Part shown: positions 1-4,506 of the stretch, one piece after another | How the letters are laid out: each line of letters begins with the position of its first letter | Position numbering within the stretch: the stretch's first letter is position 1 | IMG/VR virus record: IMGVR_UViG_2585427793_000002 | Span: 1-4,506 of that record | Source of the DNA: a virus | Taxonomy: Duplodnaviria; Heunggongvirae; Uroviricota; Caudoviricetes | DNA length: 4,506 nucleotides | Direction: 5' to 3' (one strand) | The notes under the pieces: model-generated | The model's input: only the letters and a program-made list of their open reading frames with translations | Database searches by the model: none | What the model was told of the DNA's origin: nothing | Position numbers and translations under genes: made by a program

Positions 1-619
1 GCCAGACCGAGCCTTCAATACGTTTGTCGCCAAGGAACGTCGGAGAGCCTTCCTGTTCAATATCCTCATCAAAGGCAGCAAGTTCATCATAACCCGCCAC
101 ATCCACCGACTTTTCACGGTAGTTTTTTGCCGCTTTACCGCCCAGGCACCAGAAGCCACGACCATTGGAAAAACGCTTCATAGTGAGCGTGTTATCCCGG
201 TGCTTTTTGCCATACCACGGAGCCAGCGCCAGCAGCGACGGAATATCGCGGATGGTCGGCTCAACGTGGGTTTTCATAAAGTTCTCGGCATCACCATCCG
301 TCGGCAACCAGATAAGGGTGTTGCGCTGCTTATGCTCTATAAAGTAGGCATAAACACCCAGCAGCATTTTGGAATAACCGACACGGGCAGACTTCACCAC
401 ATTCACCTCACGGATGTAGTCGCTGCCCATCGCATTCATGATGGCCCGCTGAAAGGGCAGTGTTTCCCAGCGCCCTTCCTGGTATGCGGATTCTTTCGGG
501 AGATAGTAATTAGCATCCGCCCATTCAACGGCGGTCTGTGGCTCCGGCCTGAACAGTGAGCGAAGCCCGGCGCGGACAAAATGCCGCAGCCTGTTAACCT
601 GACTGTTCGATATATTCAC
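1..619 (-). CDS. A: Terminase large subunit gpA, N-terminal 206 codons (rest of gene lies beyond window position 1)
   Basis: Reverse complement from the GTG at 619..617 translates to (V/M)NISNSQVNRLRHFVRAGLRSLFRPEPQTAVEWADANYYLPKESAYQEGRWETLPFQRAIMNAMGSDYIREVNVVKSARVGYSKMLLGVYAYFIEHKQRN... and leaves the window as ...FDEDIEQEGSPTFLGDKRIEGSVW, matching lambda gpA as I recall it. The GTG start lies 26 nt inside the 3' end of Nu1, as in lambda. The ORF runs off the window edge, so it is absent from the supplied ORF track. Confidence 0.93.
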   Translation of the reverse strand, partial: MNISNSQVNRLRHFVRAGLRSLFRPEPQTAVEWADANYYLPKESAYQEGRWETLPFQRAIMNAMGSDYIREVNVVKSARVGYSKMLLGVYAYFIEHKQRNTLIWLPTDGDAENFMKTHVEPTIRDIPSLLALAPWYGKKHRDNTLTMKRFSNGRGFWCLGGKAAKNYREKSVDVAGYDELAAFDEDIEQEGSPTFLGDKRIEGSVW

Positions 620-1139
620 TCAGCAACCCCGGTATCAGTTCATCCAGCGCGGCTGCTTTGTTCATGGCTTTGATGATATCCCGTTTCAGGAAATCAACAT
701 GTCGGTTTTCCAGTTCCGGAAAACGCCGCTGCACCGACAGGGGGATCCCGTCGAGAATACTGGCAATTTCACCTGCGATCCGCGACAGCACGAAAGTACA
801 GAATGCGGTTTCCACCACTTCAGCGGAGTCTCTGGCATTCTTCAGTTCCTGTGCGTCGGCCTGCGCACGCGTAAGTCGATGGCGTTCGTACTCAATAGTC
901 CCTGGCTGGAGATCTGCCTCGCTGGCCTGCCGCAGTTCTTCAACCTCCCGGCGCAGCTTTTCGTTCTCAATTTCAGCATCCCTTTCGGCATACCATTTTA
1001 TGACGGCGGCAGAGTCATAAAGCACCTCATTACCCTTGCCACCGCCTCGCAGAACGGGCATTCCCTGTTCCTGCCAGTTCTGAATGGTACGGATACTCGC
1101 ACCGAAAATGTCAGCCAGCTGCTTTTTGTTGACTTCCAT
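594..1139 (-). CDS. Nu1: Terminase small subunit gpNu1 (181 aa, complete)
   Basis: ORF-track protein MEVNKKQLADIFGASIRTIQNWQEQGMPVLRGGGKGNEV...LLSEYIEQSG is lambda Nu1 essentially residue for residue (one L->I at ...ILDGIPLSV..., from memory). ATG at 1139..1137 is preceded by the lambda-type leader GTCCGTGGAATGAACA. It lies directly downstream of cosB. Confidence 0.96.
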   Translation of the reverse strand: MEVNKKQLADIFGASIRTIQNWQEQGMPVLRGGGKGNEVLYDSAAVIKWYAERDAEIENEKLRREVEELRQASEADLQPGTIEYERHRLTRAQADAQELKNARDSAEVVETAFCTFVLSRIAGEIASILDGIPLSVQRRFPELENRHVDFLKRDIIKAMNKAAALDELIPGLLSEYIEQSG

Positions 1140-1164
1140 TGTTCATTCCACGGACAAAAACAGA

Positions 1165-1278
1165 GAAAGGAAACGACAGAGGACAAAAAGCCCGTTTTCA
1201 GCATCTGTCGTTTCCTTTCTTTTCAGGGGGTGTTTTAAATAAAAACATTAAGTTACGGCGAAGAAGAACGGAAACGCC
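1165..1278. other. cosB terminase (gpNu1) binding region: R1, R2, IHF site I1 region, R3
   Basis: Three copies of the R-element core CGTTTCC/GGAAACG: R1 1165..1180 (rc TCTGTCGTTTCCTTTC), R2 ~1205..1218 (rc AAAGGAAACGACAG), R3 1263..1278 (rc GGCGTTTCCGTTCTTC). An AT-rich block at ~1230..1258 (rc ...TAACTTAATGTTTTTATTTAAAA...) sits where lambda has the IHF site I1. Sequence and spacing follow lambda cosB as recalled, with a few SNPs and a 1-nt indel between R2 and R1. Confidence 0.8.
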
Positions 1279-1311
1279 TTAAACCGGAAAATTTTCATAA
1301 ATAGCGAAAAC

Positions 1312-1333
1312 CCGCGCGCCTTCCGCCCCGTGG
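1312..1333. other. cosN (terminase nicking site) region, variant sequence
   Basis: Placed by position next to R3. Reverse complement of 1311..1331 reads ACG GGGCGG AAGGCG CGCGGG, versus lambda ACG GGGCGG CGACCT CGCGGG (memory). The segment equivalent to the 12-nt cohesive end is 1317..1328. Actual nick positions cannot be established from sequence. Confidence 0.6.
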
Positions 1334-1682
1334 CAGGCCACCCCACCGGAAGGACCCTCACAAATGAGAGCGTTTGTCATTAACATTTACAGATAAGATG
1401 ACGTACATCATTGAAACGCCATTCAGCCATATACCGGCAGCATTCGTAGTTGCACTCCGTAACTCTGCGACTAAGGTTAAAAACATGGCCCTCTTTTGCC
1501 ACCGGCAAATCTTCAATGGATTTCCCCTGCCGGTTTTTTATTTTCGTCGATGCATAACATTGCATTTACATCAATAGCGGCTATTGTCATTAGTATGTTG
1601 CATCAATGCATGGGTGGTATTGGCGGTCTTCGCCGGCCGCTTCTGTGTAGCTGCTCCCTGTGACCGGTTTTTTATTTCTCAC

Positions 1683-1719
1683 ATTACAGCAACCCCTTAG
1701 AGTGAAGGGCTGCTGTAAT
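1683..1719. other. Stable stem-loop (about 14 bp stem, 6-nt loop) just 3' of the 131-aa gene; not a canonical terminator
   Basis: ATTACAGCAACCCCTT (1683..1698) pairs with AAGGGCTGCTGTAAT (1705..1719) with one mismatch and one bulge around loop AGAGTG. It starts 6 nt downstream of the stop at 1725..1727 on the - strand. No T/U tract follows it on either strand. Confidence 0.5.
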
Positions 1720-1724
1720 GCCTG

Positions 1725-2120
1725 TTACTCACGAATCAGGCGAGCACTCTTACTATTCATTTCAATACGCGAATACTGCGGTTTACCATCAATGATGTCT
1801 GTCATTACGAACACCTCACCCGGCTGCAGTTCAACTGCACCTTCCGGTAATTTCATACCGGCAAATACCGGACAACCCGGATGACGATCATCTTCTGTTG
1901 CTTCCAGCATTGACTCACCAAACCACTCCGTCGTGGCGCGACCATCAGCTGCTTTGTAGTGGATCAAGTACTGGTTTTCGCCATCCGCATACTGCGCGCG
2001 GGCTTTAACCTCACCCCATTCATCACTGATACGCATCTCCACCAGTTGAGACAACTCAAACTTAAACGGAGCAGCATCAGCACCAATTACAATCGGTTTG
2101 TTTTCTGTTTTTTCCATCAT
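1725..2120 (-). CDS. Hypothetical acidic protein (131 aa), function unknown
   Basis: ORF-track ORF 1725..2168 trimmed to the tandem ATG ATG at 2120..2115 (MMEKTENKPIVIG...), which is preceded by AGGAGA (rc of 2124..2129). The upstream ATG at 2168 has no Shine-Dalgarno. By my count 24 Asp+Glu versus 15 Lys+Arg; no TM segment, no signal peptide, no motif I recognise. Confidence 0.7.
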   Translation of the reverse strand: MMEKTENKPIVIGADAAPFKFELSQLVEMRISDEWGEVKARAQYADGENQYLIHYKAADGRATTEWFGESMLEATEDDRHPGCPVFAGMKLPEGAVELQPGEVFVMTDIIDGKPQYSRIEMNSKSARLIRE

Positions 2121-2291
2121 CGTCTCCTGATATCGAAGCCCGTCGCCGCACCGGGCACTGATCAACATTTGAGTATTCGCGGCGACAGAAAGAATTTATT
2201 TTATTGAGTAGCCACAAACACAGAATTTCATGCTTACCGGACGCTGGCGCATCCTTCATTTTTCAGCAAAATATTCTGCTCTTACAGGCGA

Positions 2292-2474
2292 TCAGTTCTG
2301 CAGACACTGCCGAACACCGTCGACAATTTCACAGACCTGAGACGCGGTATCGAAAAGCTGGCGCGCCTTATCCAGGCTGACGCACCCCACCAATAAAAAA
2401 GGCACCAGTATCGCTACCAGTGCCCGTTTCACCGCCGTTCGCGGCATTCTGTGTGTCCAGTGTTTTCGCGCCAT
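2292..2474 (-). CDS. Putative small lipoprotein (60-aa precursor, ~30-aa mature)
   Basis: N-terminus MARKHWTHRMPRTAVKRALVAILVPFLLVG|C has a basic n-region, hydrophobic core and lipobox L-V-G-C (Cys31). The mature part CVSLDKARQLFDTASQVCEIVDGVRQCLQN has three Cys. The ATG at 2474 is 1 nt after the stop of the upstream 37-codon ORF and preceded by GGTGGTGAT. Confidence 0.55.
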   Translation of the reverse strand: MARKHWTHRMPRTAVKRALVAILVPFLLVGCVSLDKARQLFDTASQVCEIVDGVRQCLQN

Positions 2475-2475
2475 A

Positions 2476-2589
2476 TCACCACCAACGCACAGCCCAAATC
2501 AGAACAGCGACCGCCACAAGGCGAATTGCAAAGGCCGCAGCCCTTGTCAAATCAAGGCTCGCGGGAGTTTCCATTTCAATACCTTTCAT
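2476..2589 (-). CDS. Putative 37-aa membrane mini-protein (MKGIEMETPASLDLTRAAAFAIRLVAVAVLIWAVRWW)
   Basis: Found by hand translation; below the ORF-track size cut-off. ATG at 2589..2587 with GAGG 9 nt upstream; C-terminal hydrophobic helix; TGA stop at 2478..2476 sits 1 nt before the lipoprotein ATG, suggesting translational coupling. The short length makes it uncertain. Confidence 0.3.
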   Translation of the reverse strand: MKGIEMETPASLDLTRAAAFAIRLVAVAVLIWAVRWW

Positions 2590-2671
2590 AATGGACAACC
2601 TCAAAAAGAATCTTTTATACTTTCCCACGAGGATTTTCTCCCTACTCACTAATCACAATTTCCCCTTTGAC

Positions 2672-2719
2672 GTGAAAACTAAAAACCCCGGACTGTTCCC
2701 CCAGCCGGGGTTTTGTTTT
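2672..2719. terminator. Bidirectional rho-independent terminator immediately downstream of the endolysin gene
   Basis: GC-rich inverted repeat CCCCGG...CCGGGG (2686..2710; about 9 bp stem with one bulge) flanked by AAAAA (2681..2685) on the left and TTTTGTTTT (2711..2719) on the right. On the - strand the hairpin is followed by UUUUUAGUUUU and on the + strand by UUUUGUUUU. It begins 11 nt after the endolysin stop codon. Confidence 0.72.
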
Positions 2720-2721
2720 AC

Positions 2722-3099
2722 TTATCGCTTCAGCTGAAAGTGAGGTCCGTCTTTCAGCGTTTTCCAGTCCCCGCCCCATTCGATAGCGATCCCCAGCTCT
2801 GCGGCAGCCTGCTTAAATGCCTGTGCGATTTTCTCGTACAGAGGCCACTCCCATGACACCTGACTGCCAATGTAGGCCACAACATCCACCGCATCACCGG
2901 TCAGGTGGCGGCTGTTCATGGTCTGGCTTTTCCCTTCCGCAACCAGCTGTTTCTGGCGATACTTACTGCGCAGGCCTTCCGTAATACCGAAATCAACCTC
3001 CGTCAGCTCCAGCGCACGGCGAACTACAGCAACCAGCTGTGGTTTGACACCCTCCAGATTTTTTTCACTGCGACGGCTGAATCTGAATTTACCCGGCAT
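2722..3099 (-). CDS. Endolysin, L-alanyl-D-glutamate endopeptidase (peptidase M15 family, phage T5 Lys-like)
   Basis: 125 aa from the ATG at 3099 (GAGGTG 5 nt upstream; the ORF-track start at 3105 is a GTG two codons earlier). It carries a Zn-ligand pattern typical of M15 peptidases, SRHLTGDAVD ... WGGDW ... DGPHF, and overall resembles the small T5-type endolysin as I recall it. No signal peptide or SAR domain, consistent with holin-dependent release. It is the last gene of the cassette before the terminator. Confidence 0.85.
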   Translation of the reverse strand: MPGKFRFSRRSEKNLEGVKPQLVAVVRRALELTEVDFGITEGLRSKYRQKQLVAEGKSQTMNSRHLTGDAVDVVAYIGSQVSWEWPLYEKIAQAFKQAAAELGIAIEWGGDWKTLKDGPHFQLKR

Positions 3100-3101
3100 A
3101 T

Positions 3102-3377
3102 TCACCTCAACAATGGAAAGATTTTTGTGACGTTCCCGCGTGCGCGTATCACCAGCACGCAGAACAGCAGATTAAAAAACACTTCCAGCCAGCCCGTTGC
3201 TAACGGGCGACCACACAGATAGCTGAGGGGCGCAAAGGCATACAGCAGCATCAGCAGCCAGGCCAGCCATGACACCAGCGGTTTATGTCTGGAATCACGG
3301 CGACGATAAAAAAAGAGCGTCAGCACGATAACCGTGCATAACGCCACATTCAGCAATCCGGGAAGGTTACTTAACAT
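3102..3377 (-). CDS. Small 3-TM membrane protein of the lysis cassette (putative holin or antiholin), 91 aa
   Basis: ORF-track ORF 3102..3431 trimmed to the internal ATG at 3377..3375 (MLSNLPGLLNVALCTVIVLTLFFY...), which has a strong GGAGGAGG box 5-8 nt upstream; the track start at 3431 would overlap the upstream gene by 65 nt. Three hydrophobic helices and a basic C-terminus (RARGNVTKIFPLLR). Its TGA stop (3104..3102) abuts the endolysin start. Confidence 0.6.
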   Translation of the reverse strand: MLSNLPGLLNVALCTVIVLTLFFYRRRDSRHKPLVSWLAWLLMLLYAFAPLSYLCGRPLATGWLEVFFNLLFCVLVIRARGNVTKIFPLLR

Positions 3378-3759
3378 TGCCGCCTCCTCCACCCCGCAGG
3401 CGGGAGAACACACCGGACACCAGCGATGCAATATCCTGCTGGTGGATGAACGAGAGAATCTTCACCGACACCACCGAGACCAGCACCGCGCAAAGCGCAT
3501 CTGCTGATGTACCGTCATACCCTGTTTTTGATGCAATCCAGGCTGACAGCACACGCGCTCCCAGCACGCCGACAATAAACGACACCAGAAAATGTGCCAC
3601 CACGCGCCAGACTGAAAGTGACTGTGGCATCGTTGCCACAAATAACGCCCCGGCGAACGCGCCAAACACAATCCCGAAATCCATTCCGGTAAACAGCCCG
3701 AATACCGTCGCGCCACCCAGCGCCGCAGCCGTGCCGGAACCGGATAAGGGTTCAGACAT
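3367..3759 (-). CDS. Gly/Ala-rich 4-TM membrane protein, putative holin (130 aa)
   Basis: ATG at 3759 preceded by AGGAGG (rc of 3764..3769). About four hydrophobic helices (TAAALGGATVFGLFTG, FGIVFGAFAGALFVA, VVAHFLVSFIVGVLGARVL, ALCAVLVSVVSVKILSFI) and a Gly-rich charged tail. It is the first gene of a cassette ending in an endolysin, and its 3' end overlaps the next gene by 11 nt. Holin role is inferred from context, not homology. Confidence 0.65.
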   Translation of the reverse strand: MSEPLSGSGTAAALGGATVFGLFTGMDFGIVFGAFAGALFVATMPQSLSVWRVVAHFLVSFIVGVLGARVLSAWIASKTGYDGTSADALCAVLVSVVSVKILSFIHQQDIASLVSGVFSRLRGGGGGNVK

Positions 3760-3815
3760 ACTTCCTCCTGAAAATAAAAAAGGGCCACCAGCGACCCGTA
3801 AAAAAACACCCCGTC

Positions 3816-3837
3816 AAAGGCATCCGCAGATGCCTTT
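3816..3837. other. Perfect hairpin (9-bp stem, 4-nt loop) in the spacer between the small ORF and the holin gene
   Basis: AAAGGCATC (3816..3824) - CGCA - GATGCCTTT (3829..3837). On the - strand RNA the stem is followed by GACGGGGUG and only then U7, so it is not a textbook intrinsic terminator. Confidence 0.45.
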
Positions 3838-3846
3838 TGTGTGATG

Positions 3847-3999
3847 TTATTCAGATTTACGCAGTAAAGGCCGGAGCACGACCAGCGCCATCACCACCAG
3901 CACACCATCTGCCAGCACCGACATCAGTCGTCCGGTGAAATCAACCACCACTACCAGAAACAACAGGATGACAGCCAGCACAAGGCGCGCACTTTTCAC
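3847..3999 (-). CDS. Putative 50-aa two-helix membrane protein (GTG start), translationally coupled to the TerB-like gene
   Basis: Found by hand translation; below the ORF-track size cut-off: (M)KSARLVLAVILLFLVVVVDFTGRLMSVLADGVLVVMALVVLRPLLRKSE. The GTG at 3999..3997 overlaps the upstream TGA stop (GTGA), with GGAG 8 nt upstream. Two hydrophobic helices and a charged C-terminus. No ATG start with a comparable ribosome-binding site. Confidence 0.35.
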   Translation of the reverse strand: MKSARLVLAVILLFLVVVVDFTGRLMSVLADGVLVVMALVVLRPLLRKSE

Positions 4000-4421
4000 A
4001 GGTACTGCTCCAGCGGCAACTGCAGCGCCTGCGCAATTTTCTTCAGTTGCGCTTCTTCTTCCTGAGCGATACCGTCCTGGTCAGCGATATCCAGACACAG
4101 GCACAGCACATTAACTGCATCATCAGTACCGGCAACATCAGCCAGCTGACGAAGAGCTTCGGCATTGGCAGAACGCGGCGACGCTTCATAACGGGCGCGG
4201 ATATTTGCACTCATTTGTGCAATCTCACCGGAGAACGGCGCAAAGGCAGGAAGTGCTGCAATGGTTTTTTCCAGTACCGCGATTTCTTTCGCGTCACAGG
4301 TGCCGTCAGCGTATGCAATGGAGTACGCGCCCCAGACGGTCGCCTCCACTGCGTCACGGTTCTCCATCTTCTTCACTTCGGTAATGGCCTTGCGGGTTTT
4401 CTTTTTGAAAATACCAAACAT
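3996..4421 (-). CDS. TerB-like (tellurite-resistance TerB family) helical protein, 141 aa
   Basis: ATG at 4421 with AAGGA about 9 nt upstream. The N-terminus MFGIFKKK and two 'hydrophobic-x-DG-x(3-5)-acidic' repeats (AYADGTCDAKEIAVLEK and ADQDGIAQEEEAQLKKIAQALQL) follow the pattern I recall for TerB (compare SDGNFDDDEKSAVREIARSLGF in plasmid TerB). Assignment is by pattern recognition only. Confidence 0.7.
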   Translation of the reverse strand: MFGIFKKKTRKAITEVKKMENRDAVEATVWGAYSIAYADGTCDAKEIAVLEKTIAALPAFAPFSGEIAQMSANIRARYEASPRSANAEALRQLADVAGTDDAVNVLCLCLDIADQDGIAQEEEAQLKKIAQALQLPLEQYL

Positions 4422-4506
4422 CGTGACTTTTCCTTTTAGTGGGTGAGCCTGCGCCCGGGGGTGACCAGCCCACAGAGAAAGTCACACTGACCATCCCGTA
4501 AGCTCA

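Follow-up and report, generated by a model that had tools for sequence, protein, structure and literature searches.

A probable alternative right-half cosN allele in lambda-type cos sites of Escherichia and Shigella prophages

Why should a lambda-type cos site differ from lambda at five of six consecutive bases of its cohesive-end segment when the sequence on both sides of these bases is conserved? The question is raised by a 4,506-nt stretch of viral DNA (Caudoviricetes; IMG/VR record IMGVR_UViG_2585427793_000002, positions 1 to 4,506), which we refer to in its full length as the window. A preliminary description of the window, made from the sequence alone, had noticed that the six cosB-proximal bases of the cohesive-end segment read AAGGCG instead of CGACCT and had offered three readings of this, namely altered cohesive ends, an impaired cos in a cryptic prophage, or an assembly or recombination scar. 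The lambda sequence used for that comparison proved to be right when set against NC_001416, in which bp 1-18 read GGGCGGCGACCTCGCGGG and the record ends in ...GGGTCCTTTCCGGTGATCCGACAGGTTACG. The cohesive end of lambda is GGGCGGCGACCT, and the same 12 bases are labelled 'cos site' in the DE3 lambda record. In the window, positions 1311-1331 read cccgcgcgccttccgccccgt on the + strand and ACG GGGCGG AAGGCG CGCGGG in the reverse complement.

Bp 1-189 of the window site were then globally aligned to bp 1-190 of lambda. Within the hexamer, the two sequences differ at bp 7, 8, 9, 10, and 12 (window 1322, 1321, 1320, 1319, and 1317, respectively), while C11 is unchanged, and the alignment thus agrees with the earlier observation of five differences in six bases with both flanks kept. 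Bp -3 to 6 match lambda throughout, which restricts the changes near cosN to bp 7-12, and so do the 58 bp from bp 13 to 70, a stretch that includes R3 and bears out the more than 55 nt of cosB-side identity noted previously. Outside of the hexamer, only 8 more differences were found in the remaining 178 bp of the alignment. Over 1331 bp, the DNA of the Nu1/A region has 97.8% identity with lambda, and by our own arithmetic the expectation for five changes in six adjacent bases is 6 x 0.022^5, or ~3e-8 per window position. A cluster of 5/6 changes against a background divergence of ~2% is far beyond chance. The right arm beyond cosN had been described as not lambda-like, which holds for the spacer, as only ACG and GGGCGG (9 nt) are common with lambda before it diverges, but not for the cosQ heptamer GGGTCCT, which is conserved. 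By hand count, the symmetric pairs -2:14, -1:13, and 2:11 of the 16-bp cosN are kept, two of the five symmetric base pairs of the lambda cosN (3:10 and 6:7) are lost, and one (4:9) is gained. The variant also creates an alternating GCGCGCG at window 1313-1319, a palindrome with a BssHII-type site where lambda has CCTCGCG, and this run straddles the predicted bottom-strand nick.

The arrangement of the site is otherwise that of a lambda-like cos, as cosQ, GGGCGG with its CG flanks, and R3 at the set distance are all found and are followed by Nu1 and A (Table 1). The cosN core was located by its positional correspondence to bp -2 to 14 of lambda, and the CG dinucleotides are kept on both sides of cosN, which matches the description given in PMC4669245, where cosQ is likewise reported to be highly conserved. 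From these positions, nicks are predicted at window 1329/1328 on the top strand and 1317/1316 on the bottom strand. The spacing between cosQ and cosN is 1 nt below that of lambda; in IMG/VR, cosQ-to-ACG spacings of 19 nt, as in the window, and of 20 nt are both common. Eight differences from lambda are scattered over the I1/R2/R1 region of cosB. The gpA fragment matches the Pfam family GpA_ATPase (E = 6e-32), with the window stopping before the nuclease domain. Two details of the reference emerged from the same alignments: Nu1 starts at bp 191 in NC_001416 versus bp 190 in the window, the DE3 record, and the other aligned phages, and the reference lambda cosB has one extra base at bp 137 (GCGAGGC versus GCGAGC or ACGGGC).

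Table 1. Features of the cos region and the adjoining terminase genes, in window coordinates.
Feature	Position	Strand	Remarks
cosQ heptamer GGGTCCT	1351..1357	-	packaging-termination signal; conserved, aligns with lambda GGGTCCT
cosQ-cosN spacer, 19-nt allele TCCGGTGGGGTGGCCTGCC	1332..1350	-	lambda has 20-nt TTCCGGTGATCCGACAGGTT
cosN core, 16 bp (CG flank, 12-bp cohesive-end segment, CG flank)	1315..1330	-	
Left half of cosN, GGGCGG	1323..1328	-	as in lambda
Variant hexamer AAGGCG (bp 7-12)	1317..1322	-	lambda CGACCT
cosN-to-R3 spacer, bp 15-49	1280..1314	-	lambda-identical
cosB, lambda type	1140..1279	-	alignment to lambda
R3, bp 50-65	1264-1279	-	lambda-identical; R3 coordinates from PMC9026076
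Nu1, small terminase subunit, 181 aa	594..1139	-	Pfam Phage_Nu1, E = 9e-101; lambda packaging specificity
gpA, large terminase subunit, N-terminal 206 codons	1..619	-	GTG start at 619

The distribution of the hexamer was examined with a 50-nt variant probe, which has no megablast seed on a lambda-type cos, as the longest common run is 23 nt versus the 28 required. In the complete E. coli genomes, this probe was found at 167 places in 156 of the 5426 genomes, 16 of these places being on plasmids, whereas the equivalent lambda probe was found at 8404 places in 4482 genomes. The exact flank of the window is present in 53 complete E. coli genomes, many of which are ETEC (e.g., H10407 and E24377A), and the closest relative of the window in this set is strain E200139 with 98.5% identity. 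The exact variant is also present in 77 IMG/VR contigs and on 23 non-mobilizable plasmids, mostly of 42-50 kb (range 34-92 kb), the hosts of which are E. coli, Shigella sonnei, E. albertii, and E. fergusonii. In addition, two deposited phage genomes have the allele, PhiR46_1 (PV340565) and YDC107_1, neither of which has a record that begins at cos. The plasmids and the classification of YDC107_1 as a Ravinvirus suggest N15-like phage-plasmids with a lambda-type cosB. In a scan of one genome per species, a 20-mer, which is too short a pattern for a collection of 596 Gb, gave 16 matches, and the sole genuine one was in Escherichia sp. E1V33; the other 15 are chance matches in G+C-rich genomes without cosQ and R3. 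Thus, the allele circulates among lambda-like prophages and phage-plasmids of Escherichia and Shigella. The preliminary description would have counted a wide spread of the exact variant among functional lambdoid phages against its own reading. This is partly the case, as the variant is widespread and at least one of its genomes is deposited as a propagated phage, a status that PhiR46_1 derives only from its host field ('E. coli ECOR13'). A literature search found no paper on PhiR46_1 or ECOR13 phages. Neither the 12-mer GGGCGGAAGGCG nor its complement was found as a cos sequence in the literature, where only unrelated plant and Streptomyces papers were retrieved, and the allele therefore appears to be undescribed in the searchable literature, while the phenomenon, variation of bp 7-12, has already been described.

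These results bear directly upon the possibility that the hexamer arose from an error of assembly or sequencing, or from a single recombination event that left its scar in one genome alone, for which it could be argued that the changes are clustered where the similarity to lambda ends. However, the identical hexamer recurs in hundreds of independent assemblies, including the 156 complete genomes, which come from many laboratories, as well as IMG/VR and plasmid records and the two phage genomes, and it is also found with the commonest lambda-allele-associated sequence on both of its sides. The probability of an artefact or private scar is therefore negligible, and this suggestion of the preliminary description can be set aside.

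A second possibility is that the cos site is impaired or dead and belongs to a decaying cryptic prophage, as might be supposed from the chromosome-like context of the window and from the alteration of five of six bases at the target of an enzyme. Decay is difficult to reconcile with an exact hexamer that is conserved over hundreds of loci with many different flanks and that is carried by deposited phage genomes and by replicons of phage-plasmid size. Moreover, among the IMG/VR contigs with enough downstream sequence, 41 of 44 variant loci have an intact ORF for the large terminase (600 codons or more), versus 42 of 55 loci with the lambda allele, and the fraction is thus higher beside the variant. 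The related lambda-like prophage of E200139 is complete, extending from genes for integrase and excisionase over those for immunity, replication, lysis, terminase, head, and tail to the tail fibres, without any pseudogene flags, and the head module of the H10407 prophage is likewise intact. From this, we consider a dead cos to be highly improbable, and the earlier idea of an impaired site in a cryptic prophage is not upheld.

The preliminary description had also assumed that nicking by gpA is sequence dependent, and from this assumption it would follow that the variant cosN might be cut only by a gpA with a matching, altered nuclease domain, the two having co-evolved into a new specificity class. 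The discreteness of the allele would be in keeping with such a class, as there are no intermediates between CGACCT and AAGGCG among 125 sampled lambda-cosB sites. However, in alignments of 84 gpA proteins (39 from variant and 45 from lambda-allele loci) and 146 Nu1 proteins from IMG/VR loci, no column of either protein discriminates between the alleles. The maximum frequency difference was 0.37, and the best-separating gpA column, which has this value, sits in the N-terminus. Four 641-aa gpA proteins are even 100% identical between CGACCT and AAGGCG contigs, each of them thus standing beside both alleles, and the Nu1 of the window is identical to Nu1 proteins that adjoin both alleles in IMG/VR contigs. 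Lambda and N15-hybrid terminases are similarly reported to have no cosN specificity (PMC4669245). A co-evolved terminase specificity is therefore very unlikely. As for sequence-dependent nicking, the assumption is wrong for the right half of cosN, in which bp 7-12 are largely irrelevant to cleavage on the account given in PMC4669245.

The same literature offers another view of the allele. Differences in bp 7-12 have been called 'common' and are reported to be without effect on cleavage (Feiss et al. 2015, PMC4669245); relative to lambda, they are found in N15 and phiD326 (bp 9 and 12) and in Gifsy-1 (bp 8, 9, and 11). As summarized in that paper, mutations of bp 7-12 had a minimal phenotype, whereas the symmetric changes of the left half were severe; for example, G2C lowered the yield about 10-fold, while C11G had no phenotype (Xu & Feiss 1991). 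The asymmetry of cosN is further stated there to depend upon its nearness to cosB (Hang, Catalano & Feiss 2001). On this account, gpA is brought into place for the nick on the bottom strand by Nu1 at R3, and lambda TerL cleaves the cosN of lambda and that of N15 equally well (PMC4669245). For TerL anchored at R3, the nick is assumed to lie between bp 12 and 13 (PMC9026076). All of the elements named as conserved in PMC4669245 are kept in the window and all of its changes near cosN fall within the tolerated segment, so normal nicking at the homologous positions would be expected. The published tolerance data comprise mutants with one or two changes and natural variants of 2-3 bp (PMC4669245), as compared with five of six bases in the window, and we infer that this five-change allele is cut efficiently as well.

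Accordingly worded as a sequence of events, Nu1 would bind to R3/cosB, the lambda-identical element of the window, and from R3 it would direct gpA to a bottom-strand nick between bp 12 and 13 on which the identity of bp 7-12 has little influence. The conserved left half, ACG/GGGCGG, would be recognized by a second gpA, which would nick the top strand. The predicted product has 12-nt 5' cohesive ends, GGGCGGAAGGCG, which would be complementary between the two ends of one chromosome. The G+C content of this 12-mer is 10/12, as in lambda, and its nearest-neighbour melting temperature is 46.3 versus 47.8 C for lambda; since both match, cyclisation should work normally. Altered cohesive ends are thus the most likely of the three original readings, and the predicted overhang would retain both the length and the nick positions of lambda. 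Judging from sequence comparisons, window 1315-1357 is likely to be a functional cos of the lambda type, in which the right half of cosN is represented by a natural alternative allele. The allele is real but ordinary, in that it is not a scar, an artefact, or a decayed cos and very probably not a new specificity, and it supports the notion that the bottom-strand nick is set by measurement from R3 rather than by sequence.

The preliminary description had further placed a mosaic junction inside or at cosN, and the spacer, hexamer, and cosB do indeed reassort around this site. The hexamer is unvarying across at least 25 distinct cosQ-side flanks in IMG/VR. However, one such flank, TGCGGGTCCTTTCCGGCGATCCGACAGGTTACG, is the commonest partner of the lambda allele and is only one spacer base off the reference lambda; the occurrence of the hexamer with this spacer on its left indicates that the junction did not give rise to the hexamer. 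Conversely, the 19-nt spacer of the window is paired with AAGGCG (18), CAGCGG (8), GAGCGG (2), and CGACCT (1) among the IMG/VR loci, and its association with at least four right-half alleles implies that the pieces of cos (spacer, 12-bp segment, and cosB) reassort separately. An example of this is found in ETEC H10407 (NC_017633), which has the same cosQ, spacer, and AAGGCG cosN as the window. From about bp 46 on, its cosB and the N-terminal DNA-binding domain of its Nu1 are both of another type (retrieved locus about 6045-6350 compared with window 996-1283), and a single cosN allele is thus used with at least two packaging specificities. A chromosome with ends mismatched at 2 bp remains viable, its yield being ~25% and thus reduced about 4-fold, and both alleles segregate in the progeny (PMC4669245). 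Besides recombination in the conserved flanks, such segregation of mismatched ends could swap the 12-bp segment relative to either flank.

A perfect 7-nt inverted repeat, CCTTCCG/CGGAAGG (window 1319-1325 and 1347-1353, with 21 nt between the arms), connects the variant hexamer with the 3' border of cosQ. This repeat is probably a coincidence, because it is perfect with the 19-nt spacer only. A templating or functional role of the repeat was also considered and rejected, since it leaves bp 11-12 unaccounted for and the repeat is broken in sites that carry the hexamer with 20-nt spacers. Likewise, a hand check indicated that AAGGCG is not reproduced by a simple inversion of the lambda hexamer. 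Rfam and promoter/terminator scans around cos found nothing relevant.

To place AAGGCG among other right-half sequences, IMG/VR was scanned for cosQ followed by 19-20 nt, ACGGGGCGG, six free bases, and CG, with T at bp 12 excluded. Together with the loci of the earlier scans, this identified at least 19 right-half hexamers in lambda-like cos sites. Over all retrieved loci, there were at least 78 of AAGGCG, 33 of GAGCGG, 24 of CGTCCG, 15 of CAGCGG, 8 of CAGACG, 6 of CGACCG, and 5 of CTGGCG, all of these being minimum counts that are shaped by the design of the searches and are not frequencies. When the six positions were left free next to a lambda-type cosB, the matches listed were CGACCT (115), AAGGCG (9), and CGACCG (1). 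Among the matches listed, AAGGCG is at least two steps away from all other alleles, and the others form small one-step networks. CGTCCG is the allele of N15, in the record of which it is annotated as a real sticky end.

It is conceivable that the right-half types are end-compatibility groups that are kept by selection and limit cross-packaging and recombination. This reading can draw upon the discreteness of the 19 or more alleles with their preserved G+C and melting temperature, the isolation of AAGGCG by at least two steps among the alleles listed together with its constancy over 25 flanks, and the cost that is already incurred by a 2-bp end mismatch (PMC4669245). If it were true, packaging between mixed cos sites by the same terminase, in mixed concatemers or tandem heterologous prophages, would give non-cyclisable chromosomes for the combination of CGACCT and AAGGCG (5 mismatches), there would be a partial barrier to cross-packaging or recombination in polylysogens, and exchange at the nick sites would move the 12-bp segment from flank to flank. 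However, Feiss et al. take the same pattern to mean that bp 7-12 are not under selection, invariant copies would also be expected after a recent spread by recombination, and the scans were built around chosen patterns, so that allele frequencies are not unbiased. We therefore consider compatibility groups kept by selection to be unlikely and favor a natural alternative allele in a tolerated segment.

In a sizeable minority of Escherichia lambda-like prophages, the AAGGCG allele predicts a sticky end other than the textbook one, namely at ~2% of lambda-type cos places and in 3% of complete E. coli genomes. This is relevant to cos-end prediction tools, to end-ligation and run-off assays, to the annotation of genome termini, and to the application of lambda cohesive-end oligonucleotides or cosmid logic to wild phages. 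The allele also carries the functional asymmetry of cosN from natural variants of 2-3 bp to a replacement of five of six bases beside identical terminases. It opens no new mechanism, and its value is mainly practical and to a lesser extent a support for the model of measurement from R3.

The remainder of the window concerns the lysis side of the locus. Window 1380-1724 consists of ~340 bp without a convincing ORF before cosQ. Between the lysis genes and cos, an ORF of 147 aa on the - strand (1725-2168) belongs to phrog_1935 of unknown function (E = 4e-69) and has no Pfam match. The lysis region (2292-4421, - strand) encodes a TerB-like protein (141 aa), a DUF3927 protein (50 aa), two holin-family proteins (Phage_holin_8 and Phage_holin_3_7), an M15_4 endolysin, and two small ORFs in PHROG families of unknown function. 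The lysis half of the window (about 1703-4506) is matched by PP818812.1 (Actinobacillus phage vB_Apl-pPE4) with 91% identity to 48% of the window; the Actinobacillus host label is odd for a lambdoid module of the Escherichia type.

In comparison with known systems, the lysis region of the window resembles those of phiP27 and phiSTEC1575-Stx2k rather than lambda S/R/Rz. The cos site itself has in common with lambda cosQ, ACG/GGGCGG, the CG flanks, bp 13-70, the I1/R2/R1 layout, the distance to Nu1, and a lambda-type Nu1 and gpA N-terminus, whereas it differs in bp 7, 8, 9, 10, and 12 and in having a 19-nt instead of a 20-nt spacer allele. Among the alternative alleles, GAGCGG also has 5/6 differences from lambda and is thus as divergent as AAGGCG, and sites with GAGCGG, CAGCGG, CAGACG, CTGGCG, and others have the same layout, with cosQ, ACGGGGCGG, and CG conserved. 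Unlike AAGGCG, which is the main alternative on lambda-type cosB, these other IMG/VR alleles are mostly found on non-lambda cosB. The cosN of N15 and phiD326, GGGCGGCGTCCG, is similar to that of the window in that its variation lies within bp 7-12, T12 is changed to G, and both the left half and the CG flanks are kept, but N15 differs from lambda at 2 positions as opposed to 5 for the window allele. N15 also combines a simple cosB with a TerS specificity of its own, while AAGGCG is mostly found on lambda-type cosB. Lastly, the cosN of Gifsy-1 from Salmonella, compared here by its reported positions (PMC4669245), is a natural variant of the right half only, as is the window allele, except that C11 is altered in Gifsy-1 and kept in the window.

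Follow-up and report, generated by a model that had tools for sequence, protein, structure and literature searches.

YccV-like domains recur as modulators of AAA+ proteases, the characterised cases being HspQ, which acts on Lon and on ClpS, PDIP38, which acts on ClpX, and ClpF, which acts on ClpS1 (PMC7647994, PMC6719616). HspQ is at once a substrate and an activator of Lon, whereas its K96-acetylated form evades Lon and is an inhibitor of ClpS (PMC6719616). Its Lon degron consists of the C-terminal 20 residues (PMC11986505). It has been proposed that the HspQ trimer docks on the N-domains of Lon, possibly in a region that overlaps the one bound by PinA of bacteriophage T4, the protein from which phage targeting of Lon is already known (PMC8835725).

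The gene that we compare with these systems, referred to below as the target, belongs to a lambdoid prophage and lies in a window of 4,506 nt (the whole stretch of DNA that was analysed) in which all genes are on the minus strand. The features of the window are ordered as follows:

4421..3996, minus strand: TerB-like gene (tellurite-resistance family, 141 aa)
3999..3847, minus strand: DUF3927/TciB-like gene (50 aa)
3759..3367, minus strand: holin gene, Phage_holin_8 (130 aa)
3431..3102, minus strand: holin gene, Phage_holin_3_7 (109 aa)
3105..2722, minus strand: M15 endolysin gene
2589..2476, minus strand: 37-aa ORF with a C-terminal TM segment, phrog_4493
2474..2292, minus strand: 60-aa ORF with the lipobox LLVGC, phrog_7528, its start lying 354 nt before the target start
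2123-2128, minus strand: Shine-Dalgarno sequence AGGAGA, read directly from the sequence
2120..1725, minus strand: target CDS, a member of PHROG 1935/8618 and a relative of phiP27 L33
1681..1721, minus strand: stem-loop with a 17-bp stem, beginning 3 nt beyond the target stop codon
1317..1328, minus strand: putative cosN 12-mer GGGCGGAAGGCG, in a lambda-type cos region between the target and Nu1, 396 nt beyond the target stop codon
1139..594, minus strand: Nu1, followed by the start of terminase A

The whole window was matched at 98.5% by a prophage in strain E200139, and the target gene is 100% identical to a copy in ETEC H10407. Residues 1-96 of the target are 99% identical to L33 of phiP27 (NP_543085), and both genes follow the same lysis cassette. 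However, L33 is a short form that ends in ..GAVVTE* and has an HNH gene before cos, whereas the window carries a 131-aa long form directly before a lambda-type cos and Nu1. A similar position between the lysis genes and cos is occupied in lambdoid prophages by YbcV/YdfO (DUF1398) and by lambda Bor, but Bor has a signal peptide and lipobox, neither of which is found in the target, and YbcV/YdfO show no homology to it. Indeed, models from Pfam, NCBIfam and PADLOC (defence proteins only) gave no match to the target, Pfam even at E<=10, and the DUF1398 assignment that the earlier note had considered for this gene falls away for that reason.

The target ORF encodes 131 aa from its first ATG and ends at a TAA stop codon (1725-1727). 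It had been described as a strongly acidic protein with 24 D+E against 15 K+R; the counts are correct, but the adverb is not, as the protein (net charge -9, pI 4.75, GRAVY -0.51) is only mildly acidic and similar in this respect to its neighbours in the same window, Nu1 (pI 4.97) and the TerB-like protein (pI 4.81). Its description as soluble agrees with the hydropathy scan, in which the highest 19-residue Kyte-Doolittle mean was 0.9 and thus too low for a TM segment, and a search for a signal peptide, a lipobox or another membrane or periplasmic targeting signal found none. The ribosome-binding site of its own that the earlier note had assigned to the gene is present, although it fits the second ATG better than the first: the AGGAG is separated by 3 nt from the first ATG (2118-2120) and by 6 nt from the second (2115-2117). 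Since the identical gene of ETEC H10407 is also annotated in RefSeq as 130 aa, translation probably starts at the second ATG and yields a protein of that length.

The target has the same orientation as the holin and endolysin genes and as Nu1/A, and is therefore most probably transcribed as part of the late operon. A consensus scan of the minus strand between 1140 and 2800 detected no sigma-70-like promoter, which is weak evidence either way. The 171-nt spacer that precedes the target contains an element, read by eye at 2130-2175 (minus strand), in which GTCGCCGC and GCGGCGAC form an inverted repeat around a loop of about 28 nt. Its end and the Shine-Dalgarno sequence are about 12 nt apart, and it could affect translation or the processing of the transcript.

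Among 80 related viral loci we distinguished 48 alleles, and dN/dS was estimated over the 44 distinct alleles from E. coli prophages. With a value of 0.09 for codons 17-95, the core of the target is under strong purifying selection; this is a genuine gene with a constrained core, and a junk ORF is ruled out. The segments of the gene differ as follows:

2073..2120, minus strand: variable N-terminal tail, codons 1-16 (dN/dS 0.77, pLDDT about 63-78)
1836..2072, minus strand: conserved core, codons 17-95, comprising the barrel (about residues 17-75) and then an HPGCPVFA..LPEGAV tail
1728..1835, minus strand: C-terminal extension, codons 96-131, found only in the 'long' E. coli forms (dN/dS 0.43 over its last 33 codons)
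1732..1831, minus strand: in-frame block of about 100 nt, present in the long form and missing from the short one, with identity to phiP27 resuming on both sides

Residues 96-131 derive from this in-frame block, which is absent in most relatives. The short form, of 99 aa and ending in ..LPEGAVVTE*, was found at half of the loci (40/80), the other alleles being the 131/132-aa long form, 116-aa truncations and a few frameshifted copies. Only short relatives (83-98 aa) were seen in Salmonella, Yersinia, Enterobacter, Klebsiella and Edwardsiella, and this, together with the relaxed constraint on the extension, indicates that the latter is a weakly constrained addition specific to E. coli. Judged from these sequence comparisons, the C-terminal 36 residues of the window allele appear to be a dispensable add-on. 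In phage cdtI the slot of the target is filled by orf60 (L003:268-630, 121 codons, 'start codon not identified'), behind which the phage keeps the last ~47 nt of the target core (equivalent to window 1834-1880) and the 3′ hairpin, which shows that a module was replaced inside the target gene.

The target belongs to a large, unnamed phage protein family. It matched phrog_1935 over residues 2-116 (E 2.5e-69) and phrog_8618 over residues 19-75 (E 5.7e-25), and both PHROGs were matched by all 62 distant relatives that we scanned. A profile search at E<=1e-3 recovered 656 clusters at 50% identity, the hosts of the family being temperate phages of Proteobacteria, and in the source records all of the 300-plus relatives are named 'hypothetical protein'. 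Among the relatives scanned, no Pfam model fell on the family core. The distant relatives are reduced to the domain by itself, about 58-65 aa long, whose consensus reads FKF.L.Q.V.I..SGE.G.V.GRAEY....N.YL..YKAADGRA...WW.E..L. A few polypeptides, among them P0043 (L013:232-903), P0112, P0153 and P0160, contain the barrel twice in tandem, and P0043 lies upstream of a lambda-type GpA terminase. Fusion partners in the longer relatives were uninformative, being limited to PHROGs that carry no functional annotation and to one Lcl_C domain.

The gene was found in 261 of 5426 complete E. coli genomes (about 5%), and most lambda-like phages do not have it. In E. coli the distance from the start of the 60-aa lipoprotein ORF to the gene is always 354 nt, whatever comes next, and what comes next is a Nu1 module of one of three types (about 83%, 51% or 45% identity) or the unrelated HNH and TerS genes of phiP27, so that at least four different terminase modules adjoin it. 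Because the register on the lysis side is fixed while the downstream modules vary, we conclude that the target travels with the end of the lysis module and not with cos. In Salmonella it follows an Rz-like gene and precedes an HK97-type terminase, whereas in Enterobacter P2-like prophages it overlaps at its start by a single base with the preceding DUF2514 gene, by our reading a P2 LysB-type spanin, and a P2 R-like gene comes next. In P2/HP1-like phages of Yersinia and Citrobacter and in the E. coli phage ESSI2 it lies between the small terminase gene and gpL, in Burkholderia phages and prophages it is found among early small genes, and in phiBt-TXDOH a family gene is located near HNH and TerS. 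Its patchy presence at module junctions, beside at least four terminase types in E. coli and at three further sites in the other phage groups, identifies it as a mobile accessory gene, mostly of late operons. The earlier note had called it cargo, i.e. accessory and not core, and both its frequency in E. coli and its varied neighbours bear this out.

The same note had placed the gene last before cos, which is correct for the window. The alignment with lambda (J02459) begins at lambda base 13, which corresponds to window 1316, and the record of phage cdtI ends at window 1329; a 12-nt cohesive end is thus expected at 1317-1328. The lambda cohesive end, which we take to be GGGCGGCGACCT, stands where the window reads GGGCGGAAGGCG. 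The cosB-side flank is about 95% lambda-like, and megablast matches to Stx1a-converting and other phages cross the 12-mer as far as window 1331 at about 95% identity. RefSeq annotates no gene between the target and Nu1, and we found no credible coding sequence there. A 61-aa ORF at 1380-1565 was considered as a gene before cos and rejected, since it has neither a PHROG match nor a RefSeq annotation and aligns to the unannotated right end of cdtI. What does not hold is that the cos-proximal slot is the tie of the gene, as its linkage is to the lysis module, and in phiP27 the HNH gene intervenes between the target homologue and cos.

The hairpin that follows the target is strongly folded (dG -29 kcal/mol for an 81-nt stretch, z -4.6). 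It is about 86% conserved after the short-form gene of phiP27, and occurs in phage cdtI behind a leftover 3′ gene fragment (..GAVVTE*). We discarded it as an intrinsic terminator because there is no U-run after it on either strand. It may represent a recombination boundary or an RNA 3′-end element.

The comparison with HspQ comes from the fold and from profile alignments. An AlphaFold2 model built with 46 sequences reached a pLDDT above 90 for residues 21-80, and its core is an SH3-like beta-barrel of about 60 residues that superimposes better on HspQ than on other barrels. The model and structural search that the earlier note had proposed have thus given a compact barrel with HspQ as its nearest neighbour. 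In BFVD, Foldseek recovered nothing but small barrels of uncharacterised proteins, and none had an E as low as 1e-3. The extension was predicted as four short strands with lower confidence, and four of the five AlphaFold2 models were poor, so the model of this part is not to be trusted. When the family profile was aligned by hhalign with that of the HspQ family, we obtained a probability of 78%, which sits under the usual 90-95% comfort level, with P 1.9e-5 and a score of 31.0 over 68 columns, against an HspQ profile that is shallow (Neff 1.9). With HspQ alone, P was 4.9e-4. The real score exceeds those of 200 column shuffles (10.3 +/- 2.4, maximum 25.1) and of the reversed alignment (8.9), and other SH3-like barrels (NusG KOW, L24, R67 DHFR and PsaE, used as controls) reached only 6.5-12.4 over 4-15 columns. 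In unfiltered hmmsearch, the family and HspQ matched each other with 12-20 bits in both directions.

The full-length profile alignment keeps a single register, in which F-K-F..Q.V of the family falls on KFGIGQQV of HspQ (PF08755; PDB 5YCQ; a Lon specificity-enhancing factor and ClpS inhibitor) and which ends near the HP motif. The alignments cover HspQ residues 4-87 and stop at 84-87, and the short forms end in ..LPEGAVVTE. The two proteins are similar in size and acidity (pI 4.53 for HspQ against 4.75), and the family core domains have a median pI of 4.7, with 68% below 5 and 6% basic. The residues S32, E34, G36 and W66 are invariant in the family alignments. The two also differ: a 16-residue insert of HspQ (about residues 29-44 by alignment) is missing from the target, and the C-terminal Lon degron of about 20 residues and the acetylatable K96 have no counterpart in it (PMC11986505, PMC6719616), while some phage alleles add the C-terminal beta extension. 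HspQ is also a chromosomal housekeeping and heat-shock gene, whereas the target is phage-borne and patchy. PDIP38/PolDIP2 and plant ClpF likewise use YccV-like domains to dock on ClpX or ClpS1, but these eukaryotic proteins have several domains, among them a second one that binds substrates, and carry large insertions, in contrast to the bare barrel of the target.

By the curated sequence criterion the target is not a YccV-like (PF08755) member: this Pfam model gave no match to the target at E<=10, none to the 62 relatives at E<=0.01 and none to 10 family members at E<=10. Searching PDB sequences with the family profile under default filters returned nothing, and single-sequence matches to BH3703 (E 0.75) and a retron HNH (E 1.4) were insignificant and were set aside as chance. 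Taking the model and the profile alignments together, we conclude that the core is HspQ/YccV-like in fold, and we consider it reasonably likely to be a distant homologue of HspQ.

By analogy with the characterised YccV-like proteins, we tentatively suggest that the target might be a late-expressed binder or modulator of host AAA+ proteolysis, a function that we regard as possible rather than probable. The barrel would be a protein-binding module that docks on a host AAA+ protease or on its adaptor, and docking would change which proteins are degraded late in infection. The target would then act as a stable, degron-less competitor or inhibitor, comparable to the acetylated form of HspQ in its action on ClpS, or to T4 PinA in its action on Lon; this is more probable than a substrate-like activator because the target does not have the C-terminal 20-residue Lon degron of HspQ. 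PinA, which is also small and phage-encoded, binds Lon, perhaps in the region used by HspQ (PMC8835725); it belongs to a virulent phage, unlike the target, and is a precedent by function only. The contexts of the gene that we examined showed no link to proteolysis, and literature searches with the family accessions, the PHROG ids and HspQ combined with prophage returned nothing relevant and no experiment on any member. A more general form of the proposal, that PHROG 1935/8618 are widespread degron-less phage mimics of HspQ that dock on the N-domain of Lon or the adaptor sites of ClpS/ClpX, and in lytic growth inhibit or retarget AAA+ proteolysis, is more doubtful still.

Other functions have to be weighed against this one. 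The earlier note had raised an anti-defence role, in which an acidic protein imitates DNA and blocks a restriction enzyme or another DNA-binding defence enzyme. A small soluble protein with a net charge of -9, from a family whose core domains are mostly acidic and whose gene is a patchy accessory of temperate phages, would suit such a role, but neighbouring cytoplasmic proteins have a pI just as low, some of the family core domains are basic, and the extreme negative charge density of a DNA-like surface of the Ocr or ArdA type is absent. The modest acidity and the compact barrel closest to HspQ, in place of an extended charged surface, tell against the mimic, and no mimic-like structural matches appeared. 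A protein needed at DNA entry would moreover be expected to be expressed earlier than from the end of a late operon with no promoter detected, and we consider DNA mimicry quite improbable. It is rather unlikely, too, that the barrel binds nucleic acids itself, in the manner of the hemimethylated-DNA binding first reported for YccV or of a KOW/Tudor/PWWP domain, with a late role on phage DNA or RNA in replication, methylation state or packaging. The net charge is negative across the family, and the alignments contain no conserved basic patch, their invariant residues being those listed above. On the other hand, one family member matches the Pfam Tudor-knot (E 1.3e-4), KOW, Tudor and PWWP domains are neighbours of the fold, and sources name HspQ 'hemimethylated DNA-binding protein'. 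Upstream of the gene, at a distance of a few kb, several of these prophages have a phage DNA methyltransferase gene, but it is not adjacent and is missing from P2-like contexts.

The neighbours of the gene suggest two further roles. That it lies directly after the last lysis gene in the E. coli lambdoids (with the 354-nt register), in Salmonella and in Enterobacter P2-like prophages would be expected of a lysis-cassette accessory, e.g. a regulator in the cytoplasm that times the action of holin, endolysin or spanin. However, the copies between small terminase and gpL in other P2/HP1-like phages are far from lysis, those of Burkholderia sit in early small-gene clusters, the gene co-occurs with unrelated types of endolysin and holin, and the target has no membrane or periplasmic targeting signal; a lysis role is in our view quite unlikely. 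A DNA-packaging or head-completion helper working with terminase is very unlikely. The small terminase gene is often a neighbour, as the target precedes cos and Nu1 in the window, precedes HNH and TerS in phiP27 and Salmonella, comes immediately after TerS (P2 M-type) in P2-like phages, and is near HNH/TerS in phiBt-TXDOH. But a 95-100% identical gene is found beside Nu1 of the 83%, ~51% and ~45% types and beside the unrelated HNH/TerS of P27, and since the same gene adjoins such diverse and unrelated terminases, it is not the partner of any single packaging machine. Lambda itself and most other lambda-like phages also do without it (there was no lambda record among 15 tblastn hits).

Lon and ClpS-ClpAP control lambda N, Xis, SulA, antitoxins and many defence-related regulators. 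If the relation to HspQ and the proposed mode of action on proteolysis are true, a nameless family gains a testable function in the manipulation of Lon or ClpS-ClpAP, and it would offer a natural minimal YccV-like domain for studying how the barrel docks on AAA+ proteases. If a class of HspQ mimics exists, it would represent a general phage strategy that is so far known from isolated cases such as T4 PinA. Should the HspQ reading fail, the target is a conserved hypothetical accessory gene like many others. In both cases there is no further need for the DUF1398 assignment, and the idea of a DNA mimic finds no support here.

The lysis cassette upstream of the target shows some peculiarities of its own. 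The TerB-like and DUF3927/TciB-like genes (3847-4421) lie directly upstream of it, at the place where phiP27 has stx2e, and the annotation of ETEC H10407 lists an incomplete pseudogene at the position of the TerB-like gene. The two tandem holin-family genes (3102-3759, minus strand) are of differing type, overlap by 65 nt, and may form a holin/antiholin or two-component arrangement as in phiP27. The M15 endolysin gene is not followed by a classical Rz/Rz1 pair but by the 37-aa and 60-aa ORFs (2292-2589, minus strand), which, with a TM segment in one and a lipobox in the other, may constitute a minimal spanin-like pair.

Follow-up and report, generated by a model that had tools for sequence, protein, structure and literature searches.

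In a 4,506-nucleotide stretch of DNA from a virus of the Caudoviricetes (hereafter, the window), a holin–endolysin cassette ends in a small lipoprotein gene, the product of which, as judged from its sequence and its genomic surroundings, is probably a late-expressed, stand-alone lysis lipoprotein that acts at the outer-membrane step and completes a cassette of the phiP27 type. Among ways in which phages without a recognizable spanin get through the outer membrane, only the disruptin has been worked out since Kongari et al. 2018; with no inner-membrane partner, the lipoprotein may show a simpler way of breaking this membrane. The cassette provides a clean and genetically tractable E. coli case, in which a full two-component spanin and the lone lipoprotein are alternative occupants of one slot. 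Sequence matching the region is present in 341 of 5426 complete E. coli genomes (~6%), and because these matches include Stx2e, Stx2k and ETEC prophages, the cassette bears on the release of toxin and virions. The genes of the lysis region all lie on the minus strand, and the features discussed below are collected in Table 1.

Table 1. Positions of lysis-region features in the window
Feature	Position	Strand	Evidence or remark
Conserved 24-nt element AGCAGAATATTTTGCTGAAAAATG	2257..2280	-	Just downstream of the lipoprotein stop
Lipoprotein gene, 60 codons plus stop	2292..2474	-	ORF; phrog_7528 over full length, E=1.5e-35
Predicted mature lipopeptide, C31-N60	2295-2384	-	
Lipobox L28-V29-G30-C31	2382..2393	-	Comparison of lipoprotein relatives
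Predicted lipoprotein signal peptide, aa 1-30	2385-2474	-	
Conserved terminator-like hairpin plus U-run, inside signal-peptide codons	2390..2425	-	Terminator scan, folding
Small membrane-protein ORF	2476..2628 (probable); 2476-2589 (37-codon version)	-	phrog_4493, homologues, start column
Bidirectional intrinsic terminator after the endolysin	2680..2712	both	Hairpin AAAACCCCGGCUGGGGGAACAGUCCGGGGUUUUU; terminator scan and folding
M15 endolysin, L-alanyl-D-glutamate peptidase type	2722..3105	-	Pfam Peptidase_M15_4, E=8e-13; phrog_465, E=1e-75
Phage_holin_3_7 holin-family protein, 91 aa from ATG 3377	3102..3377	-	Pfam, E=2e-21; phrog_217
Phage_holin_8 holin-family protein, 130 aa	3367..3759	-	Pfam, E=3e-23; phrog_198

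The lipoprotein and its family

A preliminary description of the window had proposed a 60-codon lipoprotein with an LVGC lipobox, a mature part of about 30 residues and three cysteines, and all of these features are borne out by the ORF and by its relatives, among which the lipobox and the three cysteines (Cys31, Cys48 and Cys57) are invariant. The gene begins at ATG 2474, 1 nt past the stop of the small membrane-protein ORF. Met1 never varies among the relatives, whereas Thr, Val, Ile or Ala can stand in place of Met10; the 60-aa reading is therefore right, and the 51-aa version commonly called in databases cannot be general.

Homologues form 136 clusters at 90% identity, all from Enterobacteriaceae, and across 43 distinct coding sequences pN/pS is 0.19, with a value of 0.13 for the mature part; the lipoprotein is thus a real, conserved family of Enterobacteriaceae prophages under purifying selection. 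Some database records leave the lipoprotein gene unannotated. Databases label both small ORFs only as hypothetical proteins, with inconsistent start calls, as would be expected if the two were decaying or non-functional leftovers between the lysis and packaging modules. Given pN/pS values of 0.13–0.19, a lipobox and cysteines that are invariant across genera, and an ORF that is intact in nearly all loci, we consider such an origin scarcely credible.

The family could not be joined to any named one. Pfam-A (including Lysis_col, and with a threshold of E<=1 for the lipoprotein), NCBIfam and PADLOC yielded no match for either small ORF, apart from a sub-threshold NCBIfam hit of the lipoprotein to the QseG signal peptide, so that these profiles place it in none of the Cor, Llp, Bor, entericidin or colicin lysis protein families. 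PHROGs returned only families of unknown function for the small ORFs, together with a weak phrog_1275 hit for the lipoprotein (E=0.048, residues 13–48, mainly the signal peptide). A profile search of 1.84 billion representatives recovered only 23 clusters, all belonging to one small lipoprotein family and none bridging to a named family, and a scan of genome contigs gave three loci only, two of them divergent. Sequence profile searches of the PDB produced chance matches, an Rfam scan of the window gave nothing credible, and a full-text literature search with peptide strings and PHROG identifiers retrieved no paper.

In E. coli, the residue following the lipidated cysteine governs the sorting of lipoproteins to the outer membrane (the +2 rule). 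This residue is Val or Ala in most relatives and never Asp, which suggests that the lipoprotein would be sorted to the outer membrane. Its sequence therefore combines what is expected of an o-spanin precursor: a predicted signal peptidase II (SPII) signal peptide, a lipobox and a residue compatible with outer-membrane sorting. Moreover, two conserved cysteines, at mature positions 18 and 27/28 in both subfamilies, would face the periplasm, and periplasmic cysteines have been reported as a near-universal feature of spanins (PMC6139136). AlphaFold2 modeled a single helix over residues 12–59 with moderate confidence (mean pLDDT 66). The mature peptide has a net charge of -1 and ends in ...VRQCLQN, without a C-terminal hydrophobic segment. 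A C-terminal Arg-Lys as in Lpp was considered as a family feature and set aside, being confined to subfamily 2.

Position in the cassette and alternation with spanin genes

The lipoprotein gene is the last gene of a holin–endolysin cassette in all of the roughly 100 loci surveyed, although, as these are mostly close relatives, they amount to far fewer independent observations, with perhaps 6–8 independent contexts. The upstream gap to the neighboring same-strand gene is usually no more than 15 nt: 1 nt after the small membrane-protein ORF in about 50 loci, 14–15 nt after the M15 endolysin in about 31 loci that have no terminator, and 3 nt after the preceding gene in L116. Two other loci show an overlap instead, with the end of a GH108 endolysin gene in Lelliottia (L012) and by an ATGA in Salmonella (L010). 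Three holin types (Phage_holin_8 with Phage_holin_3_7, Phage_holin_3_1, and another in L012) and two endolysin types (M15, GH108) precede the lipoprotein, with at least three packaging modules downstream.

The preliminary description had noted that the lipoprotein lies where spanin genes would be expected, a view that is strengthened by related cassettes, which hold Rz/Rz1 or mEp390-type spanins in that position. In L112–115, the genes for Phage_holin_8, Phage_holin_3_7 and a GH108 endolysin, the terminator and the small membrane-protein ORF are followed by Rz with its embedded Rz1. In mEp390 and HK639, a related two-holin cassette, with homologues of Phage_holin_8 and Phage_holin_3_7, is followed by a 91-aa i-spanin (phrog_1026), the phrog_1275 o-spanin and gp53, and in L118 a GH108 endolysin gene is followed by the lipoprotein and then by a gp53 homologue at 61% identity; in this cassette family and slot, mEp390 and HK639 have both spanin subunits. 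The order in L076 (lysis genes, lipoprotein, bor on the opposite strand, Nu1) is that of lambda, with the lipoprotein replacing Rz/Rz1. Conversely, GER2 carries Rz/Rz1 and retains the lipoprotein homologue only as a frameshifted remnant.

The lipoprotein thus shares with lambda Rz/Rz1 the slot after the endolysin and before bor/cos/Nu1, and with Rz1 a precursor of about 60 aa, a predicted SPII signal, probable outer-membrane sorting and the presence of periplasmic cysteine. However, it has no Rz-like subunit, its gene is separate rather than embedded, and sequence similarity is limited to the signal peptide. As had been remarked from the window alone, it also departs from lambda Rz1 in its mature part, which is predicted to be helical and has no proline-rich stretch.

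Cargo genes, such as LT-II in Rac-SA53, are likewise known to occur behind the endolysin, and the preliminary description had offered as an alternative that the lipoprotein is an exclusion moron. The small lipoproteins Llp of T5 and Cor of phi80/N15 block receptors, and lipoproteins of this kind are genetically linked to the receptor-binding or tail module of the phage. Cor, Llp and lambda Bor are small phage lipoproteins of the outer membrane, as the lipoprotein is predicted to be, without any sequence match to it. A late-expressed outer-membrane moron, whether it acts in exclusion and receptor masking or, like Bor, in other host conversion, would account for a small cysteine-containing lipoprotein that is predicted to reach the outer membrane, and the terminator ahead of the two small ORFs in the window does look moron-like. 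However, the lipoprotein is linked to lysis genes rather than to tail or receptor-binding modules across phages with unrelated tails, being found in the myovirus-type phiP27 as well as in the lambda-like siphovirus phiSTEC1575-Stx2k, and it alternates with spanins. The terminator is missing from about a third of the loci, those in which the gene follows the endolysin by 14–15 nt; there is no sigma-70-like promoter between terminator and ORF and no Pfam, NCBIfam or PADLOC match; and bor is separately present in 7–8 loci, on the opposite strand in some. A terminator-like hairpin within the gene (see below) would be hard to square with expression in lysogens. The moron alternative is therefore disfavored, and we regard it as quite unlikely.

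Somewhat less improbable, but still unlikely, is a regulatory role, in which the lipoprotein would adjust when lysis occurs or license it, perhaps by sensing a holin or endolysin, or holding on to it, from the periplasmic side, and the outer membrane would fail unaided. The lipoprotein does belong to the lysis cassette and is co-transcribed with it, small membrane-associated lysis accessory proteins such as Lcc6 of LambdaSo exist, and so do phages without spanins (PMC6139136). Indeed, 91 of 677 phages of Gram-negative hosts (~13%) have no identifiable spanin (PMC6139136), so that a spanin-free cassette is in itself no proof that the lipoprotein fills the role. Nevertheless, the lipoprotein replaces spanin genes at the same junctions rather than joining them, and its occurrence beside three holin and two endolysin types speaks against its being the ligand of one particular holin or endolysin.

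The small membrane-protein ORF and the search for a partner

A bidirectional terminator had been proposed directly after the endolysin gene, and folding confirmed it on both strands: the hairpin AAAACCCCGGCUGGGGGAACAGUCCGGGGUUUUU has energies of -23.1 and -22.5 kcal/mol (z -4.1 and -4.5), and none of 200 shuffled sequences folded as well. Compensatory substitutions preserve its stem in relatives, as in the Yersinia-type loci with CCCCAG/CUGGGG. The ORF that follows, with a basic N-terminus and a C-terminal TMD, ends in AAAFAIRLVAVAVLIWAVRWW. It had been described as having 37 codons; such an ORF exists (ATG 2589 to the stop at 2476), but its length probably needs revision to 50 codons from GTG 2628. 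An alignment of six relatives has a conserved start column 13 codons upstream (GTG 2628 here, ATG in L109 and L110), each aligned copy has a GGAG-type Shine-Dalgarno sequence, and the extension contains a 3-nt in-frame indel, which together make a 50-aa product more likely; the phrog_4493 match gives E=9e-24 with the 13-codon extension and 2e-16 without it.

The two small ORFs had also been put forward as a degenerate or minimal two-component spanin, with this ORF supplying the inner-membrane subunit and the lipoprotein the outer-membrane one. They lie 1 nt apart and share a ribosome-binding site at their junction, and Kongari et al. allow for i-spanins of unconventional inner-membrane topology (PMC6139136). 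However, the membrane-protein ORF is absent from the ~31 loci (about a third) where the lipoprotein directly follows the endolysin, and from phiP27, L012 and L116, all of which have the lipoprotein. A copy with 93% identity precedes a genuine, complete Rz/Rz1 at the same TGATATG junction in L112–115, L005 and GER2 have more diverged copies in front of Rz/Rz1, and in L098 it is likewise upstream of Rz/Rz1. Instead of the N-terminal TMD and substantial periplasmic domain of an i-spanin, it has a TMD that reaches the very C-terminus; together with the basic N-terminus, this arrangement predicts an N-in protein of which no more than three residues reach the periplasm, so that, in agreement with the earlier remark that it is far too short for an i-spanin, essentially nothing would be left in the periplasm, and the combined periplasmic length of the pair would be about 30 aa. 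A two-component spanin made of this pair is not supported, and we hold it to be very unlikely. The terminator and the membrane-protein ORF form one module, which is probably a separate mobile insert that supplies the ribosome-binding site for whichever outer-membrane-step gene comes next; its product would be an accessory, and it is not the partner of the lipoprotein.

Nor did wider searches reveal a partner. On the late strand of the complete phiP27 and phiSTEC1575-Stx2k genomes there is no other o-spanin-like lipoprotein, and no cognate i-spanin was found in either genome by annotation or homology. Within 10 kb on either side of about 80 lipoprotein loci, Bor is the sole other recurrent lipoprotein, and from -4 kb to +3 kb of the gene no recurrent same-strand protein combines an N-terminal TMD with a periplasmic domain. 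The loci contain no match to Rz, Rz1 or mEp390-type spanins and no other intact spanin candidate. Comparison by hhalign with Rz1 and with the mEp390 o-spanin aligned mainly the signal peptide and lipobox, with probabilities of 15% and 1.5%, respectively; the mature part gave nothing against the mEp390 o-spanin, and there is no similarity to any o-spanin outside the signal peptide. A cysteine in the periplasmic loop of the holin was considered as a disulfide partner and rejected, since Cys55 of Phage_holin_3_7 is, by eye, not kept in the lipoprotein-bearing Salmonella locus L010. Because the only periplasmic portion is the mature part of 30 residues, which cannot bridge the periplasm, and there is no inner-membrane subunit, the bridging membrane-fusion mechanism of spanins cannot apply as such.

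The lipoprotein family has in fact been listed before, and independently, as the o-spanin of a "separated two-component spanin" in phiP27 (20706-20861; periplasmic length 30 aa; 83% helix), with its start called at the non-conserved Met10 (Kongari et al. 2018; PMC6139136). This protein is 92% identical to the lipoprotein of the window. The i-spanin listed with it is a 64-aa ORF with a TTG start (20348-20542), and the resulting pair, at 62 aa, is the shortest of all two-component spanins (PMC6139136). The i-spanin ORF occurs only in phiP27, belongs to no PHROG family and lies antisense to a 90-aa ORF that matches phrog_36812 over its full length and has 45% identity in L092. Being restricted to phiP27 and antisense to a conserved ORF, it is an artefact opposite a real gene, and the two-component assignment for phiP27 does not hold; the record is thereby corrected, as it is for the 51-aa start. 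phiP27 was reportedly described by Muniesa et al. in 2000 as an inducible, transducing phage; a paper on "P27" (PMC4591643) concerns phage 27-delta-tox, not phiP27. Of 279 Stx phages in a published set, only two lack Rz and only two have an endolysin of the metallopeptidase type (PMC8136144), and these might be the same two phages.

Expression and proposed mode of action

A scan of the minus strand between the terminator and the membrane-protein ORF found no sigma-70-like site, in line with the preliminary description. Its suggestion of Q-mediated read-through is supported as the natural expectation, since one and the same late transcript has to extend as far as the downstream packaging genes. 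We propose that the lipoprotein is transcribed only within this Q-antiterminated transcript, which would have to pass both the terminator and a second hairpin, inside the lipoprotein gene, to reach Nu1/A. The intragenic hairpin (-19.3 kcal/mol, z -5.5) has a stem that is nucleotide-invariant even in the Lelliottia homologue, and at identical residues codon identity is 71% within it versus 36–42% elsewhere. Such a hairpin is consistent with a product whose leaky expression in lysogens has to be avoided.

According to the reading we prefer, a stand-alone lysis lipoprotein, the precursor would be exported, lipidated at Cys31 and cut by signal peptidase II, and the sequence rules for Val or Ala at +2 would direct it to the outer membrane. 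There, the mature lipopeptide most likely performs or enables the last step of lysis, in which the outer membrane is broken once the endolysin has cleared away the wall, and would replace a two-component spanin without a recognizable inner-membrane subunit. Candidate mechanisms are direct destabilization by a disulfide-linked lipopeptide oligomer, in the manner of colicin lysis lipoproteins, or cooperation with the holin or a host protein. Colicin lysis proteins (bacteriocin release proteins) are stand-alone lipoproteins with mature parts of about 28–35 aa that permeabilize the envelope without an inner-membrane partner, and they provide the best functional analogy for a lone lipopeptide. The lipoprotein differs from them in having no Lysis_col match, in belonging to a late phage operon, in its predicted helicity and in its two extra conserved cysteines.

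An outer-membrane step encoded by a single gene, as proposed here, is also found in the T1 gp11-type u-spanin and the phiKT gp28 disruptin. However, u-spanins have a C-terminal TMD that reaches the inner membrane, which the lipoprotein does not. The disruptin is not known to be a lipoprotein. It is a cationic peptide (bioRxiv 10.1101/515445), whereas the mature lipopeptide carries a net charge of -1 and is predicted to be lipid-anchored. More tentatively, it is possible that a 30-residue, disulfide-bearing outer-membrane lipopeptide from one gene suffices for the outer-membrane lysis step, as a third mechanistic class beside spanins and disruptin, and that the intragenic hairpin guards against leaky expression; its cassette is among the commonest lysis cassettes of E. 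coli prophages. The signal peptide, which is unusually long and basic as well as highly conserved and would stay behind in the inner membrane, may also contribute.

Just downstream of the lipoprotein stop, the 24-nt element AGCAGAATATTTTGCTGAAAAATG marks the 3' boundary of the lysis module; an exact copy is present in 84 of 115 fetched loci, and in L005 it follows the lysozyme gene instead.

Gene content of the window and the lipoprotein family

The window is the late region of a lambdoid E. coli prophage, with every gene on the minus strand. A 561-nt query (window 2200-2760) has identical copies in E. coli chromosomes, and sequence matching it is present in 341 of 5426 complete genomes.

Features of the window, in gene order
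Feature	Position	Strand	Remarks
TerB/TciA-like gene	4421-3996	-	first in gene order
DUF3927/TciB-like gene	3999-3847	-	
Phage_holin_8 holin-family gene	3759-3367	-	
Phage_holin_3_7 holin-family gene	3377-3102	-	
M15 endolysin	3105-2722	-	followed by terminator, TM ORF and lipoprotein region
Lipoprotein ORF	2474-2292	-	lipobox LVGC; Cys31, Cys48, Cys57
Intragenic hairpin and U-run	2390-2425	-	signal-peptide codons for ALVAILVPFLL; -19.3 kcal/mol, z -5.5
24-nt near-palindromic element AGCAGAATATTTTGCTGAAAAATG	2257-2280	-	~12 nt after lipoprotein stop
phrog_1935 ORF, 130-147 aa	2168/2117-1725	-	downstream of lipoprotein region
Lambda-type Nu1	1139-594	-	followed by start of gpA

In the interval 3847-4421, the TciA-like gene has a TerB domain and ~80% DNA identity to P1 tciA; together with the TciB-like gene it lies between the tRNA/Q region and the holins, the position of stx in the Stx phages phiP27 and phiSTEC1575-Stx2k. 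The phrog_1935 ORF (1725-2168), mostly found downstream of the lipoprotein, comes as a 95-aa and a 130-aa form with different C-termini, and has neither a transmembrane domain (TMD) nor a signal peptide.

The 60-codon, three-cysteine lipoprotein of the preliminary description held up well. Across 136 database clusters Met1 never varies, whereas Met10 is often replaced by Thr, Val, Ile or Ala; the protein is therefore correctly read as 60 aa, and the frequent annotation of 51 aa is wrong. The gene is under purifying selection, with a pN/pS of 0.19 overall and 0.13 in the mature part (43 distinct coding sequences); sequence comparison shows that the gene is real and selected and that its lipoprotein signal is canonical, and it is scarcely credible that the lipoprotein and the small ORF before it (the TM ORF) are non-functional leftovers.

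The family is small and occurs only in Enterobacteriaceae (Escherichia, Salmonella, Citrobacter, Cronobacter and Lelliottia); a profile run against 1.84 billion representatives recovered 23 clusters and no more. Pfam, NCBIfam and PADLOC gave no match for the lipoprotein or the TM ORF, which in PHROGs fall into the uncharacterised families phrog_7528 and phrog_4493, respectively, and a full-text literature search found no mention of the peptide sequences. The mature sequence is CVSLDKARQLFDTASQVCEIVDGVRQCxQN in subfamily 1 and CVSLEKARNWFGVAADVCDTVKKIKDRCNDRK in subfamily 2, both of which keep the acylated cysteine and two more (mature positions 18 and 27/28). In E. coli, lipoproteins without Asp at position +2 are sorted to the outer membrane; since most relatives have Val or Ala here and none has Asp, outer-membrane sorting is expected. 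The signal peptide is unusual, having a basic n-region of ~17 residues that is as conserved as the mature part. AlphaFold2 predicts, with moderate confidence (pLDDT 66), a single helix over residues 12-59, and the mature peptide is weakly amphipathic with a net charge of -1. The gene is unannotated in 'Actinobacillus phage vB_Apl-pPE4' (PP818812.1), as is a frameshifted remnant in phage GER2; over this region pPE4 shares 91% DNA identity with E. coli prophages, and its host assignment looks doubtful.

The terminator and the TM ORF

The bidirectional terminator reported behind the endolysin (~2680-2712) was confirmed, with folding energies of -23.1 and -22.5 kcal/mol for its two strands that none of 200 shuffles equalled; its stem is maintained in relatives by compensatory changes. 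As described, no sigma-70-like promoter was found on the minus strand between it and the small ORFs. The 37-codon TM ORF also exists, but its start probably lies 13 codons further upstream, where an alignment with divergent copies has a conserved start column (GTG 2628 in the window, ATG in loci L109 and L110); every copy carries a ribosome-binding site of the GGAG type, and a 3-nt in-frame indel falls downstream of this column. The product is therefore likely to have 50 residues, with a basic N-terminus (GKYKRFFLRLSIMKG...) and a TMD extending to the last residue.

The predicted topology, with the N-terminus inside, leaves nothing in the periplasm, in agreement with the earlier view that the TM ORF is too short for an Rz-type inner-membrane spanin (i-spanin). 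Because it is also missing from a third of the lipoprotein loci, phiP27 among those without it, and precedes complete Rz/Rz1 genes in other loci, comparative evidence indicates that it is not the lipoprotein's partner; the degenerate or minimal spanin pair once suggested is not supported, and any functional pairing of the two is very improbable. Terminator and TM ORF instead form, to judge from their distribution, one mobile block, 93% identical between cassettes whose holins share ~30% identity. The final codons TGG TGG TGA and the next T are conserved before whichever gene follows (sole exception: TGACATG in STEC1575), and we read these codons as the putative ribosome-binding site of that gene. 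The TM ORF could be a lysis accessory expressed late, or else a passenger.

More generally, small hydrophobic ORFs have a hot spot in the interval that separates the endolysin from the gene for the outer-membrane step, as in L005 (four), L039, L057 and L069. These ORFs, of 28-50 aa with a single TMD, are partly paralogous (phrog_4493, phrog_1115, phrog_3246, phrog_12997); they stand four in a row at L005 3005-3554 and upstream of the lipoprotein in L039, L057 and L069.

Cassette position and alternation with spanin genes

In a survey of ~100 lipoprotein loci from IMG/VR, genomes and assemblies, mostly close relatives representing perhaps 6-8 independent contexts, the gene always ends the holin-endolysin cassette, packed tightly behind the preceding late gene. 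It lies (i) 1 nt after the TM ORF, as in the window, in ~50 loci; (ii) 14-15 nt after an M15 endolysin, with neither terminator nor TM ORF, in ~31 (e.g. L006-L009); (iii) 3 nt behind the endolysin of L116, whose three-gene cassette has a Phage_holin_3_1 holin; (iv) overlapping the end of a GH108 endolysin in Lelliottia (L012); or (v) in an ATGA overlap with a KilA-N-like gene in Salmonella (L010). It is thus found with three types of holin and two of endolysin, with several packaging modules downstream, and occurs in the myovirus-type phage phiP27 as well as the lambda-like siphovirus phiSTEC1575-Stx2k. By its neighbourhoods the lipoprotein is linked to lysis, not to tails or packaging, and the superinfection-exclusion moron considered earlier, or any exclusion or conversion moron, is quite unlikely.

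The preliminary description had placed the gene where Rz/Rz1 would be expected, and the slot proved right. Prophages L112-L115 combine distant Phage_holin_8 and Phage_holin_3_7 homologues (~30% identity) and a GH108 endolysin with the terminator of the window and a TM ORF of 93% identity, after which Rz with embedded Rz1 follows at a TGATATG junction identical to that of lipoprotein loci; L005 and GER2 have the TM ORF and then Rz/Rz1 behind lysozyme-type cassettes. In mEp390 and HK639, a related two-holin cassette is followed by a 91-aa i-spanin (phrog_1026), an outer-membrane spanin (o-spanin; phrog_1275) and gp53, whereas L118 has a GH108 endolysin, the lipoprotein and a gp53 homologue (61% identity). 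L076 (holins, endolysin, TM ORF, lipoprotein, bor on the opposite strand, Nu1) has the gene order of lambda, but with the lipoprotein in the place of Rz/Rz1. These arrangements show positional interchangeability with spanin genes.

No locus with an intact lipoprotein has Rz, Rz1 or an mEp390-type spanin, and in GER2, where Rz/Rz1 are present, the lipoprotein gene survives only as the frameshifted remnant. Besides the family itself, a generic lipobox scan detected Bor and sporadic morons alone, and a search for proteins that combine an N-terminal TMD with a periplasmic domain gave no recurrent candidate at lipoprotein loci. Gene content shows the lipoprotein as the final member of the lysis cassette, without a partner gene. 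In a published set of 279 Stx phages (PMC8136144), only two lack Rz and only two have the metallopeptidase endolysin; we infer that these are the same two. The LT-IIa enterotoxin genes stand immediately behind the endolysin in L095 (Rac-SA53, KU052037.1 22191-24628), a relative of the two-holin cassette, with neither spanin nor lipoprotein at that place.

Kongari et al. (2018) credited phiP27 with a 'separated' two-component spanin whose 62 periplasmic residues made it the shortest of all (PMC6139136). Their o-spanin (20706-20861) is a member of the lipoprotein family. Their i-spanin (20348-20542) is a 64-aa TTG ORF found in phiP27 only, without a PHROG family and antisense to a 90-aa ORF (L001/L093; phiP27 20335-20604) that matches phrog_36812 over its full length and is conserved in L092 (45% identity). 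We therefore reject this ORF as the partner and regard the assignment as an artefact and the lipoprotein as an orphan: it is o-spanin-like without an i-spanin, listed once before with a spurious partner. The annotated phiP27 CDS L32 (51 aa, 20630-20785) is an out-of-frame overlapping ORF, not the lipoprotein.

Proposed role and associated nucleotide elements

We consider it probable that the lipoprotein is a lysis protein of the outer-membrane step; that this occupant of a spanin slot is a lysis regulator is unlikely. Transcription would be late only, through Q read-through, because this transcript also has to reach Nu1/A; the product would be lipidated at Cys31, moved to the outer membrane and act there in lysis. 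The accepted spanin mechanism, a periplasm-spanning, membrane-fusing complex, is inapplicable to a 30-residue lipopeptide. The lipoprotein might either destabilise the outer membrane alone, with the colicin lysis lipoproteins as the closest functional parallel, or cooperate with a holin or a host protein. The system lends itself to direct testing and is relevant to spanin-independent outer-membrane disruption.

The stem of the intragenic hairpin is nucleotide-identical in the Lelliottia homologue, at a protein identity of 59%, and in five divergent homologues identical residues have identical codons in 71% of cases within the hairpin stretch vs 36-42% elsewhere. In L116 another hairpin occupies this position, and the L23P change in phiSTEC1575 converts a G.U pair to G-C. 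This excess of synonymous-site conservation across genera suggests a selected RNA or DNA element, which could be an intragenic terminator (attenuator or fail-safe) that blocks a dangerous product without Q, a reading that would fit a role in lysis. The 24-nt element, a candidate module boundary or protein-binding site, has an exact copy in 84 of 115 fetched loci, and in L005 it follows the lysozyme gene instead (3684-3707).

Follow-up and report, generated by a model that had tools for sequence, protein, structure and literature searches.

The lambda lysis genes S-R-Rz/Rz1 follow a three-step logic, in the order holin(s), endolysin and then the outer-membrane step, and the cassette described here follows the same logic. 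The outer-membrane step can also be carried by a single gene product, as in the T1 unimolecular spanin (u-spanin) gp11 and the phiKT disruptin. In Serratia marcescens, ChiWXYZ is a chromosomal type 10 secretion operon derived from a lysis cassette, unlike the prophage cassette studied here; its peptidase ChiX also works with a holin, and has been characterised biochemically as an L-Ala-D-Glu endopeptidase with the zinc ligands H68, D75 and H123 and the catalytic D120. The operon also includes the Rz/Rz1-like proteins ChiY and ChiZ. In the Stx2e phage phiP27 (NC_003356), the lysis cassette follows stx2e and lies on a P27-type packaging and tail module; it contains two holin-family genes, an M15 endolysin gene and a lipoprotein ORF (20673..20861, unannotated), in the same order as in our sequence, and a gene for a 122-aa protein follows in both. 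Kongari et al. (2018) already listed this orthologue of our lipoprotein as an o-spanin, describing phiP27 as having a separated (“sep”) two-component spanin (2CS; i-spanin, 20348..20542; o-spanin, 20706..20861).

We analysed a window of 4,506 nt (the whole stretch of DNA considered, from IMG/VR virus record IMGVR_UViG_2585427793_000002) and find that it carries the late lysis genes of a lambdoid prophage of E. coli, arranged in a cassette type known first from phiP27 (Table 1). By its sequence, the cassette is the L28-L29-L30 lysis set of phiP27, sharing ∼91% nucleotide identity with L28-L30, and the arrangement has already been catalogued; PGAP already names the cassette genes in a prophage that is 98.5% identical to the window. 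The packaging module of the window differs from that of phiP27: its Nu1 packaging gene matches PF07471 (9e-101), so the packaging is lambda-type, as an earlier sequence-only reading of this DNA had recognised. That reading also described three lysis genes, all of which exist at the positions it gave, on the minus strand, and took them as a non-lambda module (not S-R-Rz/Rz1) of two multi-TM proteins and an M15 L-Ala-D-Glu peptidase, which agrees with our assignment of both membrane proteins to holin families and of the third product to the soluble peptidases of this type. It had ended the feature at position 2672, however, and this truncates the cassette, since a lipobox ORF lies further on, at 2474..2292. 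Because this lipoprotein gene is conserved in the spanin position, we consider that the cassette has four genes rather than three, with a lone o-spanin-like lipoprotein in the spanin slot and no dedicated i-spanin; we put the probability of this reading at about 0.72.

Table 1. Features of the lysis region in the window, in the order of transcription.
Feature	Position	Strand	Family matches and remarks
Two terminator-like hairpins	3772..3833	-	between the DUF3927 gene and the holin 1 gene, upstream of the cassette
Holin-family protein 1 (Phage_holin_8), 130 aa	3367..3759	-	PF16931, phrog_198
Holin-family protein 2 (Phage_holin_3_7), 91 aa	3102..3377	-	PF05449, phrog_217
Endolysin, predicted soluble M15 (LAS-fold) L-alanyl-D-glutamate endopeptidase, 125 aa	2722..3099	-	PF13539, phrog_465
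Terminator-like hairpin with A-tract and U-tract flanks	2676..2722	-	directly 3′ of the endolysin stop
Small accessory membrane ORF, 57 aa from GTG 2649	2476..2649	-	phrog_4493, phrog_1115
Prolipoprotein, 60 aa, probable fourth cassette gene	2292..2474	-	lipobox LVG/C31, phrog_7528

The holin pair of this cassette is common in E. coli, being found in 611 places in 364 of the 5426 complete genomes, with up to 7-9 places in one genome. When loci of relatives were sought with an alignment of 8 closer holin sequences, the genes of holin 1 and holin 2 were adjacent in 73 of the 80 distant loci, across Enterobacterales. The Q/late-operon context of the cassette was taken from the annotation of the neighbouring genes. 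Q-modified late transcription would need to read through the two terminator-like hairpins upstream of holin 1, where the terminator scan gave a match at 3797..3782, followed by TTTTTTATTT.

The first gene of the cassette is preceded by an AGGAGG Shine-Dalgarno (SD) sequence, and its product belongs to Phage_holin_8: it matches PF16931 at 3.3e-23 (82.6 bits, with a cutoff of 26.4; residues 1-124 of the protein on positions 1-121 of the profile) and phrog_198 (“holin”) at 2.8e-42, and PGAP names it “putative holin”. It has three strong KD segments (26-44, 53-71, and 88-106) and a weaker, Gly/Ala-rich one at the N-terminus (9-25); AF2 places four helices at 7-24, 28-43, 50-79, and 83-122 (low confidence, pLDDT 56), and the C-terminal tail reads RLRGGGGGNVK. 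The ATG of the second gene overlaps the stop of the first by 11 nt (ATGTTAAGTAA) and follows a GGAGGAGG SD. Its product is a member of Phage_holin_3_7, a family of putative 3TM holins (PF05449, 2.1e-21, 76.2 bits with a cutoff of 25.4; phrog_217 holin, 2.9e-38), with hydrophobic segments at 5-23, 34-52, and 59-77, a basic loop 1 (YRRRDSRHK) and a basic C-terminal tail (RARGNVTK); its predicted topology is N-out/C-in, class-I-like. The gene positions, the overlap and the SD of the second gene are as previously described, and the helix counts of four and three given for the two proteins are plausible (three strong segments and one weaker in the 130-aa protein, with four helices in the AF2 model; three strong segments in the 91-aa protein).

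We considered whether the 91-aa gene has a dual-start motif of the holin/antiholin kind and rejected this: a GTG lies five codons before the ATG and is also open in phiP27, but it falls within the GGAGGAGG SD and lacks one for itself. A literature search on PF16931 and PF05449 returned nothing beyond a genome note. Deletion of a gene near-identical to the 130-aa gene abolished induced Stx2e release, and plasmid expression restored it; the deletion was a KanR replacement, which could be polar on downstream genes (PMC12571312). The two membrane proteins most likely form a two-component holin together, the main hole-forming role falling to the 91-aa protein; the alternative is a holin/antiholin pair, and we agree with the sequence-only reading that the hole-forming member is not assignable from sequence. 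The two overlapping genes are translationally coupled, and homology assigns their products to Phage_holin_8 and Phage_holin_3_7. Under the general holin-endolysin model, these proteins would gather in the inner membrane and upon triggering form lesions of a size that allows the folded peptidase through to the wall.

The endolysin gene adjoins the second holin gene, its ATG lying 2 nt past the TGA (another possible start, the GTG at 3105, would overlap the stop), as the earlier description had it. Its product matches PF13539 (7.8e-13; like the Pfam matches of the two holin-family proteins, far above chance) and phrog_465 endolysin (1.3e-75). Among solved structures, it matches ChiX (5OPZ, 6.6e-44), 8Q2G (2.7e-43) and the T5 endolysin (2MXZ, 7.8e-24); ChiX is its closest solved homologue, with ∼60% identity. 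The H-x6-D...H zinc triad, the catalytic Asp and the substrate Arg of M15/LAS enzymes are all present, the five residues R44, H65, D72, D117, and H120 corresponding to R47, H68, D75, D120, and H123 of ChiX. Given the identity to ChiX, whose activity was shown, the enzyme is predicted to cut the L-Ala-D-Glu bond of peptidoglycan stem peptides. It contains no hydrophobic segment and no signal sequence, and is thus of the canonical, holin-dependent type rather than a SAR endolysin.

A six-frame, all-starts scan of the window found exactly one lipobox ORF, the fourth gene, whose product matches phrog_7528 (1.5e-35). The protein has the features of an o-spanin: a lipobox (LVG/C31) with Val and not Asp at +2, periplasmic cysteines, and a gene placed after the endolysin gene. 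The mature part is 30 aa long and forms an amphipathic helix of net charge -1, about 4.3 nm in length (AF2 gives a single helix over residues 12-59, pLDDT 72); such a helix cannot bridge the periplasm, and it is not a cationic membrane-active peptide. The lipoprotein gene is under purifying selection (pN/pS 0.38 in frame, versus 0.95 and 1.41 off frame; 0.31 for the mature part). Its lipobox is invariant and two cysteines are conserved across four genera, with C48 and C57 present in at least 90% of the members. The protein matched no Pfam family at E <= 0.1, including Rz1 (PF06085) and LysC (PF23793), and no NCBIfam model; NCBIfam offered no useful name. The sequence-only reading had excluded any embedded or overlapping lipoprotein ORF within or after the endolysin gene and any canonical spanin gene; it was right that there is no embedded Rz1 frame and that the i-spanin is missing, but a conserved lipoprotein gene does occupy the spanin position, starting 248 nt downstream of the endolysin stop.

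The lipoprotein gene occurs in 488 places in 306 E. coli genomes, and it is retained with the holin pair where the endolysin type and the packaging module have changed. Its start lies 14-15 nt past the M15 gene, with an AGGTG SD, in Salmonella and in four divergent prophages of E. coli; in Citrobacter and in another contig the endolysin is of the GH108 type, and its gene shares 4 nt (ATGA) with that of the lipoprotein. The endolysin-lipoprotein junction is contiguous in 30 of 60 evenly sampled E. coli records. The close relatives (holin-1 identity of at least 66%) were mostly collected via the lipoprotein itself, so the co-occurrence in 17 of 17 of them is biased; unbiased support for co-occurrence comes from the E. 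coli counts and from loci L001, L002, L016, and L017.

We also searched for an i-spanin. No i-spanin-like ORF (an N-terminal TMD followed by a periplasmic domain some tens of residues long) was found in any frame of the window, and six-frame, all-starts scans of the 16.5-kb prophage locus and of the whole phiP27 genome found neither an i-spanin nor an embedded Rz1; the same scan recovered Rz/Rz1 in an Enterobacter locus (L020) as a positive control. The i-spanin half of a two-component spanin is thus missing here. There is no conserved partner 3′ of the lipoprotein gene either, where the contents vary (a 122-aa protein, HNH, IS66, Ivy, and ParB). In Cronobacter, a 68-aa ORF with an N-terminal TMD lies downstream of the lipoprotein gene and is confined to that locus.

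Where the holin pair is more distantly related, the position of the lipoprotein is taken by Rz/Rz1, LysB/LysC-like or other two-component spanins. In the Enterobacter locus, for example, Rz (PF03245) comes after the same holin pair, and an Rz1 frame (PF06085) is embedded in it, whereas the window cassette, compared with this locus and with lambda, has no i-spanin and no embedded frame. None of the ∼70 loci with a holin-1 identity of 52% or less carries the lipoprotein; 44 of them were scored automatically as having an i-spanin and a lipobox ORF, and 16 further loci have an i-spanin-like ORF. Pfam searches of the distant loci gave Rz at 9e-41 together with Rz1 at 8.5e-13, and LysC at 6.5e-15.

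The N-terminus of the lipoprotein points to its probable origin. The P2-type LysB/LysC systems (PF23793; for example, Erwinia L074 and Raoultella P0392) share with it an RxHWTHRxPR motif and the signal-peptide region, and its N-terminal 33 residues align with the LysC profile (hhalign probability 93%, E = 2.6e-7); this is the only part that aligns. Because this region is held in common with LysC-type o-spanins, the lipoprotein probably derives from one of them. The mature part of LysC may also share a C-terminal Cys...G-[IV]-R helix with the lipoprotein, and by eye the two align as one would expect, but this match is not significant (P = 0.04, probability 1.3%), and we rejected homology in this part. 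LysC proteins have a ∼40-residue Pro-rich linker and an overlapping LysB-type i-spanin, both of which are absent in the window. The lipoprotein is likewise unlike Rz1: its mature form is a helical chain of 30 aa free of proline, while Rz1 has 40 aa and is rich in proline.

Similar to T1 gp11 and the phiKT disruptin, the lipoprotein on our reading is one gene product for the outer-membrane step, and it differs from both in kind: it lacks the C-terminal TMD of a u-spanin (the signal peptide is its sole hydrophobic segment), and it is lipid-anchored with a charge of -1, whereas the disruptin (phiKT gp28) is a cationic non-lipoprotein. Colicin lysis (BRP) lipoproteins resemble it in size and lipoprotein type only, in a different genetic context, and with no Pfam match at E <= 0.1 it is not a member of Lysis_col. 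Colicin lysis lipoproteins have ∼28-33 mature residues and permeabilise the envelope on their own. In our four-gene reading, the lipoprotein would perform or assist the outer-membrane step without a dedicated i-spanin; it might perturb the outer-membrane leaflet as colicin lysis lipoproteins do, or alternatively it might contact the periplasmic loop of one of the holins. We tentatively suggest, as a possibility well short of an even chance, that it is a working one-component outer-membrane disruptor of a new kind, a lipid-anchored, disulfide-capable amphipathic helix of 30 residues that derives from a LysC-type o-spanin and has replaced a whole two-component spanin; no i-spanin would then be needed, and the protein would act on the outer membrane directly or via the periplasmic part of a holin. 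Such a disruptor would belong to a successful clade of temperate phages of enterobacteria, among them Stx2e phage P27 and prophages found in ETEC H10407 and E. coli W.

In the window, the 248 nt between the endolysin stop and the lipoprotein start hold a hairpin and a small TMD ORF, whereas the same segment of phiP27 holds a 90-aa opposite-strand ORF. The hairpin (MFE -21.9 kcal/mol, z = -4.4; none of 200 shuffles was as stable) was also found in the terminator scan; it is missing in contiguous cassettes and is unrelated to the phiP27 segment in the same place. With so strong a terminator between them, co-expression of the endolysin and the lipoprotein would depend on an assumed Q-type read-through. 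The small ORF matches phrog_4493 (9e-24) and phrog_1115 (3.5e-11), and PGAP starts it at ATG 2589, giving 37 aa. The 57-aa product has a basic N-terminus and a single TMD at its extreme C-terminus, leaving ∼2 periplasmic residues, and its stop lies 1 nt upstream of the lipoprotein ATG. A homologous 67-aa ORF is found at the same junction in Cronobacter and most cassettes have no such ORF; the 57-aa ORF is an optional addition and does not belong to the cassette core. We rejected it as an i-spanin, given its C-terminal TMD, its basic N-terminus and its absence from most cassettes. The insert has some traits of a toxin-antitoxin system (its small ORF is hydrophobic, a promoter-like site lies on the opposite strand at 2592-2621, and the hairpin is bidirectional). 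A type I toxin-antitoxin assignment gained no support, however, with one consensus promoter match, below that of shuffles, and no Rfam family.

Since the junction draws unrelated inserts, the lipoprotein itself could be cargo. The cassette would then have three genes and be truly spanin-less, with the lipoprotein a moron (for example, for exclusion or host interaction) and rupture proceeding without a dedicated protein or via an unrecognised one. The strong terminator that stands in the window between the endolysin gene and those after it fits such a cassette, as do the morons gathered at the junction (KilA-N, small TMD ORFs, and the 90-aa ORF) and the failure of the lipoprotein to match any spanin-family HMM; moreover, in ∼13% of the phages that infect Gram-negative hosts no spanin can be identified (PMC6139136). 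We nevertheless consider it unlikely: the commonest layout couples the lipoprotein translationally to the endolysin or places it no more than 15 nt away, the gene accompanies the holin pair across changes of endolysin type and packaging module, and it lies exactly at the spanin position of the relatives and has a LysC-like N-terminus.

If the lipoprotein is a spanin derivative, it might still be a decaying, non-functional remnant of the LysC type, the i-spanin and most of the o-spanin having been lost, with lysis poorer, or completed by shear or by the spanins of co-resident prophages. Only its N-terminal region is demonstrably LysC-like, its 30-residue mature part is far below that of all other o-spanins in the tables of Kongari et al. 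(2018), and several lambdoid prophages often share one E. coli genome, as the per-genome counts above illustrate. The purifying selection on the mature part, the invariant lipobox, the two cysteines conserved in four genera and the translational coupling that has been kept make such decay improbable, and so does the success of the clade in the complete E. coli genomes.

Least probable of all is the separated two-component spanin that Kongari et al. (2018) described, with the lipoprotein as o-spanin and a small TMD protein as i-spanin. The candidate i-spanin would be a 64-aa ORF in phiP27 and the 57-aa ORF in the window, and the position of the latter, directly before the lipoprotein ATG and with a homologue at the same place in Cronobacter, accords with that proposal. 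But the phiP27 “i-spanin” looks spurious, as it has a TTG start and no PHROG match, runs antisense to the 90-aa ORF (phrog_36812), lies within a phiP27-specific segment unrelated to the window and is not homologous to the 57-aa ORF, whose C-terminal TMD leaves almost no periplasmic part; and about half of the E. coli cassettes, as well as those of Salmonella and Citrobacter, lack any ORF between the endolysin and lipoprotein genes.

The three core genes, for the two holins and the peptidase, are nothing new, as they are database-named copies of the phiP27 genes. What is of interest is that common prophages of E. coli, Salmonella, and Citrobacter, forming a whole clade that includes a Shiga-toxin phage, carry a tiny lipoprotein and no inner-membrane partner where their relatives have a two-component spanin, which corrects the published call of phiP27 as the “shortest two-component spanin” (Kongari et al., 2018). 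The host is genetically easy and a lambda Rz/Rz1 complementation assay is ready. The finding also bears on the release of Stx2e from porcine STEC. If the lipoprotein suffices for the rupture of the outer membrane, this last step of Gram-negative lysis would have a third genetic solution, after the spanins and the disruptin.

Every gene in the window lies on the minus strand (see table, where ORFs follow their 5′ to 3′ order on that strand). The three lysis ORFs and their junctions match exactly what the sequence-only reading had described: AGGAGG precedes the 130-aa gene and GGAGGAGG the 91-aa gene, the two genes share 11 nt (ATGTTAAGTAA), and the ATG of the 125-aa gene lies 2 nt past the TGA of the 91-aa gene, a junction that also offers an alternative GTGA start/stop overlap. 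Its statement that no lipoprotein ORF accompanies the endolysin gene was wrong: when all six frames were scanned from every possible start, a single lipoprotein signal came up in the window, in a 60-aa ORF with a lipobox (MARKHWTHRMPRTAVKRALVAILVPFLLVG followed by C) and a mature part of 30 residues. Just upstream of the cassette, the TerB/TciA-like gene and the overlapping DUF3927/TciB-like gene are ~80% identical in DNA to phage P1 tciA, and form a pair that Salmonella and some E. coli prophages also have ahead of their cassettes. The 122/147-aa protein encoded between the lipoprotein gene and cos is acidic and conserved, has no Pfam family and no TMD, and is common to phiP27 (L33) and some other prophages.

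Features of the window, and endolysin-lipoprotein junction segments in the window and in loci of relatives (L002, pPE4; L008, Cronobacter malonaticus; L016, Salmonella)
Feature	Position	Strand	Remarks
TerB/TciA-like gene, 141 aa	4421..3996	-	
DUF3927/TciB-like gene, 50 aa	3999..3847	-	two TMDs; overlaps TerB/TciA-like gene
Two terminator-like hairpins	3833..3772	-	
130-aa ORF, holin 1	3759..3367	-	PF16931, phrog_198
91-aa ORF, holin 2	3377..3102	-	PF05449, phrog_217
125-aa ORF, endolysin	3099..2722	-	Peptidase_M15_4, phrog_465
Strong hairpin	2722..2676	-	-21.9 kcal/mol, z = -4.4
57-aa ORF	2649..2476	-	phrog_4493/1115
60-aa ORF, lipoprotein	2474..2292	-	phrog_7528, lipobox
122/147-aa ORF	2168..1725	-	phrog_1935
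cos region	between 122/147-aa ORF and Nu1		
Lambda-type Nu1	1139..594	-	followed by start of gpA
Junction segment, window	2476-2722		
Junction segment, L001	3282-3760		
Junction segment, L002	2755-3532		
Junction segment, L008	4498-5000		
Junction segment, L016	6215-7083		

The three-gene arrangement is an ordinary, already catalogued cassette, and the lipoprotein was the one factual error in its description. The lysis region is ~91% identical to that of the Stx2e phage phiP27, whose counterparts L28, L29, and L30 are annotated "holin, holin, endolysin"; phiSTEC1575-Stx2k and vB_Apl-pPE4 also match it. The entire window is 98.5% identical to prophages of sequenced E. coli, where PGAP names the products "putative holin", "phage holin family protein", and "M15 family metallopeptidase", and of 5426 complete E. 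coli genomes 364 carry the holin pair, at 611 places in total. "Actinobacillus phage vB_Apl-pPE4" (L002, PP818812.1) is ~92% identical to the E. coli prophage DNA here, which is odd for a phage whose assigned host belongs to the Pasteurellaceae. The only functional evidence that we found in the literature for either holin family comes from porcine STEC (2025), in which deletion of a near-identical 130-aa gene abolished enrofloxacin-induced Stx2e release and plasmid expression of the gene restored it (PMC12571312).

Homology shows the cassette to encode two holin-family proteins and a soluble enzyme, predicted to be an L-Ala-D-Glu endopeptidase. Both membrane proteins match holin-family profiles: the 130-aa protein is Phage_holin_8 across its whole length (PF16931, 3.3e-23; phrog_198 "holin", 2.8e-42), and the 91-aa protein is Phage_holin_3_7 (PF05449, 2.1e-21; phrog_217, 2.9e-38). 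The former has three strong hydropathy segments and a weaker, Gly/Ala-rich N-terminal one, with four helices in a low-confidence AF2 model (pLDDT 56); the latter has three clear TMDs, and its basic first loop and C-terminal tail would fit an N-out/C-in class-I-like holin. The two membrane proteins would permeabilize the inner membrane and let the M15 enzyme out; we favor a two-component holin in which the hole is formed mainly by the 91-aa protein, the alternative being a holin/antiholin pair. The M15 assignment of the 125-aa protein also stands (Peptidase_M15_4; phrog_465 "endolysin", 1.3e-75). Its closest solved relatives, ChiX of Serratia (5OPZ, 6.6e-44), 8Q2G (2.7e-43), and the T5 endolysin (2MXZ, 7.8e-24), are all L-Ala-D-Glu endopeptidases, and its H65, D72, H120, D117, and R44 are the counterparts of ChiX H68, D75, H123 (zinc ligands), D120 (catalytic; PMC5778951), and R47. 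Hydropathy shows no hydrophobic segment in this protein, so it would be a cytoplasmic, holin-dependent endolysin.

The 60-aa ORF is a real gene, judging from its pN/pS (0.38 in frame; 0.95 and 1.41 in the two alternative frames), its match to phrog_7528 (1.5e-35), and its conservation: the family comprises 136 clusters, exclusively from Enterobacteriaceae and all at least ~70% identical, with an invariant lipobox and signal peptide core and two conserved mature-region cysteines. In comparison with phiP27, homology extends up to the endolysin stop and resumes ~17 nt ahead of the lipoprotein gene's inner ATG; the segments in between are unrelated. Four divergent E. coli prophages, whose downstream modules are of three kinds, have the lipoprotein start 14 nt past the M15 stop, behind an AGGTG SD; in Salmonella it lies 15 nt past. 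In Citrobacter and another contig M15 is replaced by a GH108/PG_binding_3 endolysin, whose stop the lipoprotein ATG overlaps as ATGA. A sample of 60 E. coli records, evenly spaced among those that match the junction, comprised 30 contiguous ones, 16 (including ETEC H10407) with a short window-like insert, and 14 that match on one side only. Since the lipoprotein gene adjoins M15 or GH108 across relatives while the inserts vary, the stable unit is holin, holin, endolysin (of interchangeable type), and lipoprotein; synteny shows the lipoprotein gene to be the fourth cassette gene, in the spanin position.

The junction is an insertion hot spot with at least five unrelated fillings: none; the terminator hairpin and 57-aa TMD ORF of the window; a 90-aa opposite-strand ORF in phiP27; a KilA-N gene in pPE4 (Salmonella L016 has a KilA-N-like ORF of 186 aa); and 67-aa and 44-aa TMD ORFs in Cronobacter. 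The N-terminus of the 57-aa ORF is basic and its TMD is C-terminal; on the opposite strand, a sigma-70-like site (2592-2621, +) overlaps the start of the ORF and is followed by the bidirectional hairpin. This arrangement bears a faint resemblance to a type I toxin-antitoxin module, and the segment has no Rfam match. In Citrobacter (L011-L013, 5410-5832) the lipoprotein gene is followed, ahead of Nu1, by one for Ivy (inhibitor of vertebrate lysozyme). In C. malonaticus (L008, 2489-3217) a Pertussis_S1/Scabin-like ADP-ribosyltransferase gene directly upstream of holin 1 looks like toxin cargo, since it occupies the late-operon slot of stx2e in phiP27. An E. coli W-type M15-lipoprotein junction is present at 100% identity in a chromosome labeled E. 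coli DH5alpha (H100, NZ_CP026085.1); the record may be mislabeled, because this junction is unexpected in a K-12 derivative.

The Phage_holin_8 family is small (145 representatives when 1.84 billion proteins are clustered at 50%). Alignment of its members yielded 80 loci in genomes chosen to represent species, from many Enterobacterales genera; holin 2 comes after holin 1 in 73. The window-type lipoprotein is absent from every locus with holin-1 identity of 52% or less; there the endolysin is GH19-like, GH108, or a 159-aa lysozyme-like protein, followed by an N-terminal-TMD ORF with an embedded or overlapping lipobox ORF. Such pairs were scored automatically in 44 of ~70 loci with enough sequence, and an i-spanin-like ORF alone in a further 16, three of which (L036, L074, L082) have, on hand inspection, an o-spanin that the strict filter missed. 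According to Pfam, L020 encodes Rz (9e-41) and Rz1 (8.5e-13), and L074 a LysC-type o-spanin (6.5e-15). Where holin-1 identity is at least 66% and the downstream sequence is long enough, every locus has the 60-aa lipoprotein and none a spanin pair; most were gathered via the lipoprotein itself, the unbiased cases being L001, L002, L016, L017, and the E. coli counts (lipoprotein at 488 places versus 611 for the holin pair).

Because the nested spanins of LambdaSo had been overlooked at first, we scanned all frames exhaustively for an i-spanin. The scan recovered Rz and Rz1 of L020 as a positive control; in the window it found no ORF in which 40 or more residues come after an N-terminal TMD, and in the complete phiP27 genome only the StxB signal peptide and two antisense artefacts. 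Kongari et al. (2018) classed the spanin of phiP27 as two-component and separated; at 32 + 30 periplasmic residues it was the shortest of their set. Its o-spanin is the orthologue of the window lipoprotein; its i-spanin (64 aa, 20348..20542) looks spurious, since it has a TTG start and no PHROG family, is antisense to an unannotated 90-aa ORF that belongs to one (phrog_36812), and lies inside the phiP27-specific insert. The RefSeq CDS L32 of phiP27 (NC_003356, 20630..20785), in a different frame, masks the conserved lipoprotein ORF (20673..20861), and the pPE4 lipoprotein is likewise unannotated. Kongari et al. (2018) also listed 31 genomes with a lipoprotein and without a linked i-spanin; the lone-lipoprotein situation was therefore recognized but unexplained.

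The lipoprotein N-terminus (RKHWTHRMPR) resembles those of LysC-type o-spanins from Erwinia (RTHWTHRQPR) and Raoultella (RSHWTHREPR), and in profile-profile comparison residues 2-34 match the LysC N-terminus (93% probability, E = 2.6e-7). The mature part can be aligned to the C-terminal helix conserved in LysC, with a Cys and a G-[IV]-R motif in common, but the similarity is not significant (P = 0.04). It is reasonable, if not proven, that the lipoprotein derives from a LysC-type o-spanin after loss of the Pro-rich linker and the LysB partner.

We put the probability that the lipoprotein contributes the outer-membrane step of lysis at roughly 45%. The AF2 model is one long helix (pLDDT 72); the mature protein is amphipathic (muH 0.35, equalled by 4.6% of shuffles), shows a heptad-like a/d pattern, carries a net charge of -1, and is ~4.3 nm long. 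At this length it is too short to span the periplasm, and it is neither cationic nor equipped with a C-terminal TMD. One rival is that it is unrelated cargo, against which stands its place behind two endolysin types. Another pairs it with the small TMD ORF as a mini two-component system; the stop of that ORF lies 1 nt ahead of the lipoprotein ATG, and the ORF is translationally coupled to the lipoprotein gene, but half of the surveyed E. coli junctions are contiguous. A decaying remnant would have to be squared with the in-frame pN/pS and the invariant lipobox. The remaining interest of the cassette lies in this orphan lipoprotein, for which E. coli offers easy testing.

What the first reader, a model, noticed from the sequence alone, without database searches (positions are those of the whole stretch)
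3847..4421. TerB-like protein coupled to an unannotated two-helix membrane mini-protein, inserted as cargo just upstream of the holin
The 141-aa ORF shows the TerB-type pattern: an MxGxFKKK N-terminus and two DG-acidic helical repeats. Its TGA stop overlaps (GTGA) the GTG start of a 50-codon ORF encoding two hydrophobic helices, which the ORF track missed. The pair sits between the unseen Q/late-promoter side and the holin, a classic moron position in lambdoid late operons. The ter operon was historically linked to a phage-inhibition phenotype alongside tellurite and colicin resistance. A prophage-borne TerB-like/membrane pair could therefore be a superinfection-exclusion, abortive-infection or lysis-timing module. 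I do not recognise this arrangement from lambda, P22, phage 21 or phi80.
Basis: partly seen in the sequence, partly recalled or inferred. Interest (0 to 1): 0.55.

Follow-up and report, generated by a model that had tools for sequence, protein, structure and literature searches.

The report
Known phage tciA–tciB cargo cassette
The two genes are real, but they are the already named and annotated tciA–tciB pair of phage P1 (a TerB-family protein plus a tiny membrane partner), a mobile accessory cassette of still-untested function; the only apparently new thing is a conserved folded RNA leader in front of it that many unrelated phage cargo genes share.

Summary
A 141-aa TerB-family ORF (3996-4421, minus strand) ends in a GTGA overlap with a 50-aa two-helix membrane ORF (3847-3999), just upstream of the holin in a lambdoid late operon. 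The pair is not new. The proteins are 86% and 47% identical to phage P1 TciA and TciB. The small ORF belongs to Pfam DUF3927 and PHROG 1470, and RefSeq annotates both genes in identical E. coli prophages. The two genes were adjacent in 102 of 103 loci examined. The pair occurs in lambdoid, P1/P7, N4-like, Erwinia jumbo, Pseudomonas and Pantoea phages, often with no holin nearby. Its presence in virulent phages, and its place in lytic-phase operons, argues for a role during lytic growth. That weakens the lysogenic-conversion and holin-timing ideas. No experiment defines the function; in P1 the genes are nonessential. My best guess is a membrane-anchored TerB complex that buffers envelope or ion stress. 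Side finding: a roughly 105-130-nt structured leader pairs CCUUU with the tciA Shine-Dalgarno. Covariation supports the fold, no Rfam family matches it, and it precedes at least 12 unrelated cargo gene families. Only its 3' part lies in the window.

The parts
4419..4506 (-). The 3' two-thirds of a structured leader RNA that ends at the tciA ATG. The window end cuts off its 5' part. The full copy is L001 9720-9848 on the minus strand.
   Evidence: Covariance model R1 matches window 4419-4506 at 99.6 bits, model positions 41-128, truncated at the 5' end. RNAalifold pairs CCUUU with the AAAGG Shine-Dalgarno. Pair counts support the fold.
4432..4436 (-). Shine-Dalgarno AAAGG of tciA, 10 nt upstream of the ATG. 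In the consensus fold it pairs with an upstream CCUUU that lies beyond the window end.
   Evidence: Read from the sequence. The SD helix is paired in 100% of cells across 27 distinct leaders.
3996..4421 (-). tciA: a 141-aa cytoplasmic TerB-family protein.
   Evidence: 86% identical to P1 TciA. Pfam TerB scores above its gathering cut-off. PHROG 632, E = 5e-64. Profile against PDB 2JXU, E = 1.5e-13. AlphaFold2 model with pLDDT 90.2 and six helices. The top Foldseek PDB hit is 2H5N. dN/dS is about 0.05.
3847..3999 (-). tciB: a 50-aa DUF3927 two-helix membrane protein. Its GTG start overlaps the tciA TGA stop (GTGA at 3996-3999).
   Evidence: Pfam PF13064, E = 3.6e-13. PHROG 1470, E = 8.6e-23. 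47% identical to P1 TciB. Adjacent to tciA in 102 of 103 loci. Alignments A2 and A5. dN/dS is about 0.42.
3816..3836 (-). Hairpin AAAGGCAUC-UGCG-GAUGCCUUU directly after the tciB stop codon.
   Evidence: Fold of the spacer: -29.5 kcal/mol, z = -3.07.
3771..3797 (-). Terminator-like hairpin GGGTCGCTGGTGGCCC followed by TTTTTTATTTT, between tciB and the holin start.
   Evidence: Terminator scan on L001 9098-9083, which equals window 3797-3782; sequence.
3367..3759 (-). Context only: the first holin (Phage_holin_8) of the lysis cassette immediately downstream of the cassette.
   Evidence: Pfam PF16931, E = 3.3e-23; RefSeq 'putative holin'.

Best explanation
This is the phage tciA-tciB accessory cassette, here carried in the late operon of a lambdoid E. 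coli prophage.

Shown:
- tciA encodes a soluble, all-helical TerB-family protein.
- tciB encodes a 50-aa DUF3927 hairpin of two transmembrane helices.
- The two genes are translationally coupled through a GTGA overlap and are inherited as a unit across very different phages.
- The cassette is preceded by a structured leader whose consensus fold pairs with the tciA Shine-Dalgarno, and it is followed by terminator-like hairpins.
- In the prophage it lies downstream of Q and two phage tRNA genes.

Inferred:
- The cassette is transcribed with lytic-phase genes: by Q-antiterminated late transcription here, and from the C1-repressed ban operon in P1.
- TciB has both termini in the cytoplasm, because both ends are basic. 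It tethers or partners TciA at the inner face of the cytoplasmic membrane, giving a minimal counterpart of the TerB-TerC membrane unit of ter operons.
- During lytic development this complex senses or buffers envelope or divalent-cation/ion stress. That would protect the infected cell from premature membrane failure, for example from pore-forming colicins, superinfecting phage or membrane-triggered abortive responses.

The identity part is near certain. The mechanism is a reasoned guess.
For: Identity:
- 86% and 47% identity to P1 TciA and TciB.
- Pfam TerB and DUF3927 both score above their cut-offs; PHROGs 632 and 1470 match.
- The TciA profile matches solved TerB 2JXU at E = 1.5e-13 over residues 15-137.
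- The AlphaFold2 model has pLDDT 90.2, and the best solved fold match is the TerB-family structure 2H5N (probability 1.00).
- RefSeq annotates both genes.

Unit of inheritance:
- The genes are adjacent in 102 of 103 loci with overlapping junctions.
- The pair is present in lambdoid, P1/P7, N4-like, Erwinia jumbo, Pseudomonas nickie and Pantoea LIET2 phages.
- tciA is under strong purifying selection (dN/dS 0.05).

Lytic-phase role:
- The pair occurs in virulent phages.
- P1 and P7 annotation places it between the C1 operator of Pban and ban.
- TciA peptides were detected in CsCl-purified P1 preparations (PMC9024508).
- No sigma-70-like promoter was found between the upstream terminator and tciA.

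Membrane-partner idea:
- TerB is reported to be membrane-associated and to interact with the integral membrane protein TerC (Alekhina 2011 and Turkovicova 2016, as cited).
- In Vibrio phage BUCT194 the TciA-like gene has no tciB and instead sits directly after phage-borne TerD-TerB-TerC genes.
- TciB keeps two Asp residues (D20, D31) and basic termini in every intact copy.
Against: - No experiment links tciAB to any phenotype.
- In P1 all three tci genes are nonessential by CRISPRi (PMC10695390).
- Nearly half of one subgroup of P1-like plasmids has lost the operon (PMC9603915).
- A direct TciA-TciB contact was not modelled or shown.
- tciA alleles have been swapped while tciB was kept: P1 versus P7, TciA 31% and TciB 83% identical; SP-076 versus Pollock, 35% and 77%. 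Any interface must therefore tolerate large TciA divergence, or the proteins may not touch.
- tciB is only weakly constrained (dN/dS 0.42 against 0.6-0.7 for the off-frames).
- Some distant phage TerB genes have no small partner at all (PMC-independent loci PMBT3, D505, Zuri).
- The promoter scan is crude, so lysogen expression is not excluded.
Confidence: 0.55

Rival explanations
1. Superinfection-exclusion or anti-phage module. The TerB/TciB complex at the membrane blocks DNA entry of other phages, or kills the cell when they infect. This would correspond to the phage-inhibition (Phi) phenotype historically linked to ter operons.
For: Reviews link ter operons to phage inhibition and resistance to pore-forming colicins. 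TerB domains occur in the experimentally validated Bunzi and Shango defence systems. Virulent phages also encode exclusion proteins, so presence in them is compatible with this idea (general knowledge). The cargo position and presence/absence polymorphism resemble defence genes.
Against: Neither protein matches any PADLOC model at E <= 1. Bunzi and Shango use TerB domains within larger multi-protein systems, not a 141-aa protein with a 50-aa partner. No own promoter was detected, and the cassette lies in lytic-phase operons, so a resting lysogen may not express it. The Phi phenotype of ter operons needs several ter genes that are absent here.
Confidence: 0.2
2. Lysis-timing regulator. The pair modulates the adjacent holins in an antiholin-like way, or conditions the membrane before holin triggering.
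For: In the window and in 55 related loci the pair lies immediately upstream of holin genes. Other lambdoid loci place it before different holin types. TciB is a small two-helix membrane protein.
Against: The same pair occurs far from any lysis gene in P1/P7, N4-like, jumbo, Pseudomonas and Pantoea phages. It sits next to at least three unrelated holin types, so no specific partner holin exists. TciB matches no holin family in Pfam or PHROGs, only DUF3927/TciB. In JLK-2012 a 1.85-kb gene separates the pair from S.
Confidence: 0.07
3. Counter-defence or host takeover. The phage TerB acts as a decoy or inhibitor of host Ter/TerB-dependent stress or defence pathways, or reprograms metal homeostasis for phage replication.
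For: The pair is carried by virulent phages among early or host-takeover genes. PHROGs files both families under 'moron, auxiliary metabolic gene and host takeover'. A Vibrio phage carries a whole TerD-TerB-TerC set. Rapid tciA allele replacement with tciB retained resembles arms-race turnover.
Against: There is no direct evidence. tciA within a clade is under strong purifying selection (dN/dS 0.05), not diversifying selection. No host target is known.
Confidence: 0.1
4. Lysogenic conversion to tellurite or metal resistance, as the database names imply.
For: The database names are 'tellurite resistance TerB family protein' and 'tellurite/colicin resistance protein'.
Against: The name comes from homology only. 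Tellurite resistance constructs in the literature carry terBCDEF or more, and terC, terD and terE are absent from this prophage region. Virulent phages have no use for long-term metal resistance.
Confidence: 0.04

Closest known systems
Phage P1 tciA-tciB(-tciC) operon (P1_gp074-076; named in the 2004 P1 genome annotation)
   Same: TciA is 141 aa in both and 86% identical. TciB is 47% identical, with the same two-helix layout and the same DFT..S.L.DG..WP motifs. The stop and start overlap at the junction. Phage tRNA genes are adjacent. The function is known only 'by homology'.
   Different: The window has no tciC, only an 87-nt spacer before the holin. The location is a lambdoid late operon, not the C1-controlled ban operon. 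P1 lacks the structured leader found here.
TerB of the terZABCDEF tellurite/colicin/phage-inhibition cluster (solved structure 2JXU), working with the membrane protein TerC
   Same: Same domain family and helical fold, the same paired D-G...E motifs, a similar length, and reported membrane association through a membrane partner.
   Different: There is no terC, terD, terE or terZ in the locus. The partner is a 50-aa hairpin, not the multi-pass TerC. Sequence identity to TerB is low. No tellurite phenotype has been tested.
TerB-domain proteins of the Bunzi and Shango anti-phage systems, and the TerB-like domain of DjlA
   Same: A TerB domain placed at the inner membrane and proposed to survey the membrane. 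In Bunzi and DjlA the domain is fused to transmembrane helices.
   Different: Those proteins are larger or form multi-component systems (ATPase/helicase, J domain). No PADLOC model matches, and the DjlA model scores 13.9 bits against a cut-off of 162.
For the leader: translational-control leaders that sequester the Shine-Dalgarno, such as the lambda N leader opened by RNase III, folding of the hok mRNA, and RNA thermometers (recalled from general knowledge, not tested here)
   Same: A long imperfect hairpin whose base pairs an anti-SD (CCUUU) with the SD (AAAGG) a fixed 7-10 nt before the start codon.
   Different: No Rfam family matches, even at E <= 10. The element is portable across at least 12 unrelated genes. 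It has an extra conserved complementarity between its 5' flank and its apical loop. The trigger that opens it is unknown.

Membership tests
TerB family (Pfam PF05099) | Sequence match to the family model above the curated cut-off | tested here: met
   32.2 bits against a gathering score of 24.4, E = 1.4e-7, two stretches. The family profile matches TerB 2JXU at E = 1.5e-13 over nearly the full length.
TerB family (Pfam PF05099) | All-helical TerB fold | tested here: met
   The AlphaFold2 model has pLDDT 90.2, pTM 0.83 and six helices. The best solved-structure match is 2H5N (PG1108), probability 1.00, TM 0.52-0.57, E = 0.015. 2JXU itself was not ranked by Foldseek.
TerB family (Pfam PF05099) | Two repeated acidic D-G...E motifs (the presumed metal site; that this defines the family is from general knowledge) | tested here: met
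   D39-G40...E46 and D116-G117...E122. G40, E46, G117 and E122 are the only positions at least 90% conserved in 69 homologs. Metal binding itself was not tested.
ter operon (terZABCDEF) system | Co-occurrence with terC, terD, terE and related genes | tested here: not met
   No ter gene other than the TerB-like one lies within 9 kb on either side in L001. The pair travels alone in all the phages examined, except Vibrio phage BUCT194.
DUF3927 / TciB (Pfam PF13064, PHROG 1470) | Sequence match above the cut-off | tested here: met
   49.7 bits against 25, E = 3.6e-13, residues 4-48. PHROG 1470, E = 8.6e-23. 47% identical to P1 TciB.
DUF3927 / TciB (Pfam PF13064, PHROG 1470) | Encoded directly downstream of, and coupled to, a TciA-type TerB gene | tested here: met
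   102 of 103 loci; the junction overlaps (GTGA or TAATG/TGATG) in 99 of the 102 and lies 3-11 nt further downstream in the other 3.
DUF3927 / TciB (Pfam PF13064, PHROG 1470) | Actually translated and inserted in the membrane | not testable with these tools
   The only support is indirect: a GGAG 8 nt upstream of the GTG, only 1 of 102 copies disrupted, and conservation across distant phages.
P1-type tciABC operon | Presence of the third gene, tciC (35 aa) | tested here: not met
   Only 87 nt separate tciB from the holin, and they hold no ORF. P1 and P7 have tciC.
Moron (autonomous cargo unit of lambdoid phages) | Own terminator downstream | tested here: met
   A terminator-like hairpin plus T-run lies at window 3771-3797, and another lies upstream after tRNA-Arg. 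These are consensus matches only.
Moron (autonomous cargo unit of lambdoid phages) | Own promoter allowing expression in the lysogen | tested here: inconclusive
   No sigma-70-like site lies between the upstream terminator and tciA in the simple scan. The scan is crude and covers only one promoter type.
Known anti-phage defence systems (PADLOC-DB v2) | Match to any defence-protein model | tested here: not met
   No family at E <= 1 for either protein.
Holin / antiholin families (for the 50-aa ORF) | Match to a holin family model | tested here: not met
   Pfam and PHROGs return only DUF3927/TciB for it. The true holins downstream hit Phage_holin_8 and Phage_holin_3_7.
Any Rfam RNA family (for the leader) | Covariance-model match | tested here: not met
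   Nothing at gathering thresholds, and nothing overlapping L001 9720-9848 even at E <= 10.

The most novel reading that the evidence does not exclude
The structured leader in front of tciA (3' part at window 4419-4506) may belong to an undescribed, portable cis-regulatory RNA class of enterobacterial phages. It is a 72-130-nt hairpin that sequesters the Shine-Dalgarno. It carries a second, mutually exclusive pairing between its 5' flank and its apical loop. It sits at a fixed 7-10 nt from the start codon of at least 12 unrelated accessory genes (TciA, KilA-N, Rha, HNH endonuclease, a glycosyltransferase-like protein, a tail-tip-domain protein and others). It is shared between lambdoid prophages and Erwinia/Salmonella jumbo phages. 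If it is a switch (opened by RNase III, a ligand or metal, temperature, or co-transcriptional kinetics), it would be a common control point for phage cargo genes. Separately, tciAB itself could turn out to be a new minimal membrane-surveillance module.
Probability: 0.4. Interest if true: 0.6.

Novelty: already known. Interest (0 to 1): 0.3.

Why it matters
The pair is common. DNA similar to this region, at the 28-base-word sensitivity of megablast, is present in 511 of 5,426 complete E. coli genomes. The pair is also in phage P1 and in many virulent phages. After two decades it still has only a homology-derived name, so a clean phenotype would annotate thousands of genes and would clarify what a stand-alone TerB domain does at the membrane. 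As a discovery it is not new. The leader RNA matters more if it is real: one shared structured element controlling translation of many unrelated cargo genes would give a handle on how phages regulate morons, and a search key for finding them.

Tried and rejected
- tblastn with the 50-aa protein against phage genomes found only 7 records and missed P1 itself. I rejected it as a measure of co-occurrence and replaced it with HMM searches of ORFs next to tciA.
- The search for related loci with the diverse alignment A1 failed on genome contigs because no stretch was conserved enough. It was repeated with the closer alignment A3.
- The P1 genome paper (PMC523184) and the Anantharaman-Iyer-Aravind Ter paper (PMC4104200) are not held. 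Statements about them rest on the P1 record's annotation and on citing papers.
- PADLOC gave no hits. NCBIfam gave only sub-threshold DjlA.
- Foldseek against the PDB ranked 2H5N but not the NMR structure 2JXU. The link to 2JXU rests on the sequence profile.
- My naive 'next ORF' picker chose spurious overlapping frames. The neighbour clusters are therefore used only qualitatively.
- The TerB+DUF3927 'fusion' proteins P0316 and P0385 look like frameshift read-through at the overlapping junction. I rejected them as Rosetta-stone evidence.
- The tRNA link is frequent but not obligatory: a tRNA lies within 1 kb upstream in 44 of 101 loci. I did not adopt it as functional.
- I first drew the leader as a pseudoknot. 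The 0-nt linker between helix a and the anti-SD makes helix a:a' and the full hairpin sterically exclusive, so I treat them as alternative states.
- Single-sequence folding does not favour a:a'. It is 7-14 kcal/mol worse than the MFE. For L001 the MFE does not even reproduce the consensus SD pairing. The switch idea is therefore weakly supported.
- I looked in the Pas sRNA preprint for the tciB-holin spacer sequence and found none.
Full report
**1. What is in the window**

All plausible genes lie on the minus strand. In order of transcription they are:
- a 141-aa ORF (3996-4421);
- a 50-aa ORF (3847-3999);
- two holin-family genes (3367-3759, Phage_holin_8; 3102-3431, Phage_holin_3_7);
- an M15 peptidase endolysin (2722-3105);
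- several small ORFs;
- a Nu1-type small terminase (594-1139).

DNA 100% identical over window 3700-4506 is found in several E. coli chromosomes. In one of them (L001) the wider order is Q antiterminator, a 237-aa ORF, tRNA-Ile, tRNA-Arg, the pair, holins, endolysin, terminase, portal, capsid. This is a lambdoid prophage. The pair occupies the late-operon cargo position where Stx phages carry stx (that comparison is from general knowledge).

**2.

- The 141-aa protein starts MFGIFKKK and has two D-G...E helical motifs.
- Its TGA overlaps the GTG of the 50-codon ORF (GTGA), and a GGAG lies 8 nt upstream of that GTG.
- The small protein has two hydrophobic segments joined by DFTGR.

**3. Identity of the two genes**

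The large protein:
- It scores above Pfam's TerB cut-off (32.2 against 24.4 bits).
- It matches PHROG 632 'tellurite resistance' at E = 5e-64.
- It is 86% identical to phage P1 TciA over all 141 residues.
- A profile of eight phage homologs matches the solved Klebsiella TerB (2JXU) at E = 1.5e-13 over residues 15-137.
- An AlphaFold2 model built on 69 homologs is confident (pLDDT 90.2, pTM 0.83; six helices).
- The best solved-structure match to that model is the TerB-family protein 2H5N.
- G40, E46, G117 and E122, the cores of the two DG...E motifs, are the only positions at least 90% conserved.

The small protein:
- It matches Pfam DUF3927 (E = 3.6e-13) and PHROG 1470 'TciB-like' (E = 8.6e-23).
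- It is 47% identical to P1 TciB.

RefSeq annotates both genes in the identical prophages, as 'tellurite resistance TerB family protein' and 'DUF3927 family protein'. The pair is therefore the known tciA-tciB unit. The window lacks P1's third gene, tciC.

**4. The pair is a conserved, mobile two-gene unit**

- I collected 103 loci carrying a TciA relative: annotated phages, IMG/VR contigs and GTDB genomes. In 102 of them a DUF3927 ORF follows directly. The exception is a contig that ends inside tciA.
- The junctions are GTGA overlaps (83 loci), TAATG/TGATG (15) or gaps of a few nucleotides.
- The pair occurs in lambdoid phages (window, JLK-2012, LMessi, Evi), P1/P7, N4-like Schitoviridae (FSL SP-076, Pollock), Erwinia/Salmonella jumbo phages, Pseudomonas phage nickie and Pantoea phage LIET2.
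- The TciB motif DFT[SG][RK]..S.LADG..WP..K persists where TciA identity falls to 34-42%.
- More distant phage TerB genes lack it. Vibrio phage BUCT194 places the TciA-like gene right after phage-borne TerD-TerB-TerC. PMBT3, D505 and Zuri have no DUF3927 ORF.
- tciA is strongly constrained (median dN/dS 0.05). tciB is weakly constrained (0.42, against 0.6-0.7 for the off-frames). One of the 102 copies is disrupted.
- TciA and TciB distances correlate overall (Spearman 0.84), but tciA alleles have been replaced next to an unchanged tciB: P1 versus P7, 31% against 83%; SP-076 versus Pollock, 35% against 77%.
- The family is compact: 171 representatives at 50% clustering.
- DNA matching this region occurs in 511 of 5,426 complete E. 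coli genomes, and 124 phage records encode a TciA relative.

**5. What is known about function**

Nothing experimental is known.
- A genome-wide CRISPRi screen scored tciA, tciB and tciC as nonessential in P1 (PMC10695390).
- About half of one subgroup of P1-like phage-plasmids has lost the operon, and its role in phage inhibition 'remains unclear' (PMC9603915).
- TciA peptides were seen in purified P1 preparations, so the protein is made during lytic growth (PMC9024508).
- A 2026 preprint lists the TerB gene among genes typically near the PasA/PasC sRNAs in E. coli prophages, without functional data.
- TerB itself is reported to be membrane-associated and a partner of TerC.
- TerB domains occur in the Bunzi and Shango defence systems and in DjlA.
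- Neither protein matches a PADLOC model.

**6. Most likely mechanism**

Three facts constrain the guess.
- The pair is kept by strictly virulent phages. In P1 and P7 it lies between the C1 operator of Pban and ban. Here it lies in the Q-dependent late operon with no detectable promoter of its own. It therefore most likely acts during lytic development.
- It is not tied to any holin or lysis cassette.
- A soluble TerB domain is always co-translated with a tiny membrane hairpin. That hairpin has basic ends and two conserved Asp residues. Where it is missing in BUCT194, a TerC gene is adjacent.

From these I infer that TciB anchors or partners TciA at the inner face of the membrane, as a minimal counterpart of TerB-TerC. 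I further infer that the complex buffers or reports envelope or ion stress while the phage replicates. Exclusion or defence, counter-defence, lysis timing and metal resistance are ranked below this for the reasons given under the rival explanations. None of these has been tested.

**7. Side finding: a structured leader**

Conservation:
- The non-coding stretch directly upstream of tciA is conserved at the DNA level in 51 of 73 distinct upstream regions.
- JLK-2012 shares 83% over 204 nt although its TciA is only 42% identical. Erwinia jumbo phage Caitlin shares 71% over 105 nt.
- In sequenced phages the element occurs once per genome, unannotated, ending at the tciA ATG.

Structure:
- RNAalifold pairs an invariant CCUUU with the AAAGG Shine-Dalgarno at the base of a long hairpin.
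- On the unbiased MAFFT alignment my model gives 93.9% paired cells, against 40-51% when partners are slid.
- On a model-fitted alignment of 27 distinct copies, 16 of 26 pairs show changes on both sides. Shuffles give 7.8 +/- 1.4 (0/500) and slid partners give 6-8.
- On that alignment the covariation score is 0.299, against 0.145 in shuffles and at most 0.109 when slid. All 11 pairs of the upper helix covary. That alignment leans towards the structure, but the slid controls share it.
- The 8 nt just 5' of the anti-SD are perfectly complementary to the apical loop in every tciA leader. There are two compensatory double changes between the E. coli and jumbo-phage versions (CCACAGAG/CUCUGUGG against CCGUAGAG/CUCUACGG; p <= 0.009 per sequence against shuffles).
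- This pairing cannot coexist with the full hairpin, because the linker is 0 nt (inference). It is 7-14 kcal/mol less stable in single-sequence folding. Its role is open.

Distribution:
- The model also finds second copies that end at the ATG of other genes.
- Those contigs hold 119 elements. In 114 of them the start codon lies 7-10 nt after the SD block. The downstream ORFs fall into 12 unrelated clusters.
- The clusters include a Phage_Tail_Tip-domain protein, a GT2-like protein, TciA, HNH_3 and Rha, and KilA-N in L003.
- No Rfam family matches, even at E <= 10.
- P1, P7, the N4-likes, nickie and LIET2 lack the element.

Only the 3' two-thirds of the leader (4419-4506) lies inside the window.

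**8. Verdict**

The TerB assignment, the coupling and the cargo position are right. The claims of novelty and of a missing annotation are wrong, because this is the known tciAB pair. The pair should be framed as a lytic-phase module shared with virulent phages, and not as a prophage-specific insertion linked to the holin. The leader RNA is the part that may be new.

Noticed in passing
window 4419-4506 (3' part); full copy L001 9720-9848 minus strand; second copies L003 3812-3939(-), L093 9375-9483, L092 7488-7596, L061 7319-7426, L085 8481-8589: A conserved structured leader pairs CCUUU with the Shine-Dalgarno and ends 7-10 nt before the start codon. It precedes tciA in lambdoid and jumbo phages, and it precedes at least 12 unrelated cargo gene families in IMG/VR contigs. 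Covariation supports the fold, and no Rfam family matches it.
   Followed up: yes
L001 9898-10147; L002 2644-2719 and 4151-4304; L004 3599-3832; L008 546-1198; L110-L113 about 189-264: Phage tRNA genes lie on the same strand within 1 kb upstream of tciA in 44 of 101 loci and are concentrated within 500 bp. P1's only three tRNAs all flank tciABC, and the jumbo phages have tRNA-Cys just before the leader. This may be a shared accessory hot-spot or a functional or processing link.
   Followed up: partly
L001 about 9988-10065 (minus strand), between the annotated tRNA-Ile and tRNA-Arg: ARAGORN calls a third tRNA (Arg, anticodon tcg) that RefSeq does not annotate and that Rfam's tRNA model did not report at its gathering score. 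It may be a degenerate tRNA like argN of Stx phages (that comparison is from memory).
   Followed up: no
window 3760-3846 (minus strand), the spacer between tciB and the holin: The 87-nt spacer folds well (z = -3.07). It has a perfect 9-bp hairpin followed by a terminator-like hairpin and T-run. The position and size resemble the roughly 84-nt PasA/PasC sRNAs, which are described as lying directly upstream of prophage holin genes and as processed from a longer transcript. No Pas sequence was available to compare.
   Followed up: partly
L002 versus L006 (P1 versus P7); L005 versus L105 (FSL SP-076 versus Pollock): Within closely related phages tciA has been replaced by an allele only 31-35% identical, while the adjacent tciB stayed 77-83% identical. 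This implies recombination inside the two-gene unit.
   Followed up: partly
L103 1-2926 (Vibrio phage BUCT194): An N4-like Vibrio phage carries TerD, TerB and TerC/Alx genes followed by a TciA-like TerB gene that has no DUF3927 partner. It is, in effect, a phage-borne mini ter operon.
   Followed up: no
window 2292-2474 and 2476-2589 (minus strand), downstream of the M15 endolysin: Where spanin genes would be expected there are only two very small ORFs. One is a 37-aa ORF with one hydrophobic helix. The other is a 51-60-aa ORF with a lipobox-like LLVGC (PHROG 7528, function unknown). They could be a minimal spanin pair or something else.
   Followed up: no
proteins P0316 (196 aa) and P0385 (197 aa): Database proteins carry both the TerB and DUF3927 domains in one chain. 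The junction sequences look like frameshift read-through at the overlapping stop/start, arising either from sequencing errors or as natural variants that would give a membrane-anchored TerB.
   Followed up: partly
L003 (PP818812.1 'Actinobacillus phage vB_Apl-pPE4'); L091 (Bacillota MAG), L096 (Pseudomonas lundensis), L102 (Kocuria sabuli): These records are assigned to non-enterobacterial hosts, yet they carry DNA or protein 87-100% identical to the E. coli prophage cassette. The pPE4 leader is 100% identical. Host assignment or contamination in these records looks doubtful.
   Followed up: no
window 3847-3999, residue 43 of the small protein: The window's TciB has Arg where most family members have the conserved Trp of the WP motif (LRPLL against LWPLL). 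Several abundant E. coli clusters share the Arg variant.
   Followed up: no
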